Source of the DNA: Escherichia coli
Lineage (GTDB): Bacteria > Pseudomonadota > Gammaproteobacteria > Enterobacterales > Enterobacteriaceae
NCBI RefSeq assembly: GCF_048403405.1
Contig: NZ_CP183129.1
Strand: one strand, 5' to 3'
Length of the DNA: 64,000 bases
Shown here: in pieces, positions 1-64,000 of the stretch
Layout of the letters: the number at the start of each line of letters is the position of its first letter
How positions within the stretch are numbered: position 1 is the first letter of the stretch
The notes under the pieces: model-generated
The model's database searches: none
The model's input: only the letters and a program-made list of their open reading frames with translations
What the model was told of the DNA's origin: nothing
Translations under genes and position numbers: made by a program

Positions 1-1692
<1,692 letters not shown>

Positions 1693-1696
1693 TATT

Positions 1697-1720
1697 TAAC
1701 GCCGGTTTTAACCGGCGTTA
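1697..1720. terminator. perfect palindrome taacgccggtttt/aaccggcgtta between convergent lplT and tas; likely bidirectional terminator
   Basis: Inverted repeat read directly from the sequence, lying between two convergent stop codons. Confidence 0.5.
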
Positions 1721-1723
1721 ATC

Positions 1724-2764
1724 TTATGGTGCCGGATAAGTATAAACCTGATGTACCGCTTCAATTTCAGCTAATACGTCTTCGCTTAACTCCAGATGCA
1801 AACTTTCGACGTTAGTTTTCAGCTGCTCCATCGTGGTTGCGCCCAGCAGAGTGCTGGCAACAAACGGTTGACGGCGTACAAAAGCGAGCGCCATCTGAGC
1901 AGGATCCAGGCCATGACGTCTGGCGATATCAACATACGCCGCGACGGCTTTTTGCGTTTGCTCACCGCTATAGCGGGTGAAGCGACTAAAGAGCGTATTA
2001 CGTGCGCCAGCGGGTTTTGCACCATTGAGATATTTCCCGGTCAGTGTGCCGAAACCCAGGCACGAATAGGCCAGCAGTTCGACCCCTTCATACTGGCTGA
2101 CTTCTGCCAGACCTACTTCAAAACTGCGGTTTAACAGGCTGTAGGGGTTCTGAATGGTGACAATACGCGGCAGATCGTGTTTGTCCGCCAGATGCAGGTA
2201 GCGCATTACGCCAAATGCAGTTTCGTTCGACACGCCGATATAACGAATTTTTCCCGCGCGTTGGTACTCTGCCAGTGCGTCCAGCGTATCCAGCAGCGAA
2301 ACCGCAGGCGCAGAATCTGTCCAGCTATAACCGAGTTTGCCGAAGCAGTTGGTTGGGCGCTGCGGCCAGTGCACCTGATAGAGATCGAGGTAATCAGTCT
2401 GCAGACGCTTGAGGCTGTCATGCAGCGCTTCGCGGATATTCTTCCGATCCAGCGCCTGATCCGGGCGGATGCCCTTGTCATTATTGCGCGACGGTCCGCT
2501 CACTTTGGAGGCGATAATTAACTTTTCGCGGCTGCCATGTTTCGCCAGCCAGTTGCCGACGTAGGTTTCAGTCAACCCTTGCGTTTCGGGGCGTGGAGGT
2601 ACTGGGTACATTTCGGCAACGTCGATAAGGTTAATGCCCTGAGCGACGGCATAGTCGAGTTGTGCGTGGGCGTCGGCTTCGCTGTTCTGTTCACCAAACG
2701 TCATCGTGCCAAGCCCCAGCGTGCTGACTTCCAGCGAACTGTGGGGTATACGGTGATATTGCAT
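1724..2764 (-). CDS. tas: aldo-keto reductase (NADPH-dependent)
   Basis: 346-aa ORF with aldo/keto reductase family features; position between lplT and ygdR. Confidence 0.85.
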   Translation of the reverse strand: MQYHRIPHSSLEVSTLGLGTMTFGEQNSEADAHAQLDYAVAQGINLIDVAEMYPVPPRPETQGLTETYVGNWLAKHGSREKLIIASKVSGPSRNNDKGIRPDQALDRKNIREALHDSLKRLQTDYLDLYQVHWPQRPTNCFGKLGYSWTDSAPAVSLLDTLDALAEYQRAGKIRYIGVSNETAFGVMRYLHLADKHDLPRIVTIQNPYSLLNRSFEVGLAEVSQYEGVELLAYSCLGFGTLTGKYLNGAKPAGARNTLFSRFTRYSGEQTQKAVAAYVDIARRHGLDPAQMALAFVRRQPFVASTLLGATTMEQLKTNVESLHLELSEDVLAEIEAVHQVYTYPAP

Positions 2765-2871
2765 AGCCGTTTCCTTTTTATAATCACGACATAAGGAATA
2801 TAAAAATGGCAGAGGGAAGGGAAAAGGGAAAGAGAAAAATCTTAAGGCCAGCCGGATGCTGACCTTATTTG

Positions 2872-3090
2872 TTAACGTTCAATAATTTGCGAAACATCAT
2901 CACGGTTAATTTGCATCGCGTTACCTTGCTGATCGTGATAACTAACCAGCCCGGTATCATCATCAATTTCAGGTTTTCCATCGGTCAAAATCATACGGCC
3001 ATCTTTGGTCGCCATGACGTAATCACTGGAACACCCGGAAACAGCAAACGCCAGTCCGACTGCAGAAATTATTACTGCCCATTTTTTCAT
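2872..3090 (-). CDS. ygdR: small lipoprotein, DUF903 family
   Basis: 72-aa ORF with a lipobox (AVSGC); paralogous to the ygdI product at 36542..36772. Confidence 0.8.
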
Positions 3091-3227
3091 CCGGTTATCC
3101 TCATTTGACCCACCTATGATAATAGTCTGTTTATAAACCGACGTTATATATCTTGAAAGCAGGAAAATCTTAAACTGTGAGGGTAACAGGAGTGAGCACG
3201 CCCTCCCGCAGGAGAGCGTACGGAGTA

Positions 3228-3941
3228 TCAGAGCGGATTCTTTTTGTTGCGAATCAGGTTGAGGCTTTCAACCGCAATAGAGAAGAACATCGCAAAGTAG
3301 ATGTAACCTTTCGGTACGTGGATGTCGAAACTTTCCAGAATCAGGGTAAAGCCCACCAGAATCAGGAAAGAGAGCGCCAGCATTTTTACCGAAGGATGGC
3401 GTTCGACAAAATCACCAATCGAGCGCGCGGCAAACATCATCACGCCTACGGCAATCACCACGGCTGCCATCATAATAAACAGGTGATCTGACAGACCCAC
3501 AGCGGTAATCACCGAGTCGAGGCTGAAGATAATATCCAGCAGCATAATCTGCACGATAGCGCCGAGGAATGATGAAACGCGTGTTTTCAGCCCTTCTTCT
3601 TCACCTTCAATGGATTCGTGGATTTCCTTGCTGGCTTTCCAGATAAGGAACAAGCCACCCAGAAGCAGAATCAAATCACGGGCGGAAATTTCCTGGCTGA
3701 ATATTGTAAAAAGCGGATTTGTCAGGCGCGTAACCCAGGCGATTGATGCCAGCAGCGCCAGACGCATAACCATGGCTCCCGCCAATCCCAGACGGCGCGC
3801 ATGAGCACGTTGTGCTGTGGGGAGCTTTGCCACCACCAGAGAAAGAAAAATAATATTGTCGATCCCAAGAACGATCTCCAGCAGCGTCAGCGTACCGAGC
3901 GCAAGCCAGGCGTTAGGATCGGTTATCCATGCAAATAACAT
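3228..3941 (-). CDS. ygdQ: TerC-family integral membrane protein
   Basis: 237-aa hydrophobic ORF; synteny. Confidence 0.8.
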
Positions 3942-4009
3942 CTAAAAAGCCCTGCCAAAAAAATGAAGCGGTAATTATATGCCCGGAAAGCGGCAGGTCA
4001 AAGCGATGG

Positions 4010-4699
4010 CTACTGGATCAGAAAATGACGGGCCAGTAGTGCACTGGTGAAATTCTTCTTCAAATAAAAGCCGCGTGGCAGCGTCAGAATCCGTTCGCCC
4101 CGGGCACCAATGGCTTCGGTAAGCGCTTTCGCATTCGCTGCTTTCGGTCGTATCTGTAAATATTCCCCGTGACGAGCGGTAATCCGCTCAACCTGACCGA
4201 GAACAATCATATCCATTAATTCTTCCCAGTCTTCGCGTAGCTGTCGGTCTTCCTCTTCATTCGGGCTCCACAGCAACGGTGATCCTACGCGACGCTGCGC
4301 TAGCGGGATGCTGCGCTCGCCTTCAACCGGTATCCACAGCACGCGTTTGAGCTTGTGGCGCACGTGGCTGGTTTCCCAGGTCACTCCGCTATTGCCCGTT
4401 AACGGGGCAACACAAACGAATGTTGTTTCCAGCGGACGACCAAGACTATCCACAGGGATAGTTTTAAGTTCCACGCCCAGAGCAGCAAAATCTTGCTCAG
4501 GTTTACTCCCTGCGCTGGCACCTAGCCAGATCTCCAGTAACACGCCAATCCAGCCCTTATCGCGTTTTAAATTCTCTGGCGTAACCAGCCCGGCAAGTGC
4601 CGCCAGTTCTCCCAATGTATAACCAGAAAGTTGTTGTGCTTGCGCTAACAACTGTTCTTCAGTTTCGGGAGGAGAGAGCAGTGGGCGAGGTTGGGACAT
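4010..4699 (-). CDS. mutH: methyl-directed mismatch repair endonuclease MutH
   Basis: 229-aa ORF in the expected position; sequence consistent with MutH. Confidence 0.9.
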
Positions 4700-4859
4700 G
4701 TCACGATACCTTGGTTAAAAAACAAACAGCAATTATGTGCCGAATATTCGCAGTGTAACTTTTTCCACATGCGTTGTTCAATTCTCTGATTTATATTGCT
4801 TTTTAGGCTTCCTGTAATCGAGTTGCGCAACACTGCAACGGGTTTTCCAAATCTGGTCA

Positions 4860-5260
4860 CTGAAAATAAACAGGATCTTACACCATGTTATCCACAGAAA
4901 GCTGGGATAACTGTGAAAAACCTCCACTACTGTTTCCATTTACAGCCTTGACGTGCGACGAAACTCCAGTTTTTAGTGGTTCAGTGCTTAACTTAGTGGC
5001 ACATTCTGTGGATAAATACGGCATTGGTTGATCTTTAGCCAACCCGTAAATGAGAGGTGTGACCTGGGTCACGAATTACTCTTTTTTATTACTCAAATTA
5101 CATGTAATGCATTGACTGATAATGAATATTTTAAAATGTCTATATCGGGCTTATTCAGAATGCTCCGGGTTTTCCCGTAGTAATTCCGTAGTTCTTCACA
5201 ACTCTATCCACAGAAAAGGTGAATAAAAACGGCTATCCACCCCTTCCTCTGTTTATAACT
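4860..5260. promoter_or_regulatory. DARS2: DnaA-box cluster in the mutH-rppH intergenic region, consistent with DARS2 (DnaA-reactivating sequence 2)
   Basis: Seen: TTATCCACA at about 4888-4896 (+); an 8/9 box on the opposite strand at about 4910-4918; a perfect box on the opposite strand at about 5007-5015 (tgtggataa); cTATCCACA at about 5204-5212. From memory, DARS2 maps to the mutH-ygdP(rppH) intergenic region in K-12. Confidence 0.5.
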
Positions 5261-5383
5261 CTGCACATAACTGTGAGTTATTCAATTGTTATTAGTGTGT
5301 AATGCCCTGCAGAGAGTGGTTTACCGTCTTCCTGGAGTATGAAACAATCATTCGTATATAAAGCTTTATTTTGAGGTAGTCCG

Positions 5384-5914
5384 GTGATTGATGACGATGG
5401 CTACCGCCCAAACGTAGGTATCGTGATTTGTAATCGCCAGGGGCAGGTAATGTGGGCCCGGCGATTTGGTCAGCACTCCTGGCAATTTCCGCAAGGCGGA
5501 ATCAACCCCGGAGAATCCGCAGAGCAGGCGATGTACCGTGAATTGTTTGAAGAAGTGGGATTAAGCCGTAAAGACGTTCGAATCCTTGCTTCAACGCGTA
5601 ACTGGTTGCGCTACAAATTACCGAAACGTTTGGTGCGTTGGGACACGAAGCCGGTTTGTATCGGCCAAAAACAAAAATGGTTTCTCTTGCAGCTGGTGAG
5701 CGGCGATGCAGAAATCAATATGCAAACCAGCAGTACACCAGAGTTTGACGGCTGGCGATGGGTAAGTTACTGGTATCCGGTCAGACAGGTGGTGTCATTT
5801 AAACGTGATGTCTACCGTAGGGTAATGAAAGAGTTCGCGAGTGTGGTGATGTCACTGCAGGAAAATACACCAAAACCACAAAACGCATCTGCTTATCGAC
5901 GTAAAAGAGGTTAA
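5384..5914 (+). CDS. rppH: RNA pyrophosphohydrolase (Nudix)
   Basis: 176-aa ORF with a Nudix box ([22 protein letters not shown]); followed closely by ptsP. Confidence 0.9.
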
Positions 5915-5926
5915 GTCACGCCAATT

Positions 5927-8173
5927 ATGCTCACTCGCCTGCGCGAAATAGTCGAAAAGGTAGCCAGCGCACCACGCCTGAATGAGGCGTTAAATATTCT
6001 GGTTACCGACATCTGTCTTGCGATGGATACCGAGGTCTGTTCGGTTTACCTTGCCGATCATGATCGACGTTGTTACTACCTGATGGCGACCCGGGGGCTG
6101 AAAAAACCACGCGGTCGCACTGTAACGCTCGCGTTTGATGAAGGGATCGTCGGCCTGGTTGGCAGGCTGGCGGAACCGATAAACCTTGCAGATGCGCAAA
6201 AGCACCCCAGCTTCAAATACATCCCCTCCGTAAAAGAAGAACGTTTCCGCGCGTTTTTAGGCGTACCAATTATTCAACGTCGCCAGTTGCTTGGTGTACT
6301 GGTGGTACAGCAACGAGAGTTGCGCCAGTATGACGAAAGTGAAGAATCCTTCCTGGTGACGCTTGCCACCCAGATGGCTGCGATTCTTTCTCAGTCGCAG
6401 TTGACTGCCTTGTTTGGGCAATATCGCCAGACGCGAATCCGTGCATTACCGGCAGCGCCTGGTGTAGCGATTGCCGAAGGCTGGCAGGATGCCACGTTAC
6501 CTTTAATGGAACAGGTGTATCAGGCATCAACGCTGGATCCAGCTCTGGAACGCGAACGACTGACCGGGGCGCTGGAAGAAGCGGCAAACGAGTTTCGCCG
6601 CTACAGCAAACGCTTTGCCGCCGGTGCACAAAAAGAAACGGCGGCTATTTTCGATCTTTACTCACACCTGCTTTCGGATACCCGGCTGCGGCGCGAATTG
6701 TTTGCCGAGGTTGATAAAGGCTCGGTGGCAGAGTGGGCGGTAAAAACGGTCATTGAAAAATTTGCCGAACAGTTTGCCGCGCTAAGCGATAACTATCTCA
6801 AAGAGCGGGCTGGCGATTTACGTGCGCTGGGTCAGCGATTGCTGTTTCATCTTGATGACGCTAATCAAGGGCCGAACGCCTGGCCGGAACGTTTCATTCT
6901 GGTGGCAGATGAACTGTCAGCGACAACGCTTGCAGAGCTGCCCCAGGATCGCTTAGTCGGTGTTGTCGTGCGAGATGGCGCAGCCAACTCCCATGCTGCG
7001 ATCATGGTACGTGCGCTGGGGATCCCTACCGTAATGGGCGCGGATATTCAGCCTTCGGTGCTGCATCGTCGGACGTTGATCGTCGATGGTTATCGCGGTG
7101 AATTGCTGGTCGATCCGGAGCCGGTACTGCTGCAAGAATATCAGCGGCTAATTAGTGAAGAGATTGAGCTTAGCCGTCTGGCGGAAGATGACGTCAATTT
7201 ACCCGCCCAGTTAAAAAGCGGCGAGCGCATTAAAGTCATGCTCAATGCCGGTTTAAGCCCGGAACATGAAGAAAAACTGGGCAGCCGTATTGATGGCATC
7301 GGTCTTTATCGCACTGAAATCCCATTCATGCTGCAAAGTGGTTTTCCGTCGGAAGAAGAACAGGTGGCGCAGTATCAGGGGATGCTGCAAATGTTCAATG
7401 ATAAACCCGTCACCTTGCGTACGCTGGATGTCGGAGCAGATAAGCAGCTGCCTTACATGCCGATCAGCGAAGAGAATCCATGCCTGGGTTGGCGTGGGAT
7501 TCGCATTACGCTCGATCAGCCGGAGATCTTCTTGATCCAGGTGCGGGCGATGCTGCGTGCTAATGCCGCTACGGGCAACCTGAATATTCTGTTGCCGATG
7601 GTCACCAGCCTCGATGAAGTTGACGAAGCACGCCGCCTGATTGAACGTGCAGGACGTGAAGTCGAGGAGATGATCGGTTACGAAATTCCCAAACCACGTA
7701 TCGGCATCATGCTGGAAGTGCCGTCAATGGTATTTATGCTGCCGCATCTGGCAAAGCGGGTCGATTTTATCTCTGTTGGCACCAACGATCTGACTCAATA
7801 CATCCTGGCCGTTGATCGCAATAATACCCGGGTGGCGAACATTTATGACAGTCTTCATCCTGCAATGTTACGAGCTCTGGCGATGATCGCCCGGGAAGCG
7901 GAAATACATGGAATCGATCTCCGTTTGTGCGGTGAAATGGCGGGCGATCCCATGTGCGTGGCAATCCTCATTGGGCTTGGGTATCGCCATCTGTCTATGA
8001 ACGGACGTTCTGTAGCGCGCGTAAAATACCTGCTGCGGCGCATTGATTTTGCCGAAGCAGAAAATCTTGCGCAGCGTAGTCTGGAAGCGCAACTGGCGAC
8101 CGAAGTTCGCCATCAGGTTGCAGCCTTTATGGAGCGTCGCGGCATGGGCGGGCTGATTCGCGGAGGGTTATAG
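5927..8173 (+). CDS. ptsP: phosphoenolpyruvate-protein phosphotransferase EI-Ntr (GAF domain + PEP-utilising enzyme)
   Basis: 748-aa ORF; N-terminal GAF-like region followed by Enzyme I domains; synteny with rppH. Confidence 0.9.
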   Translation: MLTRLREIVEKVASAPRLNEALNILVTDICLAMDTEVCSVYLADHDRRCYYLMATRGLKKPRGRTVTLAFDEGIVGLVGRLAEPINLADAQKHPSFKYIPSVKEERFRAFLGVPIIQRRQLLGVLVVQQRELRQYDESEESFLVTLATQMAAILSQSQLTALFGQYRQTRIRALPAAPGVAIAEGWQDATLPLMEQVYQASTLDPALERERLTGALEEAANEFRRYSKRFAAGAQKETAAIFDLYSHLLSDTRLRRELFAEVDKGSVAEWAVKTVIEKFAEQFAALSDNYLKERAGDLRALGQRLLFHLDDANQGPNAWPERFILVADELSATTLAELPQDRLVGVVVRDGAANSHAAIMVRALGIPTVMGADIQPSVLHRRTLIVDGYRGELLVDPEPVLLQEYQRLISEEIELSRLAEDDVNLPAQLKSGERIKVMLNAGLSPEHEEKLGSRIDGIGLYRTEIPFMLQSGFPSEEEQVAQYQGMLQMFNDKPVTLRTLDVGADKQLPYMPISEENPCLGWRGIRITLDQPEIFLIQVRAMLRANAATGNLNILLPMVTSLDEVDEARRLIERAGREVEEMIGYEIPKPRIGIMLEVPSMVFMLPHLAKRVDFISVGTNDLTQYILAVDRNNTRVANIYDSLHPAMLRALAMIAREAEIHGIDLRLCGEMAGDPMCVAILIGLGYRHLSMNGRSVARVKYLLRRIDFAEAENLAQRSLEAQLATEVRHQVAAFMERRGMGGLIRGGL

Positions 8174-8323
8174 CGCGGATCATATACATATCTTTTAACG
8201 GTATCCGGCAACCAGCCTGGTCCCCTTGTGCTATTATTCGCACCTTTGGAGCGCCTGAAACCTGCGGCGCGCATTTCAATCGCTGTTCTCTTTCAGCGAA
8301 ATAACAAGAACTTGTGGTGACAG

Positions 8324-9199
8324 ATGACCAGTAGCTATCTGCATTTTCCGGAGTTTGATCCGGTCATTTTCTCAATAGGACCCGTAGCGCTTCACTGGTA
8401 CGGCCTGATGTATCTGGTGGGTTTCATTTTTGCAATGTGGCTGGCAACACGTCGGGCGAATCGTCCGGGCAGCGGCTGGACCAAAAATGAAGTTGAAAAC
8501 TTACTCTATGCGGGCTTCCTCGGCGTCTTCCTCGGGGGACGTATTGGTTATGTTCTGTTCTACAATTTCCCGCAGTTTATGGCCGATCCGCTGTATCTGT
8601 TCCGTGTCTGGGACGGCGGCATGTCTTTCCACGGCGGCCTGATTGGCGTTATCGTGGTGATGATTATCTTTGCCCGCCGTACTAAACGTTCCTTCTTCCA
8701 GGTCTCTGATTTTATCGCCCCACTCATTCCGTTTGGTCTTGGTGCCGGGCGTCTGGGCAACTTTATTAACGGTGAATTGTGGGGCCGCGTTGACCCGAAC
8801 TTCCCGTTTGCCATGCTGTTCCCTGGCTCCCGTACAGAAGATATTTTGCTGCTGCAAACCAACCCGCAGTGGCAATCCATTTTCGACACTTACGGTGTGC
8901 TGCCGCGCCACCCATCACAGCTTTACGAGCTGCTGCTGGAAGGTGTGGTGCTGTTTATTATCCTCAACCTGTATATTCGTAAACCGCGCCCAATGGGAGC
9001 AGTCTCAGGCTTGTTCCTGATTGGTTACGGCGCGTTTCGCATCATTGTTGAGTTTTTCCGCCAGCCCGACGCGCAGTTTACCGGTGCCTGGGTGCAGTAC
9101 ATCAGCATGGGGCAAATTCTTTCCATCCCGATGATTGTCGCGGGTGTGATCATGATGGTCTGGGCATATCGTCGCAGCCCACAGCAACACGTTTCCTGA
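8324..9199 (+). CDS. lgt: prolipoprotein diacylglyceryl transferase
   Basis: 291-aa membrane ORF; immediately upstream of thyA (6-bp gap). Confidence 0.9.
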
Positions 9200-9205
9200 G
9201 GAACC

Positions 9206-10000
9206 ATGAAACAGTATTTAGAACTGATGCAAAAAGTGCTCGACGAAGGCACACAGAAAAACGACCGTACCGGAACCGGAACGCTTTCCATTTTTGGTCA
9301 TCAGATGCGTTTTAACCTGCAGGATGGATTCCCGCTGGTGACAACTAAACGTTGCCACCTGCGTTCCATCATCCATGAACTGCTGTGGTTTCTGCAGGGC
9401 GACACTAACATTGCTTATCTACACGAAAACAATGTCACCATCTGGGACGAATGGGCCGATGAAAACGGCGACCTCGGGCCAGTGTATGGTAAACAGTGGC
9501 GCGCCTGGCCAACGCCAGATGGTCGTCATATTGACCAGATCACTACGGTACTGAACCAGCTGAAAAACGACCCGGATTCGCGCCGCATTATTGTTTCAGC
9601 GTGGAACGTAGGCGAACTGGATAAAATGGCGCTGGCACCGTGCCATGCATTCTTCCAGTTCTATGTGGCAGACGGCAAACTCTCTTGCCAGCTTTATCAG
9701 CGCTCCTGTGACGTCTTCCTCGGCCTGCCGTTCAACATTGCCAGCTACGCGTTACTGGTGCATATGATGGCGCAGCAGTGCGATCTGGAAGTGGGTGATT
9801 TTGTCTGGACCGGTGGCGATACGCACCTGTACAGCAACCATATGGATCAAACTCATCTGCAATTAAGCCGCGAACCGCGTCCGCTGCCGAAGTTGATTAT
9901 CAAACGTAAACCCGAATCCATCTTCGACTACCGTTTCGAAGACTTTGAGATTGAAGGCTACGATCCGCATCCGGGCATTAAAGCGCCGGTGGCTATCTAA
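9206..10000 (+). CDS. thyA: thymidylate synthase
   Basis: 264-aa ORF with the active-site region ([13 protein letters not shown]) and conserved C-terminus. Confidence 0.95.
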
Positions 10001-10021
10001 TTACGAAACATCCTGCCAGAG

Positions 10022-10049
10022 CCGACGCCAGTGTGCGTCGGTTTTTTTT
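10022..10049 (+). terminator. intrinsic terminator after thyA (ccgacgc-loop-gcgtcgg followed by a T run)
   Basis: Hairpin plus T8 read directly from the sequence, about 20 nt after the thyA stop. Confidence 0.6.
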
Positions 10050-10184
10050 ACCCTCCGTTAAATTCTTCGAGACACCTTCCCGAAATTTTGCAACGTCCTG
10101 CAACGGCGTAAATAGTCCGGAAGATGCGCCGAAGAAATAGAAACTGGCCCTCGTCTTTTTTTCTCCTCGCTCCATACTGCCGGC

Positions 10185-10655
10185 ATGAAAACACAACGTG
10201 GTTATACGCTGATTGAAACGCTGGTCGCGATGCTGATTCTGGTCATGCTAAGCGCAAGTGGACTCTATGGCTGGCAATACTGGCAGCAGTCGCAACGGCT
10301 TTGGCAAACCGCCAGCCAGGCGCGGGACTATTTGCTCTATTTACGTGAAGATGCCAACTGGCATAACCGCGACCACAGTATCAGTCTTATCAGGGAGGGG
10401 ACGTTATGGTGCCTTGTGAGTTCCGCTGCTGGGGCCAATACCTGTCATGGCAGTTCACCATTGGTCTTTGTGCCACGCTGGCCCGAAGTCGAAATGAGCG
10501 ATCTGACACCTTCGCTTGCTTTCTTTGGCCTGCGCAATACCGCATGGGCCGGGCATATTCGCTTCAAAAACTCAACGGGCGAGTGGTGGCTGGTGGTTTC
10601 GCCGTGGGGAAGACTCCGGCTTTGTCAGCAAGGAGAAACAGAAGGATGCCTATAA
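10185..10655 (+). CDS. ppdA: prepilin-type N-terminal cleavage/methylation-domain protein (pseudopilin-like)
   Basis: 156-aa ORF with N-terminal [11 protein letters not shown] pilin-type signal. Confidence 0.8.
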
Positions 10656-11209
10656 AAGAGCAAGGTTTTTCTCTGCTGGAAGTGTTGATTGCTATGGCGA
10701 TCAGTAGCGTATTGTTGCTGGGGGCTGCACGCTTTCTGCCTGCGTTACAGCGTGACAGTTTAACGAGCACCCGTAAGCTGGCGCTGGAAGATGAAATCTG
10801 GCTGCGGGTATTTACCGTTGCGAAGCATCTCCAGAGGGCGGGTTATTGTCATGGCAGCTGTACCGGCGAAGGGCTGGAAATTGTCGGACAGGGTGACTGT
10901 GTCATTGTGCAGTGGGATGCGAACAGTAACGGTATCTGGGATCGCGAACCGGTAAAAGAGTCCGACCAGATTGGATTTCGTCTGAAGGAGCATGTGCTGG
11001 AAACGCTACGCGGTGCGACATCCTGTGAAGGTAAGGGCTGGGATAAAGTCACTAATCCGGATGCCATCATTATCGACACTTTTCAGGTTACCCGACAGGA
11101 GGTCAGCGGTTTCTCGCCGGTGTTGACGGTTAATATGCACGCTGCCAGCAAGGCTGATCCGCAAACCGTGGTGGATGCCAGCTATAGCGTGACAGGATCC
11201 AACCTGTGA
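10646..11209 (+). CDS. ppdB: prepilin-type pseudopilin-like protein
   Basis: ATG at 10646 gives [17 protein letters not shown] (pilin-type N-terminus). The longer ORF-track call from 10406 is an upstream extension overlapping ppdA. Confidence 0.75.
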
Positions 11210-11613
11210 ACCGCGAAAAGGGTGTTTCGTCACTGGCTCTGGTCCTTATGCTGCTGGTTTTGGGTAGCTTGCTATTACAAGGAATGAGCCAACAGGATCG
11301 CAGTTTTGCCTCTCGCGTGAGCATGGAAAGTCAGTCATTGCGCCGCCAGGCCATCGTTCAGTCGGCGCTGGAGTGGGGAAAAATGCACTCCTGGCAGACG
11401 CAGCCCGCAGTTCAGTGCTTACTGTATGCTGCCACCGGTGCCCGGGGTTGTCTGCGTTTATTGGCAGATAATGAGGCCGTATTGATTGCCGGTTATGAAG
11501 GCGTTTCGTTGTGGCGAACAGGCGAAGTCATCGATGGAAACATTGTTTTTTCGCCACGCGGCTGGAGCGATTTTTGTCCGCTGAAAGAGAGGGCGTTATG
11601 TCAGCTTCCCTGA
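11206..11613 (+). CDS. ygdB: small protein of the ppd operon, hydrophobic N-terminus
   Basis: 135-aa ORF whose start overlaps the ppdB stop; synteny. Confidence 0.7.
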
Positions 11614-11921
11614 AGAATCAACAAGGCTTTAGCCTGCCGGAGGTAATGTTGGCGATGGTGTTGATGGTGATGATTGTCACTGCGTTATCGGGTTTCCAGC
11701 GAACATTAATGAACAGTCTTGCCAGCAGAAACCAGTACCAACAGCTCTGGCGGCATGGCTGGCAGCAAACGCAACTGCGCGCGATTTCGCCACCTGCCAA
11801 CTGGCAGGTCAACCGAATGCAGACATCGCAGGCGGGATGTGTCAGCATCAGCGTTACGCTAGTTTCACCCGGGGGCAGAGAAGGCGAGATGACCCGCCTG
11901 CATTGCCCGAATCGTCAGTAG
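11598..11921 (+). CDS. ppdC: prepilin-type pseudopilin-like protein
   Basis: ATG at 11598 gives [20 protein letters not shown] (pilin-type N-terminus); the ORF-track start at 11511 is an extension. Confidence 0.75.
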
Positions 11922-11933
11922 TCAGGAGCCGCT

Positions 11934-14900
11934 ATGTTAAGGGTCTACCATTCCAATCGTCTGGACGTGCTGGAAGCGTTGATGGAGTTTATCGTCGAAC
12001 GCGAACGGCTGGACGATCCTTTCGAACCAGAGATGATTCTGGTGCAAAGTACCGGTATGGCGCAGTGGCTGCAAATGACCCTGTCGCAAAAGTTTGGTAT
12101 TGCGGCAAACATTGATTTTCCGCTGCCAGCGAGCTTTATCTGGGATATGTTCGTCCGGGTGTTACCGGAAATCCCCAAAGAGAGCGCCTTTAACAAACAG
12201 AGCATGAGCTGGAAACTGATGACTCTGCTGCCGCAACTGTTGGAGCGCGAAGACTTTACCCTGTTGCGGCATTATCTGACTGACGATAGCGACAAGCGAA
12301 AACTGTTCCAGCTTTCTTCAAAAGCGGCGGACCTGTTTGACCAGTATCTGGTCTATCGTCCGGACTGGCTGGCACAGTGGGAAACAGGACATTTGGTTGA
12401 AGGGCTGGGAGAAGCACAGGCCTGGCAAGCGCCGTTGTGGAAGGCGTTGGTGGAATATACCGACGAACTCGGGCAACCGCGCTGGCACCGCGCCAATCTT
12501 TATCAGCGCTTTATCGAAACGCTGGAGTCCGCGACGACCTGCCCGCCGGGGTTACCTTCGCGCGTATTTATATGCGGTATTTCCGCGTTACCGCCTGTTT
12601 ATCTCCAGGCGCTACAGGCGCTGGGTAAACATATTGAAATCCATCTCCTGTTTACCAACCCCTGCCGTTATTACTGGGGCGACATTAAAGATCCTGCTTA
12701 TCTGGCGAAACTGCTGACTCGCCAGCGCCGACACAGTTTTGAAGATCGCGAATTACCGCTATTTCGCGACAGCGAAAATGCCGGACAGCTCTTTAACAGC
12801 GATGGTGAACAGGATGTCGGCAACCCGCTGCTGGCCTCATGGGGCAAGCTTGGGCGCGACTACATTTATCTCCTTTCTGATCTGGAGGGCAGCCAGGAGC
12901 TGGACGCCTTTGTCGATGTCACGCCAGATAACCTGCTGCATAACATTCAGTCTGACATTCTGGAACTTGAAAACTGCGCTGTTGCGGGTGTGAATATCGA
13001 AGAGTTTTCCCGTAGCGATAACAAACGCCTGCTTGATCCACTGGATAACAGTATCACCTTCCACGTTTGCCATAGCCCGCAGCGCGAAGTTGAAGTTTTA
13101 CACGATCGCCTGCTGGCTATGCTGGAGGAAGACCCGACATTGACTCCGCGCGACATCATCGTGATGGTGGCTGATATCGACAGCTACAGTCCGTTTATTC
13201 AGGCAGTGTTTGGTAGCGCACCTGCGGATCGTTACCTACCTTACGCCATTTCCGACCGTCGGGCGCGGCAGTCACATCCGGTACTGGAAGCGTTTATCAG
13301 CCTGTTATCACTGCCTGACAGTCGCTTTGTGTCAGAGGATGTGCTGGCGTTGCTGGATGTGCCGGTGCTGGCGGCGCGGTTTGACATCACCGAAGAAGGG
13401 CTGCGTTATTTACGCCAGTGGGTCAACGAATCCGGCATTCGTTGGGGGATAGATGACGACAACGTTCGCGAGCTGGAACTCCCCGCCACCGGACAACACA
13501 CCTGGCGATTTGGCCTGACGCGCATGTTGCTGGGCTACGCGATGGAGAGCGCGCAGGGCGAGTGGCAATCGGTTCTACCTTATGATGAATCGAGCGGCTT
13601 AATTGCAGAACTGGTGGGGCATCTGGCTTCACTGCTAATGCAGCTAAACATCTGGCGTCGCGGGCTGGCGCAGGAGCGTCCGCTGGAAGAGTGGTTGCCG
13701 GTTTGTCGCGATATGCTCAACGCCTTCTTCCTGCCGGATGCGGAAACCGAAGCGGCGATGACGCTGATCGAACAACAATGGCAGGCGATTATCGCCGAAG
13801 GTTTAGGTGCGCAGTATGGCGACGCGGTGCCGCTGTCACTATTGCGTGATGAACTGGCACAGCGCCTGGATCAGGAACGTATCAGCCAGCGTTTTCTCGC
13901 CGGACCGGTTAACATTTGTACTCTGATGCCAATGCGTTCCATCCCATTCAAAGTGGTTTGCCTGCTGGGAATGAACGACGGCGTTTATCCACGCCAGCTT
14001 GCGCCATTGGGCTTTGACCTGATGAGCCAGAAACCGAAGCGTGGCGACCGTAGCCGTCGCGATGACGACCGCTATCTGTTCCTGGAAGCGTTAATTTCCG
14101 CGCAGCAAAAACTCTATATCAGCTATATCGGGCGTTCTATTCAGGATAACAGTGAACGTTTCCCGTCGGTACTGGTGCAGGAACTGATCGACTACATCGG
14201 GCAAAGCCATTATCTACCGGGCGATGAAGCGCTCAACTGTGATGAAAGCGAGGCAAGGGTAAAAGCGCATCTTACTTGCCTCCATACCCGGATGCCGTTT
14301 GATCCGCAAAACTACCAGCCAGGCGAACGACAAAGCTATGCTCGTGAATGGCTACCTGCGGCCAGCCAGGCTGGTAAAGCACATTCTGAATTTGTTCAGC
14401 CGCTGCCGTTTACCTTACCGGAAACCGTGCCGCTGGAAACGCTACAACGATTCTGGGCGCATCCGGTGCGGGCGTTTTTCCAGATGCGCTTGCAGGTGAA
14501 CTTCCGTACCGAAGACAGCGAAATCCCCGACACCGAGCCATTTATTCTGGAAGGGCTTAGTCGTTATCAAATCAATCAGCAGTTATTGAATGCACTGGTT
14601 GAGCAGGATGATGCCGAACGCTTGTTCCGCCGCTTCCGGGCGGCAGGGGATTTACCGTATGGCGCTTTTGGTGAAATTTTCTGGGAAACACAGTGCCAGG
14701 AGATGCAGCAGCTTGCCGACAGAGTCATTGCCTGTCGCCAGCCGGGGCAAAGTATGGAAATTGATCTCGCCTGCAACGGTGTGCAGATAACTGGCTGGTT
14801 GCCGCAGGTGCAGCCGGATGGCCTGTTGCGCTGGCGTCCCTCTTTATTAAGTGTGGCGCAGGGAATGCAACTTTGGCTGGAACAACTTGTCTACTGTGCC

Positions 14901-15302
14901 AGCGGTGGTAATGGTGAAAGTCGCCTTTTTCTACGCAAAGACGGCGAGTGGCGTTTTCCGCCGCTTGCAGCCGAACAGGCTTTGCATTACCTCTCACAAC
15001 TGATTGAGGGGTATCGTGAAGGAATGTCCGCGCCATTGCTGGTGTTACCTGAAAGTGGCGGCGCGTGGCTAAAAACCTGTTATGACGCGCAAAACGATGC
15101 CATGCTGGATGACGATTCCACGTTACAAAAAGCCCGTACGAAATTCCTTCAGGCTTACGAAGGCAACATGATGGTGCGTGGCGAAGGTGATGATATCTGG
15201 TATCAACGGCTCTGGCGGCAATTAACACCAGAGACAATGGAGGCCATCGTTGAACAGTCGCAACGTTTCCTGTTACCGCTGTTTCGCTTTAATCAGTCAT
15301 GA
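11934..15302 (+). CDS. recC: exodeoxyribonuclease V gamma subunit
   Basis: 1122-aa ORF; expected length and position. Confidence 0.95.
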   Translation: MLRVYHSNRLDVLEALMEFIVERERLDDPFEPEMILVQSTGMAQWLQMTLSQKFGIAANIDFPLPASFIWDMFVRVLPEIPKESAFNKQSMSWKLMTLLPQLLEREDFTLLRHYLTDDSDKRKLFQLSSKAADLFDQYLVYRPDWLAQWETGHLVEGLGEAQAWQAPLWKALVEYTDELGQPRWHRANLYQRFIETLESATTCPPGLPSRVFICGISALPPVYLQALQALGKHIEIHLLFTNPCRYYWGDIKDPAYLAKLLTRQRRHSFEDRELPLFRDSENAGQLFNSDGEQDVGNPLLASWGKLGRDYIYLLSDLEGSQELDAFVDVTPDNLLHNIQSDILELENCAVAGVNIEEFSRSDNKRLLDPLDNSITFHVCHSPQREVEVLHDRLLAMLEEDPTLTPRDIIVMVADIDSYSPFIQAVFGSAPADRYLPYAISDRRARQSHPVLEAFISLLSLPDSRFVSEDVLALLDVPVLAARFDITEEGLRYLRQWVNESGIRWGIDDDNVRELELPATGQHTWRFGLTRMLLGYAMESAQGEWQSVLPYDESSGLIAELVGHLASLLMQLNIWRRGLAQERPLEEWLPVCRDMLNAFFLPDAETEAAMTLIEQQWQAIIAEGLGAQYGDAVPLSLLRDELAQRLDQERISQRFLAGPVNICTLMPMRSIPFKVVCLLGMNDGVYPRQLAPLGFDLMSQKPKRGDRSRRDDDRYLFLEALISAQQKLYISYIGRSIQDNSERFPSVLVQELIDYIGQSHYLPGDEALNCDESEARVKAHLTCLHTRMPFDPQNYQPGERQSYAREWLPAASQAGKAHSEFVQPLPFTLPETVPLETLQRFWAHPVRAFFQMRLQVNFRTEDSEIPDTEPFILEGLSRYQINQQLLNALVEQDDAERLFRRFRAAGDLPYGAFGEIFWETQCQEMQQLADRVIACRQPGQSMEIDLACNGVQITGWLPQVQPDGLLRWRPSLLSVAQGMQLWLEQLVYCASGGNGESRLFLRKDGEWRFPPLAAEQALHYLSQLIEGYREGMSAPLLVLPESGGAWLKTCYDAQNDAMLDDDSTLQKARTKFLQAYEGNMMVRGEGDDIWYQRLWRQLTPETMEAIVEQSQRFLLPLFRFNQS

Positions 15303-15477
15303 GTGCTGTATAAAAATTGCGCAATATATCTGCTTGCTTTATGATGCGCACCAGTCACGGACTGATGGATATATAGACATAGGCTGACTCGTGCAGCACA
15401 AGATTAAATTCTGGCAGATGATTTGCGTTAACCTGTTGAATCTGGCCAGAAAATAAAGTTGATTATGAGGTCCGTGA

Positions 15478-18366
15478 ATGCCCAGCAGCACCTGGTTCAA
15501 AGCATTATTGTTGTTTGTTGCCCTTTGGGCACCCTTAAGTCAGGCAGAAACGGGATGGCAGCCGATTCAGGAAACCATCCGTAAAAGTGATAAAGATAAC
15601 CGCCAGTATCAGGCTATACGTCTGGATAACGGTATGGTGGTCTTGCTGGTTTCTGATCCGCAGGCGGTTAAATCGCTCTCGGCGCTGGTAGTGCCCGTTG
15701 GGTCGCTGGAAGATCCCGAGGCGTACCAGGGGCTGGCACATTACCTTGAACATATGAGTCTGATGGGGTCGAAAAAGTACCCGCAGGCTGACAGTCTGGC
15801 CGAATATCTCAAAATGCACGGCGGCAGTCACAATGCCAGCACGGCACCGTATCGCACGGCTTTCTATCTGGAAGTTGAGAACGACGCCTTGCCCGGTGCG
15901 GTGGACCGCCTGGCGGACGCTATTGCAGAACCCTTGCTCGACAAGAAATACGCCGAACGTGAACGTAATGCAGTGAATGCCGAATTAACCATGGCGCGTA
16001 CGCGTGACGGGATGCGCATGGCACAGGTCAGCGCAGAAACCATTAACCCGGCACACCCCGGTTCAAAGTTTTCTGGTGGTAACCTCGAAACTTTAAGCGA
16101 CAAACCCGGAAATCCGGTACAGCAGGCGCTGAAAGATTTCCACGAGAAGTACTATTCCGCCAATCTGATGAAGGCGGTTATTTACAGCAATAAACCGCTG
16201 CCGGAGTTGGCAAAAATGGCGGCGGACACCTTTGGTCGCGTGCCGAACAAAGAGAGCAAAAAACCGGAAATCACCGTGCCGGTAGTCACCGACGCGCAAA
16301 AGGGCATTATCATTCATTACGTCCCGGCGCTGCCGCGTAAAGTTCTGCGCGTTGAGTTTCGCATCGATAACAATTCAGCGAAGTTCCGTAGTAAAACGGA
16401 TGAATTGATTACCTATCTGATCGGTAATCGCAGCCCAGGTACACTTTCTGACTGGCTGCAAAAGCAGGGATTAGTTGAGGGCATTAGCGCCAATTCCGAT
16501 CCTATCGTCAACGGCAACAGCGGCGTATTAGCGATCTCTGCGTCTTTAACCGATAAAGGTCTGGCGAATCGCGATCAGGTTGTGGCGGCCATTTTTAGCT
16601 ACCTCAATCTGTTACGCGAAAAAGGGATTGATAAACAATACTTCGATGAACTGGCGAATGTGCTGGATATCGACTTTCGTTATCCGTCAATCACCCGTGA
16701 TATGGATTACGTCGAATGGCTGGCAGATACCATGATTCGCGTTCCTGTTGAGCATACGCTGGATGCAGTCAATATTGCCGATCGGTACGACGCTAAAGCA
16801 GTAAAAGAACGCCTGGCGATGATGACGCCGCAGAATGCGCGTATCTGGTATATCAGCCCGAAAGAGCCGCACAACAAAACGGCTTACTTTGTCGATGCGC
16901 CGTATCAGGTCGATAAAATCAGCGCACAAACTTTCGCCGACTGGCAGAAAAAATCCGCCGACATTGCGCTCTCTTTGCCAGAGCTTAACCCTTATATTCC
17001 TGACGATTTCTCGCTGATTAAGTCAGAGAAGAAATATGACCATCCAGAGCTGATTGTTGATGAGTCGAATCTGCGTGTGGTGTATGCGCCAAGCCGTTAT
17101 TTTTCCAGCGAACCCAAAGCTGATGTCAGCCTGATTTTGCGTAATCCGAAAGCCATGGACAGCGCCCGCAATCAGGTGATGTTTGCGCTCAATGATTATC
17201 TCGCAGGGCTGGCGCTTGATCAGTTAAGCAACCAGGCGTCGGTTGGTGGCATAAGTTTTTCCACCAACGCTAACAACGGCCTTATGGTTAATGCCAATGG
17301 TTACACCCAGCGCCTGCCGCAGCTGTTCCAGGCATTGCTCGAGGGGTACTTTAGCTATACCGCTACGGAAGATCAGCTTGAGCAGGCGAAGTCCTGGTAT
17401 AACCAGATGATGGATTCCGCAGAAAAGGGCAAAGCGTTCGAGCAGGCGATTATGCCCGCGCAGATGCTCTCGCAAGTGCCGTACTTCTCGCGAGATGAAC
17501 GGCGCAAAATTTTGCCTTCAATCACTTTGAAAGAGGTGCTGGCCTATCGCGACGCCTTAAAATCAGGGGCTCGACCAGAGTTTATGGTTATTGGCAACAT
17601 GACCGAAGCCCAGGCAACAACGCTGGCACGCGATGTGCAAAAACAGTTGGGCGCTGATGGTTCGGAGTGGTGTCGTAACAAAGATGTCGTGGTCGATAAA
17701 AAACAATCTGTCATCTTTGAAAAAGCCGGTAACAGCACCGACTCCGCACTGGCAGCGGTATTTGTACCGACTGGCTACGATGAATACACCAGCTCAGCCT
17801 ATAGCTCTCTGTTGGGGCAGATCGTACAGCCGTGGTTCTACAATCAGTTGCGTACCGAAGAACAGTTGGGCTATGCCGTGTTTGCGTTTCCAATGAGCGT
17901 GGGGCGTCAGTGGGGCATGGGCTTCCTGTTGCAAAGCAATGATAAACAGCCTTCATTCTTGTGGGAGCGTTACAAGGCGTTTTTCCCAACCGCAGAGGCA
18001 AAATTGCGGACGATGAAGCCAGAAGAGTTTGCGCAAATCCAGCAGGCGGTAATAACCCAGATGCTGCAGGCACCGCAAACGCTCGGCGAAGAAGCATCGA
18101 AGTTAAGTAAAGATTTCGATCGCGGCAATATGCGCTTCGATTCGCGTGATAAAATCGTGGCCCAGATAAAACTGCTGACGCCGCAAAAACTTGCTGATTT
18201 CTTCCATCAGGCGGTGGTCGAGCCGCAAGGCATGGCTATTCTGTCGCAGATTTCCGGCAGCCAGAACGGGAAAGCCGAATATGTGCATCCTGAAGGCTGG
18301 AAAGTGTGGGAGAACGTCAGCGCGTTGCAGCAAACAATGCCCTTGATGAGTGAAAAGAATGAGTGA
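15478..18366 (+). CDS. ptrA: protease III (pitrilysin), M16 zinc metalloprotease, periplasmic
   Basis: 962-aa ORF with signal peptide and inverted zinc motif HYLEHM; lies between recC and recB. Confidence 0.95.
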   Translation: MPSSTWFKALLLFVALWAPLSQAETGWQPIQETIRKSDKDNRQYQAIRLDNGMVVLLVSDPQAVKSLSALVVPVGSLEDPEAYQGLAHYLEHMSLMGSKKYPQADSLAEYLKMHGGSHNASTAPYRTAFYLEVENDALPGAVDRLADAIAEPLLDKKYAERERNAVNAELTMARTRDGMRMAQVSAETINPAHPGSKFSGGNLETLSDKPGNPVQQALKDFHEKYYSANLMKAVIYSNKPLPELAKMAADTFGRVPNKESKKPEITVPVVTDAQKGIIIHYVPALPRKVLRVEFRIDNNSAKFRSKTDELITYLIGNRSPGTLSDWLQKQGLVEGISANSDPIVNGNSGVLAISASLTDKGLANRDQVVAAIFSYLNLLREKGIDKQYFDELANVLDIDFRYPSITRDMDYVEWLADTMIRVPVEHTLDAVNIADRYDAKAVKERLAMMTPQNARIWYISPKEPHNKTAYFVDAPYQVDKISAQTFADWQKKSADIALSLPELNPYIPDDFSLIKSEKKYDHPELIVDESNLRVVYAPSRYFSSEPKADVSLILRNPKAMDSARNQVMFALNDYLAGLALDQLSNQASVGGISFSTNANNGLMVNANGYTQRLPQLFQALLEGYFSYTATEDQLEQAKSWYNQMMDSAEKGKAFEQAIMPAQMLSQVPYFSRDERRKILPSITLKEVLAYRDALKSGARPEFMVIGNMTEAQATTLARDVQKQLGADGSEWCRNKDVVVDKKQSVIFEKAGNSTDSALAAVFVPTGYDEYTSSAYSSLLGQIVQPWFYNQLRTEEQLGYAVFAFPMSVGRQWGMGFLLQSNDKQPSFLWERYKAFFPTAEAKLRTMKPEEFAQIQQAVITQMLQAPQTLGEEASKLSKDFDRGNMRFDSRDKIVAQIKLLTPQKLADFFHQAVVEPQGMAILSQISGSQNGKAEYVHPEGWKVWENVSALQQTMPLMSEKNE

Positions 18367-21300
18367 TGTCGCTGAGACACTAGATCCTTTGCGCTTGCCC
18401 TTACAGGGCGAGCGCCTGATTGAAGCCTCTGCCGGCACAGGCAAAACCTTTACGATTGCGGCGCTCTATTTGCGCCTGTTACTTGGACTAGGCGGTTCCG
18501 CCGCCTTTCCCCGCCCGCTGACCGTTGAAGAACTGCTGGTGGTCACCTTTACCGAGGCTGCCACGGCAGAATTGCGCGGTCGTATCCGTAGCAATATCCA
18601 CGAGTTGCGCATCGCCTGTCTGCGTGAAACCACCGACAATCCACTGTACGAACGCCTGCTGGAAGAGATCGACGATAAAGCGCAAGCCGCGCAGTGGTTG
18701 TTGTTAGCCGAACGGCAGATGGATGAAGCGGCAGTCTTTACTATTCACGGTTTTTGCCAGCGCATGCTCAACCTGAATGCCTTTGAATCCGGCATGCTGT
18801 TTGAGCAGCAGCTGATTGAAGATGAGTCTCTGCTACGCTACCAGGCCTGCGCCGATTTCTGGCGTCGCCACTGCTACCCGCTGCCGCGTGAAATTGCCCA
18901 GGTGGTCTTTGAAACCTGGAAAGGGCCGCAGGCGTTGCTGCGCGATATTAATCGTTATCTGCAAGGCGAGGCACCGGTTATCAAAGCACCGCCGCCCGAT
19001 GATGAAACGCTGGCTTCCCGCCACGCGCAAATTGTGGCGCGTATCGACGCCGTAAAACAGCAGTGGCGCGACGCAGTGGGTGAACTGGATGCGCTGATCG
19101 AATCTTCTGGTATTGATCGACGCAAGTTTAACCGTAGCAATCAGGCTAAATGGATCGAGAAGATCAGCGCCTGGGCAGAAGAAGAGACCAACAGTTATCA
19201 GTTACCGGAGTCGCTGGAAAAATTCTCTCAGCGTTTCTTAGAAGATCGCACGAAAGCCGGGGGGAAACCCCGCGACATCCACTGTTTGAGGCGATCGATC
19301 AACTGCTTGCAGAACCATTGTCGATCCGTGATCTGGTGATAACCCGCGCATTGGCTGAGATCCGCGAAACAGTAGCGCGTGAAAAACGCCGCCGTGGCGA
19401 ATTGGGTTTTGATGACATGTTAAGTCGGCTCGATTCCGCGCTGCGTAGCGAAAGCGGCGAGGTGTTGGCAGCGGCGATCCGTACGCGATTCCCGGTGGCA
19501 ATGATCGATGAATTTCAGGATACCGACCCCCAGCAGTACCGAATTTTTCGCAGTATCTGGCACCATCAGCCGGAAACCGCATTGTTGCTGATTGGCGACC
19601 CGAAGCAGGCCATATATGCATTCCGGGGGGCGGATATCTTCACTTATATGAAGGCGCGTAGCGAAGTTCACGCCCACTACACCTTAGATACCAATTGGCG
19701 CTCCGCACCAGGAATGGTGAACAGTGTGAACAAGCTTTTCAGCCAGACTGATGACGCGTTCATGTTTCGCGAAATACCGTTTATTCCAGTGAAATCAGCC
19801 GGGAAAAATCAGGCGTTACGTTTTGTCTTTAAAGGTGAAACGCAGCCTGCGATGAAAATGTGGCTGATGGAAGGCGAAAGCTGCGGCGTTGGCGACTATC
19901 AAAGTACCATGGCGCAGGTATGTGCTGCGCAAATCCGCGACTGGCTACAAGCCGGACAGCGGGGCGAAGCGTTGCTGATGAACGGCGACGACGCGCGTCC
20001 GGTGCGTGCTTCGGACATCAGTGTGCTGGTGCGCAGCCGTCAGGAGGCCGCCCAGGTGCGCGACGCCTTAACGTTGCTGGAAATCCCTTCCGTTTACCTT
20101 TCGAACCGCGACAGTGTTTTTGAAACTCTGGAAGCGCAGGAAATGCTTTGGTTGTTGCAGGCGGTGATGACGCCCGAACGTGAGAACACCCTGCGTAGTG
20201 CGCTGGCAACGTCAATGATGGGGCTGAACGCGCTGGATATCGAAACGCTGAACAATGACGAACATGCGTGGGATGCGGTAGTCGAAGAGTTCGATGGTTA
20301 TCGGCAAATCTGGCGCAAACGTGGCGTTATGCCGATGCTGCGGGCGCTGATGTCGGCGCGTAAGATTGCAGAAAACTTGCTGGCAACGGCAGGCGGTGAG
20401 CGGCGTCTTACCGATATCTTGCATATCAGCGAACTGCTACAAGAAGCCGGAACGCAGCTGGAAAGTGAACATGCGCTGGTACGCTGGTTATCGCAACATA
20501 TCCTCGAGCCAGACAGTAATGCCTCCAGCCAACAAATGCGCCTCGAAAGTGATAAACATCTGGTGCAGATTGTCACGATCCATAAATCAAAAGGGCTGGA
20601 ATATCCGCTGGTTTGGTTGCCATTTATTACCAATTTCCGCGTCCAGGATCAGGCGTTCTATCACGATCGCCACTCGTTTGAGGCTGTTCTGGATCTTAAC
20701 GCTGCGCCAGAAAGTGTCGATCTCGCGGAGGCCGAACGTCTGGCGGAAGATCTGCGTTTGCTTTACGTGGCGCTGACGCGTTCGGTTTGGCATTGCAGTC
20801 TCGGCGTTGCACCGCTGGTGCGCCGTCGTGGCGATAAAAAAGGTGACACCGACGTCCACCAAAGTGCGCTCGGGCGTTTGCTGCAAAAAGGGGAACCGCA
20901 AGATGCGGCAGGGCTTCGCACCTGTATTGAAGCGTTATGCGATGATGATATTGCCTGGCAAACGGCACAAACGGGTGATAACCAGCCCTGGCAGGTTAAT
21001 GATGCTATAACTGCAGAACTGAATGCGAGGACACTACAACGATTGCCCGGCGATAACTGGCGTGTCACCAGCTACTCCGGTTTGCAGCAGCGTGGTCACG
21101 GTATCGCTCAGGATCTGATGCCACGGCTGGATGTTGATGCCGCAGGCGTGGTCAGCGTCGTTGAAGAACCGACGTTAACACCGCATCAGTTCCCGCGCGG
21201 TGCGTCACCGGGGACATTCTTGCACAGTTTGTTTGAAGACCTCGATTTTACCCAGCCGGTTGACCCGAACTGGGTACAGGAAAAACTGGAACTCGGCGGC

Positions 21301-21900
21301 TTTGAATCGCAGTGGGAACCGGTGTTGACCGAGTGGATCACGGCAGTCCTCCAGGCACCTCTCAATGAAACGGGTGTTAGCCTGAGTCAGCTTTCCGACC
21401 GCGATAAACAGGTGGAGATGGAGTTTTACCTGCCGATTAGTGAACCGCTCATCGCCAGCCAGCTTGATGCACTAATTCGCCAGTTTGATCCGCTATCCGC
21501 TGGCTGCCCGCCGCTGGAGTTCATGCAGGTACGCGGCATGTTAAAAGGCTTTATCGACCTGGTATTCCGCCACGAAGGGCGTTATTACCTGCTCGACTAT
21601 AAATCCAACTGGCTGGGTGAAGACAGTTCGGCTTACACCCAACAGGCTATGGCAGCGGCGATGCAGGCACACCGCTATGATCTGCAATATCAGCTTTATA
21701 CCCTGGCGCTGCACCGTTATCTGCGCCATCGCATTGCTGATTACGACTATGATCGTCACTTTGGCGGCGTTATCTATCTGTTCCTGCGTGGCGTTGATAA
21801 AGAACATCCGCAACAAGGGATTTATACAACCCGACCCAACGCCGGGTTGATTGACCTGATGGATGAGATGTTTGCCGGTATGACCCTGGAGGAGGCGTAA
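18350..21900 (+). pseudogene. recB: exodeoxyribonuclease V beta subunit, split over two reading frames by a -1 shift at a G6 homopolymer (about 19259-19264)
   Basis: ORF track: 18350..19339 (N-terminal 305 aa of RecB, then 21 aberrant codons) and 19150..21900 (remainder) in different frames. Read as ...TKAGG then ETPRHPLFE...; a seventh G would restore one frame. Confidence 0.7.
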
Positions 21901-23726
21901 TGAAATTGCAAAAGCAATTACTGGAAGCTGTGGAGCACAAACAGCTACGCCCGCTGGACGTGCAGTTTGCCCTGACCGTGGCGGGAGATGAACATCCTGC
22001 CGTCACCCTCGCGGCAGCCCTGTTAAGCCACGACGCCGGGGAAGGGCATGTCTGTTTACCGCTCTCACGACTGGAAAATAACGAGGCGTCGCATCCGCTG
22101 TTGGCGACCTGTGTCAGTGAAATCGGTGAGTTACAAAATTGGGAAGAATGCTTGCTGGCTTCACAAGCGGTAAGCCGGGGAGATGAACCAACGCCGATGA
22201 TCCTCTGTGGCGATCGTCTTTATTTGAATCGCATGTGGTGTAACGAGCGCACAGTGGCACGCTTTTTCAACGAAGTGAATCATGCCATTGAGGTTGATGA
22301 AGCTCTACTGGCGCAAACCCTGGACAAACTTTTTCCAGTAAGCGATGAAATTAACTGGCAAAAAGTTGCGGCGGCAGTGGCGCTGACGCGGCGGATTTCG
22401 GTGATTTCCGGCGGTCCTGGCACCGGTAAAACGACCACCGTAGCGAAGTTGCTGGCAGCCTTAATTCAAATGGCCGACGGAGAACGCTGCCGTATCCGTC
22501 TGGCTGCACCAACGGGTAAAGCTGCCGCGCGCTTAACCGAATCTCTCGGCAAGGCTTTGCGACAGTTACCGCTGACCGATGAACAAAAGAAACGCATTCC
22601 GGAAGATGCCAGTACTTTGCACCGATTGCTGGGTGCGCAGCCGGGTAGCCAGCGTTTACGTCATCATGCCGGTAACCCGCTGCATCTTGATGTGCTGGTG
22701 GTAGATGAAGCGTCAATGATCGATCTGCCTATGATGTCGAGACTGATCGACGCCTTGCCCGATCATGCGCGAGTGATCTTTCTCGGCGATCGTGATCAAC
22801 TGGCCTCGGTTGAGGCTGGGGCTGTGCTGGGCGATATCTGCGCTTATGCCAACGCGGGCTTTACCGCCGAGCGTGCCGGGCAGTTGAGCCGCCTGACGGG
22901 AACTCACGTTCCGGCAGGAACTGGCACAGAAGCGGCATCTTTGCGCGACAGTCTCTGCCTGCTGCAAAAAAGCTATCGTTTCGGCAGTGATTCTGGCATT
23001 GGTCAGTTAGCTGCGGCGATCAACCGTGGTGATAAAACGGCAGTGAAAACCGTTTTTCAGCAGGATTTTTCTGATATCGAAAAACGGCTTTTACAGAGCG
23101 GCGAAGATTATATTGCGATGCTTGAGGAAGCTCTTGCGGGTTACGGACGTTATCTGGATCTGCTGCAAGCGCGTGCCGAGCCGGATTTAATCATTCAGGC
23201 GTTCAATGAGTACCAGCTTTTGTGCGCCCTGCGGGAAGGGCCGTTTGGCGTGGCTGGACTGAATGAGCGAATTGAGCAGTTTATGCAACAGAAGCGCAAA
23301 ATTCATCGTAATCCGCACTCTCGTTGGTACGAAGGCCGACCGGTGATGATTGCCCGTAATGACAGCGCGCTTGGGTTGTTTAATGGCGATATCGGTATCG
23401 CTCTGGATCGCGGACAGGGGACGCGCGTTTGGTTTGCGATGCCGGACGGCAATATTAAGTCTGTGCAACCGAGTCGCCTGCCAGAGCACGAAACTACGTG
23501 GGCGATGACGGTACATAAATCGCAGGGATCGGAGTTCGACCATGCGGCGTTGATTTTACCGAGCCAACGCACGCCGGTAGTAACACGAGAGCTGGTTTAC
23601 ACCGCGGTGACCCGCGCGCGTCGCCGTCTGTCGCTGTATGCCGATGAGCGCATATTAAGTGCGGCAATCGCCACTCGTACTGAGCGGCGCAGTGGTCTGG
23701 CGGCGTTGTTTAGTTCACGGGAATAA
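21900..23726 (+). CDS. recD: exodeoxyribonuclease V alpha subunit
   Basis: 608-aa ORF with Walker A (GGPGTGKTT); start overlaps the recB stop by 1 nt. Confidence 0.95.
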
Positions 23727-23734
23727 ACGTAATT

Positions 23735-23776
23735 GCCGGATGCGACGCACGAGTGTTACGCATGTCGCATCCGACG
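23735..23776. repeat. REP-like palindromic unit between convergent recD and argA
   Basis: gccggatgcgacg...cgcatgtcgcatccgacg inverted repeat read directly. Confidence 0.5.
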
Positions 23777-23787
23777 ATTTTCATCGC

Positions 23788-25119
23788 TTACCCCAAATCC
23801 GCCATCAACACTTTGGATTTACGCTGGTAGTTGTACAACTGCTTTTTGCTCTCGGGCAGTAAATCAATATCCACTGGGGTAAATCCACGTTCCTGGAACC
23901 AGTGAATACTGCGCGTGGTCAGCACAAATAATTTGCTTAAGCCGCTCTGCTTCGCCTGAGCGGCAATGCGTTCCAGCAGAACCTCGCCCCGTGATGAACT
24001 GCGGTAATCCGGGTGAACTGCCACACAGGCCATTTCCCCAATCTTCTCTTCCGGGAACGGATAGAGCGCGGCGCAGGCAATAGTCGTGTTATCGCGCTGA
24101 ATAATGGTGAATTTATCGATTTCCATCTCCAGCTGCTCGCGAGAACGGCGTACCAGAATACCTTGCTGCTCCAGCGGGCGAATCAACTCCAGAATACCGC
24201 CAATATCGTTGATTGTTGCGCGACGAATCTGCTCGGCGCTTTCCATCACAATCTGCGTACCGATACCGTCGCGTGAGAACAACTCTTGCAACAGCGCGCC
24301 ATCTTCCTGATAACTGATTAAATGACAGCGACGCACGCCGCTGCGGCAGGCTTTCACTGCGCCACGCAAAAAGCGCACCGTACCGGAGTTGTAATCGCCT
24401 TTCTCTTCCTGGGCTTCTACCCGCGCTTGCGCTTCGTTAGGGAAAAGTTCGGAGACAATATCACCGTCGTCATTAGTAACGCCCTGGGAAGAGCAAAAAC
24501 CAATCATCTTTTCAGCTTTCAGTTTGATGGCTAGTTGAGTGGCAATCTCTTCCGAGGTCAGATTAAAGCTCTCGCCAGTGACTGAAACAGCGACCGGCCC
24601 CATTAGCACTATTGCACCGCTGTCCAGTTGACGATGGATCGCGTCTTCATCAATCCGCCGGATACGCCCGCTATGGCAGTAATCCACTCCGTCATCGACG
24701 CCCAGCGGCTGGGCGATAATAAAATTGCCACTGACGACGTTGATATGCGCGCCCTGTAGCGGCGTGTTATTGAGACTCATCGACAGGCGAGCAGTAATAT
24801 CCAGTTGCAATGTTCCCGCAGCCTGCTTCACCAGTTCCAGTGTTTTGGCGTCGGTCACACGTATATTCTTGTGATACAGCGGTTCGTGGTGATGCGCAGC
24901 CAGATTTGCGTCGATCTGCGGACGTGCGCCATAGATCACCACCAGACGGATGCCGAGGCTGTGCAGCAACCCGATATCATTAACGATACTGGAGAAATTC
25001 TCATGCTCAATGGCTTCACCGCCGAGCATGATGACAAACGTTTTTCCCCGGTGGGTATTGATATAGGGAACCGAATGGCGGAATCCCTCGACCAGCTCGG
25101 TTTTACGTTCCTTTACCAC
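23788..25119 (-). CDS. argA: N-acetylglutamate synthase (amino-acid kinase domain + GNAT domain)
   Basis: ORF-track frame 23788..25185; probable GTG start at 25119 giving [11 protein letters not shown]... and 443 aa. Confidence 0.9.
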
Positions 25120-25350
25120 GGCACACCTCTTTGCATGATTATTCGAAATTAGTGTATTTTTATTCTGTTTTTTCGCAGGGTGCAAGTGTAAATTTTATGC
25201 GAGAGCGACTTTTTTATCAGTAATGCCGTGAATATAAAAAGAATGTTTACCGTTTATTAGATGACAGATTATGCGTCTTTCGCTAAAGTTTCCGGTCAAA
25301 TTAGTCGTTTACTTGTTACACAGCTTAGATTTCTTTTGCTCGGGAGAGGC

Positions 25351-26604
25351 ATGTCAGGATCCAACACTGCAATCAGCCGTCGTCGTTTACTGCAAGGCGC
25401 GGGTGCCATGTGGCTATTGAGCGTAAGTCAGGTCAGTCTGGCTGCGGTCAGCCAGGTCGTGGCGGTGCGCGTCTGGCCTGCGTCCAGCTACACCCGCGTG
25501 ACGGTAGAATCAAATCGTCAGCTGAAATATAAGCAGTTCGCGTTGAGTAACCCGGAACGCGTGGTGGTGGATATCGAAGATGTAAACCTGAACTCGGTAC
25601 TCAAGGGGATGGCGGCACAAATTCGTGCAGACGACCCGTTCATCAAGTCGGCGCGCGTCGGGCAATTTGACCCGCAGACCGTACGCATGGTTTTTGAATT
25701 AAAGCAAAACGTAAAACCGCAGCTGTTTGCCCTTGCGCCGGTCGCTGGGTTTAAAGAGCGTCTGGTGATGGACCTCTATCCGGCCAATGCACAGGATATG
25801 CAGGACCCGCTGCTGGCGCTGCTGGAGGATTACAACAAAGGCGACCTCGAAAAGCAGGTGCCGCCAGCACAAAGTGGTCCACAACCGGGTAAAGCAGGGC
25901 GCGATCGTCCGATTGTCATTATGCTTGACCCTGGCCACGGTGGCGAAGACTCCGGTGCGGTGGGGAAATACAAAACGCGCGAAAAAGACGTGGTATTGCA
26001 AATAGCTCGCCGTCTGCGCTCTCTGATCGAGAAAGAGGGCAATATGAAGGTGTACATGACGCGCAATGAAGACATCTTCATTCCGTTGCAAGTGCGCGTA
26101 GCAAAAGCCCAGAAACAGCGTGCTGACCTGTTTGTCTCTATCCATGCCGACGCCTTTACCAGCCGTCAGCCGAGCGGTTCCTCTGTGTTTGCGCTCTCAA
26201 CCAAAGGTGCAACCAGTACTGCGGCAAAATATCTGGCACAAACCCAGAACGCCTCGGACTTGATTGGTGGCGTGAGCAAAAGCGGTGACCGCTATGTCGA
26301 CCACACCATGTTCGATATGGTGCAGTCGCTGACCATTGCCGACAGCCTGAAGTTTGGTAAAGCGGTGCTGAATAAGCTCGGTAAAATCAACAAGCTGCAT
26401 AAAAATCAGGTTGAACAGGCCGGGTTTGCCGTACTAAAGGCACCAGATATTCCCTCCATTCTGGTCGAAACGGCGTTTATCAGTAACGTTGAGGAAGAGC
26501 GTAAACTGAAAACGGCGACCTTCCAGCAGGAAGTTGCGGAGTCTATTCTTGCGGGGATTAAAGCGTATTTTGCCGATGGGGCGACGCTGGCGAGAAGGGG
26601 ATGA
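25351..26604 (+). CDS. amiC: N-acetylmuramoyl-L-alanine amidase with Tat signal
   Basis: ATG at 25351 gives [19 protein letters not shown] (twin-arginine signal); ORF-track start 25261 is an extension; amidase_3 domain at the C-terminus. Confidence 0.9.
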
Positions 26605-26777
26605 TGTTTTTATTTATTCAATGAATTTATATTTCGTTGAATAGATAACATTTTCATGAATATTAGATGCTGGTTTTGTGACTGATGTCGAATATTTGAA
26701 TGTCGGCTTGAAAAATAAGCCGACCATCTCTTTAATTAAACACAATTCCGTGTAATGTATACACATTAGTTAATCAT

Positions 26778-26850
26778 CTTGTAACTGTTAAATCAGGCAA
26801 GGCAATGTTTGAAGTAATTATTACTTCTGACGTGCCTTGCCTTTTTTTTT
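26778..26850 (+). promoter_or_regulatory. RAT (ribonucleic antiterminator) element overlapping an intrinsic terminator in the leader of the antiterminator gene
   Basis: ttgtaactgttaaatcaggcaagg resembles the sac/bgl/lic RAT consensus; its 3' half (aggcaaggca, 26795-26804) pairs perfectly with tgccttgcct (26833-26842), which is followed by T8. Confidence 0.7.
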
Positions 26851-26861
26851 GGAGTCATGGA

Positions 26862-27686
26862 ATGATCATCGAAAAAGTCATGAACAATAATTGTGTACAG
26901 GCATCGATGAATGGACAGGAGGTTATCATTTCTGGACCTGGCGTCGGTTACAACAAAAAATATGGAATGTCGGTCCCTGAGCATCCGGCTAACCGGATTT
27001 TTTATGTCAGAAATGAACAAAAAAACAAACTCTATAAATTGATTGAACATGTAGATATTGAGTATGTGTTTGTTGCCGAAAAAATAGTGCAATATGCGGA
27101 GAAAAATCTCGAAAAAAATCTCAATCCATCGCTACTATTGATTCTTGCGGATCACATTTCGAATGCAATATCCCGAGTCGCTTCAGGTATACAAATTAAT
27201 AATGTTTTCCTTGATGAAATCAAAGCGTTGTACAAAGCAGAATATGCAATAAGCCGGGATGCATTAACCATCATCAATGAGCAATTTAGCTTTCAACTTC
27301 CGGATGATGAGATTGGTTTTATTGCATTGCATATTTTAAATAACTATGAAAATTCATCTGATTATGAATCGGTACGGATTATTGAATTATCTCAAAAAAT
27401 CACGGAGATTATCGAGGGTATTTATAACCGAAAGGTGGACAGAAGTTCATTTAACTATTCAAGATTTATGATGCACCTTAAGTATTTTTCTAATCGAGTT
27501 TTATGTAATGAAAAGATAAAACAGAAAGATATTGGTGACATCTATGAGCAGTTTCTTGAGAAAGACATCCTGTTACAGCGCGCAATTCATGAAATTGAAA
27601 GGTATCTGTATGCCACTTTTAAATATGAATTAATTTTAGAAGAAAAACTATATCTCTCAATTCGTACCAAAGTATTAATGGACTAA
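26862..27686 (+). CDS. BglG/LicT/SacY-family transcription antiterminator (CAT RNA-binding domain + two PRDs)
   Basis: ATG at 26862 preceded by ggag; N-terminus MIIEKVMNNNCV... aligns to LicT/BglG (MKIAKILNNNVV); the ORF-track start 26805 lies inside the leader terminator. Confidence 0.85.
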   Translation: MIIEKVMNNNCVQASMNGQEVIISGPGVGYNKKYGMSVPEHPANRIFYVRNEQKNKLYKLIEHVDIEYVFVAEKIVQYAEKNLEKNLNPSLLLILADHISNAISRVASGIQINNVFLDEIKALYKAEYAISRDALTIINEQFSFQLPDDEIGFIALHILNNYENSSDYESVRIIELSQKITEIIEGIYNRKVDRSSFNYSRFMMHLKYFSNRVLCNEKIKQKDIGDIYEQFLEKDILLQRAIHEIERYLYATFKYELILEEKLYLSIRTKVLMD

Positions 27687-27717
27687 TTATATATAACATT
27701 TATATGAGATAACCCAC

Positions 27718-29298
27718 ATGAAACAAAAGAAAGCCTGGAGTTTTTTTCAGAGCCTGGGGAAGGCATTTATGTATCCCATTGCTCTGCTAAGTGTATGTGG
27801 CATGATGCTAGGGCTAGGAAGTGGTTTAGCCAGTGATGATATGGCAAAGTTAATTCCATTTCTGGCTATTCCAATAATTAAAACCATACTTGATTTCATT
27901 GTTAGCCTTGGTTTGTTTGCCTTTGTTAATTTACCTGTATTGTTTGCGATAGCAATTCCCTTAGGATTATTAAAAGAGAAAGAGGATAAAGCCTATGGCG
28001 CTTTTTCTGGCTTAATTGGTTTTATGGCGATGCATCTGGGAACGAACTTTTATCTTAAACAGCACGACTTATTGGTCGCTGCTGACCAAATGTCGACACA
28101 TGGGCAAACCATCATTCTGGGGATCCAGTCCTACAATACCAGCGTGTTAGGGGGAATTGTTGCTGGGTTATTAGTCGCCAGCATGTATAAAAAGATCGTT
28201 AATTTACGCATTCCAGAATCATTAGGTTTTTATAGCGGCCCACGTCTGGTGCCTATCATTACACTGATTGTGATGAGTGGATTTGGTCTGATCATTCCTT
28301 TTATCTGGCCGCCGTTTTTCAATCTCTTCATGCTCATTGGCCACTGGATATCAACTTCCGGTCCTGTTGGTTATTTCTTCTATGCAGTTGCCGAACGTGT
28401 GACGATTCCTTTTGGCTTAAACCATCTGGTGACGTCAGTGTTCCGCTTTACGCCAATCGGCGGTTCGGCTGTGATTGGCGGCGAAGAGTATTACGGCACC
28501 CTGAACATGTTTATGGCGTACGTCAAAGAGAATGCGGTCATTCCGCTGGATTTGGCGGGGAAAATGGAGCAGGGCAAACTGATGATTCAGTACGGTCTGG
28601 CTGGTGCTGCACTGGCCATGTATCGCACTGCTCATGCTCAAAACAGAAAGGCTATCAAAGCATTGCTTATTTCCGGTGTGCTTACGGTTATTATTGGTGG
28701 CGTCAGCGAACCGATTGAATTTCTGTTCTTATTTGTCAGTCCGCTGCTGTTTGTCTTCCATGCCTTTATGAATGGATTCGCCAACATGGTCTTGCCATAT
28801 ATGGGCGTGAAGATGGGATTTACTGGCGATCTGATTCAATTTATTAGCTTTGGCGTATTGCGTGGCACAAGAACAGGTTGGCCGATCGCGGTGTGTGTCG
28901 AAGTGGCCTATTTCTTCATTTATTACTTTGTGTTCCGTTGGACCATTCTCAAATTTAACCTGATGACCGTAGGACGTGAAGAGTCCAGTCCTGTCACGCT
29001 GAACGCTCACGAAGAAACTGCAATAGCTAATATCCCAGCTTATGATAAATCAGAGTTGCAGGCAGCGGAGCAAATGGTTAAGGCTCTGGGTGGAAAAGAA
29101 AATATTAAATCACTGGATAATTGTGTCACTCGTTTGCGTTTAACTATCGCAGATATGGGATTGATAGATGAGGCTGCAATTAAAAGTGCCGGAGGGATTG
29201 CGGTTGTGAAACTTGATCAAAATACCTTACAAGTCATTATCGGCACTAAAGTCATCGCCCTGCGTCGGGATATGGATAACTACATGGGGATACGCTGA
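27718..29298 (+). CDS. PTS permease EIICB, glucose/maltose (MalX/PtsG-like) family; no EIIA domain
   Basis: 526-aa polytopic ORF; C-terminal EIIB domain with phospho-cysteine motif NCVTRLRL. Confidence 0.85.
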   Translation: MKQKKAWSFFQSLGKAFMYPIALLSVCGMMLGLGSGLASDDMAKLIPFLAIPIIKTILDFIVSLGLFAFVNLPVLFAIAIPLGLLKEKEDKAYGAFSGLIGFMAMHLGTNFYLKQHDLLVAADQMSTHGQTIILGIQSYNTSVLGGIVAGLLVASMYKKIVNLRIPESLGFYSGPRLVPIITLIVMSGFGLIIPFIWPPFFNLFMLIGHWISTSGPVGYFFYAVAERVTIPFGLNHLVTSVFRFTPIGGSAVIGGEEYYGTLNMFMAYVKENAVIPLDLAGKMEQGKLMIQYGLAGAALAMYRTAHAQNRKAIKALLISGVLTVIIGGVSEPIEFLFLFVSPLLFVFHAFMNGFANMVLPYMGVKMGFTGDLIQFISFGVLRGTRTGWPIAVCVEVAYFFIYYFVFRWTILKFNLMTVGREESSPVTLNAHEETAIANIPAYDKSELQAAEQMVKALGGKENIKSLDNCVTRLRLTIADMGLIDEAAIKSAGGIAVVKLDQNTLQVIIGTKVIALRRDMDNYMGIR

Positions 29299-30482
29299 TG
29301 AATGTTTTTAATACCCCTATCTCCCGTAAAGGAACATATTGCACTCAATGGGACTTTTGTGAGGACAGATTTGGTGTAAAAGATGTATTACCATTTTCTA
29401 TTTCAGATATGGATCTTCCGATACCGGAAGCTATCATCAGGGCATTAAAAAAACGCCTGGAACACCCGATTTTAGGGTACAGCCGTTGGCAGCATGATGA
29501 TTATCTGAATGCGATAGTCAATTGGTATCATCAACAATATAAAACTGAAATAAAACCAGAATGGATCACCTATAGCCCAAGTGTGATGTATTCAATTGCT
29601 AAGGCAATAGAGTTATTAACATTGAATGGAGATAACATTCTCATTTTTACGCCTGTTTATAACGCATTTTTTGATGTAATTAAACAAAGTGGTCGAAATA
29701 TGCTAACAACCTCTTTGAATAAAGAAAATGAGAGAGGCTACGCTATCAACTGGCAAGATTTTGAGCTAAAAATTAAAAGCGCGAAGATGGTGTTATTGTG
29801 TAATCCTCATAACCCGACAGGAACCGTCTGGTCGGAAGAAGATCTCTTCAAAATCGCTGCAAGCTGCGCAAAACAAAAAATCTGGCTATGTTCAGATGAA
29901 ATTCACAGTGATTTTGTTTTTAACCATGGTTTCACGTCCGCGTTAAAAATAAAAAATGACAAAGTAGTGGTGTTAAATTCGATTTCGAAAACATTTAATG
30001 TTCCTGCACTAACAGGATCATATATGATATCCGCTGACCAGGATTTTAATGATAAGTTTAGAACGATATCAAGATATCGCGATTTTGTAAACTCACCATC
30101 TATATTGAATGTGATTGCTACCATTGTTGCTTATAACGAATGTGAAGAATGGTTAAAGTCGTTAAAGGATCATATTGCCTCTAACATTCAATTTACCCAG
30201 CAGTATTTGAATGAAAATATTCCAGAATTGATCGTGAGGTCCGCTGAGGGTTGCTATTTTTCGTGGATAGATTGCTCGGCCATTGGCTATCCCTTTGATA
30301 AATTTTACCGACGATTAATTGATGAAGGGAAAGTGGGTATTATGGCGGGGTATGTTTATGGTACGGAAGGTGAGGGCTATCTGCGTCTGAATCTGGCCTG
30401 CGGTCGAGAAAAATTATATATGGGGCTTGTGCGCCTTGCGAGTGTAATTAAAAATATTAATCAGGAAAAAGAAAATGAATAA
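29298..30482 (+). CDS. MalY/PatB-like PLP-dependent C-S lyase (aminotransferase class I/II fold)
   Basis: 394 aa; N-terminus GTYCTQWDF...DVLPFSISDMD closely parallels MalY; PLP-lysine motif SISKTFN; start overlaps the PTS stop. Confidence 0.8.
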   Translation: MNVFNTPISRKGTYCTQWDFCEDRFGVKDVLPFSISDMDLPIPEAIIRALKKRLEHPILGYSRWQHDDYLNAIVNWYHQQYKTEIKPEWITYSPSVMYSIAKAIELLTLNGDNILIFTPVYNAFFDVIKQSGRNMLTTSLNKENERGYAINWQDFELKIKSAKMVLLCNPHNPTGTVWSEEDLFKIAASCAKQKIWLCSDEIHSDFVFNHGFTSALKIKNDKVVVLNSISKTFNVPALTGSYMISADQDFNDKFRTISRYRDFVNSPSILNVIATIVAYNECEEWLKSLKDHIASNIQFTQQYLNENIPELIVRSAEGCYFSWIDCSAIGYPFDKFYRRLIDEGKVGIMAGYVYGTEGEGYLRLNLACGREKLYMGLVRLASVIKNINQEKENE

Positions 30483-31071
30483 CTCGGAACTTATACATCT
30501 TATTAAACATTTTATGCGTAACGAACATAAGGCCGTTGAAGAGGTTATTGATTCCCCACTTTCTGAAGTCGCTAATTTAATTAAAGTATTACAATCTTGT
30601 CAGGGTAAAGTTGTTTTTATTGGTGTTGGTAAGTCCGGTATTATTGCCAGAAAACTCGCAGCAACATTTGCCAGTACCGGAACTCCCTCGTTTTTTGTTC
30701 ACGGTACGGAAGCGGTACACGGCGACCTTGGAATGGTGGCGAAAGACGATGTTGTTATTCTTATTTCAAACAGTGGTGAGACGGCGGAAATCCTGGCGAC
30801 ACTGCCTAGTCTGAAAAGAATGGGTAATTATTTGATCTCTTTTACCCGCAGTCATCACTCATCGCTTGCGATAAGTTGTGATTTATCTGTTGAAATCCCC
30901 GTCAAAAGTGAGGCGGATAATTTAGGTTTAGCACCGTCATGCTCGTCTACTGTTGTTCTGGTTGTTGGTGATGCGGTGGCGCTTGCACTCTCCGAATTGA
31001 AAAAATTTACTCGTGCCGATTTCGGCTTATATCATCCAGGAGGTGCACTCGGCATTAAAGCAAATTCATAA
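30475..31071 (+). CDS. SIS-domain-only sugar-phosphate isomerase-like protein (resembles the N-terminal half of KdsD/GutQ arabinose-5-phosphate isomerases, no CBS domains)
   Basis: 198 aa; motifs GVGKSGIIARKLAATFASTGTPSFFVHGTEAVHGDLGM, SNSGET and HPGGALG; start overlaps the MalY-like stop by 8 nt. Confidence 0.8.
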   Translation: MNNSELIHLIKHFMRNEHKAVEEVIDSPLSEVANLIKVLQSCQGKVVFIGVGKSGIIARKLAATFASTGTPSFFVHGTEAVHGDLGMVAKDDVVILISNSGETAEILATLPSLKRMGNYLISFTRSHHSSLAISCDLSVEIPVKSEADNLGLAPSCSSTVVLVVGDAVALALSELKKFTRADFGLYHPGGALGIKANS

Positions 31072-31142
31072 TTTCAAAATATAAATACAGTAACCGGTCA
31101 CGCCATCTTTTGGGGTGGCGTTCATTGAAGTGAGTGTCAGCT

Positions 31143-32090
31143 ATGAAAAATGTTCTGGTCACCGTCCCCAGCTTTTCAGCACGCTGTGTTTCCGCCAGCA
31201 AGTTGCTAAGAGAGAATAATTTTAATCTTATTATTAAGAATAATGTGGAGCATCTGCTTAAATCAGAATCCACTGCATTACGAGAATCTATTTGCGCGGT
31301 CATCGCCGGAAAAGATTGTTATCAGGCGGATACGCTATCATTGCTGCCTGGTGTGAAAATAATATCGAGATTCGGGACGGGGATAGACAATATTGATCTT
31401 CGTGCGGCACAGCAATCCGGTATTGTAGTCAAAAATGCGGTTGGGATTAATTCAAATGCGGTTGCGGAATTTATCATTGGACTTATCTTTGCGAGCATGA
31501 GAAATATTCCTGGCAGCTATCATGCGATGCAAAATGGCTACTGGGTTGAGTCGCATGGCTGTGAATTACAAGGGAAACGGATTGGCCTGGTTGGCTACGG
31601 TAATATAGGTAAAACCCTGGCGAAAAGGTTGTCTGGTTTTGATGTTGAGCTTTTAGCTTTTGACAAACAACCCGATTTTCAGGCCGCTGGCAAAGATGGA
31701 GTTCAGTTTGTATCAATTGAAGATATCTTTATGCAGTCGCATGTCATCATTGTTCTTTTACCTTTTTCTCCTGAGCTGGAGAACTTCATTAGTCATAAAT
31801 ATTTGTCAATGATGCGCAATGGTGCTCTGATCATCAATGCCGCAAGGGGAAAGTTGCTGGATGAGGGCGCTTTACTTCAGGTGATTGAAGAACGAAATGT
31901 GTTTGCGGCGCTGGATGTGTTTAGCTCTGAACCGTTGGCGCAATTTAGCCCACTGCTACATGCCAAAAATATCATTACAACGCCGCATATTGCGGCCGCC
32001 ACCGTTGAGTCATACCAGCAAACCGGGATACACGTTGCCCAGTCAATAATTGATTACTTCGCAGGAAGGGAGATAAAAAACGTGTTGTGA
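31143..32090 (+). CDS. D-isomer-specific 2-hydroxyacid dehydrogenase, NAD-binding
   Basis: ATG at 31143 preceded by gaagtgag (ORF-track 31134 is a GTG upstream); Rossmann motif GLVGYGNIGKTLAKRL. Confidence 0.8.
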   Translation: MKNVLVTVPSFSARCVSASKLLRENNFNLIIKNNVEHLLKSESTALRESICAVIAGKDCYQADTLSLLPGVKIISRFGTGIDNIDLRAAQQSGIVVKNAVGINSNAVAEFIIGLIFASMRNIPGSYHAMQNGYWVESHGCELQGKRIGLVGYGNIGKTLAKRLSGFDVELLAFDKQPDFQAAGKDGVQFVSIEDIFMQSHVIIVLLPFSPELENFISHKYLSMMRNGALIINAARGKLLDEGALLQVIEERNVFAALDVFSSEPLAQFSPLLHAKNIITTPHIAAATVESYQQTGIHVAQSIIDYFAGREIKNVL

Positions 32091-32116
32091 GTTCAGCGAA
32101 CGAAGATTTTAAATAC

Positions 32117-32149
32117 AAAAAAACCGCAATTTGTGGAACACATTGCGGT
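32117..32149 (-). terminator. intrinsic terminator downstream of the tRNA-fMet operon (minus strand)
   Basis: On the minus strand, stem ccgcaat/attgcgg followed by T7; lies just 3' of the last tRNA copy. Confidence 0.55.
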
Positions 32150-32168
32150 TTATCAGCATTCTAAGTAT

Positions 32169-32245
<77 letters not shown>

Positions 32246-32279
32246 TCACCGTACTGCTTTTACTTCATCAAATTTTGAT

Positions 32280-32356
<77 letters not shown>

Positions 32357-32389
32357 TCACCGTACTGCTTTACTTCATCAAATTTTAAT

Positions 32390-32466
<77 letters not shown>

Positions 32467-32674
32467 TCCGTGGATGCGCACTATACTCCGCTCGCGTTTT
32501 CATGCAACCTTTTTTTTAACCCGATCACGGATTCGGCATGATTTTGAACAAAAACAAATCACTAAAGCCTATTTTTTGTGCAAAATTTGCGTCAGGGAGA
32601 GGCTGCTCATTTCATTAAACGCGGTGGTTTGTTATCTTCGTTGCGCCTTATTTTTTAACCTGAAGAAGAGAACA

Positions 32675-33772
32675 ATGAAAGGACGTTGGGTAAAGTACCT
32701 TCTTATGGGCACGGTTGTGGCAATGCTTGCCGCCTGCTCTTCCAAACCAACCGATCGCGGACAGCAATATAAAGACGGGAAATTTACCCAGCCTTTCTCT
32801 CTGGTGAACCAGCCAGATGCCGTTGGCGCGCCGATTAACGCCGGTGATTTTGCCGAGCAAATTAATCATATTCGTAATTCGTCACCGCGTCTGTATGGCA
32901 ACCAGAGTAATGTTTATAACGCGGTGCAAGAGTGGCTGCGCGCAGGCGGTGATACCCGCAATATGCGCCAGTTCGGCATTGATGCCTGGCAGATGGAAGG
33001 TGCCGACAACTATGGTAACGTGCAGTTTACAGGCTATTACACGCCGGTAATTCAGGCGCGCCATACCCGCCAGGGCGAGTTCCAGTATCCGATTTACCGT
33101 ATGCCGCCAAAACGTGGTCGTTTGCCGTCTCGTGCGGAGATCTACGCGGGGGCATTGAGCGATAAATACATCCTCGCTTACAGCAACTCCCTGATGGATA
33201 ACTTCATTATGGATGTGCAGGGTAGTGGGTATATCGACTTTGGTGATGGCAGTCCGCTTAACTTTTTCAGCTATGCAGGGAAAAACGGTCATGCCTATCG
33301 CAGCATTGGTAAGGTGCTGATCGACCGTGGCGAAGTGAAAAAAGAAGATATGTCGATGCAGGCGATTCGTCACTGGGGCGAAACACACAGTGAAGCCGAG
33401 GTTCGCGAGCTGCTGGAACAGAACCCGTCTTTCGTCTTCTTTAAACCGCAATCTTTTGCACCGGTGAAAGGGGCAAGTGCGGTGCCGCTGGTTGGCCGTG
33501 CTTCTGTTGCCTCCGATCGTTCAATTATTCCGCCAGGTACTACCTTGCTGGCAGAAGTGCCGCTGCTGGATAATAACGGCAAATTTAACGGTCAGTACGA
33601 ATTGCGTCTGATGGTGGCGCTGGATGTCGGTGGCGCAATCAAAGGCCAACACTTCGATATCTATCAAGGGATCGGGCCGGAAGCCGGGCACCGCGCAGGT
33701 TGGTACAACCACTATGGACGTGTCTGGGTGCTGAAAACGGCTCCGGGCGCAGGTAACGTCTTTAGCGGCTGA
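32675..33772 (+). CDS. mltA: membrane-bound lytic murein transglycosylase A (lipoprotein)
   Basis: ATG at 32675 gives MKGRWVKYLLMGTVVAMLAACSS (lipobox), 365 aa; the ORF-track start 32393 is an artefact reading through the tRNA genes. Confidence 0.9.
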   Translation: MKGRWVKYLLMGTVVAMLAACSSKPTDRGQQYKDGKFTQPFSLVNQPDAVGAPINAGDFAEQINHIRNSSPRLYGNQSNVYNAVQEWLRAGGDTRNMRQFGIDAWQMEGADNYGNVQFTGYYTPVIQARHTRQGEFQYPIYRMPPKRGRLPSRAEIYAGALSDKYILAYSNSLMDNFIMDVQGSGYIDFGDGSPLNFFSYAGKNGHAYRSIGKVLIDRGEVKKEDMSMQAIRHWGETHSEAEVRELLEQNPSFVFFKPQSFAPVKGASAVPLVGRASVASDRSIIPPGTTLLAEVPLLDNNGKFNGQYELRLMVALDVGGAIKGQHFDIYQGIGPEAGHRAGWYNHYGRVWVLKTAPGAGNVFSG

Positions 33773-33847
33773 TGTGATATTCTGTATGCCGTTTTTACGG
33801 ATACGACAGGGTGAGGGATAACCTCGCCCTTTTTATTCTGAGGTGCT

Positions 33848-34654
33848 ATGTCTGTGGTAATTAGTGATGCATGGCGTCAGCGTTTTGGTGGCACAGCGCG
33901 TCTGTATGGTGAAAAAGCGTTGCAACTGTTTGCTGACGCGCATATTTGTGTGGTCGGTATTGGCGGTGTCGGTTCCTGGGCGGCGGAAGCGCTGGCGCGC
34001 ACAGGGATTGGCGCAATCACGCTTATCGATATGGATGATGTGTGCGTCACCAATACCAATCGGCAAATTCATGCCCTGCGCGATAACGTTGGGCTGGCAA
34101 AAGCGGAAGTTATGGCGGAGCGTATTCGCCAGATTAACCCGGAGTGCCGTGTAACGGTGGTGGATGATTTCGTGACGCCGGATAACGTAGCGCAGTATAT
34201 GAGCGTGGGTTATTCGTACGTGATTGATGCCATTGATAGTGTACGGCCCAAAGCGGCGCTGATTGCTTATTGTCGGCGCAATAAAATCCCACTGGTCACA
34301 ACCGGTGGCGCGGGTGGGCAGATTGACCCGACGCAGATTCAGGTTACCGATCTGGCGAAAACGATTCAGGACCCGCTGGCGGCGAAGTTGCGTGAGCGCC
34401 TGAAAAGCGATTTTGGCATAGTGAAAAACAGTAAAGGTAAGCTCGGCGTGGATTGCGTGTTCTCTACCGAAGCATTGGTGTACCCGCAGTCAGACGGTAC
34501 GGTGTGTGCTATGAAAGCCACGGCGGAAGGGCCGAAGCGGATGGATTGTGCATCTGGATTTGGCGCGGCGACGATGGTGACCGCCACCTTTGGTTTTGTT
34601 GCGGTTTCTCATGCGCTGAAGAAGATGATGGCGAAAGCGGCCCGTCAGGGGTAA
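33848..34654 (+). CDS. tcdA: ThiF/MoeB-family E1-like enzyme (tRNA threonylcarbamoyladenosine dehydratase)
   Basis: 268-aa ORF with dinucleotide-binding motif GIGGVGS; adjacent to csdE/csdA. Confidence 0.85.
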   Translation: MSVVISDAWRQRFGGTARLYGEKALQLFADAHICVVGIGGVGSWAAEALARTGIGAITLIDMDDVCVTNTNRQIHALRDNVGLAKAEVMAERIRQINPECRVTVVDDFVTPDNVAQYMSVGYSYVIDAIDSVRPKAALIAYCRRNKIPLVTTGGAGGQIDPTQIQVTDLAKTIQDPLAAKLRERLKSDFGIVKNSKGKLGVDCVFSTEALVYPQSDGTVCAMKATAEGPKRMDCASGFGAATMVTATFGFVAVSHALKKMMAKAARQG

Positions 34655-34661
34655 ACAATCA

Positions 34662-34696
34662 GGTCGGATGCGACGCGAACGTCTTATCCGACCTGG
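34662..34696. repeat. REP-like palindromic unit between convergent tcdA and csdE
   Basis: ggtcggatgcgacgcgaacgtcttatccgacc read directly. Confidence 0.5.
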
Positions 34697-34704
34697 TGCA
34701 GTGC

Positions 34705-35148
34705 TTAAACCTGCTTCGCCACAGCGATAATCGCCTCGCTTAACGCATTCAACCCCTGGCTGCGTGAGGCGCTAAGCTGCGCACGCAATCCCAGCTCATC
34801 AAACAATGCCAGCGGCGACTGTGCCTGCAATTCGGCGGCGGTTTTCCCCTCAACGGCAGTCAACAACACCGCCAGCAGGCCGCGCACAATGCGCCCTTCG
34901 CTGTCGCCAAAGAAGTGCATTTTACCGTTTTCAGCCACGGTATATCCCAGCCAGACGCGGTTTTCGCATCCGGCAATCTCTTTAGCCTGCGCTTTTAACT
35001 CGTCTGGCAAAGCCGGAAGCTGTTTCCCCAGCATGATCAACTGGCGATATTTATCTTCCCATTGCGTCAACGGTGCGAAGGTATTGCGTAACGTTTCTGC
35101 GGTTACGGTTGTGCCGAACGGATGTCCGGCGAATTGCGGGTTTGTCAT
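34705..35148 (-). CDS. csdE: SufE-like sulfur acceptor protein
   Basis: 147-aa ORF directly downstream of csdA with overlapping stop/start. Confidence 0.85.
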
Positions 35149-36353
35149 TAATCCACCAATAATTCCAGCGCGCGGTCAACGGCATTCACCAGCGCATCCA
35201 CATCACTCTTTGTATTATATGGCGCAAAAGAGGCGCGCAGTGTGCCGGTTACGCCTAATTCTGCCAGTAGCGGCTGAGCGCAATGCTGCCCGGCGCGCAG
35301 GGCAATACCGTACTCCGCCAGCAGCGTCACCATATCGCTGTGATGAACGCCAGCAAAATCAAAGGCCAGCAGGCTGGAATCCTGGCAGCGAAATGAGCGG
35401 AAGCCAGGACGTTTTGCCAGCGCATCTTCCGCCAGCGTTGCTAAGCTACGGCTCCAGCTTTCTGCCTGGTTGATATCGTAATCTGCCAGCCATTCCAGCG
35501 CCGCGCTTAATCCTATGACACCAGCGACATTTGGCGTTCCGGCTTCCAGTTTCCACGGCGCAGATTGAGTCGTGAAGCCGTCAAAACTCACTTCGTGAAT
35601 CATTTTGCCGCCACCCAGCCAGGGTGACATCGCTTCCAGCAGTTCTGATTTGCCATACAGCACGCCGATACCCGTCGGGCCATACAGTTTGTGACCAGAG
35701 AAAGCATAGAAATCAATATCCAGTTGCTGAACATCTGCGGGGACATGCACCGCCCCCTGAGCACCATCAACCATCACCACCATCCCGGCTGAATGAGCAA
35801 AGGTAATCGCTCGCGCCAGATCCGGGCAACCGCCAGTGACGTTCGACATTTGTCCCAGAGCAAGAATTCGACTACGAGGTGTGATCAGTTCTGGCAACAA
35901 ATCGACATCCGGCAGTCGCTGCGCATTAAGCGGCAATTTCACCACTTTGGCTCCAGTTTGTTGGGCGACCATCAGCCAGGGGACGAGGTTGGCGTGGTGT
36001 TCTGCCACGCTGACAATAATCTCATCGCCCGGTTGCAGACGTGGACGCGCATAGCATTGTGCCACCATGTTGATGGATTCAGTGGTGCCGCGCGTCCAGA
36101 CGATAGTTTTGTCATCTGGTGCATTCAGTAATTGCGCCACTTTCTCTCGTGCAGCTTCATAACGCGCGGTCAGGCGTTGGGCTTCGGCAAACTGGCTGCG
36201 ATGGACGTTTCCGGCGCTCAGGCTGTAAAACTGTCGGGTGGCTTCAACCACGGCTTCAGGTTTAAGCGCGGTCGCGGCGCTGTCGAGATAGACGCCCGCA
36301 TCCTGAAGTGCGGGAAACTGGGCGCGAAACTGTGCGGGATTAAAAACGTTCAT
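35148..36353 (-). CDS. csdA: cysteine desulfurase/sulfinate desulfinase (class V aminotransferase)
   Basis: Start [16 protein letters not shown] at 36353 gives 401 aa; the ORF-track start 36389 is an extension. Confidence 0.9.
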
Positions 36354-36541
36354 GGTACTCCTCGGCTTGATGAACCGATCGTGACGCAAAATTCACTTTG
36401 ATACAAGGAGAGTGCTAACCATCAGAATTATCTGGATATCCTGGCGAAGCCGCGTAAGTAACATATGCTGAATAGTGTTAGGCGTTAATTTTAGCCTGTT
36501 AATCAATACTATTAAGATTTATTAATCGCTTTAAGGAGAAG

Positions 36542-36772
36542 ATGATGAAAAAGACTGCCGCAATTATTTCTGCCTGTATGCTGACTTTTGCCCTGAGCGC
36601 CTGTTCCGGTTCGAACTATGTGATGCACACCAATGACGGACGTACCATCGTCTCTGACGGCAAACCACAGACTGATAACGATACCGGTATGATTTCGTAT
36701 AAAGACGCTAATGGCAACAAACAGCAGATCAACCGTACTGACGTGAAAGAGATGGTCGAACTGGATCAGTAA
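36542..36772 (+). CDS. ygdI: small lipoprotein, DUF903 family (paralog of ygdR)
   Basis: 76-aa ORF with lipobox (LSAC); clearly similar to the product of 2872..3090. Confidence 0.8.
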
Positions 36773-36788
36773 TTCGCGATCGCAAGGT

Positions 36789-36994
36789 AAAAAAAAGCAC
36801 CGCAATTAGGCGGTGCTACATTAATCACTATGGACAGACAGGGTAAATGTACAGGAAGTGAAAAAAGGTAGCTTTGCTACCATGGTCTGAATCGCAGACC
36901 AATTGCAAACACAACAACACAACATCACAACCGTAAGCCAAAAGTTCACCAGAACACGCATTCCGATAAAACTTTTCGTTCCGGCTCAGGAAGT
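36789..36994 (-). ncRNA. gcvB: GcvB small regulatory RNA (GT-rich target-binding region, intrinsic terminator)
   Basis: Reverse complement reads ACTTCCTGAGCCGGAACG...GTTGTGATGTTGTGTTGTTGTGTTTGCAATTGG...GCACCGCCTAATTGCGGTGCTTTTTTTT, which matches gcvB as I remember it; divergent from gcvA. Confidence 0.85.
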
Positions 36995-37122
36995 GCCGCC
37001 ACTATAGGTATTTGCTGGTAGAAGCTCAACGGACAATTTATAATGGCTCAGATTAAAAAAACTAATAGGTTACACAGTGTGATCTAATTGTTAAATTCAT
37101 TTAACATCAAAGTTTAAAAGCC

Positions 37123-38040
37123 ATGTCTAAACGATTACCACCGCTAAATGCCTTACGAGTTTTTGATGCCGCAGCACGCCATTTAAGTTTCACTCGCGCA
37201 GCAGAAGAGCTTTTTGTGACCCAGGCCGCAGTAAGTCATCAAATCAAGTCTCTTGAGGATTTTCTGGGGCTAAAACTGTTCCGCCGCCGTAATCGTTCAC
37301 TCCTGCTGACCGAGGAAGGTCAAAGCTATTTCCTCGATATCAAAGAGATATTTTCGCAATTAACCGAAGCGACGCGTAAACTCCAGGCCCGTAGCGCCAA
37401 GGGGGCGTTGACGGTCAGTTTACTCCCCAGTTTCGCCATTCATTGGTTGGTTCCGCGACTTTCCAGCTTTAATTCAGCTTATCCGGGAATTGACGTTCGA
37501 ATCCAGGCGGTTGATCGTCAGGAAGATAAGCTGGCGGATGATGTTGATGTGGCGATATTTTATGGTCGGGGCAACTGGCCGGGGCTACGGGTGGAAAAAC
37601 TTTACGCCGAATATTTATTGCCGGTGTGTTCGCCGCTACTGCTGACTGGCGAAAAACCCTTGAAGACCCCGGAAGATCTGGCTAAACATACGTTATTACA
37701 TGATGCGTCACGCCGTGACTGGCAGACATATACTCGCCAATTGGGGTTAAATCATATCAACGTTCAGCAAGGGCCAATTTTTAGCCATAGCGCCATGGTG
37801 CTGCAAGCGGCTATTCACGGGCAGGGAGTGGCGCTGGCAAATAACGTGATGGCGCAATCTGAAATCGAGGCCGGACGTCTTGTTTGCCCGTTTAATGATG
37901 TTCTGGTCAGTAAAAATGCTTTTTATCTGGTTTGTCATGACAGTCAGGCAGAACTGGGTAAAATAGCCGCCTTTCGTCAATGGATCCTGGCGAAAGCCGC
38001 TGCTGAACAAGAAAAATTCCGCTTTCGTTATGAACAATAA
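37123..38040 (+). CDS. gcvA: LysR-family transcriptional regulator of the glycine cleavage system
   Basis: 305-aa ORF with N-terminal helix-turn-helix (LSFTRAAEELFVTQAAVSHQIKSLE). Confidence 0.9.
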   Translation: MSKRLPPLNALRVFDAAARHLSFTRAAEELFVTQAAVSHQIKSLEDFLGLKLFRRRNRSLLLTEEGQSYFLDIKEIFSQLTEATRKLQARSAKGALTVSLLPSFAIHWLVPRLSSFNSAYPGIDVRIQAVDRQEDKLADDVDVAIFYGRGNWPGLRVEKLYAEYLLPVCSPLLLTGEKPLKTPEDLAKHTLLHDASRRDWQTYTRQLGLNHINVQQGPIFSHSAMVLQAAIHGQGVALANNVMAQSEIEAGRLVCPFNDVLVSKNAFYLVCHDSQAELGKIAAFRQWILAKAAAEQEKFRFRYEQ

Positions 38041-38058
38041 TTTACGTAGGGTACGACC

Positions 38059-38454
38059 ATGACCAGCCGTTTTATGCTGATTTTTGCCGCCATTAGCGGC
38101 TTCATTTTTGTGGCTCTGGGCGCTTTTGGCGCGCATGTGTTAAGTAAAACCATGGGGGCCGTTGAGATGGGCTGGATCCAGACCGGTCTCGAATACCAGG
38201 CGTTCCACACGCTGGCGATCTTAGGTCTGGCGGTGGCAATGCAGCGTCGCATCAGTATCTGGTTTTACTGGAGTAGCGTTTTCCTCGCGTTAGGCACGGT
38301 GCTGTTCAGCGGCAGCCTTTATTGCCTGGCGCTGTCCCATCTGCGTTTGTGGGCATTTGTCACACCGGTTGGCGGCGTGAGCTTCCTCGCGGGCTGGGCG
38401 TTAATGTTAGTTGGTGCTATCCGTTTAAAGCGCAAGGGCGTAAGTCATGAATAA
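38059..38454 (+). CDS. ygdD: DUF423 inner-membrane protein
   Basis: 131-aa hydrophobic ORF; synteny. Confidence 0.8.
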
Positions 38455-39547
38455 GGTTGTATTGCTGTGCCGTCCGGGCTTTGAAAAAGAGTGCGCCGCA
38501 GAAATTACCGATAAAGCCGGCCAGCGGGAAATTTTCGGTTTTGCCCGCGTGAAAGAGAATGCGGGTTATGTCATTTATGAATGTTATCAACCTGATGATG
38601 GCGATAAGTTAATCCGTGAGCTGCCGTTCAGTTCATTAATTTTTGCCCGCCAGTGGTTTGTGGTGGGGGAACTCCTGCAGCATTTGCCGCCAGAAGATCG
38701 TATTACTCCCATTGTCGGCATGTTACAGGGCGTAGTAGAGAAGGGCGGTGAACTGCGTGTTGAAGTTGCCGATACCAACGAAAGCAAAGAGTTGCTGAAA
38801 TTCTGCCGTAAATTCACCGTGCCGCTACGCGCTGCCTTGCGCGATGCGGGTGTGCTGGCGAACTATGAAACGCCGAAGCGTCCGGTTGTACATGTATTCT
38901 TTATTGCACCAGGCTGCTGCTATACCGGTTACTCATACAGCAACAATAATTCGCTGTTCTATATGGGCATTCCGCGCCTGAAATTTCCGGCAGATGCGCC
39001 GAGTCGTTCCACGCTTAAACTGGAAGAGGCATTTCATGTGTTTATTCCTGCGGATGAGTGGGATGAACGCCTGGCGAACGGGATGTGGGCGGTGGATTTA
39101 GGCGCTTGCCCAGGCGGCTGGACCTACCAACTGGTGAAGCGCAACATGTGGGTTTATTCCGTCGACAACGGCCCGATGGCGCAAAGTCTGATGGATACCG
39201 GACAGGTGACGTGGCTGCGGGAAGACGGTTTCAAATTCCGTCCGACACGCAGCAATATCTCCTGGATGGTATGCGATATGGTTGAAAAACCGGCGAAAGT
39301 TGCGGCATTGATGGCGCAGTGGCTGGTTAATGGCTGGTGCCGTGAAACCATTTTCAACCTCAAACTGCCGATGAAAAAACGCTACGAAGAAGTGTCACAC
39401 AATCTGGCGTATATTCAGGCACAGCTTGATGAACATGGCATAAATGCTCAGATTCAGGCGCGGCAGTTGTATCACGATCGCGAAGAAGTGACGGTGCACG
39501 TCCGCCGTATCTGGGCTGCGGTGGGTGGTCGTCGCGACGAGCGATAA
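38447..39547 (+). CDS. rlmM: 23S rRNA 2'-O-ribose C2498 methyltransferase
   Basis: 366-aa ORF whose start overlaps the ygdD stop; synteny. Confidence 0.85.
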
Positions 39548-39553
39548 CAGGCA

Positions 39554-39577
39554 AGGCCGGGGCGTCGTCTCCGGCCT
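39554..39577. terminator. hairpin aggccgg-loop-ccggcct between convergent rlmM and fucR
   Basis: Inverted repeat read directly; no strong T run, so weak. Confidence 0.35.
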
Positions 39578-39590
39578 GCTACCCTTTCCG

Positions 39591-40322
39591 TCAGGCTGTT
39601 ACCAAAGAAGTTGCAACCTGGCGCTCATCAGAAATAATGTGCGTTACCTCATCCAGATGCCCGATGCGGGCTTCCCCTGAACGATTAAATTTACTTTTAT
39701 CAATCAATAACAACGATTGCGCGGCGCGTTTTAATAGCATTGATTTGTAATCAGCGTTGATGGCATTGGAGTCCCACAGTGCGCCGCTGCTATCGATCCC
39801 TTCACAAGAAAAAATAAACAGATCGATTTCCAGCGATTTAAGTTGGGAAATCAGCGAGGGATTGACGTAACAGCCATATTTGCGCTCAAGTGTGCCGCCG
39901 GAACTGATTAGTTGAATGCGTTCGCGTTTACCGAGTTCATGGCAAATCGGATGGCTATTGGTGAAGACCTGGATGTTGATGTCAGGCAACTGGCGTGCCA
40001 GATACCAGCAGGTTGAACTGGCGTCTAAGGCTATCACCATCCCTTCTTCAATCCACGCGAGCGCCTCGCGCGCGATATCTGCTTTATGCGCATAATGGCT
40101 TTTCAGCCGGATGTGAAAGGGATCGCCACTGTCTTGATTTTGACGGTGGATATATTTAGCGCGCCCATGATTGCGCAGAATTTTACCCTGCGTCTGTAAT
40201 TCATTGAGATCGCGACGAATGGTTTCTTTACTGACCTTTAGCTGTTCAGAAAGAGCTTCCGTGGTCAGGCTGGTATGGTTCAGCAGCAGGTCGACTATCG
40301 CTTGCTGGCGTGCCGCTTTCAT
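39591..40322 (-). CDS. fucR: DeoR-family transcriptional activator of the fucose regulon
   Basis: Helix-turn-helix and DeoR sugar-binding domain; likely start MKAARQQAIV at 40322 (ORF-track 40331). Confidence 0.9.
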   Translation of the reverse strand: MKAARQQAIVDLLLNHTSLTTEALSEQLKVSKETIRRDLNELQTQGKILRNHGRAKYIHRQNQDSGDPFHIRLKSHYAHKADIAREALAWIEEGMVIALDASSTCWYLARQLPDINIQVFTNSHPICHELGKRERIQLISSGGTLERKYGCYVNPSLISQLKSLEIDLFIFSCEGIDSSGALWDSNAINADYKSMLLKRAAQSLLLIDKSKFNRSGEARIGHLDEVTHIISDERQVATSLVTA

Positions 40323-40379
40323 ATTTTTCACCCCATCATTCGATAACCGCCCGCGTCATGCGGGCGTACCGGTATGAGA

Positions 40380-40802
40380 TTACGGTGTTACCCCTTTTTT
40401 TAAAAGAATATTCCCGTACTTCGCTCGTTCGCCTGTGATAACGATCGCAAAGGCTTTTTGCGCCCGTTCATAAAACGCAAAACGATTGATGCGGATGATG
40501 TCAGGACACGGGGCTTGTAGTGAAAGCGCATTACGGTAACGTCGTTCTACTTCAGGATCGAGAGTGTCACCTTCTACCGCCGCCATCATCACCAGCGGCG
40601 GTGCATAACTGTCCAGTTCAAATAACGGGATAATCGCCTGGAGCAAGTCGCTCACCAACAGGCCATCAGCGCGGATCACCTGCGGTCCCATCGAATGGGC
40701 GGGAAAGTGAGCATCGGAAAAAATAATTTCATCTCCATGTCCCATCTCTGCCAGCACTTTCAATAGTTCGGGAGAAATTAACGGCGAAATTGTTTTCAGC
40801 AT
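40380..40802 (-). CDS. fucU: L-fucose mutarotase
   Basis: 140-aa ORF immediately downstream of fucK. Confidence 0.9.
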
Positions 40803-40803
40803 T

Positions 40804-42222
40804 TCACACTTCCTCTATAAATTCAGGTTCAGTTTGCGGGTAGAAATAACGGTACTGATAATGAATCTGTGCACGGGCTTCTTCCGGGCTGTTAAATTCC
40901 CCTACGCCATACCAACCGAACAGCGCAGCTCCTGCGACGGTCGTTTCGGCATCGTCGAGAACTTTTACCGGAATATCAAGCATATTGGCTTTAATCTGAT
41001 TCCACAATGTGTTGCGACTTCCTCCGCCGACTAACAATAATTCAGAGGCTTTAAAGTGCCCGATTTTTTCCAGCATCTGTAGATTGCGCTGTAATTGCGC
41101 AGTTAACCCTTCCAGCGCCGCGCGATAGAAATGCCCCCGCGTGGTATTAAGCGTCACTCCTTGCCAGCCAGCGTTCTGACACGACAATAAATCACACTGC
41201 ATTTTCACACCATCCGCGCCAGGTGCGATCAGACGAGCCTCTTCAATCAACATTTGCCAGGGAGTTTCAGCCGTCCAGAACAGCTTTCTCACCCATTCCA
41301 GCACGCCGGATGCCAGCCATTGCATACCTGGGTTATACAACCCTGCCTGACTATCCAGTTCGCAGGTCGAACCGGCGTACTGACTTAACAGCGAAGTATC
41401 AACCTGGGCGCTACGGACCATTAAAATTTCCCATGTACCGGAAGAGAGCACGGGTTCATTTTGTTCGGCACCAGCGCCAAAAAGGGCGAACTGGGTATCG
41501 TGACCTGCGGAAATCACCGGTATGCCAACGGGTAAGCCGAGCATTGCTGCGGCGCTGTTCTGTAACGTACCAATCTGTTCACCCGCTTCCACCAGACGAG
41601 GGAAGAGTCGGCGTGGAATACCGGTGGCTTGTAAAATTTGCGGACTGAAATCGCGTTGCTGGATATCCAGCATCTGGCTGGTTCCGGCCATCGTGATATC
41701 AGTAGTGAATTCGCCGGTTAAACGGTGGTTAATCAGCGACGAAATAAAGAGCCAGGCGTGCGCGCGTTCCAGCAGTTGTGGATGATTTTCTTTCAACCAC
41801 ACCAACTTATATAACGTATTGAAACTAAAGGCTCCGACTCCAGAAATAGCCTGCAACTGCTGTGCGGAGATCAACCGTTCAATATTGTCCATTACCGCTG
41901 CTGTTCGCGGACATTTCCAGCTAATGATCGGATAGAGCAGATTGTTTTGCTTATCTACCAGAGCGCCATCCACACCAAAGGTGGTGACGGCGATACCGCG
42001 GATGTGGCAATCAGTCAGTTCACTATTGATTTGCCGACAGCAATCAGCAAAGCGTTGCAAAATGGCGGCTAAAGACCACTGGTGCCAGGTGTTGTTTTCC
42101 ATCGCGATATCGCTGGCATTAGGCGTTGAGGCGCGGGCAACAATTTTTCCCTGCCGATTAACCGCGATGGCCCTGACATTGGTCGCGCCACAGTCGAGTA
42201 CCAGGATAACTTCTTGTTTCAT
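40804..42222 (-). CDS. fucK: L-fuculokinase (FGGY carbohydrate kinase)
   Basis: FGGY kinase ORF; probable start [15 protein letters not shown] at 42222 (ORF-track 42252). Confidence 0.9.
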
Positions 42223-42330
42223 AATCGCTCCTGCAATATAGCCGGATAACATTGTTTATCCGGCTAACCACTCTTGCTTGTTCAGGCCCGGTAGCCGGAG
42301 CGACCGGGCATCACATCAGGGAGTAATGTA

Positions 42331-44106
42331 TTAACGCTTGTACAACGGGCCGTAGTTCTGGCAAGCGCGGTAATCCTGGCCTTCAATATCCATGCCGTGC
42401 GCGGCCCAGGCAGAAGGACGATATACTTTGGTCTCTTCAACGTTGTGCATACATACCGGGATACGCAGCATGGAGGCGAGAGTGATAAAGTCTGCGCCAA
42501 CGTGGCCGATGGTTAGAACCCCGTGGTTAGCGCCCCAGTTCGCCATTACCGAGTACACATCCGTAAACGGCCCTTTACCGGTGAGGCGCGGTGCAAACCA
42601 GGTGGTTGGCCAGGTTGAGTTGGTGCGTTTGTTGAGGATGTCATGCACATCATTCGGTAACTCAACGCTCCAGCCTTCCGCGATTTGCAGTACCGGGCCC
42701 AGGCCTTTGATGATGTTGACACGGGTCATGGTGAACGGGACGCCGCCTTCGGTAAGGAAGCGGGAAGAGTAACCGCCGCCACGGAAGTATTCGTGGATCG
42801 CCGGGCACCATTCGGTAGCGGCGAGGCAAGCGTCAGCCTCTTGCTGAGAGATTTCCCAGTGTGGCTTCATCGTCGGGTTACCTTCGCTGTCGCGTTGTTT
42901 ACAGGAACCGTCCAGCGCAGCAGAACCGGAGTTGATCAAATGGATGATGCCGTGTTCTGCCAGTCCATCCAGTTTATGCCCCGTTACACGTTCAATTGCT
43001 TCTGGTGACCAGTAGGTACGCACATCGGCAAATACCTGAGCGGTGCCGGTGAGCTGGTGACCCATTAGCATTGCCACGCCGTTAAGACTGTCGTTTTCAG
43101 TCGCCACGACAAAGGGTTCGCGCACGCCATTCCAGTCAAATGAACTGTTGAGGATCGCTTCGGCGGTGTCACCATTGGGATATTGATCGGTCCAGTGACG
43201 TTGCCCCTGGAAGCCCGCAGCGATGGCGTTGTAGCCAAGTGATTCTTCCACGCGACCGATATCGGCCAGTTTGCTGTTGCCTTGCATCATGTCGCGGATA
43301 CACATCGCCATCAGTAAACTTTCGCGCAGAACTGCGCGGCTTTGCTCGGCATTTCGTTGATACTGTTTGTTATTTTCATCTTCGCCATAGCGGAAGTTTT
43401 TATCAGCCCAGGCCAGCGCCATTTCCAGTTCGGCTTCGTCGTAAATCTTCTGATCGATACGGCGACGCAGTTCGGTCATATCCACCGCCTGGACTTTCAT
43501 TCCCAGCCAGGATTCAAAGAAGTTGTGATCAACGATGGAACCAGCGATACCCATCGAAACGCCGCCCAGCGACAGATAGCTTTTACCTTTCATGCTGGCG
43601 ACGGCCAAACCGGCGCGGGCAAAGCGCAGCAGTTTTTCTTCAACATCGGCAGGAATCGATGTGTCATCGGCATCCTGAACGTCATGACCGTAAATGGAGA
43701 ATGCCGGGATGCCTTTCTGGCTGTGAGCTGCCAGAGCCGCTGCCAGGTAAACAGCGCCGGGACGTTCAGTGCCGTTAAAGCCCCAAATGGCTTTCGGGCG
43801 GGTTGGATCCATGTCGATGGTTTCACTGCCATAGCACCAGCAAGGCGTTACCGTAATGGTGAGGCCTACATTCTGGCTGCTGAATTTTTCTTCGCAAGCA
43901 GCGGCTTCAGCCATACCCGCGATACAGGTATCGGAAATGACACACTCGACGGCAGCTCCGCAGGCATGGCGCAGTTTCTCGGTCAGCAATGCAGCCGTGG
44001 CTTTCGCCATATTCATTGTTTGTTCTTCAAGCGACTCACGAACACCCATGCGACGACCGTCAATAACCGGGCGGATACCAATTTTCGGTAAGCTGATTTT
44101 TTTCAT
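42331..44106 (-). CDS. fucI: L-fucose isomerase
   Basis: 591-aa ORF; synteny. Confidence 0.95.
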
Positions 44107-44138
44107 TACTGATTCCTCACTTTATTCGGAAAATATGT

Positions 44139-45455
44139 TCAGTTAGTTGCCGTTTGAGAACGGAAACGGGCAAAGATAAAGATGACTGCGAAGCAGAGTG
44201 CCGGGATCAGTTCGGCAGTGGGGATGTTGCCCGCTGCGTCACTGACAAAACCCATGACCGGAGTGACAATACCGCCGCCAATAATGGTCATAACGATGAA
44301 GGACGAACCGTATTTGGTGTCCTGGCCGAGATTCTTAATGCCCAGCGAGAAGATTGTTGGGTACTGAATCGACATAAAGGCACTGCATAATGTCAGGGCT
44401 ATTAAGCCCACATGACCGCCAGCGAAGGCTGAGATCAGGCACAGTGCCATAGCGATTAATGCGTAGGCTGCCAGGACTTTGTGTGGTGCGAAGCGACTGA
44501 TGAGCCAGGTACCGGTGAAACGACCAATAAAGAAGCACACCATGGTTCCGGTTAAATAGTTAGCGGCAAAGCCTGCGGTCATACCTGGAATTTCTTCTAC
44601 AGCGTAGCGAATCAAATAGCTCCAGCAGGCCGTTTGCGCGCCGACATAGCAGAATTGCGCTAATACCGCCCAGCGCCAGTGACGAATACGCGCCAGACGA
44701 GAAAGCGATGCGGAGAACGATCCTTGTTTGGCGTCACTGTGATTATCACTCTGCAATGCCGGGAATTTCGTCAGCATGATCAGCAGGGCGACCAGTAACA
44801 CGATAGCCACGATGATCATATAAGGTGTCTGTACCGATAATACCAGGCTGTGTTTATACGCACTCAATTGCTCTGGAGACATTTTATCGAGAACGTCTTG
44901 CGATTGATGTGGCACGTTAGACAAAATAAGACTTTGTCCAAAGACAACCGCGATAATTGCGCCAAACGAGTTAAATGTTTGCGCAAGATTTAAGCGGAAG
45001 TGACCACTGCTTTCCGGCCCTAATACCGTAACAAAAGGGTTTGCGGCAGTTTCCAGACAACCTAATCCGGCTGCAATAATAAATAGGCCAACTAAAAATA
45101 AGGTGTAGTTCATTATTTCTGCAGCGGGCCAGAATAATGCAGCGCCCAAGGCATATAAAAATAATCCGGTAATAATCCCTGCTTTATAACTGAGTTTTTT
45201 CATCAATATCCCAGCAGGGATTGGGATAATGAAATAACCAAAGTAAAAGGCCGATTGGATCAGGCCAGCCTGGAAATTTGTCAGCGTAAAAGCCTGCTGG
45301 AATTGAGGTAATAAAATGTCGTTAAGGTTATTGGCTACCGCCCAAAGAAAAAACAGTGAGCACAGCAGCGCGAATGGAATAATGTAACTTCTGCTTTGCC
45401 CTGCATCTTTATCTACCGCACGGTAACTCTGCGTTTGTATTGATGTGTTTCCCAT
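44139..45455 (-). CDS. fucP: L-fucose:H+ symporter (MFS)
   Basis: 438-aa polytopic ORF, first gene of the fucPIKUR transcript. Confidence 0.95.
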   Translation of the reverse strand: MGNTSIQTQSYRAVDKDAGQSRSYIIPFALLCSLFFLWAVANNLNDILLPQFQQAFTLTNFQAGLIQSAFYFGYFIIPIPAGILMKKLSYKAGIITGLFLYALGAALFWPAAEIMNYTLFLVGLFIIAAGLGCLETAANPFVTVLGPESSGHFRLNLAQTFNSFGAIIAVVFGQSLILSNVPHQSQDVLDKMSPEQLSAYKHSLVLSVQTPYMIIVAIVLLVALLIMLTKFPALQSDNHSDAKQGSFSASLSRLARIRHWRWAVLAQFCYVGAQTACWSYLIRYAVEEIPGMTAGFAANYLTGTMVCFFIGRFTGTWLISRFAPHKVLAAYALIAMALCLISAFAGGHVGLIALTLCSAFMSIQYPTIFSLGIKNLGQDTKYGSSFIVMTIIGGGIVTPVMGFVSDAAGNIPTAELIPALCFAVIFIFARFRSQTATN

Positions 45456-45643
45456 AGCATCCTCTTAGGTTCAGAAGCTTAAGCACGTAATCGGTTATGT
45501 TTTCAAAAGTGCAAAACCAGCGAGTTCGGGCTTCATATCAGTGAATATTTGCCTGTCAGAAATGAACTCATGGATTCATTTTCAAATAAAAAACGCTCTG
45601 TAATATGACGGCGGTCACACTTATTAGCTGGGAGGTGACTTTA

Positions 45644-45659
45644 TGTGACTACCATCACT
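45644..45659. promoter_or_regulatory. candidate CRP site (tgtga-N6-tcact) in the divergent fucP/fucA control region
   Basis: Read directly; 9/10 match to the TGTGA-N6-TCACA consensus; position in the fuc regulatory region. Confidence 0.35.
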
Positions 45660-46001
45660 TTAATAATCGAAATTTCATGCCCGTTTCAGAAAATAAATCA
45701 TAAAAAACACAAACCCGATGACCGTATTAATTGTTTGTGCCGAAAACGGGCATTTCTGGCGAGGGGGAATGGAAAAATGACCGTTTTGATAAATATTTTT
45801 AAGAGCGGTCATTTTTAATAGGGTTATAAAAAGAGAACTTGCGGTTATTTACTATGATTAGTTGAACCAGGTCACAAAATATAAGCTTGTGAATTTCTTT
45901 CTGGTTAATCAGGAAGAAGATGGTGGGTAATTAAACGGCTAATTCAATAGTGTGAAAGGAACAACATTATTGCCCTGTTTTGAATCAGAGAGAGGTAGCT
46001 A

Positions 46002-46649
46002 ATGGAACGAAATAAACTTGCTCGTCAGATTATTGACACTTGCCTGGAAATGACCCGCCTGGGACTGAACCAGGGGACAGCGGGTAACGTCAGTGTACGT
46101 TATCAGGATGGGATGCTGATTACGCCTACAGGTATTCCATATGAAAAACTGACGGAGTCGCATATTGTCTTTATTGATGGCAACGGTAAACATGAGGAAG
46201 GAAAGCTCCCCTCAAGCGAATGGCGTTTCCATATGGCGGCCTATCAAAGCAGACCGGATGCCAACGCGGTTGTTCACAATCATGCCGTTCATTGCACGGC
46301 AGTTTCCATTCTTAACCGACCAATCCCCGCTATTCACTACATGATTGCGGCGGCTGGCGGTAATTCTATTCCTTGCGCGCCTTATGCGACCTTTGGAACA
46401 CGTGAACTTTCTGAACATGTTGCGCTGGCTCTCAAAAATCGTAAGGCAACTTTGTTACAACATCATGGGCTTATCGCTTGTGAGGTGAATCTGGAAAAAG
46501 CGTTATGGCTGGCGCATGAAGTTGAAGTGCTGGCGCAACTTTACCTGACGACCCTAGCGATTACGGACCCGGTGCCAGTGCTGAGCGATGAAGAGATTGC
46601 CGTAGTGCTGGAGAAATTCAAAACCTACGGGTTACGGATTGAAGAGTAA
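46002..46649 (+). CDS. fucA: L-fuculose-1-phosphate aldolase (class II)
   Basis: 215-aa ORF divergent from fucP. Confidence 0.95.
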   Translation: MERNKLARQIIDTCLEMTRLGLNQGTAGNVSVRYQDGMLITPTGIPYEKLTESHIVFIDGNGKHEEGKLPSSEWRFHMAAYQSRPDANAVVHNHAVHCTAVSILNRPIPAIHYMIAAAGGNSIPCAPYATFGTRELSEHVALALKNRKATLLQHHGLIACEVNLEKALWLAHEVEVLAQLYLTTLAITDPVPVLSDEEIAVVLEKFKTYGLRIEE

Positions 46650-46676
46650 TTTCGTAAAGCAACAAGGAGAAGGATG

Positions 46677-47825
46677 ATGGCTAACAGAATGATTCTGAAC
46701 GAAACGGCATGGTTTGGTCGGGGTGCTGTTGGGGCTTTAACCGATGAGGTGAAACGCCGTGGTTATCAGAAGGCGCTGATCGTCACCGATAAAACGCTGG
46801 TGCAATGCGGCGTGGTGGCGAAAGTGACCGATAAGATGGATGCTGCAGGGCTGGCATGGGCGATTTACGACGGCGTAGTGCCCAACCCAACAATTACTGT
46901 CGTCAAAGAAGGGCTCGGTGTATTCCAGAATAGCGGCGCGGATTACCTGATCGCTATTGGTGGTGGTTCTCCACAGGATACTTGTAAAGCGATTGGCATT
47001 ATCAGCAACAACCCGGAGTTTGCCGATGTGCGTAGCCTGGAAGGACTTTCCCCGACCAATAAACCCAGTGTACCGATTCTGGCAATCCCCACCACAGCAG
47101 GCACTGCGGCAGAAGTGACCATTAACTACGTGATCACTGACGAAGAAAAACGGCGCAAGTTTGTTTGCGTTGATCCGCATGATATCCCGCAGGTGGCGTT
47201 TATTGACGCTGACATGATGGATGGTATGCCTCCAGCGCTGAAAGCTGCGATGGGTGTCGATGCGCTCACTCATGCTATTGAGGGGTATATTACCCGTGGC
47301 GCGTGGGCGCTAACCGATGCACTGCACATTAAAGCGATTGAAATCATTGCTGGGGCGCTGCGAGGATCGGTTGCTGGTGATAAGGATGCCGGAGAAGAAA
47401 TGGCGCTCGGGCAGTATGTTGCGGGTATGGGCTTCTCGAATGTTGGGTTAGGGTTGGTGCATGGTATGGCGCATCCACTGGGCGCGTTTTATAACACTCC
47501 ACACGGTGTTGCGAACGCCATCCTGTTACCGCATGTCATGCGCTATAACGCTGACTTTACCGGTGAGAAGTACCGCGATATCGCGCGCGTTATGGGCGTG
47601 AAAGTGGAAGGTATGAGCCTGGAAGAGGCGCGTAATGCCGCTGTTGAAGCGGTGTTTGCTCTCAACCGTGATGTCGGTATTCCGCCACATTTGCGTGACG
47701 TTGGTGTACGCAAGGAAGACATTCCGGCACTGGCGCAGGCGGCGCTTGATGACGTTTGTACCGGTGGCAACCCGCGCGAAGCAACGCTTGAGGATATTGT
47801 AGAGCTTTACCATACCGCCTGGTAA
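46677..47825 (+). CDS. fucO: L-1,2-propanediol oxidoreductase (iron-containing alcohol dehydrogenase)
   Basis: Fe-ADH family ORF; start MANRMILNETAWFGRG (ORF-track 46674). Confidence 0.95.
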   Translation: MANRMILNETAWFGRGAVGALTDEVKRRGYQKALIVTDKTLVQCGVVAKVTDKMDAAGLAWAIYDGVVPNPTITVVKEGLGVFQNSGADYLIAIGGGSPQDTCKAIGIISNNPEFADVRSLEGLSPTNKPSVPILAIPTTAGTAAEVTINYVITDEEKRRKFVCVDPHDIPQVAFIDADMMDGMPPALKAAMGVDALTHAIEGYITRGAWALTDALHIKAIEIIAGALRGSVAGDKDAGEEMALGQYVAGMGFSNVGLGLVHGMAHPLGAFYNTPHGVANAILLPHVMRYNADFTGEKYRDIARVMGVKVEGMSLEEARNAAVEAVFALNRDVGIPPHLRDVGVRKEDIPALAQAALDDVCTGGNPREATLEDIVELYHTAW

Positions 47826-47842
47826 ATGCGCTGATGTGATAA

Positions 47843-47879
47843 TGCCGGATGCGACGCTAGCTGCGTCTTATCCGGCGTA
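47843..47879. repeat. REP-like palindromic unit downstream of fucO
   Basis: tgccggatgcgacgctagctgcgtcttatccggcgta read directly. Confidence 0.55.
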
Positions 47880-47929
47880 TAAGTTCATTAAATTCAATGT
47901 GTTGATAATCGTTTGCATCCGGCACGCCG

Positions 47930-50163
<2,234 letters not shown>

Positions 50164-50220
50164 AGGAAATACATCGCGTTAAAACGGAGGAAGCGCCGCC
50201 CGAAAGCGGCGCGAAAGGAC

Positions 50221-51510
50221 TTAGCTGAACAGAGAGTAGAAGATTGCGGAGATTGCAATCAGACCCATCACGACAACGAATACGTTGCTGATGTGACCGC
50301 TGTACTTACGCATTGCCGGTACTTTCTGAATTGCGTACATCGGCATCAGGAACAGGATCATCGCGATGATTGGGCCGCCCAGGGTTTCAATCATACCCAG
50401 GATGCTCGGGTTCAGGGTGGCAACAATCCAGGTCGTTACCAGCATGAACAGCGCAGTGATACGGTTCAGCTTGTTGATTTCGATAGACTTACCTTTACCA
50501 CGCAGAGATTTAATCACCATACCGTTGAAGCCTTCACGTGCGCCCAGGTAGTGGCCGAGGAAGGATTTGGTGATAGCGATAATCGCGATAATCGGAGCCA
50601 TCCACGCGATAACCGGTGCGTTAAAGTGGTTAGCCAGGTAAGACAGAATCGAGATGTTCTGCTCTTTAGCCGCAGCCAGGTCTGCCGGAGTCAGGCTCAG
50701 TACGCAGCTGAATACGAAGAACATTACGGTCAGCACCATCATGATGTGTGCGAATGCCAGGATCTTCGAGCATTTCTGTTCTGCCATATCGCCGTACTCT
50801 TCACGCTTCGCAACAGCGAAAGAAGAGATGATCGGAGAGTGGTTGAACGAGAACACCATTACTGGAATTGCCAGCCACAGGGTCATCCACAGACCGTTTC
50901 CGGTTGCCGATGCAGTGTCCAGAGACAGCGTTTCCAGTGCTGCGCCGTTCCACTGCGGGATCAGGTACAGAGCCAGCAGCATCAGTACGCCAACAAACGG
51001 GAATACCAGAATACTCATCGCTTTAACGATCATCTGCTCACCGAAGCGAACGATGGTCATCATACCCACGATCAGGATCAGCGACAGAATCGCACGCGGC
51101 GGTGGTGTCATACCCAGCTGATGAGACATGAAGCTTTCAACTGTATTGGTGATTGCCACGCTATAAACCAGCAGGATCGGGTAGATAGCGAAGAAGTAGA
51201 GCAGGGTAATCAGTTTACCTGCGCCAATACCAAAGTGTTCTTCTACAACCTCGGTGATGTCTTCGCCTGGGTTTTTACCAGACAGTACGAAGCGAGTCAG
51301 GCCGCGGTGAGCAAAAAATGTCATCGGGAACGCAAGGATAGCCATGATGATCAGCGGGATCATACCGCCAACACCGGCGTTGATTGGCAGGAACAGCACG
51401 CCCGCGCCGATTGCCGTGCCGTAAAGGCCCAGCATCCACATGGTGTCTGTCTTGCGCCAGGCACTACGAGAGTCTTTCGACGCAATCGTGCTGGTTTGAG
51501 TCGTTTCCAT
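50221..51510 (-). CDS. sdaC: serine:H+ symporter
   Basis: 429-aa polytopic ORF. Confidence 0.95.
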
Positions 51511-52065
51511 CTATTTCTCCTGGAGGAATGCAAATAATTCAGCTTTTAGCCAGTTCAGCCCGGGAAGGTGCCTGACCGTAAAAATGAAATCTGTCTATCG
51601 GCGATGGCTTAATCATTTACCGCCGTAATAATTTGAGGGCGGAAAGATACACACAAGTTATGTATCTATCAGTGATCTTGATCCCAAATACAATAATCTA
51701 CTTGGAAGATAGATTATCCCAACGCTTTACTCTGTAAATCAAAAGTAAAAGAGAATTTAAGGGCAATATTTGCCCATTAAACGACATCTGACTTCTTCCG
51801 GGGCGCGCAATATATGTAGGTTGAACTGAAAAAATCAATACTTTTAGTTAATCATGGCGATAATTTCTTTTTCATAGCGATAAAATGTGGTTTATGAAAA
51901 TAGGGAAACGTTTGCGTTGCAATATAAATTGTATGACATATTAACTGTGATGATATTTATCGCGTGAGGGTGGTAAGAAACATTCATATAACAAATGAAA
52001 TAAATTGATGGGTATGTGACCAAAAACGAGAAAACCCGGCAACAAACGTCACCGGGGGAGGGAGA

Positions 52066-53430
52066 TTACGTGCAGATTTCGTAGCAAGGGATGTAGGCTG
52101 AGCCTGGCAACTTCATACGATGCTGGGCAACAAAACCCTGTAGCAGGTCGTCCATACGACGCATAATCTCTTTATCGCCGTTGATTTTGTAAGGACCAAA
52201 CTCTTCAATGGCGCGAATACCGACTTCTTTTACGTTACCCGCCACAATACCGGAGAACGCACGGCGCAGGTCGGCAGCCAGCACTTCAACGGGTTGATCC
52301 GGGTAAAGCTTCAGATTAGCCATATTCTCGTGAGAGGGCTCAAACGGCATTTGCAAATCTGGCGCAATGCGCATTGACCAGTTAAAGCTGTAGGCATCGC
52401 CTGTGTCGCGGCGATTTTCTTTCACCAGCGGCATCGATTTTTTCATCTGACGAGCGACTTCAGCGGCGTCATCAATGATGATGCGGTAATGGCGGCGCGC
52501 GTTTTCACCCAACGTATGCACGACAAACTCGTCCAGTACGCGGAAGTAGTCGGCGCTCTCTTTCGGGCCGGTGAGGATCAATGGTAAAACCTGATCTTTG
52601 TTGGCCGGGTTCATTAAAATTCCCAGCAAATACAGCAACTCTTCTGCCGTACCCACACCGCCAGGGAAGATAATGATACCGTGAGCGATACGGACAAACG
52701 CTTCCAGACGTTTTTCGATATCTGGCATGATGATCAATTCGTTGACCAGCGGGTTAGGCGGTTCAGCGGCGATAATCGACGGTTCTGTCATACCAATAAA
52801 ACGACTGTCTTTGTAACGCTGCTGTGCGTGTCCGACCGCAGCGCCTTTCATCGGCGCTTCCATCGCTCCCGGACCACAGCCGGTGCAGATATTCAGCTCA
52901 CGCAGGCCCAGCTGATTCCCGACGCGACGGGCATACAAATACTCGTTTTCGTTAATTGAGTGCCCGCCCCAGCAGACCACCATATTTGGCGCTTCACCGA
53001 CATGCAGCGCGCGAGCGTTACGCAAGATGGAAAAGACCAGGTTAGTGATGTGGACGGAGTTGTCGAGATTCAGGTTGGGAAAACGAACGGTGTTATGGAT
53101 TTGCCCGTAAACGAAGAGAATGTCACGCAGAACCGCGAACAAGTTGGCCTGCAAAGCGCGAATAATTCGCCCATCGACAAAAGCCTCTTCCGGGGGATTA
53201 ATCAGTTCCAGCTTTACGCCGCGTTCACGGCGCAAGACGTTAATATCGAAATTTTCAAAACGAGACAGCAATTCTTTGCTGTTATCGGTCAAACTACCGG
53301 AGTTCAGTACGGCAAGTGAACAGTTGCGAAACAGTTGATAGAGGTCGCTGCTGGCGGTGCGTTTAAGCATATCCACTTCCAGCTGCGACAACATATCCAT
53401 GGAGCCAAGCGGGCTAATATGTGTAATCAA
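52066..53430 (-). CDS. ppnN: nucleotide 5'-monophosphate nucleosidase (LOG family)
   Basis: 454-aa ORF with LOG-family motif (PGGVGTAEE). Confidence 0.85.
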
Positions 53431-53541
53431 GAAAAACTCCTTATGGGACGAATATCGTCATTCCCTTTGATTACAATAGCCCTGCCTGATGACCTTTCAC
53501 AACCTTCTGCGTGAATCCAGCACGCAAAATTGAGAAAAAAT

Positions 53542-54390
53542 TTATTGCCGAACCAGTCTTGTGGTCGATGGGACAAAATCGCTATTACTGCGCCACGGGT
53601 TAATGTCCAGACCGCCACGACGGGTATAACGTGCGTAAACGCTCAATTTCTCTGGCTGGCAGAAGCGTAACAGGTCATTAAAGATGCGTTCCACGCACTG
53701 TTCGTGGAACTCGTTGTGATGGCGGAAAGAAACCAGGTAACGCAGCAGTTTTTCTCTGTCAATTTGGCGTCCACGATACTGAATTTGGATCGATCCCCAA
53801 TCTGGTTGATGGGTGATCAGGCAGTTTGATTTCAGCAGGTGGCTGACGAGCGTCTCTTCTACTACTTTTTCGCCACTGGTGGCATTCTCCAGATAGTCAG
53901 TAGTGAATTCATAGTTATCGATAGTGATATCCTGGTCATCAATGCAAGTGCCATTGAAATGACCTATCGGTTGGCCTTCCAGTTCATCAAGACGATATAA
54001 CGCCACGCTAACCTTACCCTGAGCGCAAGTGCTTAAGTCGCGCTCCAGCGTCTGGCGCACCTCATCCCAGTTATTAAAACGCGTCTGGTTAAAACTGTTG
54101 AGATAGAGCTTAAAACTCTTCGATTCAATCAGATTTGCGCTGGTGTAATCAAGTTCAACATGACCGACGGCGACCTGCGGCAAACCTTTCGCATTCAGCC
54201 AGGAAAGTTCATATAGCGTCCAGATATCCGTACCGTGAAAAGGCAGGTTATCCGCTTTCAGACCCAGCGGATCGCGATTCAGACTACGCGGAACGCCTTG
54301 CAGTAGGCTGGCGTCATAGGTATCCCGGTAATCGGTTGATTTTCCAAGAGTCAGGCCCGCAAGTGCCTGATGGTTTGCATAAGAAGACAT
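53542..54390 (-). CDS. queF: NADPH-dependent 7-cyano-7-deazaguanine reductase
   Basis: 282-aa two-domain QueF-type ORF; synteny. Confidence 0.9.
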
Positions 54391-54457
54391 GTTTCACCGT
54401 CATAAACCAGATAAACTAAACGACAAGTGTATCTGGTTTAAGTGAAGAGAGAAATTA

Positions 54458-55003
54458 GTGGACGATTTGACCGCACAAGCCCTGAAAGATTTTACTGCAC
54501 GCTACTGCGATGCGTGGCATGAAGAGCATAAAAGCTGGCCGTTGAGTGAGGAACTGTACGGCGTTCCTTCACCGTGCATTATTTCAACCACCGAAGATGC
54601 CGTATACTGGCAACCCCAGCCGTTTACCGGGGAACAAAATGTAAACGCGGTTGAACGCGCTTTTGATCTTGTGATACAACCCACAATTCATACCTTTTAT
54701 ACGACTCAGTTTGCCGGGGATATGCACGCGCAGTTTGGCGATATCAAACTGACATTGCTGCAAACCTGGAGTGAAGACGACTTCCGTCGGGTGCAGGAAA
54801 ATCTGATTGGTCATCTGGTGACTCAGAAAAGGCTAAAATTGCCGCCCACGCTATTTATCGCGACGCTGGAAGAAGAGTTAGAGGTCATCTCGGTGTGTAA
54901 TCTCTCCGGTGAAGTGTGTAAAGAGACGCTGGGAACACGTAAACGGACGCATTTAGCCTCAAATCTTGCGGAATTCCTTAATCAACTTAAGCCTCTTCTG
55001 TAA
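54458..55003 (+). CDS. syd: SecY-interacting protein Syd
   Basis: 181-aa ORF upstream of csrB. Confidence 0.85.
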
Positions 55004-55022
55004 TCCAAATACCCCATCTGGT

Positions 55023-55040
55023 TGTGAGAGATCTCTTACA
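55023..55040. promoter_or_regulatory. 18-bp imperfect palindrome TGTGAGAGATCTCTTACA, UvrY(SirA)-type response-regulator binding site upstream of csrB
   Basis: Read directly; matches the UvrY/SirA site described for csrB as I remember it; about 175-190 bp upstream of the csrB 5' end. Confidence 0.6.
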
Positions 55041-55213
55041 GACTCTGTAGGAGATCGCCAGGAAATAAGCGAATACTTAAAAAGATAAGAATCGTTATTT
55101 TCATTTAAAATCAATATATTGCTTGTCAATTCTTAACTTTCATATGAAGTTTTCCTTAAGGCATTGTCTGTAAGCGCCTTGTAAGACTTCGCGAAAAAGA
55201 CGATTCTATCTTC

Positions 55214-55580
55214 GTCGACAGGGAGTCAGACAACGAAGTGAACATCAGGATGATGACACTTCTGAAGGACACACCAGGATGGTGTTTCAGGGAAAGGCTT
55301 CTGGATGAAGCGAAGAGGATGACGCAGGACGCGTTAAAGGACACCTCCAGGATGGAGAATGAGAACCGGTCAGGATGATTCGGTGGGTCAGGAAGGCCAG
55401 GGACACTTCAGGATGAAGTATCACATCGGGGTGGTGTGAGCAGGAAGCAATAGTTCAGGATGAACGATTGGCCGCAAGGCCAGAGGAAAAGTTGTCAAGG
55501 ATGAGCAGGGAGCAACAAAAGTAGCTGGAATGCTGCGAAACGAACCGGGAGCACTGTGAATACAGTGCTCCCTTTTTTTA
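55214..55580 (+). ncRNA. csrB: CsrB regulatory RNA (CsrA-sequestering; many GGA motifs; strong intrinsic terminator)
   Basis: Starts GTCGACAGGGAGTCAGACAACG...; roughly 18 CAGGA(U/A)G-type GGA motifs counted by eye; ends with hairpin gggagcactgtgaatacagtgctccc plus T8. Confidence 0.9.
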
Positions 55581-55624
55581 TTCCTGCTATCCTTCGCGGC
55601 AGTTTTTCTTATTGAGGTTGCTTT

Positions 55625-55954
55625 ATGACCACTCATGACCGCGTTCGTCTCCAGCTGCAGGCGCTTGAAGCATTACTGCGTGAACATCAGCACTGGCAAA
55701 ACGATGAACCCCAGCCGCATCAATTTAACAGTACCCAACCGTTCTTTATGGACACCATGGAACCACTGGAGTGGTTGCAGTGGGTGCTGATCCCGCGAAT
55801 GCACGATTTGTTAGATAACAACCAGCCGTTACCGGGCGCTTTTGCCGTTGCACCCTATTATGAAATGGTGCTGGCGACGGACCACCCGCAACGCGCGCTT
55901 ATTCTGGCTGAGCTGGAAAAACTGGATGCTCTTTTTGCGGATGATGCGAGCTAA
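55625..55954 (+). CDS. yqcC: DUF446 family protein
   Basis: 109-aa ORF; stop overlaps the truC start. Confidence 0.8.
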   Translation: MTTHDRVRLQLQALEALLREHQHWQNDEPQPHQFNSTQPFFMDTMEPLEWLQWVLIPRMHDLLDNNQPLPGAFAVAPYYEMVLATDHPQRALILAELEKLDALFADDAS

Positions 55955-56736
55955 TGCTGGAAATACTCTATCAGGATGAATGGCTGGTTGCGGTAAATAA
56001 ACCCTCCGGCTGGCTGGTTCACCGCAGCTGGCTGGATCGCGACGAGAAAGTAGTGGTCATGCAAACCGTGCGTGACCAGATAGGCCAGCATGTGTTTACT
56101 GCTCATCGTCTGGACCGACCAACTTCTGGTGTGTTGTTGATGGGATTATCCAGCGAGGCCGGACGGCTGCTGGCACAACAGTTTGAACAGCACCAAATCC
56201 AGAAACGTTACCATGCGATTGTGCGCGGCTGGTTGATGGAAGAAGCAGTTCTGGATTATCCACTGGTGGAAGAACTGGACAAAATCGCTGATAAATTTGC
56301 CCGCGAAGATAAAGGCCCACAGCCAGCAGTGACGCATTATCGCGGTCTGGCGACCGTAGAAATGCCGGTAGCGACCGGACGTTACCCGACCACGCGCTAC
56401 GGCCTGGTGGAACTGGAGCCGAAAACCGGACGCAAGCACCAGCTCCGTCGCCATCTTGCCCATTTGCGCCACCCGATTATTGGCGACAGCAAACATGGTG
56501 ATTTACGCCAGAATCGCAGCGGTGCTGAACATTTTGGCCTTCAGCGGTTAATGCTGCATGCCAGTCAGTTGTCATTGACGCATCCTTTTACTGGCGAGCC
56601 GCTGACTATTCACGCGGGCCTGGACGACACCTGGATGCAGGCGTTATCACAATTTGGCTGGCGGGGGCTGCTTCCTGAAAATGAAAGGGTTGAGTTCAGT
56701 GCGCCATCGGGTCAGGATGGAGAGATAAGTTCCTAA
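55954..56736 (+). CDS. truC: tRNA pseudouridine(65) synthase
   Basis: 260-aa RluA-family pseudouridine synthase ORF (catalytic Asp region [12 protein letters not shown]). Confidence 0.9.
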
Positions 56737-56753
56737 TCCAGGGAGAAAACGGT

Positions 56754-57203
56754 ATGGCGGAAATTGGTATTTTTGTGGGCACTATGTACGGAAATTCGCT
56801 GTTAGTGGCGGAAGAAGCGGAAGCAATTCTGACCGCGCAGGGCCACAAAGCAACGGTATTTGAAGATCCTGAATTAAGCGACTGGCTGCCCTATCAGGAT
56901 AAGTATGTTCTGGTGGTTACGTCCACGACCGGGCAGGGCGACCTTCCTGATAGCATTGTGCCGCTCTTTCAGGGAATCAAAGATACCCTGGGCTTCCAGC
57001 CGAATCTGCGTTATGGCGTGATTGCGCTCGGCGACAGTAGTTATGTGAATTTCTGCAATGGCGGCAAACAGTTCGATACCTTGTTGCAGGAACAGAGCGC
57101 TCAGCGGGTTGGCGAAATGCTGTTGATTGACGCCAGTGAGAACCCGGAACCGGAAACGGAATCAAATCCGTGGGTCGAACATTGGGGCACGCTGTTGTCC
57201 TGA
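56754..57203 (+). CDS. yqcA: flavodoxin-like protein
   Basis: 149-aa ORF with flavodoxin N-terminal FMN-binding pattern. Confidence 0.85.
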
Positions 57204-57637
57204 TATGTTCAGCGAGCGGTAAATGCCGTTTTAGCGGTGCTGAATCGAATCTTTTCAGGCAAATGCCAGTAAAAACTGCTTCATAGCGCGGATTTTTACT
57301 GGCGTTTGCCTGGAGTCAAGCGATCCATTTCATACTCTTCTTTATTTCTTCGTTTTAACCCTTCCTTTCTTGTTCTTGTTTTCATTTCCGTGAAGTGGAT
57401 TCCACCGTCCAGGGCTAATGCCAAAATCGGGCCTCATTGAACGCATTAATGTTGTGTTGTTGCACGGTGAGCCGCTATGGCGCGCTTTTTATACTGCTAT
57501 TGCCAGATATAAACACGCGCCGTATTCGGCGAACGACCTATAAAAACGGCAAAAAACACCCTACGTCACCTCTGATTTCCTGGCGATGTCGCAGTCCAGA
57601 GTGAGCGTGGCTAACGCGAATTTTCAGGAGTGCAACA

Positions 57638-58990
57638 ATGAGTTCTTTAAGTCAGGCTGCGAGCAGTGTGGAAAAACGCACAAATGCTCGTTACTGGATA
57701 GTGGTGATGTTGTTTATCGTCACATCCTTCAACTACGGCGACCGCGCTACGCTCTCTATCGCCGGTTCGGAAATGGCCAAAGATATCGGCCTTGATCCTG
57801 TGGGAATGGGCTATGTGTTCTCTGCCTTCTCATGGGCTTATGTTATCGGGCAGATCCCTGGTGGTTGGTTGCTGGATCGTTTTGGTTCAAAACGCGTCTA
57901 CTTCTGGTCGATCTTTATCTGGTCGATGTTTACCTTGCTGCAAGGCTTCGTCGATATCTTTAGTGGATTCGGCATTATCGTTGCCCTGTTTACTCTGCGC
58001 TTCCTGGTCGGGCTTGCTGAAGCGCCATCTTTCCCCGGCAACAGTCGCATTGTTGCGGCCTGGTTTCCGGCGCAGGAAAGGGGAACGGCGGTGTCGATTT
58101 TTAACTCCGCTCAATACTTCGCAACGGTGATCTTCGCGCCGATTATGGGCTGGCTGACGCATGAAGTGGGCTGGTCACACGTCTTCTTCTTTATGGGCGG
58201 TCTGGGGATTGTCATCAGCTTTATCTGGTTGAAAGTCATCCACGAGCCAAATCAACATCCGGGGGTAAATCAGAAAGAGCTGGAGTACATCGCCGCGGGT
58301 GGCGCGCTGATCAATATGGATCAGCAAAACACCAAAGTTAAAGTGCCGTTCAGCGTGAAGTGGGGGCAGATCAAACAGCTGCTCGGGTCACGGATGATGA
58401 TCGGCGTTTATATCGGTCAGTACTGTATCAACGCCCTGACTTACTTTTTCATTACCTGGTTTCCGGTTTATCTGGTGCAGGCGCGTGGGATGTCGATTCT
58501 GAAAGCGGGCTTTGTGGCTTCCGTTCCGGCGGTTTGCGGTTTTATCGGCGGTGTGCTGGGTGGGATTATTTCCGACTGGCTGATGCGCCGCACGGGATCG
58601 CTGAACATTGCGCGTAAAACACCGATCGTAATGGGCATGTTGCTGTCGATGGTGATGGTGTTCTGCAACTACGTCAACGTTGAGTGGATGATCATCGGCT
58701 TTATGGCGCTGGCCTTCTTCGGTAAGGGCATCGGGGCGCTGGGTTGGGCAGTAATGGCAGATACCGCGCCAAAAGAGATCAGCGGTCTTTCCGGTGGCCT
58801 GTTCAACATGTTCGGTAACATTTCTGGCATCGTCACGCCAATCGCAATTGGTTATATCGTTGGCACGATTGGCTCGTTTAATGGGGCGCTGATTTATGTT
58901 GGTGTTCATGCCTTAATCGCGGTACTGAGCTACCTGGTGCTGGTGGGCGATATCAAGCGTATCGAGCTGAAACCTGTCGCGGGGCAATAA
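57638..58990 (+). CDS. gudP: glucarate/galactarate transporter (MFS)
   Basis: 450-aa polytopic ORF, first gene of the gudPXD cluster. Confidence 0.9.
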
Positions 58991-58991
58991 G

Positions 58992-60332
58992 ATGACGACA
59001 CAATCCAGTCCTGTTATTACTGATATGAAAGTCATTCCGGTCGCCGGGCACGATAGCATGTTGCTTAATATTGGTGGGGCGCATAACGCATATTTCACTC
59101 GCAATATTGTGGTACTCACCGATAACGCCGGGCATACCGGCATTGGTGAAGCGCCAGGCGGAGAGGTGATTTATCAGACACTGGTCGATGCTATTCCGAT
59201 GGTGTTGGGCCAGGAAGTTGCGCGCCTGAATAAAGTGGTTCAGCAGGTGCATAAAGGTAATCAGGCAGCCGATTTTGATACCTTCGGCAAAGGTGCCTGG
59301 ACTTTTGAATTGCGCGTTAATGCCGTGGCGGCGCTGGAAGCCGCCTTGCTTGACCTGCTAGGTAAGGCGCTGAATGTTCCGGTCTGCGAACTGTTGGGGC
59401 CAGGCAAGCAACGCGAGGCTATTACCGTCCTCGGTTATCTGTTTTATTTCGGTGATCGGACCAAAACCGATCTTCCTTATCTGGAAAATACGCCGGGCAA
59501 CCATGAGTGGTATCAGTTGCGCCATCAGAAAGCGATGAACAGCGAAGCCGTTGTGCGTCTGGCGGAAGCCTCACAGGATCGCTACGGCTTTAAAGATTTC
59601 AAACTTAAGGGCGGCGTGTTACCTGGCGAGCAAGAAATCGACACTGTTCGTGCATTGAAGAAACGCTTCCCGGATGCGCGGATTACCGTTGATCCCAACG
59701 GTGCATGGCTGCTTGATGAAGCCATTTCTCTGTGCAAAGGGCTGAATGATGTTCTTACCTATGCCGAAGATCCATGCGGAGCAGAACAGGGGGTCTCCGG
59801 ACGTGAAGTGATGGCGGAGTTTCGGCGGGCGACCGGCTTGCCCGTCGCGACTAATATGATCGCCACCAACTGGCGCGAAATGGGCCATGCGGTGATGCTC
59901 AATGCGGTAGATATTCCACTTGCCGATCCGCACTTCTGGACGCTTTCCGGTGCAGTCCGCGTGGCGCAGCTTTGCGACGACTGGGGGCTGACCTGGGGCT
60001 GCCATTCCAACAACCATTTCGATATCTCTCTGGCGATGTTTACCCATGTGGGCGCGGCGGCACCGGGTAATCCTACCGCTATCGATACCCACTGGATTTG
60101 GCAGGAGGGCGATTGTCGCCTGACCCAAAATCCGCTGGAGATTAAAAACGGAAAAATTGCCGTTCCTGATGCGCCCGGTCTGGGCGTGGAACTGGACTGG
60201 GAACAGGTACAAAAGGCACATGAGGCCTATAAACGTCTGCCTGGCGGTGCGCGTAACGACGCGGGCCCGATGCAGTACCTGATCCCCGGCTGGACCTTTG
60301 ACCGTAAACGTCCCGTTTTCGGCCGTCATTGA
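58992..60332 (+). CDS. gudX: glucarate dehydratase-related protein (enolase superfamily), function uncertain
   Basis: 446-aa ORF, clear paralog of the downstream gudD. Confidence 0.9.
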
Positions 60333-60352
60333 TTTTGAAAAAGGACATAAAT

Positions 60353-61693
60353 ATGAGTTCTCAATTTACGACGCCTGTTGTTACTGAAATGCAGGTCATC
60401 CCGGTGGCGGGCCATGACAGTATGCTGATGAATCTGAGTGGTGCACACGCACCGTTCTTCACGCGTAATATTGTGATTATCAAAGATAATTCTGGTCACA
60501 CCGGGGTAGGGGAAATTCCCGGCGGCGAGAAAATCCGTAAAACGCTGGAAGATGCGATTCCGCTGGTGGTGGGTAAAACGCTGGGTGAATACAAAAACGT
60601 TCTGACGCTGGTGCGTAATACATTTGCCGATCGTGATGCCGGCGGGCGCGGTTTGCAGACATTTGACCTGCGGACCACTATTCATGTGGTTACCGGGATA
60701 GAAGCGGCAATGCTGGATCTGCTGGGGCAGCATCTGGGGGTTAACGTGGCATCGCTGCTGGGCGATGGTCAACAGCGTAGCGAAGTCGAAATGCTCGGTT
60801 ATCTGTTCTTCGTCGGTAATCGCAAAGCCACACCGCTGCCGTATCAAAGCCAGCCGGATGATAAATGTGACTGGTATCGCCTGCGTCACGAAGAAGCGAT
60901 GACGCCGGATGCGGTGGTGCGCCTGGCGGAAGCGGCATATGAAAAATATGGCTTCAACGATTTCAAACTGAAGGGCGGTGTACTGGCCGGGGAAGAAGAA
61001 GCAGAATCTATTGTGGCACTGGCGCAACGCTTCCCACAGGCGCGTATTACCCTCGATCCTAACGGTGCCTGGTCGCTGAACGAAGCGATTAAAATTGGTA
61101 AATACCTGAAAGGTTCGCTGGCTTATGCAGAAGATCCGTGTGGTGCGGAGCAAGGTTTCTCCGGGCGTGAAGTGATGGCAGAGTTCCGTCGCGCGACTGG
61201 CCTGCCGACCGCAACCAATATGATCGCCACCGACTGGCGGCAGATGGGCCATACGCTCTCGTTACAATCCGTTGATATCCCGCTGGCGGATCCGCATTTC
61301 TGGACGATGCAAGGTTCGGTACGTGTGGCGCAAATGTGTCATGAATTTGGCCTGACCTGGGGTTCACACTCTAACAACCACTTCGATATTTCCCTGGCGA
61401 TGTTTACCCATGTAGCCGCTGCTGCACCGGGTAAAATTACTGCTATTGATACGCACTGGATCTGGCAGGAAGGCAATCAGCGTCTGACCAAAGAACCGTT
61501 TGAGATCAAAGGCGGGCTGGTACAGGTGCCGCAAAAACCAGGATTGGGCGTAGAAATCGATATGGATCAGGTGATGAAAGCCCACGAGCTGTATCAGAAA
61601 CATGGGCTTGGTGCGCGAGACGATGCGATGGGAATGCAGTATCTGATTCCTGGCTGGACGTTTGATAACAAGCGCCCGTGCATGGTGCGTTAA
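60353..61693 (+). CDS. gudD: D-glucarate dehydratase (enolase superfamily)
   Basis: Start [23 protein letters not shown] gives 446 aa (ORF-track 60329). Confidence 0.9.
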
Positions 61694-61767
61694 GACAGAA
61701 AACCAAAACCGGCTTCATAAGAAGTCGGTTTGAGATTACTGACGAAGTGGTTTACGGGGCCGGTTTT

Positions 61768-61799
61768 CCCCCTCACCCTCTCCCCGGAGGGGCGAGGGG
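61768..61799. repeat. GC-rich imperfect inverted repeat (ccccctcaccctctcccc / ggaggggcgagggg) between convergent gudD and barA
   Basis: Read directly; could act as a bidirectional terminator or be a copy of a dispersed GC-rich intergenic repeat. Confidence 0.4.
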
Positions 61800-61863
61800 A
61801 CTGTCTGTGCTGCTCCCAGCATTGGCATTGGACGGAACCTATTTTGACTCGACAAGACGTCCA

Positions 61864-64000
61864 TTACCCGAGAATTTTGCTGGCTTCGCGCGCGACATTA
61901 TCCATCTCGTCCAACAGTTCCAGCAGCTCCGGCTCCAAATCTTCTTCTTTAGTACCGCTACGTAGCTGTTGTTCGATCAGCTGGCAGAGATTCTTCATAC
62001 GCGGCACACCGCTATAGCCGCAACTGCCATGCAGTTTATGAATCAAATCAACCAGGCCTTCCGGGTTTTCTCCAACCAGCTGTTCCTCAACTTTGTTGCG
62101 AACTTCAGGCAGGAAATCGAGTAACATTTGCAGCATATCGCGCGCTAAATCGGTTTTTCCTGCTGCCTGGCGTAGTGCCAGTTGCCAGTCGAGGGTCGCA
62201 TTCGGGTTCACCACAATTTCGTTGACTTCGGGCGTCACGACGCGAGACGAAATACCGCTGCCAGGCTTGTAGCGCAACAACAAATTATGCAATCGCTCTT
62301 CTTCAATCGGTTTCGCCAGATAATCGCTCATCCCTGCGCCAAGCAGCTTCTCTTTTTGCCCGGCCATTGCATGCGCCGTTACCGCGATAACTGGCGTTTG
62401 TTGCTGATGGGGGAGCTGGTGGATGAGTTCGCAGGCCCGAATGCCGTCCATGTCCGGCATTTGAATATCCATTAAGATCAAATCGAACGGCATCTGTTTC
62501 GCCCGTTCAACCGCCTGATGCCCGCTATCGCAAAGTTCCACATGTTGCACCATATCTTCCAGCAATGCGCCGATAAGTTTCAGGTTAGCGGGGTTGTCAT
62601 CAACCGCCATGACTGTCATTGCCAGCTTACTTTCATCGGTTACAGGCAAAAGCGTGTTTTGTTTGTGATGACAAAATTCCGTCAGGGCAGGTAACAGGCG
62701 CGTAGGTGTTAATGGTTTCAGCAGACACGCGCCGATACCATCTTGCTTAAGTTTTTCAGCATTGACTTGTGCATGGCAAGGAAGTGCCAGCATCAGAAAA
62801 TCGGTCATCGATACCGCTTTCGCTAATCGCTCATGTTGCATTGTTAGCGGCTCGCGGAAGGTCACCGCGATGCCTAACAACATCATGTCGTAATGCGCGG
62901 GAGGCAGCGCGGAGAACGTTGGGCTATAAACCACTTCCAGCGGCGTTTCACTTAAAATATCCAGCGTGCATTGCGCTGCTGCGGAGTTTGGTTCGACATA
63001 GGCCAGGCGCTTGCCGGCTAGGCACTGGGTGGATGGCCCTTCGATAATAATGTTCGGGTTCAGATCGAGATTAATGTGGAACCAGAAAGTTGAACCGCGA
63101 TTCGGCTGGCTATGGAACGAAATATCGCCGCCCATTTCATTAACCAGTTTTTGTGTAATCACCAGCCCCAGCCCGGTGCCACCATGACGGCGGGAAATAC
63201 TGGCATCAGCCTGTCGGAAGGCCTGGAATAAGCGCGATTGATCGCGTTCAGGAATACCAATGCCGGTATCCCGAATCTGCACTTCAATCTGCACTTTAGT
63301 ATTACTCAGAGCACGTTTTTCTACCAGAATATCAATGTTGCCATTCTCGGTGAATTTAATTGCATTCCCCACCAGGTTAGTGATGATTTGCTGTAATCGC
63401 AGTGGGTCGCCGATCACGTTATCGGGCACGTCGCTCTTAATATTGAGCGTCAGTTCCAACCCTTTATCGTGAGAAGAATGTGCCAGCAGGGTAACGACTT
63501 CATCCAGCGTGCTGCGTAGTGGGAATGGAATACTTTCCAGAATCAGCTTACCTGCTTCCAGTTTCGAGAAGTCGAGAACATCATTAATAATTGCCAGCAA
63601 ATTATTTGCCGAACGTTCAATCGTATTCAGGTGATCGCGCTGCGTTGGTGTTAATTCTGTTTTCAGCGTCAGGCGGGTAAAGCCAATAACACCATTCAGT
63701 GGTGTACGCAGCTCGTGTGACATATTTGCAAGAAACTCGGATTTAATACGCGCCGCTTCCTGGGCGCGCTTTTTCGCCAGATCCAACTCAACGTTCTGAA
63801 TTTCCATCTGCTCCAGCGTTTCACGCAGATCGGACGTCGCCTGGTCGATATTGTGCTGCATCTCTTCGTGATAAGCAGCCAGCGACATTGCCATCGAGTT
63901 GATACCGTTTTTCAGCATATCCAGCTCGCCGAGCATAAATCCTTCCACACGGCTGTCGAGTTGCCCGCGACGGATGCGGTCGACGGTATTCACCATATTG
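61864..64000 (-). CDS. barA: hybrid sensor histidine kinase BarA, C-terminal part (HisKA/HATPase, receiver, HPt); N-terminus lies beyond the window
   Basis: ORF open to the window edge; H-box [10 protein letters not shown], receiver domain and C-terminal HPt. Confidence 0.9.

What the first reader, a model, noticed from the sequence alone, without database searches (positions are those of the whole stretch)
47843..47879. REP-like palindromic units at three convergent gene junctions
REP-type palindromes (core ggatgcgacg...cgtcttatccg) occur after fucO (47843-47879), between recD and argA (about 23735-23776) and between tcdA and csdE (about 34662-34696). These are typical E. coli extragenic palindromes that can act as mRNA stabilisers or terminators.
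Basis: partly seen in the sequence, partly recalled or inferred. Interest (0 to 1): 0.2.

Follow-up and report, generated by a model that had tools for sequence, protein, structure and literature searches.

The report
Ordinary E. coli REP palindromes, one collapsed
Two of the three flagged hairpins are genuine but decayed copies of the well-known E. coli REP repeat, and the third is a symmetric leftover of a REP pair, so this is an ordinary, already described feature of the E. coli chromosome.

Summary
The window is an E. coli chromosome segment (recD-argA ... fucO-xni). GC-rich palindromes sit at all three reported convergent junctions.

A covariance model built from 26 independent REPs scores:
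- fucO-xni (47842-47881): 44.6 bits, E 5e-10
- tcdA-csdE (34663-34692): 38.8 bits, E 2e-8
- best background in the window: 12 bits

Both matches are on the minus strand. The fucO 41-mer hits at least 40 places per genome in about 5,400 E. coli genomes. Both copies keep the diagnostic AA/GC stem mismatch. Both have lost the 5' GTAG needed by the REP transposase, so they are probably immobile fossils.

The recD-argA unit fails the model (7.9 bits). Both of its arms are GGATGCGAC-type and the CTTATCC arm is missing. About 730 E. coli genomes carry 20 extra bases there that restore that arm. I read this unit as a collapsed REP pair (BIME).

The fucO-xni REP is part of a decayed BIME and is dimorphic: 1,596 of 5,425 genomes have the long form and K-12 has a 50-bp-shorter symmetric form. 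E. albertii has the canonical long form.

No U-tract terminators follow the two true REPs. Four of the six flanking stop codons lie within 15 nt of a hairpin.

Verdict: already known, low interest.

The parts
47842..47881 (-). REP after fucO. The REP-sense strand is the minus strand: tATAC-GCCGGATAAGACGC-agcta-GCGTCGCATCCGGCAt. It has a long-Z-like inner stem with a Y-like G/C foot. GTAG has decayed to ATAC. The plus strand, which is the fucO transcript sense, reads as the inverted REP (iREP).
   Evidence: Model R1 gives 44.6 bits, E 4.7e-10. Nearest seeds are long-Z copies, 34 of 39 identical. The 41-mer hits at least 40 places per genome. RNA hairpin is -26.0 kcal/mol on plus and -22.6 on minus. 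It starts 16 nt after the fucO stop.
47882..47898 (.). AT-rich linker of the decayed BIME (aagttcattaaattcaat).
   Evidence: It is conserved in the long alleles of E. coli, E. albertii and Escherichia sp. MOD1-EC7003. It is absent from the short K-12 type allele.
47899..47924 (+). Probable remnant of the second, oppositely oriented REP of the BIME: GTGT-TGATAAT-CGTTTG-CATCCGGCA. It ends 5 nt before the xni stop codon.
   Evidence: One-mismatch regex hit at 47903-47921. It sits in the same position as the GTAG-bearing REP next to xni in Citrobacter species. It is not detected by model R1, so the assignment is weak.
34660..34695 (-). REP between tcdA and csdE. Minus strand reads ccag-GTCGGATAAGACG-ttcg-CGTCGCATCCGAC. 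It has Y-type geometry. GTAG has decayed to CCAG.
   Evidence: Model R1 gives 38.8 bits, E 1.9e-8 over 34663-34692. Pattern match. Nearest seeds are Y copies, 30 of 37 identical. Inverted repeat I15. Hairpin is -27.3 kcal/mol on plus and -24.3 on minus. The site is present in all 5,425 E. coli genomes that match. It lies 3 nt after the tcdA stop and 7-9 nt after the csdE stop.
23731..23779 (.). Symmetric REP-derived palindrome between recD and argA: aattGCCGGATGCGACG-cacgagtgttacgcat-GTCGCATCCGACgatt. Both arms are of the ATGCG/CGCAT type. It has no AA/GC mismatch, no CTTATCC arm and no GTAG.
   Evidence: It fails model R1 (7.9 bits, E 5.4). The left arm is the exact 14-mer of the fucO REP. 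Inverted repeat I9. Hairpin is -22.6 kcal/mol on plus and -26.9 on minus. Longer alleles in other strains restore a scorable REP at 22.4-31.0 bits. A weak T-run follows on the plus strand. It lies 4 nt after the recD stop and 12 nt after the argA stop.

Best explanation
These are members and derivatives of the E. coli REP/BIME family of repeated extragenic palindromes.

Shown:
- The tcdA-csdE and fucO-xni units are true REPs with the REP-sense strand on the minus strand.
- They keep the conserved arms and the two-base AA/GC stem mismatch.
- They have lost the 5' GTAG.

Inferred from published biochemistry: without GTAG they can no longer be bound or cut by the REP-associated transposase (RayT/TnpA_REP), so they are fixed fossils.

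Shown by comparison: the fucO-xni REP is the left half of a decayed BIME (inverted REP, then linker, then REP remnant).

Inferred: the recD-argA unit, and also the short K-12-type allele at fucO-xni, are collapsed BIMEs. An internal deletion joined the outer 5' arm of one REP to the outer 3' arm of its inverted partner. Those two arms are exact complements, so the product is a symmetric hairpin without the mismatch.

Inferred, not tested: the units act as RNA hairpins at the 3' ends of the convergent transcripts. They would block 3'-to-5' exonucleases. Where they begin within 15 nt of a stop codon (tcdA, csdE, recD, argA, but not fucO at 16 nt), they could impede the terminating ribosome and lower expression.
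For: Identity:
- Model R1 was built from 26 REPs taken from other K-12 regions and one other strain.
- It scores 44.6 and 38.8 bits at the two sites. Everything else in the 64 kb scores 12 bits or less. Seeds score 43.8-63.5 bits.
- The pattern is expected 0.00 times in shuffles.
- The 41-mer hits at least 40 places per genome, which is the reporting cap, in 5,378 records.
- The published consensus GTAGGacgGATAAGgCGttCACGcCGCATCcGGCA and its Z counterpart match (PMC2817692).

GTAG and mismatch requirement: PMC3333891 and PMC3479197.

Decay series at fucO-xni:
- MS20645 allele with intact GTAG: 53.2 bits
- long alleles: 45 bits
- short alleles: 30.0, 25.7 and 18.9 bits

Outgroups:
- E. albertii and E. 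coli E69 have the long form with intact CTAC.
- Citrobacter species have a truncated inverted REP, a linker and a GTAG REP at the same junction.

recD-argA: alignment A6 shows the window and K-12 lack the 20 nt TGTGGGTCTTATCATGCCTG that carries the CTTATC arm. Alleles that have it score 22.4-31.0 bits.

Structure and position: hairpin energies are. The 15-nt rule is cited through PMC12306157.
Against: - No expression, 3'-end or stability data are available, so every functional step is inference.
- The direction of the recD-argA indel is not polarised by an outgroup.
- The second REP at fucO-xni is called only from position and partial similarity, and the model does not detect it.
- The short fucO allele cannot be derived from the present long allele by one clean deletion (50 nt = 47 + 3, plus substitutions).
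- The short allele also occurs in E. whittamii, so both alleles are old or have been exchanged by recombination.
- Whether this strain carries rayT is unknown. Only 3,575 of 5,426 genomes do.
Confidence: 0.85

Rival explanations
1. The hairpins are gene-specific bidirectional intrinsic terminators that resemble REPs only by chance or convergence.
For: All three lie between convergent genes and fold stably on both strands. The recD-argA unit is followed by ATTTTCAT on the plus strand and is flagged as terminator-like. It also fails the REP model.
Against: The two canonical sites have no T-run on either strand. They match a REP model at E below 1e-7 and belong to a repeat with at least 40 copies per genome. 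The recD-argA left arm is the exact 14-mer of the fucO REP, and other strains carry a scorable REP there. Acting as a terminator and being REP-derived are not mutually exclusive for the recD-argA unit.
Confidence: 0.1
2. They are currently mobile REP or REPIN-like elements that RayT still moves, and the strain differences are recent transposition events.
For: There is presence/absence and length polymorphism at fucO-xni (1,596 long versus about 3,800 short), at recD-argA, at mltA-tcdA and at gudD-barA.
Against: Neither window REP has GTAG, and each GTAG base is required for binding and cleavage in vitro. The tcdA-csdE copy is at the same place in all 5,425 genomes. Both fucO alleles occur in other Escherichia species, so the polymorphism is old. 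One third of E. coli genomes lack rayT.
Confidence: 0.05
3. The symmetric forms (the recD-argA unit and the short fucO allele) are ancestral. The longer REP or BIME forms arose later, by insertion or by gene conversion from other REP copies.
For: The short recD-argA form is the majority, with about 4,650 genomes at 95% identity or more. The short fucO form is also the majority and occurs in E. whittamii. Gene conversion among REPs has long been proposed (Higgins 1988 review title, cited).
Against: E. albertii, E. coli E69, a cryptic-clade Escherichia and all 11 Citrobacter loci read carry two-REP or long forms at fucO-xni. The 20 nt missing at recD-argA are exactly the arm that makes a canonical asymmetric REP. 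That is simpler to lose than to gain precisely.
Confidence: 0.2

Closest known systems
E. coli REP / palindromic units (Y, Z1, Z2 types)
   Same: The arm sequences are the same (GGATAAGRCG ... CGYCGCATCC), as are the two-base AA/GC stem mismatch, the 30-40 nt size, the extragenic position and the high copy number. The tcdA-csdE copy has Y geometry. The fucO copy has the long-Z inner stem-loop.
   Different: Both copies lack the 5' GTAG, whereas 22 of 26 reference copies have it. The fucO copy is a Y/Z hybrid with G/C where Z types have T/A. The recD-argA unit lacks the mismatch and one arm type entirely.
BIME (bacterial interspersed mosaic element: two inverted REPs plus a linker)
   Same: At fucO-xni there is an inverted REP, then a linker of about 17 nt, then a REP-like remnant in the opposite orientation. 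Citrobacter and E. albertii have clearer versions at the same junction. K-12 has a textbook BIME 900 bp from the tcdA-csdE REP, between mltA and tcdA.
   Different: The second REP is too decayed to score. There is no tandem repetition. The linker was not compared with the published L/S/l/r/s linker motifs, because those figures are not held.
REPINs of Pseudomonas (REP doublets mobilised by RAYTs)
   Same: They share the concept of two inverted REPs forming a larger hairpin, with singlets and odd forms seen as decay products.
   Different: REPINs belong to a different sequence family and host. No evidence of mobility was found here.
Rho-independent terminators
   Same: Both are GC-rich hairpins just after a stop codon, and these ones sit between convergent genes.
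   Different: The two true REPs have no U-tract. Their sequence is shared with dozens of unrelated loci.

Membership tests
E. coli REP | Match to the REP sequence-plus-structure consensus at a defined threshold | tested here: met
   This result is for the fucO and tcdA-csdE sites. Model R1 gives 44.6 bits (E 4.7e-10) and 38.8 bits (E 1.9e-8). The window background is 12 bits or less and the seeds score 43.8-63.5.
E. coli REP | Match to the REP consensus (recD-argA unit) | tested here: not met
   7.9 bits, E 5.4. The pattern with the CTTATCC arm is absent.
E. coli REP | Imperfect palindrome with the two-base AA versus GC mismatch in the stem | tested here: met
   The mismatch is present at 34663-34692 and 47842-47881 (alignments, folds). 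It is not met by the recD-argA unit, where both arms are ATGCG/CGCAT.
E. coli REP | Conserved 5' GTAG tetranucleotide at the foot of the hairpin | tested here: not met
   The tetranucleotide reads CCAG at tcdA-csdE and ATAC at fucO-xni. GTAG is intact at the fucO site in strain MS20645, E. albertii and E. coli E69. This points to decay of a true member rather than non-membership. Four of the 26 reference copies also lack GTAG.
E. coli REP | High copy number, dispersed in the genome | tested here: met
   The fucO 41-mer has a median of 40 places per genome, which is the cap, reached in 5,378 records. Matches were found in 5,425 of 5,426 genomes.
E. coli REP | Extragenic location | tested here: met
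   All three units lie wholly between stop codons of convergent genes.
E. coli REP | Recognised and cut by RayT/TnpA_REP | not testable with these tools
   Published work requires both GTAG and the mismatch, so non-recognition is predicted. rayT is present in 3,575 of 5,426 E. coli genomes. Its status in this strain is unknown.
BIME | [quoted passage not shown] | tested here: inconclusive
   At fucO-xni the first REP is clear. The second, at 47899-47924, is only a partial match that the model does not detect. Positional homologues in Citrobacter are clear BIMEs.
Rho-independent terminator | GC-rich hairpin followed directly by a U-tract | tested here: not met
   There are no terminator-like sites at 34550-34800 or 47750-48000. 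The recD-argA site gives only a sub-hairpin plus ATTTTCAT, at a rate not above the shuffles (1 found versus 0.5 expected).

The most novel reading that the evidence does not exclude
Symmetric, mismatch-free palindromes such as the recD-argA unit and the K-12 fucO-xni allele may form a recurrent decay class of REP pairs. In this reading a BIME collapses by deletion between the directly repeated half-arms of its two inverted REPs. The outer arms are exact complements, so the product is a tighter hairpin. It is invisible to RayT and is then kept for long periods, across Escherichia species, as a shared 3'-end structure lying within ribosome reach of both convergent stop codons.
Probability: 0.35. 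Interest if true: 0.25.

Novelty: already known. Interest (0 to 1): 0.1.

Why it matters
It matters little beyond correct annotation. REPs and BIMEs have been known for forty years and their strain-to-strain polymorphism is documented.

The useful points are practical:
- A REP consensus model separates true copies from look-alike palindromes.
- GTAG loss marks fossil copies.
- Symmetric REP-like hairpins at convergent junctions can be read as collapsed REP pairs.

Four of the six flanking stop codons lie within 15 nt of a hairpin. That makes tcdA, csdE, recD and argA candidates for the reported REP-dependent translational damping.

Tried and rejected
- **Rfam.** The gathering-threshold scan found only CsrB, GcvB and three tRNAs. 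None of the 4,227 Rfam families reached threshold at the three sites.
- **K-12 annotation.** The RefSeq copy held here carries no REP repeat features even around rayT, so the lack of annotation says nothing.
- **Papers not held.** Gilson 1991, Bachellier 1997 and Liang 2015 are not available. Y/Z naming therefore rests on Nunvar 2010 and Ton-Hoang 2012, and the 15-nt rule is cited second-hand from PMC12306157.
- **RepRanger supplements.** They contain no gene list.
- **Other CGGATGCGRCG matches.** Those at 22087, 38245 and 60906 lie in coding sequence and have no palindrome partner, so I treat them as chance.
- **First regex.** It missed short-Z copies because of a minimum-loop setting and was corrected.
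- **A simple 50-bp deletion.** I considered a deletion between the two ATCCGGC repeats, or a 77-bp insertion with a TGATAAT target duplication, to explain the fucO dimorphism. Neither reproduces the short allele exactly.
- **Outgroups for recD-argA.** I ran no further search on this. The single genome-contig scan went to the fucO 3' end.

Full report
**Context.** The window is an E. coli chromosome segment in the reverse orientation of K-12. It runs through recC-ptrA-recB-recD, argA, amiC, mltA, tcdA, csdEA, gcvA, the fuc operons, xni, sdaBC and on to gudD and barA. A 2-kb probe around fucO matches 5,425 of 5,426 complete E. coli genomes, at 100% in several clinical isolates and at 95-99% in most others. 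Gene names come from the annotated matches.

**The observation.** All three reported places hold a GC-rich palindrome between the stop codons of convergent genes.

CGYCTTATCCG) occurs exactly twice, at 34666-34690 and 47847-47874. None is expected in 100 dinucleotide shuffles.
- The recD-argA unit differs. It reads GCCGGATGCGACG, then 16-17 nt, then GTCGCATCCGAC. Both arms are of the same ATGCG/CGCAT type and the CTTATCC arm is missing.
- Other matches to the half-site, at 22087, 38245 and 60906, lie inside genes and have no partner arm.
- All three units fold stably as RNA on either strand: -22.6 to -27.3 kcal/mol, z from -3.0 to -6.5.

**Testing REP membership at a defined threshold.** Rfam has no matching family at these sites, and the K-12 record held here carries no REP annotation. 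I therefore collected 26 REPs from four other K-12 regions, including the rayT locus, and from one other strain. The sites under test were excluded.

- I aligned the 26 copies and built a covariance model with the published hairpin, keeping the two-base mismatch unpaired.
- Scanning the whole window with filters off gives 44.6 bits (E 4.7e-10) at 47842-47881 and 38.8 bits (E 1.9e-8) at 34663-34692. Both are on the minus strand.
- The next best score is 12 bits. The recD-argA unit scores 7.9 bits, E 5.4.
- The seeds score 43.8-63.5 bits, and the antisense of a true REP scores only 10-13 bits. The model is therefore strand-specific and the threshold is clean.
- The fucO 41-mer finds at least 40 places per genome, which is the reporting cap, in 5,378 records. 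This is the expected high-copy behaviour.
- The sequences agree with the published consensus (PMC2817692).

**Type and orientation.** In the convention of Ton-Hoang et al., REP means the GTAG-GGATAAG...CGCATCC strand. Both true REPs have that strand on the minus strand. The fucO and tcdA transcripts therefore carry the inverted form, whose G-U pair makes the hairpin about 3 kcal/mol more stable.

- The tcdA-csdE copy is closest to Y-type copies, with 30 of 37 positions identical.
- The fucO copy is closest to the long-Z type, with 34 of 39 identical, but it has the Y-type G/C pair at the foot.

**GTAG loss.** Neither copy has the 5' GTAG. They read CCAG and ATAC. Published biochemistry shows that each base of GTAG, and also the stem mismatch, is needed for binding and cleavage by the REP-associated transposase (PMC3333891; PMC3479197). 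I infer that both copies are immobile fossils.

- This is decay and not non-membership. At the fucO site, strain MS20645, E. coli E69 and E. albertii all have an intact CTAC/GTAG, and the MS20645 copy scores 53.2 bits.
- rayT itself is present in only 3,575 of 5,426 genomes, in line with the reported losses in the B1 and B2 clades.

**The fucO-xni spacer is more than one REP.** Downstream of the REP come a 17-nt AT-rich linker and then GTGT-TGATAAT-CGTTTG-CATCCGGCA (47899-47924). This resembles a REP in the opposite orientation and ends 5 nt before the xni stop.

- Citrobacter species have a truncated inverted REP, a linker and a clear GTAG-bearing REP in exactly this position. I read the window's spacer as a decayed BIME. 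The second half is a weak call, because the model does not detect it.
- The locus is dimorphic. 1,596 of 5,425 genomes have the 104-bp form. The rest, including K-12 and O157:H7, have a form 50 bp shorter.
- The short form is a nearly symmetric palindrome, GCCGGAT(G/A)CGACG-TTTG-CGGCGTATCCGGC. It scores 30.0, 25.7 or 18.9 bits, in the last case about equally on both strands.
- E. whittamii has a short, fully symmetric version, GCCGGATGCG...CGCATCCGGC. E. albertii has the canonical long version. Both alleles therefore predate E. coli or have moved by recombination.

**The recD-argA unit.** About 730 genomes, the 80-90% identity band, have a spacer 20 bp longer.

- In strain 1428 the extra TGTGGGTCTTATCATGCCTG supplies the missing CTTATC arm. 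The locus then scores 22.4 bits as a REP on the minus strand.
- A rarer allele in JNE112863 scores 31.0 bits. It also contains a duplicated segment with a canonical GTAG-bearing Y REP at 54.9 bits.
- The left arm in the window is the same exact 14-mer as at fucO.

**The collapse model.** I conclude that the recD-argA unit is REP-derived but is no longer a REP. The simplest model covers both it and the short fucO allele. In an inverted pair of REPs the two outermost arms, GCCGGATGCGRCG and CGYCGCATCCGGC, are exact complements. The 5' arms of the two REPs are near-identical direct repeats. An internal deletion therefore leaves a symmetric hairpin without the mismatch.

- The direction of the recD-argA indel is not rooted by an outgroup, so this remains inference.
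- A similar symmetric unit of the other flavour (ATAAG/CTTAT) lies next to the malE-malF REPs of K-12.

**Function.**

- The two true REPs have no T-run on either strand and are not terminator-like.
- The recD-argA unit has a weak ATTTTCAT tail on the plus strand.
- Hairpin starts lie 3 nt after the tcdA stop, 7-9 nt after csdE, 4 nt after recD, 12 nt after argA, 16 nt after fucO and about 50 nt after xni.
- By established knowledge, REP hairpins protect upstream mRNA from 3' exonucleases. According to Liang et al. [quoted passage not shown]
- These roles are plausible for four of the six flanking genes but were not tested here.

**Verdict.** The REP label is right for two sites and only approximately right for the third. 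Nothing here departs from the known biology of REP and BIME elements and their polymorphism. Novelty: already known. Interest: low.

Noticed in passing
window 33773-33847 versus L002 25844-26081 (K-12): K-12 has a textbook BIME between mltA and tcdA: an inverted Y REP, a 34-nt linker and a short-Z REP, both with CTAC/GTAG. The window lacks it. In K-12 the insert is bracketed by a direct repeat of about 20 bp (GGGTGAGGGRTAACCTC) that is present once in the window.
   Followed up: partly
window 61735-61812 (gudD-barA spacer): A GC-rich palindrome (ccccctcaccctctccccggaggggcgagggg) belongs to another dispersed repeat with a median of 10 places per E. coli genome. Only 189 genomes have it in full at this site. 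Strain 50579417 has a Z-like plus Y BIME there instead. The family name was not established.
   Followed up: partly
window 42241-42264 (fucI-fucK spacer, inside the operon): A perfect 9-bp-stem palindrome, GCCGGATAA-cattgt-TTATCCGGC, has both arms of the REP ATAAG/CTTAT type. It is the best sub-threshold hit of the REP model (12 bits, E 0.41, both strands) and is also present in K-12. It may be another symmetrised REP relic or an operon-internal processing hairpin.
   Followed up: partly
window 26805-32090: A five-gene island between amiC and the three tRNA-Met genes is absent from K-12. It encodes a BglG-type antiterminator (PRD/CAT_RBD), a PTS EIIC-EIIB, a class I/II aminotransferase, a SIS-domain protein and a D-2-hydroxyacid dehydrogenase.
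   Followed up: partly
L001 12663-18870 (strain 50579417) versus window 44139-45455: In strain 50579417 fucP is replaced by an ABC sugar transporter, an FGGY kinase and a LacI-family regulator. The window keeps fucP as K-12 does. The window is therefore not that strain, despite 100% identity around fucO.
   Followed up: no
L012 60-340 (E. coli JNE112863, recD-argA spacer): This is a rare 237-bp allele. The palindromic unit plus the last ~35 nt of argA are duplicated, with a canonical GTAG-bearing Y REP (54.9 bits) between the two copies. It looks like a REP-associated duplication.
   Followed up: partly
E. coli genome collection (rayT query L003 22637-23134): rayT is detectable in only 3,575 of 5,426 complete E. 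coli genomes at megablast sensitivity. REP-like sequence, by contrast, is found in 5,425.
   Followed up: no
window 1696-1721: A perfect 12-bp-arm palindrome, TTAACGCCGGTT/AACCGGCGTTAA, lies at another convergent junction (ORFs ending at 1692 and 1724). It is not REP-like according to the model.
   Followed up: no

Follow-up and report, generated by a model that had tools for sequence, protein, structure and literature searches.

The AT-rich gap between ppnN and sdaC in Escherichia coli is very probably a multi-input control region and untranslated leader of the sdaCB operon

Results

A long AT-rich gap upstream of sdaC is conserved in enterobacteria

The window, by which we mean the whole 64-kb stretch of Escherichia coli DNA analysed, carries on its minus strand the genes queF, ppnN, sdaC and sdaB in that order, with a 555-bp gap (51511-52065) between ppnN and sdaC (Table 1). 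sdaC and sdaB form the operon for a serine/H+ symporter and L-serine deaminase II. RefSeq names the two flanking genes as ppnN and sdaC, and neither K-12 nor other E. coli carries an annotation between them; over the query, the window is 100% identical to E. coli strain 4621. The GC content of the gap is 37.5%, compared with 50.8% for the whole window, which ranks it among the lowest 3.3% of 555-bp windows in the stretch. Its longest ORFs encode 46, 43 and 34 aa, and no ORF in the gap is conserved. A previous sequence-only reading had described an AT-rich gap of about 555 bp lacking a convincing ORF, and its coordinates, genes and composition were all borne out. The emphasis that it placed on A/T tracts was not, since these show no excess over composition-matched shuffles: A/T homopolymer runs of at least 5 number 4 in the gap against 2.4 +/- 1.5 in the shuffles (P = 0.21), and W-runs of at least 8 number 5 against 4.7 +/- 1.7 (P = 0.55).

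In a list of 48 gaps in the window (median ~65 bp), which is crude, ORF-based and distorted by a spurious 613-aa antisense ORF over sdaC, seven gaps reach at least 500 bp, and the ppnN-sdaC gap belongs to the upper tail without being unique. We then scanned one genome per species and obtained 80 enterobacterial loci with a close SdaC, 76 of which have ppnN directly upstream. Across these 76 syntenic species the gap measures 436-648 bp (median 504) with a GC content of 0.36-0.48; a long AT-rich gap at this place is a conserved property of the 76 enterobacterial species. Of 5426 complete E. coli genomes, 5425 carry the region, in single copy and with 95-100% identity.

To locate constraint within the gap, we aligned 73 non-Escherichia sequences to the window. 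The upstream half of the gap is mostly saturated in this alignment, with sharp conserved islands remaining. The strongest island (51697-51668, ATTATTGCATTTGnGATCnnnGATCACTGAT) holds a CRP-type site (22-mer 51689-51668), and AATGTATCTTTCCG (51653-40) follows downstream at invariant spacing; the CRP site and this core are the only long blocks of the gap with at least 80% majority conservation. Further islands are an AAAATTA block (51619-13) and the ribosome-binding region. Among 11 diverse E. coli, the proportion of variable sites is 1.6% at 51511-51700, 5.0% at 51701-51901 and 9.8% at 51918-52029, with none of the 16 positions of the PurR box varying and none in the two YieP sites, each of which is invariant in these genomes. 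For comparison, 7.9% of third codon positions vary in sdaC and 12.3% in ppnN, and some blocks of the gap are more conserved than synonymous sites.

Table 1 Features of the ppnN-sdaC gap and its flanks, in the direction of transcription (positions in the window)
Feature	Position	Strand	Sequence or detail	Basis
queF	53542-54390	-		
ppnN ORF	52066-53430	-	stop TAA 52068-52066	
ppnN intrinsic terminator	52030-52056	-	hairpin CCCGGTGACGTTTGTTGCCGGG (52056-52035), then U-run	terminator scan
YieP site 1	51982-51996	-	ATTTGTTATATGAAT	sequence from Methods of PMC8282354, located in window
YieP site 2	51927-51941	-	ATATGTCATACAATT	at published IPOD-HR and ChIP-exo peak (PMC8282354)
PurR operator (PUR box)	51902-51917	-	ACGCAAACGTTTCCCT	motif match and published ChIP-chip
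Direct repeat, candidate element	51852-51883	-	TTATCGCTATGA / TTATCGCCATGA, 20 bp start-to-start	repeat search
Distal sigma-70 promoter	51809-51838	-	-35 TTGATT (51838-51833), 18-bp spacer, -10 TATATT (51814-51809)	promoter scan
Inverted repeat	51757-51780	-	TTAATGGGCAA-ATA-TTGCCCTTAA, then U-rich stretch	repeat search
Second promoter-like match	51713-51742	-	TTGATT-18-GATAAT, TG before -10	promoter scan
CRP binding site	51668-51689	-	ATTTGGGATCAAGATCACTGAT, centre 51678.5	motif match, conservation and published CRP dependence
Invariant core	51641-51651	-	TGTATCTTTCC	sequence and spacing from CRP site invariant in 76 loci
Probable leader hairpin SL-B	51599-51625	-	stem CGGCGGU/AUCGCCG, 13-nt loop	MFE fold
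Probable leader hairpin SL-C	51537-51576	-	GUCAGG...CCUGAC in most genera; E. coli degenerate (UCAG/CUGA)	
Ribosome-binding region and ArcZ pairing site	51511-51523	-	CCAGGAGAAAUAG, SD AGGAG 51521-51517	conserved block
sdaC ORF	50221-51510	-		
sdaB	48796-50163	-		

The upstream part of the gap holds the ppnN terminator and sites for YieP and PurR

The gap begins with the end of the ppnN transcription unit. A hairpin of 9 pairs, 6 of them GC, is followed by TTTTCTCGTT, which makes it an intrinsic terminator by structure. A Term-seq study lists a 'primary' 3' end of ygdH/ppnN at K-12 2927709 (PMC7815308 supplement), a position that corresponds by alignment to window 52030, just past this hairpin.

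Downstream of the terminator lie two sites for YieP. The study that identified this regulator (PMC8282354) gave both site sequences, described effects in reporters alongside gel-shift and ChIP-exo results, and used K-12 2927672-2928228 as its cloned version of 'the sdaC promoter'. Outside Escherichia, site 1 is unalignable. Ten bp from YieP site 2 we located a PUR box, a 16-bp imperfect palindrome that matches ACGCAAACGTTTGCGT and is the sole zero-mismatch match to ACGCAAACGTTTNCNT in the window. In the ChIP-chip data of Cho et al., sdaC-sdaB is a PurR region with the motif AGGGAAACGTTTGCGT and a log2 of 2.08 with adenine and 0.83 without (PMC3159470 Table 1), and this motif is identical to the box that we found independently at 51917-51902. 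Most genera retain the box, and which of its half-sites is the better one depends on the lineage (ACGCAAACGATTACCT vs AGCCAATCGTTTGCGT). Our literature search found no report of PurR altering sdaC expression. The YieP site near the PurR site had been used to explain an occupancy peak specific to rich medium; since the PurR ChIP-chip site lies only 10 bp away from it, PurR may contribute to that peak.

Two further elements were noticed near the PUR box. One is a candidate direct repeat, the first copy of which (TTATCG) is partly conserved across genera. The other, suggested by conservation, is a possible third promoter that would overlap the PurR box, with a -10 element TTTTAT near 51888-51883.

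A distal promoter is supported by suppressor genetics

According to Frendorf et al., no sdaC promoter had been experimentally verified to that date. Our scan of the region returned promoter-like matches in numbers not above shuffle expectation. The distal sigma-70 match, whose -35 element is Escherichia-specific and whose discriminator is GC-rich (GCGCGCC), coincides with published mutations. Secondary colonies of a cya mutant carried the insertions +A at K-12 2927924 and +ATT at 2927928 (PMC8546631 Table S1), which correspond to window 51815 and 51811, at or in the distal -10 TATATT; this mapping holds because K-12 and the window show no indel from there to the ATG. The cya-suppressor insertions raised PsdaC reporter activity and allowed growth on serine (PMC10882989). 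The predicted distal start lies near 51804-51797 and would give a leader of ~290 nt that contains the CRP site.

The second promoter-like match falls in the zone of the EcoCyc Lrp site, whose position is that described in PMC8282354, ~200 bp downstream of the YieP peak. Lrp enrichment at sdaC and ygdH has been recorded by ChIP (PMC2689187).

A CRP site at invariant spacing from a conserved core predicts a proximal class II promoter

Published work shows that sdaC expression depends on CRP/cAMP, that cAMP induces it, and that promoter mutations which bypass the need for cAMP are selected in cya mutants (PMC10882989, PMC9765429). The CRP site in the gap fits the consensus, with two mismatches to the TGTGA-N6-TCACA core. 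Matches of this quality are expected by chance in 64 kb nearly as often as they occur (26 expected, 28 found), and the weight of the site therefore comes from its near-invariance: TTTGnGATCnnnGATCACTGA is nearly invariant in the 76 species and forms part of the best-conserved block of the gap.

The 22-mer is separated by 18 bp from the invariant hexamer TATCTT (51649-51644), which places this hexamer exactly at the -10 position (-12 to -7) of a class II CRP promoter. On this geometry and its conservation, we infer a proximal class II promoter with CRP centred at -41.5, a start near 51637 (K-12 2928102) and a leader of ~127 nt. TATCTT is a weak -10 (4/6) with no canonical extended -10, and the ROSE start-site supplement has no sdaC entry. 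The conserved CRP/core geometry predicts a proximal promoter that is missing from public annotation. We also considered the inverted repeat GATACAT-N11-ATGTATC (51670-51642) as a repressor operator, and rejected this as the main reading because its left arm varies between genera.

The leader carries two probable hairpins and the ArcZ target site

Two short hairpins, SL-B and SL-C, can be drawn in the leader downstream of the predicted proximal start. Taken as a whole, the folding stability of either leader is no better than that of shuffles (z = +0.82 and -1.15), and RNAalifold, run on 75 leaders aligned with MAFFT, predicted just 3 pairs. The near-empty RNAalifold result arises because the 3' arms shift register between clades, for which reason we turned to arm-swap permutations and covariance-model realignment. 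The evidence for the hairpins consequently rests on structure-aware realignment and permutation tests; the permutation and count tests ignore phylogeny, and the model-fitted alignment leans towards structure.

In other genera the SL-B stem takes the form UUACGG.../...CCGUAA around an A-rich loop (AAAAUUAUAAAAAA), and its variants include UUGUUACGG/CCGUAAACAA, UACGGGCC/GCCCGU, and GGUAUCGG/CCGGUACU against GGCAUCGG/CCGGUGCU, among others. An E. coli lineage with a variant stem keeps pairing through a G.U wobble. In the arm-swap permutation, native SL-B arms gave -7.97 kcal/mol against -6.34 kcal/mol for cross-species pairs, with 0 of 5000 permutations at or below the native value. In an unfitted seed alignment, 85% of cells pair, compared with 23-48% when the partner is slid; in the covariance-model alignment of 55 orthologues the figures are 78.5% and 21-51%. 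Seven of the 9 pairs change on both sides in the latter alignment, which contains 32 compensatory cells against 15.2 +/- 4.0 in shuffles. For SL-C, the same permutation gave -7.59 against -5.30 kcal/mol, again with 0 of 5000 at or below native, and stem variants include AUCAGG/CCUGAU, GUCGGGUU/AACCCGAC and GCCAGU/ACUGGC. SL-C is absent from leaders of the Klebsiella/Raoultella type, which carry a deletion. A third hairpin, 'A' (CCGCC/GGCGG, 51643-51621), which would compete with SL-B, was rejected (49 of 5000 permutations); its support is weak because its 5' arm is invariant DNA.

Together, these comparisons suggest that SL-B and SL-C are likely real hairpins. Their covariation argues for transcription of at least the ~125 nt that precede the ATG, which would fit a start at or upstream of ~51637. 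As a candidate structured cis-regulatory RNA of the riboswitch-like kind, the leader offers these two simple hairpins with compensatory changes and no multi-helix architecture. Whether they act together is a more tentative matter: SL-B and SL-C could together make up an enterobacterial leader element that acts in cis to set how stable the sdaCB mRNA is or how well it is translated, an idea that we regard as possible but doubtful. If so, Hfq might dock on the A-rich loop of SL-B and let ArcZ act at the ribosome-binding site ~90 nt downstream, or the element might protect the 5' end of the CRP-dependent transcript.

At the downstream end of the leader, ArcZ directly represses sdaC by pairing across the SD region at -13 to -2 (PMC11331407). 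The ArcZ seed AUUUCCCUGG is complementary to CCAGGAGAAAU at -13 to -3, as computed with duplexfold. The energy of this duplex is not distinguishable from shuffles, and the computed pairing is therefore no more than consistent with the experimentally validated ArcZ site (PMC11331407, PMC5222698).

Alternative readings of the gap

Could the gap be, or contain, something other than a control region? The low GC content relative to the flanks would suit foreign or repeat-derived DNA, such as a mobile-element remnant or an H-NS-silenced acquired spacer of no specific function, but we give this idea hardly any credence: the region is single-copy in nearly every complete E. coli genome and syntenic in the 76 species, some of its blocks are more conserved than synonymous sites, and no repeat families occur in it beyond short motifs. 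The unannotated small RNA raised by the sequence-only reading found little to sustain it. Rfam 15 scans up to E = 1 were empty for both strands of the gap and for three orthologous loci, and the sole Rfam match in the window is CsrB (55223-55582), 3 kb away. One candidate would be an independent or attenuated RNA of 50-60 nt that runs from the distal promoter to the GGGCAA-AUA-UUGCCC hairpin and its U-rich stretch (51780-51745). This inverted repeat (51780-51757) does sit 22-46 nt downstream of the predicted distal start and is mostly kept within Escherichia. Against such an RNA, the terminator scan called only the ppnN terminator in the gap and passed over the inverted repeat, Term-seq lists no 3' end between the ppnN terminator and the sdaC ORF (PMC7815308), and the 5' arm of the repeat is unconserved outside Escherichia and altered in two Escherichia species. 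Moreover, up-mutations of the distal promoter boost sdaC expression and growth on serine, so transcription reads through the repeat. We judge a small RNA of this kind to be very unlikely; the repeat, the sole attenuator candidate in the gap, is at most a weak, Escherichia-specific one. Control of sdaCB by a leader peptide, also raised earlier, appears highly improbable. A 25-aa ORF (ATG 51616, stop 51539) is intact in four Escherichia species, and the invariant block offers a mini-ORF that starts at (A/G)TGTATCTTTCC (MYLSA...), with ATG in most genera and GTG in E. coli. Yet the start codon of the 25-aa ORF, which falls within the SL-B loop, is replaced by ATT or a different codon in every genus other than Escherichia, and most of the changes that the ORF undergoes within Escherichia alter the amino acid (S->P, G->S, D->N, S->F). 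The MYLSA ORF, at the invariant (A/G)TGTATC, has no Shine-Dalgarno sequence, differs from genus to genus in frame and length (11-31 aa), ends in unrelated C-termini and lies upstream of the predicted proximal start. Neither ORF is followed by a terminator/antiterminator pair, and the leader fold is unexceptional.

A subtler alternative concerns how CRP would act. The site might work in class I fashion from about -72.5, with a -10 element in the A-rich segment at ~51616-51610 (TATAAA/ATTATA in most genera) and a start near 51604; the inverted repeat that we call SL-B would then be a DNA feature flanking the -10 element and not an RNA hairpin. Near-consensus TATAAA/TTATAA occurs in the conserved AAAATTA block of most genera, and a published comparison with malT, where CRP acts from -70.5, lends the idea some support. 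However, E. coli itself has only AATGAT/TGATTA there, and a -35-like element is missing at the distance required. Compensatory substitutions preserve the complementarity of the arms that flank the segment and not their sequence, which argues for transcription of the arms. A class I arrangement would also leave unexplained why the invariant TGTATCTTTCC stands at exactly class II spacing. For these reasons, we consider it unlikely and retain the class II promoter as the preferred reading.

Discussion

Taken together, our analysis makes it very likely that the gap consists of the ppnN tail, a multi-input control region and the 5' untranslated leader of sdaCB, with no separate gene. The earlier suggestion of a complex promoter and leader bound by global regulators is upheld by published experiments and by our conservation analysis. 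Instead of a single sdaC-proximal start below an unconserved upstream region, which would have spoken against that suggestion, we find that conservation and genetics extend at least 400 bp upstream.

In the arrangement that we propose, ppnN transcription stops at its hairpin and U-run, where Term-seq places the 3' end. Next towards sdaC comes a regulatory zone with the two YieP sites and the PurR box, at which published work has demonstrated binding. Some 300 bp before the ATG, a distal sigma-70 promoter can, on genetic evidence, drive sdaC from a start that we predict, and Lrp, shown by ChIP to bind in the region, would have its site further downstream. The CRP site, at its fixed spacing from the TATCTT core, would then serve the putative class II promoter near 51637, as judged from geometry and conservation. 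Either promoter would give rise to a long leader of ~127 or ~290 nt with two short conserved hairpins, whose ribosome-binding site is masked by the Hfq-dependent small RNA ArcZ, as reported in the literature. Without cAMP, the CRP-dependent proximal promoter would be dead and selection would improve the distal one; the two-promoter picture would thus explain the cya-suppressor genetics. The gap would be long and AT-rich because protein-binding sites and promoters are stacked in it, and the inputs integrated would be carbon (CRP), amino acid (Lrp), purine (PurR), YieP, and oxygen and stationary phase (ArcZ).

This is an ordinary regulatory region, and one largely published already. Our additions are modest: the class II geometry of the CRP site, the closeness of the PurR and YieP sites to each other, and two conserved leader hairpins, SL-B and SL-C, that seem not to have been described before. 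The significance beyond sdaCB is small, yet the locus offers a textbook-style case in which a long AT-rich gap between co-directional genes reflects stacked inputs and not a hidden gene. Through these inputs, serine is taken up and deaminated in step with carbon, amino-acid, purine and oxygen status.

The components can be compared with known systems. Like class II CRP sigma-70 promoters of the galP1 and melR type, the sdaC region has a CRP 22-mer with both TGnGA/TCAC half-sites, a -10-like hexamer 18 bp from it, no recognisable -35 element and cAMP-CRP-dependent expression. It departs from that type in that a GC-rich discriminator follows its weak putative -10 (TATCTT), and in that a second promoter 165 bp further upstream can drive the operon, so that the CRP site would lie inside the longer leader. 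As in the PurR promoters of the purine regulon (purF, glyA, gcvTHP), the operator is a 16-bp PUR box that matches the published ACGNAAACGTTTGCNT, and its occupancy by PurR in vivo is raised by adenine, as published. Whereas the boxes of the purine regulon lie between -35 and -10, that of sdaC is removed from the distal promoter by ~100 bp and from the proximal one by ~270 bp, on the upstream side of both. The ribosome-binding region places sdaC with the published Hfq-dependent ArcZ targets (tpx, sdaC, STM3216), and the ArcZ pairing sequence is conserved here and across genera; ArcZ itself is encoded elsewhere, and its target explains no more than the final ~15 nt of the 555 bp.

At the level of the whole operon, sdaCB is comparable to tdcABC, tnaCAB and dsdXA, which are likewise catabolite-controlled operons for amino-acid uptake and degradation, and as in these systems, inputs from CRP, Lrp and specific regulators converge on a long AT-rich region ahead of the genes. 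Unlike tnaC, sdaCB has no conserved leader peptide or attenuator, and its control seems to be exerted on transcription initiation and by a small RNA.

Potential regulatory elements in the sdaC control region

YieP site 2 is followed 10 bp downstream by the PurR box from ChIP-chip, and the two together occupy 51902-51941. Because rich defined medium supplies purines, PurR may contribute to the rich-medium-specific occupancy peak at this position. The IPOD-HR paper (PMC8282354) ascribed that peak to YieP and gave an Lrp site as the sole annotated site near it.

Past the PurR box, and before the distal promoter is reached, comes a direct repeat. An inverted repeat takes the form GATACAT-N11-ATGTATC in most genera and could be an operator for a repressor, although its left arm differs among genera.

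Coordinates of features in and around the sdaC control region
Feature	Position	Strand	Remark
YieP site 2	51941-51927	-	
PurR box	51917-51902	-	from ChIP-chip
12-nt direct repeat TTATCGCTATGA / TTATCGCCATGA	51852-51883	-	copies 20 bp start to start (about two helical turns)
Inverted repeat AGATACA...TGTATCT (E. coli form)	51642-51670	-	bridges CRP site to putative -10
Open frame	49696-51537	+	613 aa, antisense to entire sdaC
syd	54458-55003	+	
CsrB small RNA gene	55223-55582	+	Rfam RF00018, 382.9 bits, full length

Variation within E. coli

At one locus (L083, 2232-3001 of NZ_CP063459.1, E. coli EM22-18-53), similarity to the window ends just downstream of the CRP site, with the breakpoint at window position ~51665; past it lies a frameshifted IS26 transposase gene, and then sdaC-sdaB-xni' inverted on the far side. 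This locus, seen in one strain only, is an IS26-associated rearrangement in which sdaC is split from its upstream control region.

A sequence variant affects the leader hairpin SL-B, whose 5' arm reads CGGUGGA rather than CGGCGGU in one E. coli lineage (4 of the 11 sampled genomes; positions 51619 and 51622, minus strand). The C-to-U change leaves this position paired, now by a G.U wobble; U-to-A disrupts nothing but the terminal pair.

Possible partial termination within the operon, and neighbouring features

A strong "primary" Term-seq 3' end has been mapped at K-12 2929551 (PMC7815308), corresponding to window position ~50188 (minus strand) in the sdaC/sdaB intergenic region. Since this end lies 3' of the hairpin GCGCCGCTTTCGGGCGGCGC, 25 nt upstream of sdaB, it suggests partial termination within the sdaCB operon, between the two genes.

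The long frame antisense to sdaC is annotated in no E. coli record and is a mechanical ORF; it skewed our crude gene-gap statistics, an ORF-based gap list for the whole window. Farther along the window, the CsrB gene is flanked by syd and yqcC, the same arrangement as in K-12.

Follow-up and report, generated by a model that had tools for sequence, protein, structure and literature searches.

In Escherichia coli K-12 the binding of the phosphorylated response regulator UvrY (UvrY-P) upstream of the small RNA gene csrB has been shown by ChIP-exo, ChIP-PCR and DNase I footprinting, and it involves an 18-nt inverted repeat with the same letters as the repeat described here, on which the upstream UvrY ChIP-exo peak is centred and which UvrY-P protects in footprints, its centre being at -183/-182 (Zere et al., 2015; PMC4682653). 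The same study described an extra half-site, TGTAGGAGA, 5 bp past the repeat, and a putative IHF site that falls between the distal and the promoter-proximal UvrY cross-linking regions; it found CsrB levels about 10-fold lower in ihf mutants and an in vivo UvrY binding about 35-fold lower without BarA (PMC4682653). Binding and sequestration of CsrA by CsrB are established for the K-12 allele (PMC7652899). In the mechanism proposed for the present locus, BarA would sense short-chain carboxylates and phosphorylate UvrY, and UvrY-P would bind the 18-nt inverted repeat at -183/-182, probably with the adjacent third half-site; IHF near -100 would bend the DNA, so that the distant activator could act on a weak sigma-70 promoter. 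The 369-nt CsrB would expose some 22 GGA motifs, often in the loops of short hairpins, by which CsrA dimers would be bound and sequestered, and this sequestration would relieve the control of CsrA on its mRNA targets.

The stretch of E. coli chromosome analyzed here (64 kb at its full length, hereafter the window) almost certainly contains the complete csrB transcription unit of this species, working as described for K-12, with barA close by as a matter of inherited gene order and not of functional coupling. The sRNA, the UvrY-P site, the extra half-site, the IHF requirement and the BarA dependence have already been published for this exact sequence, and the locus adds nothing new for the Csr field. 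Since an sRNA gene, the distal site of its activator and the gene of the cognate sensor were correctly recognized from sequence only, it is nonetheless a good positive control, and none of the results contradicted the identification of csrB, of the UvrY site or of BarA. The relevant features are:

54458 to 55003, plus strand: syd, SecY-interacting protein (NCBIfam NF003439, 285.8 bits; syd in RefSeq), with its stop codon 20 bp before the UvrY site
55023 to 55040, no strand assigned: 18-nt inverted repeat TGTGAGAGATCTCTTACA, the UvrY-P site, exact, unique in the window and equal to the published footprint
55046 to 55056, plus strand: third half-site TGTAGGAGATC, separated from the repeat by 5 bp and a direct repeat of its left half-site
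55109 to 55121, plus strand: IHF-like site AATCAATATATTG, fitting the IHF consensus WATCAANNNNTTR, with its centre near -99
55179 to 55207, plus strand: putative sigma-70 core promoter, with -35 TTGTAA at 55179-55184, a 17-bp spacer and -10 GATTCT at 55202-55207
55214 to 55582, plus strand: csrB sRNA gene, about 369 nt, delimited by the RF00018 match, its motifs and the published +1
55547 to 55579, plus strand: intrinsic terminator of csrB, with an 11-bp stem, a GAAT loop and seven T
55625 to 55954, plus strand: yqcC, the downstream flank of csrB, followed by truC, yqcA, gudP, gudX and gudD
61864 to 64000, minus strand: 3' 77% of barA (residues ~208-918), cut by the window end and convergent with gudD

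The first 45.7 kb of the window were 99.99% identical to strain 4621, with one gap (BLAST), and the last 18.6 kb differed from the same strain at three positions. The 801 bp around csrB were 100% identical in strain 4621 and in three other genomes; the csrB region was found in 5,425 of 5,426 complete E. coli genomes, most of them 95-99% identical over the 801 bp and 628 at 99% or more. Elsewhere in the window, a five-gene accessory cluster (26862-32090) is flanked by amiC on one side and three tandem tRNA genes on the other. It encodes a PRD-domain regulator, a PTS EIIC, a MalY/PatB-family protein, a KpsF/GutQ-type isomerase and a phosphoglycerate dehydrogenase, and occurs in only 1,689 of the 5,426 complete genomes, most copies being 90-95% identical. 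The three tRNA genes (32172-32466, minus strand, tRNA-Met in RefSeq) and the GcvB sRNA gene (36789-36994, minus strand, Rfam 199 bits), divergent from gcvA, are ordinary known features. Outside the window, some 11 kb from its right end, the RefSeq annotation of strain 4621 has a CRISPR repeat array directly after queE (locus L074, 13598-14001). Both csrB and gcvB are missing from the RefSeq feature tables of the region (NZ_CP103479.1), and in strain 120899 (NZ_CP025916.1; locus L075, 427-593) a pseudo-CDS annotated as 'hypothetical protein; frameshifted; internal stop' lies over csrC, which scores 278.7 bits with the Rfam CsrC model at 401-654; the pseudo-CDS looks like an annotation artefact. 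With csrB and gcvB omitted from RefSeq/PGAP tables and csrC covered by a pseudo-CDS, annotation-based pipelines therefore miss or mislabel these genes.

The gene that closes the window had been read from its letters as the 3' part of barA, about 6 kb from csrB, and both statements are borne out. The ORF scored 1272.9 bits against the NCBIfam BarA equivalog NF008318 (cut-off 890), matching profile positions 208-917 of 920; the first ~207 residues of BarA fall outside the window, and the match above the cut-off takes in the hybrid kinase domains as far as the HPt domain at the C terminus. A near-identical RefSeq genome carries the same gene under the name barA, with 918 aa. Between the csrB 3' end and the barA stop codon (61864) there are 6,282 bp.

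The conservation of this proximity, which had also been claimed, was surveyed with one genome per species, BarA as anchor and 10-kb flanks, locating csrB by nhmmer. In 34 loci csrB lay downstream of barA in convergent orientation, with 1,670-9,456 bp (median 7.3 kb) from the 3' end of barA to that of csrB. The order barA...yqcA-truC-yqcC-csrB-syd runs across Enterobacteriaceae and Erwiniaceae at distances of about 1.7 to 11 kb, those of Erwiniaceae falling at 9.5-11 kb; the distances vary with the presence or absence of gudPXD and of other inserts: where the gud genes are absent, as in E. albertii, Pluralibacter and others, barA is 1.7-2.8 kb from csrB. In six more loci (Citrobacter gillenii, Erwinia endophytica, Mixta, two Pantoea and [Erwinia] mediterraneensis) the genes follow this order too, and the 10-kb flank ends right at yqcA or yqcC. 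A loss of linkage in these six was considered and rejected, given that gene mapping placed yqcA or yqcC at the flank edge and that csrB was present in the one locus that was extended. In that locus, from Pantoea sp. WMus005, csrB (Rfam 216.6 bits) lies 10,974 bp from barA, between syd and yqcC, and carries the repeat TGTAAGACATCTCTTACA and the third half-site, while garD, garL, garR and garK are added between barA and csrB. Overall, the block was retained in 40 of 47 informative Enterobacterales loci.

Neither nhmmer nor a search for hidden copies, based on a profile built from 35 csrB hits, an AGGA-density scan and Rfam models run on 12 of the nhmmer-negative loci, revealed a csrB less than 10 kb away from barA in Yersinia nurmii, Rahnella, Rouxiella, Edwardsiella, two Moritella and Candidatus Pantoea persica. 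In Yersinia nurmii (locus L039, 12842-22161) the genes degP, dgt, mtnN, btuF, a PRK10578-family gene and clcA directly follow barA, the sign of a rearrangement breakpoint just 3' of this gene. The same locus holds a 328-aa ORF (18487-19470) with weak N-terminal similarity to the type III effectors SopD/SopD2 (E 2e-13), far below the family cut-off. In Candidatus Pantoea persica (locus L056) two OmrA-B family sRNA genes (17109-17216 and 18918-18994), 4.4-6.3 kb downstream of barA, replace the gud...csrB block, an arrangement that suggests a deletion or rearrangement in this genome. The claim of a conserved proximity holds for Enterobacteriaceae and Erwiniaceae (34 loci within 10 kb, six with the same order, one of them verified at 11 kb) but not for Yersinia, Rahnella, Rouxiella, Edwardsiella, Moritella and Candidatus Pantoea persica, and the conservation is limited to a single clade. 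The survey in this way sets the phylogenetic limits of the barA-csrB linkage, present in Enterobacteriaceae and Erwiniaceae and broken in Yersiniaceae, Hafniaceae and beyond.

Two further observations concern the DNA around csrB in the surveyed loci. In an uncultured Enterobacteriaceae MAG (locus L028, 15983-17029, minus strand) two tandem, full-length csrB genes (Rfam 251 and 256 bits) stand between yqcC and syd; the copies are 86% identical, including 200 nt upstream, and each has 23 GGA and its own UvrY-type repeat near -182. A tandem duplication of csrB has been described in Vibrio (PMC6262261), and no description of one in Enterobacteriaceae was found. Pluralibacter gergoviae (locus L021, 14441-15497) and Klebsiella sp. 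BIGb0407 (locus L031, 11968-12942) carry about 1 kb of extra DNA between yqcC and the csrB 3' end, compared with about 50 bp in other genera.

It could be supposed that selection keeps barA and csrB close together, so as to couple the sensor gene functionally with its main output gene, possible reasons being co-inheritance, a shared chromosomal domain or supercoiling state, or a gene dosage matched during replication. The persistence of the block through two families, despite gain and loss of gud and gar genes, speaks for such a coupling and is compatible with a weak selection for linkage. We nevertheless consider it very unlikely. The distance varies 6.5-fold (1.67-10.97 kb), the intervening genes are unrelated (glucarate/galactarate catabolism, truC, yqcA), and the two genes are convergent and hence share no promoter. 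Yersiniaceae, Hafniaceae and Moritella no longer show the linkage, whereas according to the literature csrB/rsmB still adjoins syd in Yersinia and Pectobacterium, and the deeply conserved partner of csrB is therefore syd and not barA. No uvrY gene was present in the window, and neither uvrY, which we take to be located away from barA, nor the second target csrC, found between yihA and yihI, is linked to barA. On the other side of barA, the divergent rlmD-relA-mazG genes are kept out to Moritella and Alcanivorax, and pyrG-eno as well within Enterobacterales, a linkage that is far deeper and has no known functional tie; the csrB side is the less conserved of the two neighborhoods of barA. Moreover, a text search of a library of papers combining csrB and barA with synteny or genomic context terms returned no paper on their gene order or proposing their coupling. 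The proximity of barA and csrB is the ordinary inherited gene order of the Enterobacteriaceae-Erwiniaceae clade, and nothing indicates a functional role for it.

Upstream of csrB, the 18-nt repeat was the sole match to its own sequence in 64 kb when up to three mismatches were allowed (0.01 expected), and it differed from its own reverse complement at two positions, i.e., eight of nine pairs are complementary. The transcription start of csrB was placed at 55214 (GTCGACAGGGAG...) by setting the published repeat centre on 55031/55032; this +1 is nine bases ahead of the start of the Rfam match, and the centre of the repeat is 182.5 bp upstream of it. Position 55023, at which the sequence-only reading began, is hence the start of the palindrome, the csrB gene itself starting at 55214. 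The imperfect palindrome that had been noticed about 180 bp upstream and assigned to the UvrY type proved to be, more exactly, the published UvrY-P footprint sequence itself (PMC4682653). The extra half-site at 55046-55056 is in the window part of an inverted repeat.

An RNA-level function may be imagined for these repeats (55023-55056), which would then serve mainly as a hairpin terminating or stabilizing the syd transcript instead of a protein-binding DNA site. They start 20 bp past the syd stop codon, as would suit such a role, and the arms 55030-55042 and 55044-55056 could pair as a 13-bp RNA hairpin; yet no T run follows them on either strand and a terminator scan was empty there. In addition, the sequence itself is kept beyond its pairing potential, the exact 18-mer recurring in 27 of 35 csrB promoters, the distance of the repeat is fixed with respect to the csrB +1 and variable with respect to the syd stop codon, and UvrY-P footprints this very sequence (PMC4682653). 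A main role as an RNA hairpin is for these reasons extremely improbable, and the repeats are best regarded as the DNA site of UvrY-P.

Two GATC (Dam) sites lie 23 bp apart in the UvrY site, one exactly in the middle of the 18-nt repeat (55031-55034) and the other in the third half-site (55053-55056). In the orthologous promoters GATC was retained at the repeat centre in 32 of 35 cases and in the third half-site in 24 of 35. UvrY-P binding and Dam methylation might compete at these positions and, if they did, csrB activation would respond to replication or to the state of methylation, or would vary from cell to cell. It is simpler to see GATC as an automatic consequence of the preferred half-site ...GAGA|TCTC..., and since the half-site consensus alone explains its presence, we assign a low probability to the competition. 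A text search of the same library for csrB with Dam or GATC methylation found no paper linking both.

The promoter architecture was compared in the 260 bp upstream of each aligned csrB 5' end, in a set of 35 promoters (the window and 34 others) from about 20 genera, ranging from Escherichia to Pantoea stewartii. The palindrome and its spacing, whose conservation in orthologs had been proposed as a check, were kept in all 35: a repeat of the form TGTNRG-N6-CYNACA starts between -189 and -194 (mode -191) in every promoter, and a third half-site follows it by 4-5 bp, again in 35 of 35; in 26 promoters this half-site shares at least 9 of its 11 positions with TGTGAGAGATC. A TCAN5TTR core is present at -102 to -106 in 26 of the 35 promoters. 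In an alignment of 15 genera the intervening DNA diverges freely, and the repeat, the third half-site, the IHF-like core, TTGTAAGAC at the -35 and GATTCTAT at the -10 are fixed, the TTGT of the -35 being invariant and GATTCTAT nearly so. The survey thereby quantifies a rigid promoter geometry, and the conserved layout agrees with the published model, where bending of the DNA by IHF repositions a distal activator of the FixJ family (PMC4682653). Both the identity of all the parts of the unit and the conservation of the promoter layout across about 20 genera are direct observations of the present analysis.

The -35 and -10 elements were placed from their spacing to the published +1 and from conservation; a sigma-70 consensus scan of 54900-55700 reported no promoter at threshold. 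The conserved -35 region (55179-55187) reads TTGTAAGAC and resembles the UvrY half-site TGTAAGAGA, and in most genera its conservation runs 3 nt beyond the hexamer. A promoter-proximal UvrY ChIP-exo signal has been reported at both csrB and csrC, and the half-site-like TGTAAGAC overlapping the csrB -35 was considered as its general source. This candidate was discarded: csrC has the proximal signal and a promoter without such an element, so TGTAAGAC alone cannot explain the signal at both genes.

Kulkarni et al. (2006) listed five criteria for sRNAs that regulate CsrA, namely an intergenic location, richness in AGGA, a terminator, GGA motifs in loops and a conserved upstream site, and csrB of the window shows all five. 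It is intergenic, lying after syd (end 55003) and before yqcC (start 55625). In a scan of the whole window the Rfam model RF00018 (CsrB) matched 55223-55582 on the plus strand over its full length (positions 1-356 of 356) with 382.9 bits against a gathering score of 71 (E 2e-111), and CsrB was the best match when overlapping matches of the clan were reduced to one. The transcript (55214-55582) contains 22 GGA, 14 AGGA and six CAGGATG, compared with 12.3, 3.8 and 0.03 expected in composition-matched shuffles, and its AGGA density is the maximum of the window, no other 370-nt stretch on either strand of the 64 kb coming close. Its fold had a minimum free energy of -119.9 kcal/mol (z-score -4.3 vs. 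dinucleotide shuffles), the majority of the GGA motifs were in loops in both the minimum free energy and the centroid folds, and eleven GGA-loop hairpins aligned with the Rfam consensus structure. The terminator hairpin (55547-55572), the last helix in that structure, has seven G-C pairs in its stem and a 4-nt loop, and is followed by seven T. The sequence-only reading, which had recognized csrB by its CAGGAUG/AGGA motifs and strong terminator and had proposed the CsrB covariance model and a count of GGA in the predicted structure as checks, is fully sustained on these points. With respect to what we take to be the K-12 csrB sequence, the window has A for C before one AGGA and another terminator loop, with no motif lost.

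CsrB and CsrC share a GGA-hairpin design and one Rfam clan, but there is practically no chance that the GGA-rich region is another Csr/Rsm member such as CsrC, or fortuitously GGA-rich intergenic DNA, and this identity was refuted by the best clan match being CsrB over the full model, by the location of the E. coli CsrC, matching RF00084, at another locus between yihA and yihI, and by the six CAGGATG in place of the 0.03 expected. The region is csrB, and by its near-identity to the K-12 allele its RNA can be expected to sequester CsrA in the strain of the window as well.

Among the described systems, the closest is csrB of E. coli K-12 (Liu et al., 1997; Suzuki et al., 2002; Zere et al., 2015, PMC4682653), which occupies the same locus between syd and yqcC and has the identical 18-nt UvrY repeat at -183/-182, the extra TGTAGGAGA, the IHF-type site, the body of GGA hairpins and the terminator; the difference is limited to strain-level polymorphism. 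The csrB of Salmonella enterica, described with a SirA box and an IHF site (Martinez et al., 2014; Zere et al., 2015), has the same 18-nt repeat with its centre at -182/-181, the same third half-site, the dependence on IHF and the flanking yqcC and syd, although it belongs to another species and its sRNA body, of the same Rfam family, has diverged. UvrY-P and IHF binding, BarA dependence and CsrA sequestration are taken from the literature on these systems, and sequence identity with K-12 and Salmonella makes it probable that the same mechanism operates at the locus of the window. E. coli csrC (RF00084, clan CL00106) is likewise activated by UvrY-P via an upstream 18-nt element and acts as a GGA-hairpin sponge, but its own repeat, TGTGAGACATTGCCGATA, is less symmetric, its expression is IHF-independent and its locus is another one. 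More distantly, rsmY/rsmZ of Pseudomonas and rsmB of Erwinia/Pectobacterium are the GGA-rich sponge RNAs of orthologous GacS/GacA-type systems, with a palindromic box of the same half-site type. The GacA box of Pseudomonas, with the consensus TGTAAGN6CTTACA, is much closer to the promoter than the UvrY site of csrB, and rsmY and rsmZ are shorter RNAs of other Rfam families which do not lie beside gacS, rsmZ being located between rpoS and fdxA.

Follow-up and report, generated by a model that had tools for sequence, protein, structure and literature searches.

The glucarate operon of Escherichia coli holds two adjacent enolase-superfamily genes, gudX and gudD, and the question raised by this locus is what GudX contributes beside a dehydratase that it so closely resembles. 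The surrounding pathway is well established: GudP imports D-glucarate, and GudD dehydrates D-glucarate to 5-dehydro-4-deoxy-D-glucarate. The gud genes, their homology and the question of GudX were already on record in the 1990s, and the finding of a gudX-gudD pair is correct but already known and in itself ordinary, because the locus is a textbook example in E. coli, with protein structures already solved. The first-pass annotation of the DNA analyzed here, a stretch of 64,000 nucleotides from E. coli (hereafter the window), had described the two genes as diverged tandem paralogs and had recommended GudX, whose role it held to be unresolved, as a target for substrate discovery. Its observation is confirmed, being real and far beyond chance, and its interpretation is supported; its statement about the role is consistent with the accessible literature, in which no publication on the function of GudX was found.

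The genes belong to the gudP-gudX-gudD operon for glucarate use on the E. coli chromosome (Table 1). Several E. coli chromosomes match positions 57638-61693 with 100% identity, and the RefSeq annotation of these identical records gives gudP, gudX and gudD, so that the two gene names proposed from sequence alone agree with the annotated gudX and gudD at 100% identity. Of 5426 complete E. coli genomes, 5423 contain a match to the gudPXD locus. The layout in K-12 is the same (gudP b2789, gudX b2788, gudD b2787), and the flanking genes, queF, syd, yqcC, truC and yqcA upstream and barA downstream, are in the standard E. coli arrangement. The interval 58992-60332, given in the first-pass annotation for the pair, is exact for gudX, but gudD lies outside it, at 60353-61693. 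As read from the sequence, a single nucleotide separates the gudP stop codon from the ATG of gudX, and gudD, 20 nt beyond the end of gudX, has a Shine-Dalgarno sequence of its own. The annotated start of gudD is the ATG at 60353, the TTG at 60329 of the mechanical ORF list being an upstream extension. GudP is an MFS transporter of glucarate, galactarate and glycerate; it matches NCBIfam model TIGR00893 with 536.5 bits (cutoff 395) as well as Pfam MFS_1, and so falls into the family of acid-sugar MFS transporters. Consensus scans for promoters and terminators across 57150-61950 returned fewer hits than shuffled sequence.

Table 1. Features of the gud locus in the window (positions counted from the first nucleotide of the window)
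Feature	Position	Strand	Description
gudP	57638..58990	+	450-aa ORF; opens the operon; named gudP in E. coli records of identical sequence
gudX	58992..60332	+	446-aa ORF starting with ATG; GlucDRP; K-12 b2788; formerly YgcY
gudX-gudD spacer	60333..60352	+	20 nt; Shine-Dalgarno-like AAGGA ahead of the gudD ATG; TGATTTTGAAAAAGGACATAAATATG
gudD	60353..61693	+	446 aa; D-glucarate dehydratase; K-12 b2787; annotated gudD

Two further features were seen around the operon. The small RNA CsrB lies at 55223-55582 on the plus strand, between syd and yqcC, and matches Rfam RF00018 over its full length with 382.9 bits. The sensor histidine kinase gene barA (61864-63996, minus strand) is convergent with gudD and runs past the end of the window; its listed 710-aa ORF begins at an internal ATG and is therefore a truncated view of the gene, which measures 2757 nt in the annotated reference records.

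GudX and GudD are homologous over their full length, with 282 identities in 448 aligned positions (63%; BLASTP, 586 bits, E = 0), as had been claimed, and the motifs quoted as common to both are indeed present in both: three of them, at GudX 14 and GudD 15, at 260 and 261 (DPCGAEQG), and at 338 and 339. At the DNA level, the two genes of the window share 65% identity, with a longest identical run of 20 nt, and identity at third codon positions stays flat at 0.44 from end to end. Gene conversion as the source of the common motifs is ruled out by this flat third-position identity and by identical runs of at most 20 nt; the common motifs are therefore held by selection.

The assignment to the enolase superfamily holds for both proteins. 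GudX matches Pfam MR_MLE_N with 35.9 bits (cutoff 22) and MR_MLE_C with 173.5 bits (cutoff 29.4), and thus has the two-domain architecture of the superfamily, an N-terminal capping domain followed by a C-terminal modified TIM barrel; GudD matches MR_MLE_C with 163.7 bits. The two differ with respect to TIGR03247, the NCBI equivalog model for glucarate dehydratase (cutoff 828.7 bits): GudD passes with 899.3 bits, in agreement with its first-pass naming as D-glucarate dehydratase, whereas GudX stays below with 742.9 bits. By these scores, GudD is a member of the isofunctional GlucD family, whose enzymes dehydrate D-glucarate and L-idarate efficiently to 5-dehydro-4-deoxy-D-glucarate, and GudX is a close relative that is not filed in it. 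The sub-cutoff score also accounts for the cautious RefSeq names of GudX, which in strain 4621, K-12 and the other listed matches appears only as "enolase C-terminal domain-like protein" or "glucarate dehydratase-related protein".

For a comparative set, one genome per species was scanned, which yielded 80 loci, and a neighbor-joining tree of 122 proteins was built with midpoint rooting. All 44 GudX-type proteins fall into one clade, which lies outside the clade formed by all 78 GudD-type proteins from several phyla. GudX is about equally distant from every GlucD, at 63-66% identity; E. coli GudD shares 69-77% identity with the single-copy GlucDs of other phyla. Two histories fit this tree, either an old split or a burst of change after duplication followed by stasis, and midpoint rooting does not separate them.

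Complete loss of the catalytic residues, which would make GudX a non-enzymatic paralog, was the refuting condition set in the first-pass annotation, and the residues of GudX were compared by alignment with the functional positions of GudD. The substrate-binding residues of GudD are H32, T103, Y150, N237, N341, D366, H368 and R422. Its catalysts are K205 and K207 of the KxK motif together with the His-Asp dyad H339 and D313 as general acid/base, and its three ligands of the essential Mg2+, carboxylates or an amide at the ends of barrel strands, are D235, E260/E266 and N289. This set, which we take to be that of Gulick et al. (2000) and of UniProt P0AES2, was the basis of the check. All 16 catalytic, metal and substrate positions of GudD are present at the aligned positions of GudX, which is therefore not a paralog with a lost active site, and all 16 are invariant in 44/44 sequences of the GudX clade. 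The KxK motif corresponds to K204 and K206 and the dyad to H338 and D312, all invariant in the clade, and every substrate-binding residue of GlucD is likewise kept across it; the metal ligands D234, E259, E265 and N288 are invariant not only there but also in 78/78 sequences of the GlucD clade.

Purifying selection acts on GudX as strongly as on GudD. Among the 44 sequences of its clade, 185 alignment columns are invariant, and over 39 orthologue pairs (Nei-Gojobori) dN/dS of gudX is 0.02-0.09, the same range as for gudD, with a median dN(X)/dN(D) of 1.24; these ratios are rough, because dS is near or past saturation in most pairs, but since gudX and gudD come from the same genomes in every case, the one can still fairly be set against the other. 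Residue invariance and dN/dS together lead us to reject a decaying or pseudoenzyme copy.

What sets GudX apart is found elsewhere in the protein. Discriminating positions were defined as those with a conservation of at least 90% inside each clade and a difference between the clades, and the GudX lid signature was derived in this analysis. There are 15 such positions, namely 13 alignment columns and a two-residue deletion counted as two. From GudD to GudX, in GudD numbering, they comprise L28I, S29G, R88H, an inserted G after 88, Q102W, D105E, the deletion of 108-109, I110V, H111N, T114A, D294N, S322A, S338C and G418P; in GudX numbering, the signature reads I27, G28, H87, the additional G89, W103, E106, the two-residue deletion, V109, N110, A113, N293, A321, C337 and P417. 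At the discriminating columns, GudX of the window shows IGHWE--VNANACP and GudD shows LSRQDTTIHTDSSG. Most of the sites lie in the two loops of the capping domain that bear the substrate contacts H32 and T103, or adjoin H339, N289 or R422. Eight of the 15 are within 5 residues of a functional position in the primary sequence, against 4.15 expected (P = 0.03), an enrichment on which we do not lean because it is modest (P ~0.02-0.03) and the sites are clustered. E133, P137, H171, D196 and C248 are further positions whose conservation is confined to GudX. From the alignment, the lid of GudX appears to be remodeled in the 20s loop and in the 100s loop (W103, E106, the two-residue deletion and N110). 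Discriminating sites near the substrate loops are also what a changed substrate specificity would be expected to give.

The first-pass annotation missed that structures of GudX (4IL0, 4GYP) and of a GudX-type homologue (3N6H/3N6J/3PFR) exist, as well as the glucarate context of the gene. K-12 GudX, the protein in 4IL0 and in chains C/D of 4GYP, is the product of the same gene, with the same position, length and start/stop layout, and 441 of its 446 residues are identical to those of the window; the five substitutions are A2T, D58E, I153F, V164L and F268V. The match to 4IL0_A, an entry named "Glucarate dehydratase-related protein" in which GudX was crystallized alone with 8 chains, accordingly covers the full length with 1037 bits and 5 differences. 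GudD of the window differs at 2 residues from K-12 GudD, whose sequence is that of PDB 1EC7. Entry 4GYP is matched by GudX (chain C) and is also listed in the sequence group of GudD (1EC7), and the two proteins were therefore crystallized together, although such a co-crystal would not in itself be proof of a heteromer in the cell. With GudD and other GlucDs (1EC7 and others; mandelate racemase subgroup), GudX has in common the fold, the domain families, the KxK motif, the dyad, the metal and substrate residues and the operon; unlike GudD, it scores below the cutoff of TIGR03247, has a lid signature of its own and belongs to a clade outside all sampled GlucDs. The protein of 3N6H/3N6J/3PFR, deposited as "Mandelate racemase/muconate lactonizing protein", is matched with 784.8 bits by GudX against 625.2 bits by GudD, and it has the GudX lid signature together with N293, A321, C337 and P417. 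It is unlike GudX in having V rather than I at position 27 and DPCIGENG in place of DPCGAEQG, with the Glu kept, and it is an orthologue-level relative from another bacterial family. We take its source to be Actinobacillus succinogenes, and 3PFR to be this GudX-type protein crystallized with D-glucarate.

The gene order gudP-gudX-gudD occurs in 37 loci of the comparative set (among L003-L047 and L080), in addition to K-12 (L002) and strain 4621 (L001), and spans Enterobacterales, Orbales (Zophobihabitans, an Orbaceae genome) and one genome of the Pasteurellaceae. A single gene of the GudD type is found in Pseudomonas, Bradyrhizobium, Bacillus and Paenibacillus, among others. Every context found for a GudX-type gene is a glucarate/galactarate cluster with gudP, gudD, garL, garK or kdgD. 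In Halomonas eurihalina (L043:3866-6341), a GudX-type gene with the full lid signature follows directly downstream of kdgD, which encodes 5-dehydro-4-deoxyglucarate dehydratase, and in Paludibacterium yongneupense (L031:2344-6335), a gene likewise with the full signature stands in the order garK-gudP-gudX. No GudD-type gene was found within 5 kb of the GudX-type gene in either locus, and this arrangement suggests that the GudX type may function alone.

A further arrangement is found in Pantoea stewartii subsp. stewartii CCUG 26359 (L033:5001-6338), where one gene of 445 aa replaces the tandem pair, with garD and gudP upstream and garL downstream. Up to residue ~265, its product resembles GudX (0.72-0.97 identity to Pantoea GudX); from there to the end, it resembles GudD (0.76-0.97 identity to Pantoea GudD), and the clade signature changes along with it. 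The gene is a natural gudX::gudD chimera, which looks like the outcome of unequal crossover of the paralogs within the conserved DPCGAEQG...ATNMIAT block. The three contexts, with kdgD in Halomonas, with garK-gudP in Paludibacterium and with gudP and garL around the P. stewartii chimera, argue that the product of the GudX type feeds the same downstream pathway. Since every genomic context ties GudX to glucarate catabolism, a different substrate is less likely than the earlier recommendation of GudX for substrate discovery implied.

Other tandem pairs were also encountered in the comparative set. In Lucifera butyrica (L060:3512-6323), both copies belong to the GlucD clade and one has an altered lid of its own (LCRHNTD-NT), which suggests an independent duplication. 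A Proteobacteria MAG (L041:4917-7704) has tandem copies of the GudX and GudD types, both of them very divergent. In a Tn-seq study of Dickeya solani, gudX and gudD are listed as fitness genes on galactarate. An action of GudX on galactarate is rejected as the explanation, given that the genes immediately downstream, with the same orientation, are garL, garR and garK and that a garD is present nearby; polar effects therefore explain the phenotype, from which nothing is learned on GudX.

The allele of the window deserves separate mention. Relative to K-12, I153F lies in codon 153 (59448-59450) and F268V in codon 268 (59793-59795), and exact 33-mers around the two are found in only 4 and 10, respectively, of 5426 E. 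coli genomes, the 33-mer with Ile-153 being present in 5392. In the 121 other GudX/GlucD sequences, residue 153 is I, V or L without exception, and residue 268, three residues past the metal ligand E265, is F or Y in all of them. Judged from these substitutions, the I153F/F268V form of GudX could be a slightly impaired, lineage-specific allele.

On balance, we favor the reading that GudX is a weak but catalytically competent glucarate/idarate dehydratase subunit that acts in glucarate catabolism, probably as part of mixed tetramers with GudD. GudX, in this reading an old and separately conserved paralog of GudD, keeps the full acid/base and Mg2+ machinery under an altered lid; it would be made together with GudD and would assemble with it into mixed tetramers like those crystallized in 4GYP. 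A protein that is co-made and co-assembled with GudD in this manner would work inside the glucarate pathway and not in a separate one.

The same data have to be weighed against other readings. That GudX is an independent enzyme whose specificity is set by the lid and whose substrate is a different acid sugar, possibly taken up through GudP, seems unlikely to us. It would explain why the conserved replacements L28I, S29G, Q102W, D105E, H111N and T114A and the deletion of 108-109 flank H32 and T103, why S338C sits beside H339, and why D294N and G418P also adjoin catalytic residues. It would likewise agree with the monophyly of the clade, with its distance from all GlucDs, with the score below the equivalog cutoff and with a selective constraint equal to that on GudD, which argues for a separate function. 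However, the residues that we list as glucarate contacts in GudD are all unchanged in GudX, and all contexts found are glucarate/galactarate clusters. The glucarate complex that we take 3PFR to be also speaks against a substrate of its own, the GudX signature of the 3N6H/3PFR protein being confirmed. We regard it as quite unlikely that GudX is a homo-oligomeric isozyme of glucarate dehydratase that is simply redundant or serves as a back-up, tuned, for instance, to other conditions. The complete catalytic set, the crystallization of GudX alone in 4IL0 and the GudX-type genes in Halomonas and Paludibacterium that lack an adjacent gudD would all fit, but pure redundancy rarely survives at such low dN/dS and with fixed synteny across several orders, and the changes in the lid are conserved rather than drifting. 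Moreover, the isolated protein, GlucDRP, was reportedly found by Hubbard and colleagues in 1998 to be much less active than GudD.

That GudX is non-catalytic, and either partners GudD in a structural or regulatory capacity or is a decaying duplicate, is very improbable. The PDB entry that it shares with GudD, the score below the equivalog cutoff and the two rare substitutions of the window allele at positions otherwise invariant in class would be in keeping with it, but a scaffold would not need 16 invariant catalytic positions, and the ORF is intact and evolves under the same constraint as gudD. A broader proposal, which we put forward tentatively and consider doubtful as a whole, is that the GudX type is an old, constrained subfamily and not a recent E. 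coli duplicate, and that its lid confers either a distinct acid-sugar substrate, derived from host or plant, or an obligatory modulatory role in GudX-GudD tetramers; neither role was found described for GudX-type proteins in the accessible literature.

In the gut, enteric bacteria use glucarate and galactarate as sources of carbon. Work in Salmonella has linked the use of both to growth in the inflamed gut. Within this thoroughly studied pathway of E. coli, GudX is among the few genes without a defined role, despite its crystal structures, and the window adds no testability to this long-standing question. Settling whether GudX serves as a subunit, as a back-up or in the turnover of another sugar acid would close a small and old gap in annotation, and GudX offers a clean case study of the fate of an enzyme that was duplicated with no loss from its active site.

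Follow-up and report, generated by a model that had tools for sequence, protein, structure and literature searches.

A GC-rich hairpin between gudD and barA of Escherichia coli, very probably the remnant of a collapsed BoxC inverted pair

BoxC elements and the gudD-barA hairpin

BoxC is a GC-rich palindromic repeat of 56 bp, with 32 copies in E. coli according to the figures of Bachellier 1999 as tabulated in PMC2267715. Hoyne and Maher (2000, 2002, as cited in PMC4666352) described the same repeat anew as the PIT (potential intrastrand triplex) element, and Holder et al. (2015, PMC4666352) later studied it under the name TMECO (triplex motif of E. coli). The consensus given by Holder et al., CCCTCNCCC-N3-6-GGGNGAGGG-N3-GGGNGAGGG, consists of three 9-nt blocks and two loops, and loop 2 distinguishes type A (TTA) from type B (CCG-like). 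The TMECO copies of K-12, 23 in number, are all intergenic, and an inverted pair of one type A and one type B motif is present at five K-12 sites (PMC4666352). Taken together, the two sources put the family at 23-32 copies in K-12 and, across 56 strains, at about 15 copies in each genome (PMC4666352; the figure of 32 as tabulated in PMC2267715). A TMECO strand alone folds as an intrastrand triplex in vitro, as seen by CD and NMR, and deletions within TMECO pairs leave stem-loops at other sites, an outcome termed the 'palindrome effect' (PMC4666352, with the legend of its Fig. S6). Neither gudD nor barA is named in the supplements of Holder et al., whose study has 63 TMECO loci. Publications from 2016 onwards on such triplex repeats of E. 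coli yielded no new functional assignment.

The stretch that we analyzed is 64,000 nt of E. coli DNA (contig NZ_CP183129.1), referred to below as the window. Towards its end it carries gudX and gudD on the plus strand and barA on the minus strand, and these gene names agree with the RefSeq annotation of an identical stretch in TUM14771. gudD ends with a stop codon at 61691-61693 (plus strand), and the stop codon of barA is at 61864-61866 (minus strand). The two convergent stops enclose a spacer of 170 bp (61694-61863), and the imperfect inverted repeat that the earlier note had placed in this gap is present exactly as described: positions 61768-61799 read ccccctcaccctctcccc followed by ggaggggcgagggg, as a whole ccccctcaccctctccccggaggggcgagggg. 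A repeat finder delimits the arms at 61769-61778 and 61790-61799, each of 10 nt, with 90% complementarity.

The RNA of the hairpin is predicted to fold with -22.5 kcal/mol on the plus strand and -26.1 kcal/mol on the minus strand. Relative to dinucleotide shuffles the corresponding z-scores are -2.2 and -3.1, and in a 46-nt frame -1.3 and -2.0. These values are modest because any sequence made of a C-run and a G-run folds well; shuffles of like composition fold nearly as stably, so the folding energy alone is not proof of anything beyond chance. The case that the hairpin is more than a chance structure is instead one of sequence homology. In the 64-kb window itself, an exact 30-mer and a relaxed motif occur once each (expected number 0), and further copies were found neither by exact search nor by a search allowing three mismatches, a motif search or a profile HMM.

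The earlier note had proposed searching whole genomes for the motif. A 58-nt query around the hairpin matched 79,076 places, spread over 5425 of the 5426 complete E. coli genomes searched. The median genome has 15 such places, and almost all of them are chromosomal, with only 28 on plasmids. A 72-nt query likewise indicated multi-copy dispersal among the 5426 genomes. A profile HMM (nhmmer) built only from four unrelated K-12 BoxC pair loci (ygfF-gcvP, downstream of alx, upstream of fepB, and hrpB-mrcB) matched the window at 61758-61810 on the plus strand with E = 1.3e-8, the sole significant match in the 64 kb. The matching stretch includes flanks of the hairpin, GGCCGGTTTT on the left and ACTGTCTGTGC on the right, and in an alignment the flank ACTGTCnGnGC is common to the window element and to copies at yabI-thiQ, hemH-adk and ppc-argE. 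Farther right, 61811-61837 (plus strand) is probably the outer right flank of the composite unit that BoxC pairs form (ending in CATTGGCATTGGAC, compared with TTTGTCATCTGAC at K-12 pair loci), but similarity is weaker there and suggestive only, as the HMM match that reached 61837 came from a model that included the same locus from another strain. Judged by this homology, the gudD-barA hairpin derives from the BoxC/PIT/TMECO family by descent. It is chromosomal and, as for every K-12 copy, intergenic.

The core of the remnant (61768-61799) reads, on the minus strand, CCCCTCGCCCC-TCC-GGGGAGAGGG fused to TGAGGGGG. Blocks CCCCTCGCCCC and GGGGAGAGGG and a fragment of GGGTGAGGGG are thus shared with the family, and loop 1, TCC, is that of K-12 copies 18 and 23. 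Unlike canonical copies, the window copy has no loop 2 (TTA), and its G-blocks 2 and 3 overlap. Its minus strand, CCCTCGCCCCTCCGGGGAGAGGG-TGAGGGG, equals K-12 TMECO copy no. 23 (CCCTCGCCCCTCCGGGGAGAGGGTTAGGGTGAGGGG) minus six bases, and when the two are aligned the six-base gap falls between CCCTCGCCCCTCCGGGGAGAGGG and TGAGGGG. The window copy is also chimeric, its left end coming from a type B unit and the remainder from a type A unit. A regular expression for the strict consensus of Holder et al. had no match on either strand of the 64-kb window; it matched twice in each of the full-length allele sequences L002 and L004 and once each in L010 and L014. By sequence, therefore, the copy falls outside the three-block structural definition of the family, while its descent from the family holds. 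The suggestion in the earlier note that the hairpin might belong to another dispersed GC-rich repeat family is accordingly correct as to descent and dispersal, but the family has long been known and the copy in the window is a deleted remnant of it.

REP/BIME elements are short GC-rich palindromic intergenic repeats, as is the window element. The latter nevertheless has no similarity to the REP consensus (of the GCCGGATAAGGCGTT…ACGCCGCATCCGGC type), and its composition of a C-run and a G-run with mirror symmetry differs from the GCCGGATG…CATCCGGC type of REP. As the alignments confirm, REP units are present in the spacers of K-12, O157 and ST131 and absent from that of the window, and the earlier note was right to call the hairpin unlike REP.

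Among Rfam families, the best candidates in 61400-62100 (E <= 10) were Antizyme_FSE (22 bits, with the cut-off at 40) and STnc350 (17 bits, with the cut-off at 60), both of which we regard as chance matches. The five K-12 BoxC pair loci that we checked carry no feature in NC_000913.3. With no feature in that record and no Rfam match at threshold, the hairpin looked unfamiliar. A 42-aa open reading frame on the minus strand (61736-61864, ending in GEGEGENRPRKPLRQ) has an ATG start that overlaps the barA stop and a frame that runs through the repeat; it is probably spurious, i.e. the repeat read in frame.

Alleles of the spacer and the deletion junction

The gudD-barA spacer (61694-61863 in the window) is polymorphic in E. 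coli, and three alleles were compared across 5426 genomes. The REP/BIME allele predominates (5210 of 5426 genomes, about 96%) and is found in K-12, O157, ST131 and most others. A second allele, with a spacer of 240 bp, contains two complete BoxC motifs as an inverted pair and was found in about 188 of the 5426 genomes, in 140 of them at an identity of at least 99%. The third, collapsed allele has a spacer of 170 bp, includes the type of the window and is limited to 13 of the 5426 genomes; TUM14771 and MS 69-1 are examples of its carriers. K-12 carries REP at this locus, which is why the locus is missing from the 23 K-12 TMECO sites.

In the 240-bp allele, the left motif is of type B (loop GCG) and the right motif of type A (loop TTA), in inverted orientation, i.e. 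the canonical pair of the family. In the representative L004, the consensus matches at 571-605 on the plus strand and at 635-669 on the minus strand. The pair forms a near-perfect palindrome of about 100 nt with a predicted folding energy of -82 kcal/mol (z = -6.9). The unit of about 140 bp, with the central spacer and the outer flanks included, can be aligned over its whole length to the K-12 pair loci. The window shows only a fused remnant of this arrangement.

Alignment of the window with XJ6.1, MEW and MSB1_7A, the last representing the full-length allele, shows that the collapsed allele differs from the pair allele by a gap of 70 bp, the spacer being otherwise identical. The junction lies at a CCCT microhomology (61776-61779). 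The missing 70 bp comprise the central spacer together with most of the type B motif on its left and, on its right, the first block and loop of the type A motif. Seven of the collapsed genomes have TTTTCCCCCTCGCCCT joined to CTCCCCGGAGGGGCGAGGGG at the junction, which is the exact product of a deletion from the CCCT of the first block of the left motif to the CCCT of the middle block of the right motif. These seven have G at the position corresponding to 61775, and so does the left motif of the pair allele; the remaining six, which include the window, have A. The A makes the single mismatch of the outer stem, and on the plus strand the predicted fold is -22.5 kcal/mol for the A form versus -27.7 kcal/mol for the G form.

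The occurrence of the G form in seven genomes fits a single CCCT-joined deletion of 70 bp, followed by the G>A substitution. The A form could also have arisen through a 64-bp deletion between CCCCTC repeats and a further 6-bp deletion, to which the 5-6-bp collapses at hemH-adk and yabI-thiQ in other strains are similar. This two-step origin is disfavoured, as the intermediate that it predicts was not found: a search of the 5426 genomes for a spacer with the 64-bp deletion only gave no full-coverage match above 91.7% identity at this locus, and the best matches were the collapsed allele itself.

We also looked for the origin of the alleles outside of E. coli, using a degenerate pattern for the end of barA, with which Escherichia loci were obtained from six GTDB species representatives. 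The gudD-barA spacer is kept in five of the six representatives, and all five carry REP/BIME there. Strain E69, sp. E1V33, E. whittamii and sp. MOD1-EC7003 account for four of these and are species other than E. coli; the spacer and hairpin of the fifth, SCPM-O-B-8794, which bears the title E. coli, are visibly divergent. In E. albertii a different gene adjoins barA. The presence of REP/BIME in the other representatives suggests that the BoxC allele is derived within E. coli and that the collapsed allele is derived from it, in the order REP, BoxC pair, collapsed allele. For the last step, we infer the direction from how frequent the alleles are and from the canonical form of the pair, and not from a rooted strain phylogeny.

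The two fillings of the spacer, REP/BIME on the one hand and the BoxC composite of about 200 genomes on the other, are unrelated. When the window spacer (61694-61863) was compared with L003, L005, L006, L007 and L016-L020, homology between the REP and BoxC haplotypes returned only near the terminator-like hairpin described below and about 20 nt from the barA stop. In SCPM-O-B-8794 (L016), one 23-bp terminator hairpin sequence, AACGGCTCCTTACAGAGCCGTTT, is found in direct repeat on either side of the BIME, as though a duplication of the terminator had enclosed the REP cluster.

Together, these observations make it very probable that the hairpin is the scar left by a central 70-bp deletion in a BoxC pair, and not a terminator. 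The starting point would have been a minority haplotype in which an inverted B + A pair of about 140 bp replaced the usual REP/BIME. Long palindromes are unstable in E. coli. In the lineage of the window, a deletion between two CCCT repeats would have removed the palindrome centre, presumably by replication slippage between short direct repeats that the hairpin had drawn close to each other, and the G>A change at 61775 would have come later. Of the pair there would remain the left unit's C-block, joined to blocks 2 and 3 of the right unit. As two of the three blocks overlap, the mirror symmetry required for an intrastrand triplex would be lost and only a GC-rich hairpin could form. We thus predict from the sequence that the window copy, in which the third block has neither a loop nor mirror register, should not fold as an intrastrand triplex.

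Comparable events are seen at other loci. At hemH-adk (L012, L013) and yabI-thiQ (L011), copies in other strains have lost 5-6 bp at loop 2, so that two blocks are fused (CCCCTCACCCTCTCCCC), and the motif is intact at these sites in K-12 or in another strain. On alignment evidence, decay of BoxC to a plain hairpin is recurrent across loci.

Termination, transcript stability and chance

That the hairpin could be simply a bidirectional terminator, shared by gudD and barA, had been put forward in the earlier note as an alternative. The element resembles bidirectional intrinsic terminators in that a stable stem-loop rich in GC is placed between converging stop codons (with the folding energies of -22.5 and -26.1 kcal/mol). 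It differs from them in lacking a 5' A-tract and a 3' U-tract. Downstream of the stem, the plus strand continues with ACUGUCUGUG / ACUGUCUG and the minus strand with AAAACCGG, and a U-tract is found on neither. The T-run is on the wrong side, as TTTT 5' of the hairpin on the plus strand, which reads AAAA 3' of it on the minus strand. A scan of 61400-62100 for promoter and terminator consensus sequences gave no sites, and the element is missing from this spacer in 96% of E. coli. PIT elements have neither terminator nor promoter activity, according to Hoyne and Maher 2002 as cited in PMC4666352. The K-12 Term-seq supplement of Adams et al. 2021 has no entry for gudD and one entry for barA, in the 5' region; it refers to the REP allele, which is that of K-12.

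A better candidate for a terminator lies 37 nt upstream of the BoxC remnant and outside of it, 13 nt past the gudD stop. This separate hairpin, AAACCGGCTTC-ATAA-GAAGTCGGTTT at 61706-61731, has an A-tract on its 5' side and a T-tract on its 3' side, and on the minus strand it is followed by TTTTGGTTTTCTG. Its folding z-scores are -5.5 (plus strand) and -4.3 (minus strand), and the arrangement of A-tract, hairpin and T-tract is conserved in all Escherichia examined. Across eight Escherichia sequences, its 11 pairs hold in spite of base changes, among them a double change from C-G to U-A and changes from G-C to G-U. From these features, 61706-61731 is likely to be the bidirectional intrinsic terminator of gudD and barA. 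In the window haplotype, a G·U pair of the plus strand becomes an A·C mismatch on the minus strand, and a simple terminator scan did not call this hairpin, so some barA termination may occur elsewhere. On all of these grounds, we consider a terminator role of the GC-rich hairpin itself very improbable.

Near the barA stop, strain E69 (L017) and E. whittamii (L019) have a second terminator-like hairpin, ACCGACTTCATAAGAAGCCGGT followed by TTTTT. It is identical at 20 of 22 positions to the gudD-side hairpin of the window, ACCGGCTTCATAAGAAGTCGGT, and both differences are at paired positions. In K-12 this second hairpin is decayed.

The positions of the two hairpins bear on how the BoxC remnant would be transcribed. 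Most gudD transcripts would stop at 61706-61731, short of the remnant. It would be transcribed mainly within the 3' untranslated region of barA, as barA transcripts must cross it before they reach the hairpin at 61731-61706. A very stable hairpin in a 3' untranslated region can shield an mRNA from exonucleases, and the remnant might have been kept for that reason, as a stabiliser of the barA 3' end against 3'-to-5' exonucleases that replaces REP/BIME functionally. It is situated appropriately, between the barA stop and the likely terminator, 5210 genomes have at the same position a REP, i.e. a member of a class that is known to stabilise upstream mRNA, and deletions in TMECO pairs repeatedly leave stable stem-loops. 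We nevertheless regard such a role as improbable. The G>A substitution at 61775 weakens the fold by about 5 kcal/mol on the plus strand and about 2 kcal/mol on the minus strand, the restriction of the allele to 13 of 5426 genomes is consistent with a recent neutral deletion, and a hairpin upstream of the true terminator protects little if the terminator hairpin itself forms the 3' end. Most likely, the remnant would have no function of its own.

A trivial origin, by chance in a GC-rich patch or by misassembly of a palindrome that collapsed in the data, would agree with the modest z-scores (-1.3 to -3.1) and with the difficulty of sequencing long palindromes. The homology to the family (E = 1.3e-8) and the comparable collapsed copies at other loci speak against it, as does the finding of the same junction in 13 complete genomes from varied laboratories and hosts, in two sequence forms. 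We regard the probability of a chance or artefactual origin as negligible and retain the reading as a scar of a BoxC pair.

BoxC pairs as composite units and the place of the remnant

BoxC inverted pairs at several loci (L004 at 540-700; L021-L023 and L025) share more than the two motifs. They form a repeated composite of about 140 bp, with a conserved central spacer, TAATnnTTCGCACCnnTGCnGGCCTGTT, and with outer flanks that read GCnCCGnTTTTC on the left and ACTGnCnGnGC…TTTGTCAT on the right. The layout is MITE-like; neither a transposase nor a target duplication was identified in these sequences. To our knowledge, no TnpA-REP is associated with BoxC.

A similar alternation of repeats is seen next to gcvP. 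Beside the gcvP terminator hairpin, K-12 (L021, ygfF-gcvP) has ygfF and a BoxC inverted pair, and strains without ygfF (ATCC 25922, L026; O157:H7, L027) have bglA and REP. Homology breaks off at query position 334-336, where the BoxC composite unit has its outer edge. On these alignments, BoxC and REP are alternative alleles adjoining a terminator at gcvP too, as they are at gudD-barA.

One could imagine that the BoxC pair is a cassette of about 140 bp that spreads between intergenic sites, by a mobilising activity that is unknown or by recombination, and that it sits, here and beside gcvP, at the terminator-adjacent place filled by REP/BIME in other strains, having displaced an ancestral BIME at gudD-barA. 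We consider this unlikely. If it were true, the collapsed hairpin would be one stage in a cycle of insertion, palindrome collapse and decay, and this turnover would shape the 3' untranslated regions of core genes such as barA.

The BoxC family itself, its link to variable intergenic regions and the collapse of its pairs to stem-loops are already in the literature, and the present finding is an ordinary one that introduces no new biological principle. Its value lies in annotation and in serving to mark strains. A hairpin with neither a feature in NC_000913.3 (five K-12 pair loci checked) nor an Rfam match can now be called by a known name and is kept from being taken for the terminator of gudD or barA. 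For the family, the locus provides a clean natural example of the published tie between BoxC/TMECO pairs and local instability, in a series that runs from the full palindromic pair (about 188 genomes) through the microhomology-joined deletion of 70 bp (7 genomes) to the deletion with the additional point mutation (6 genomes, including the window).
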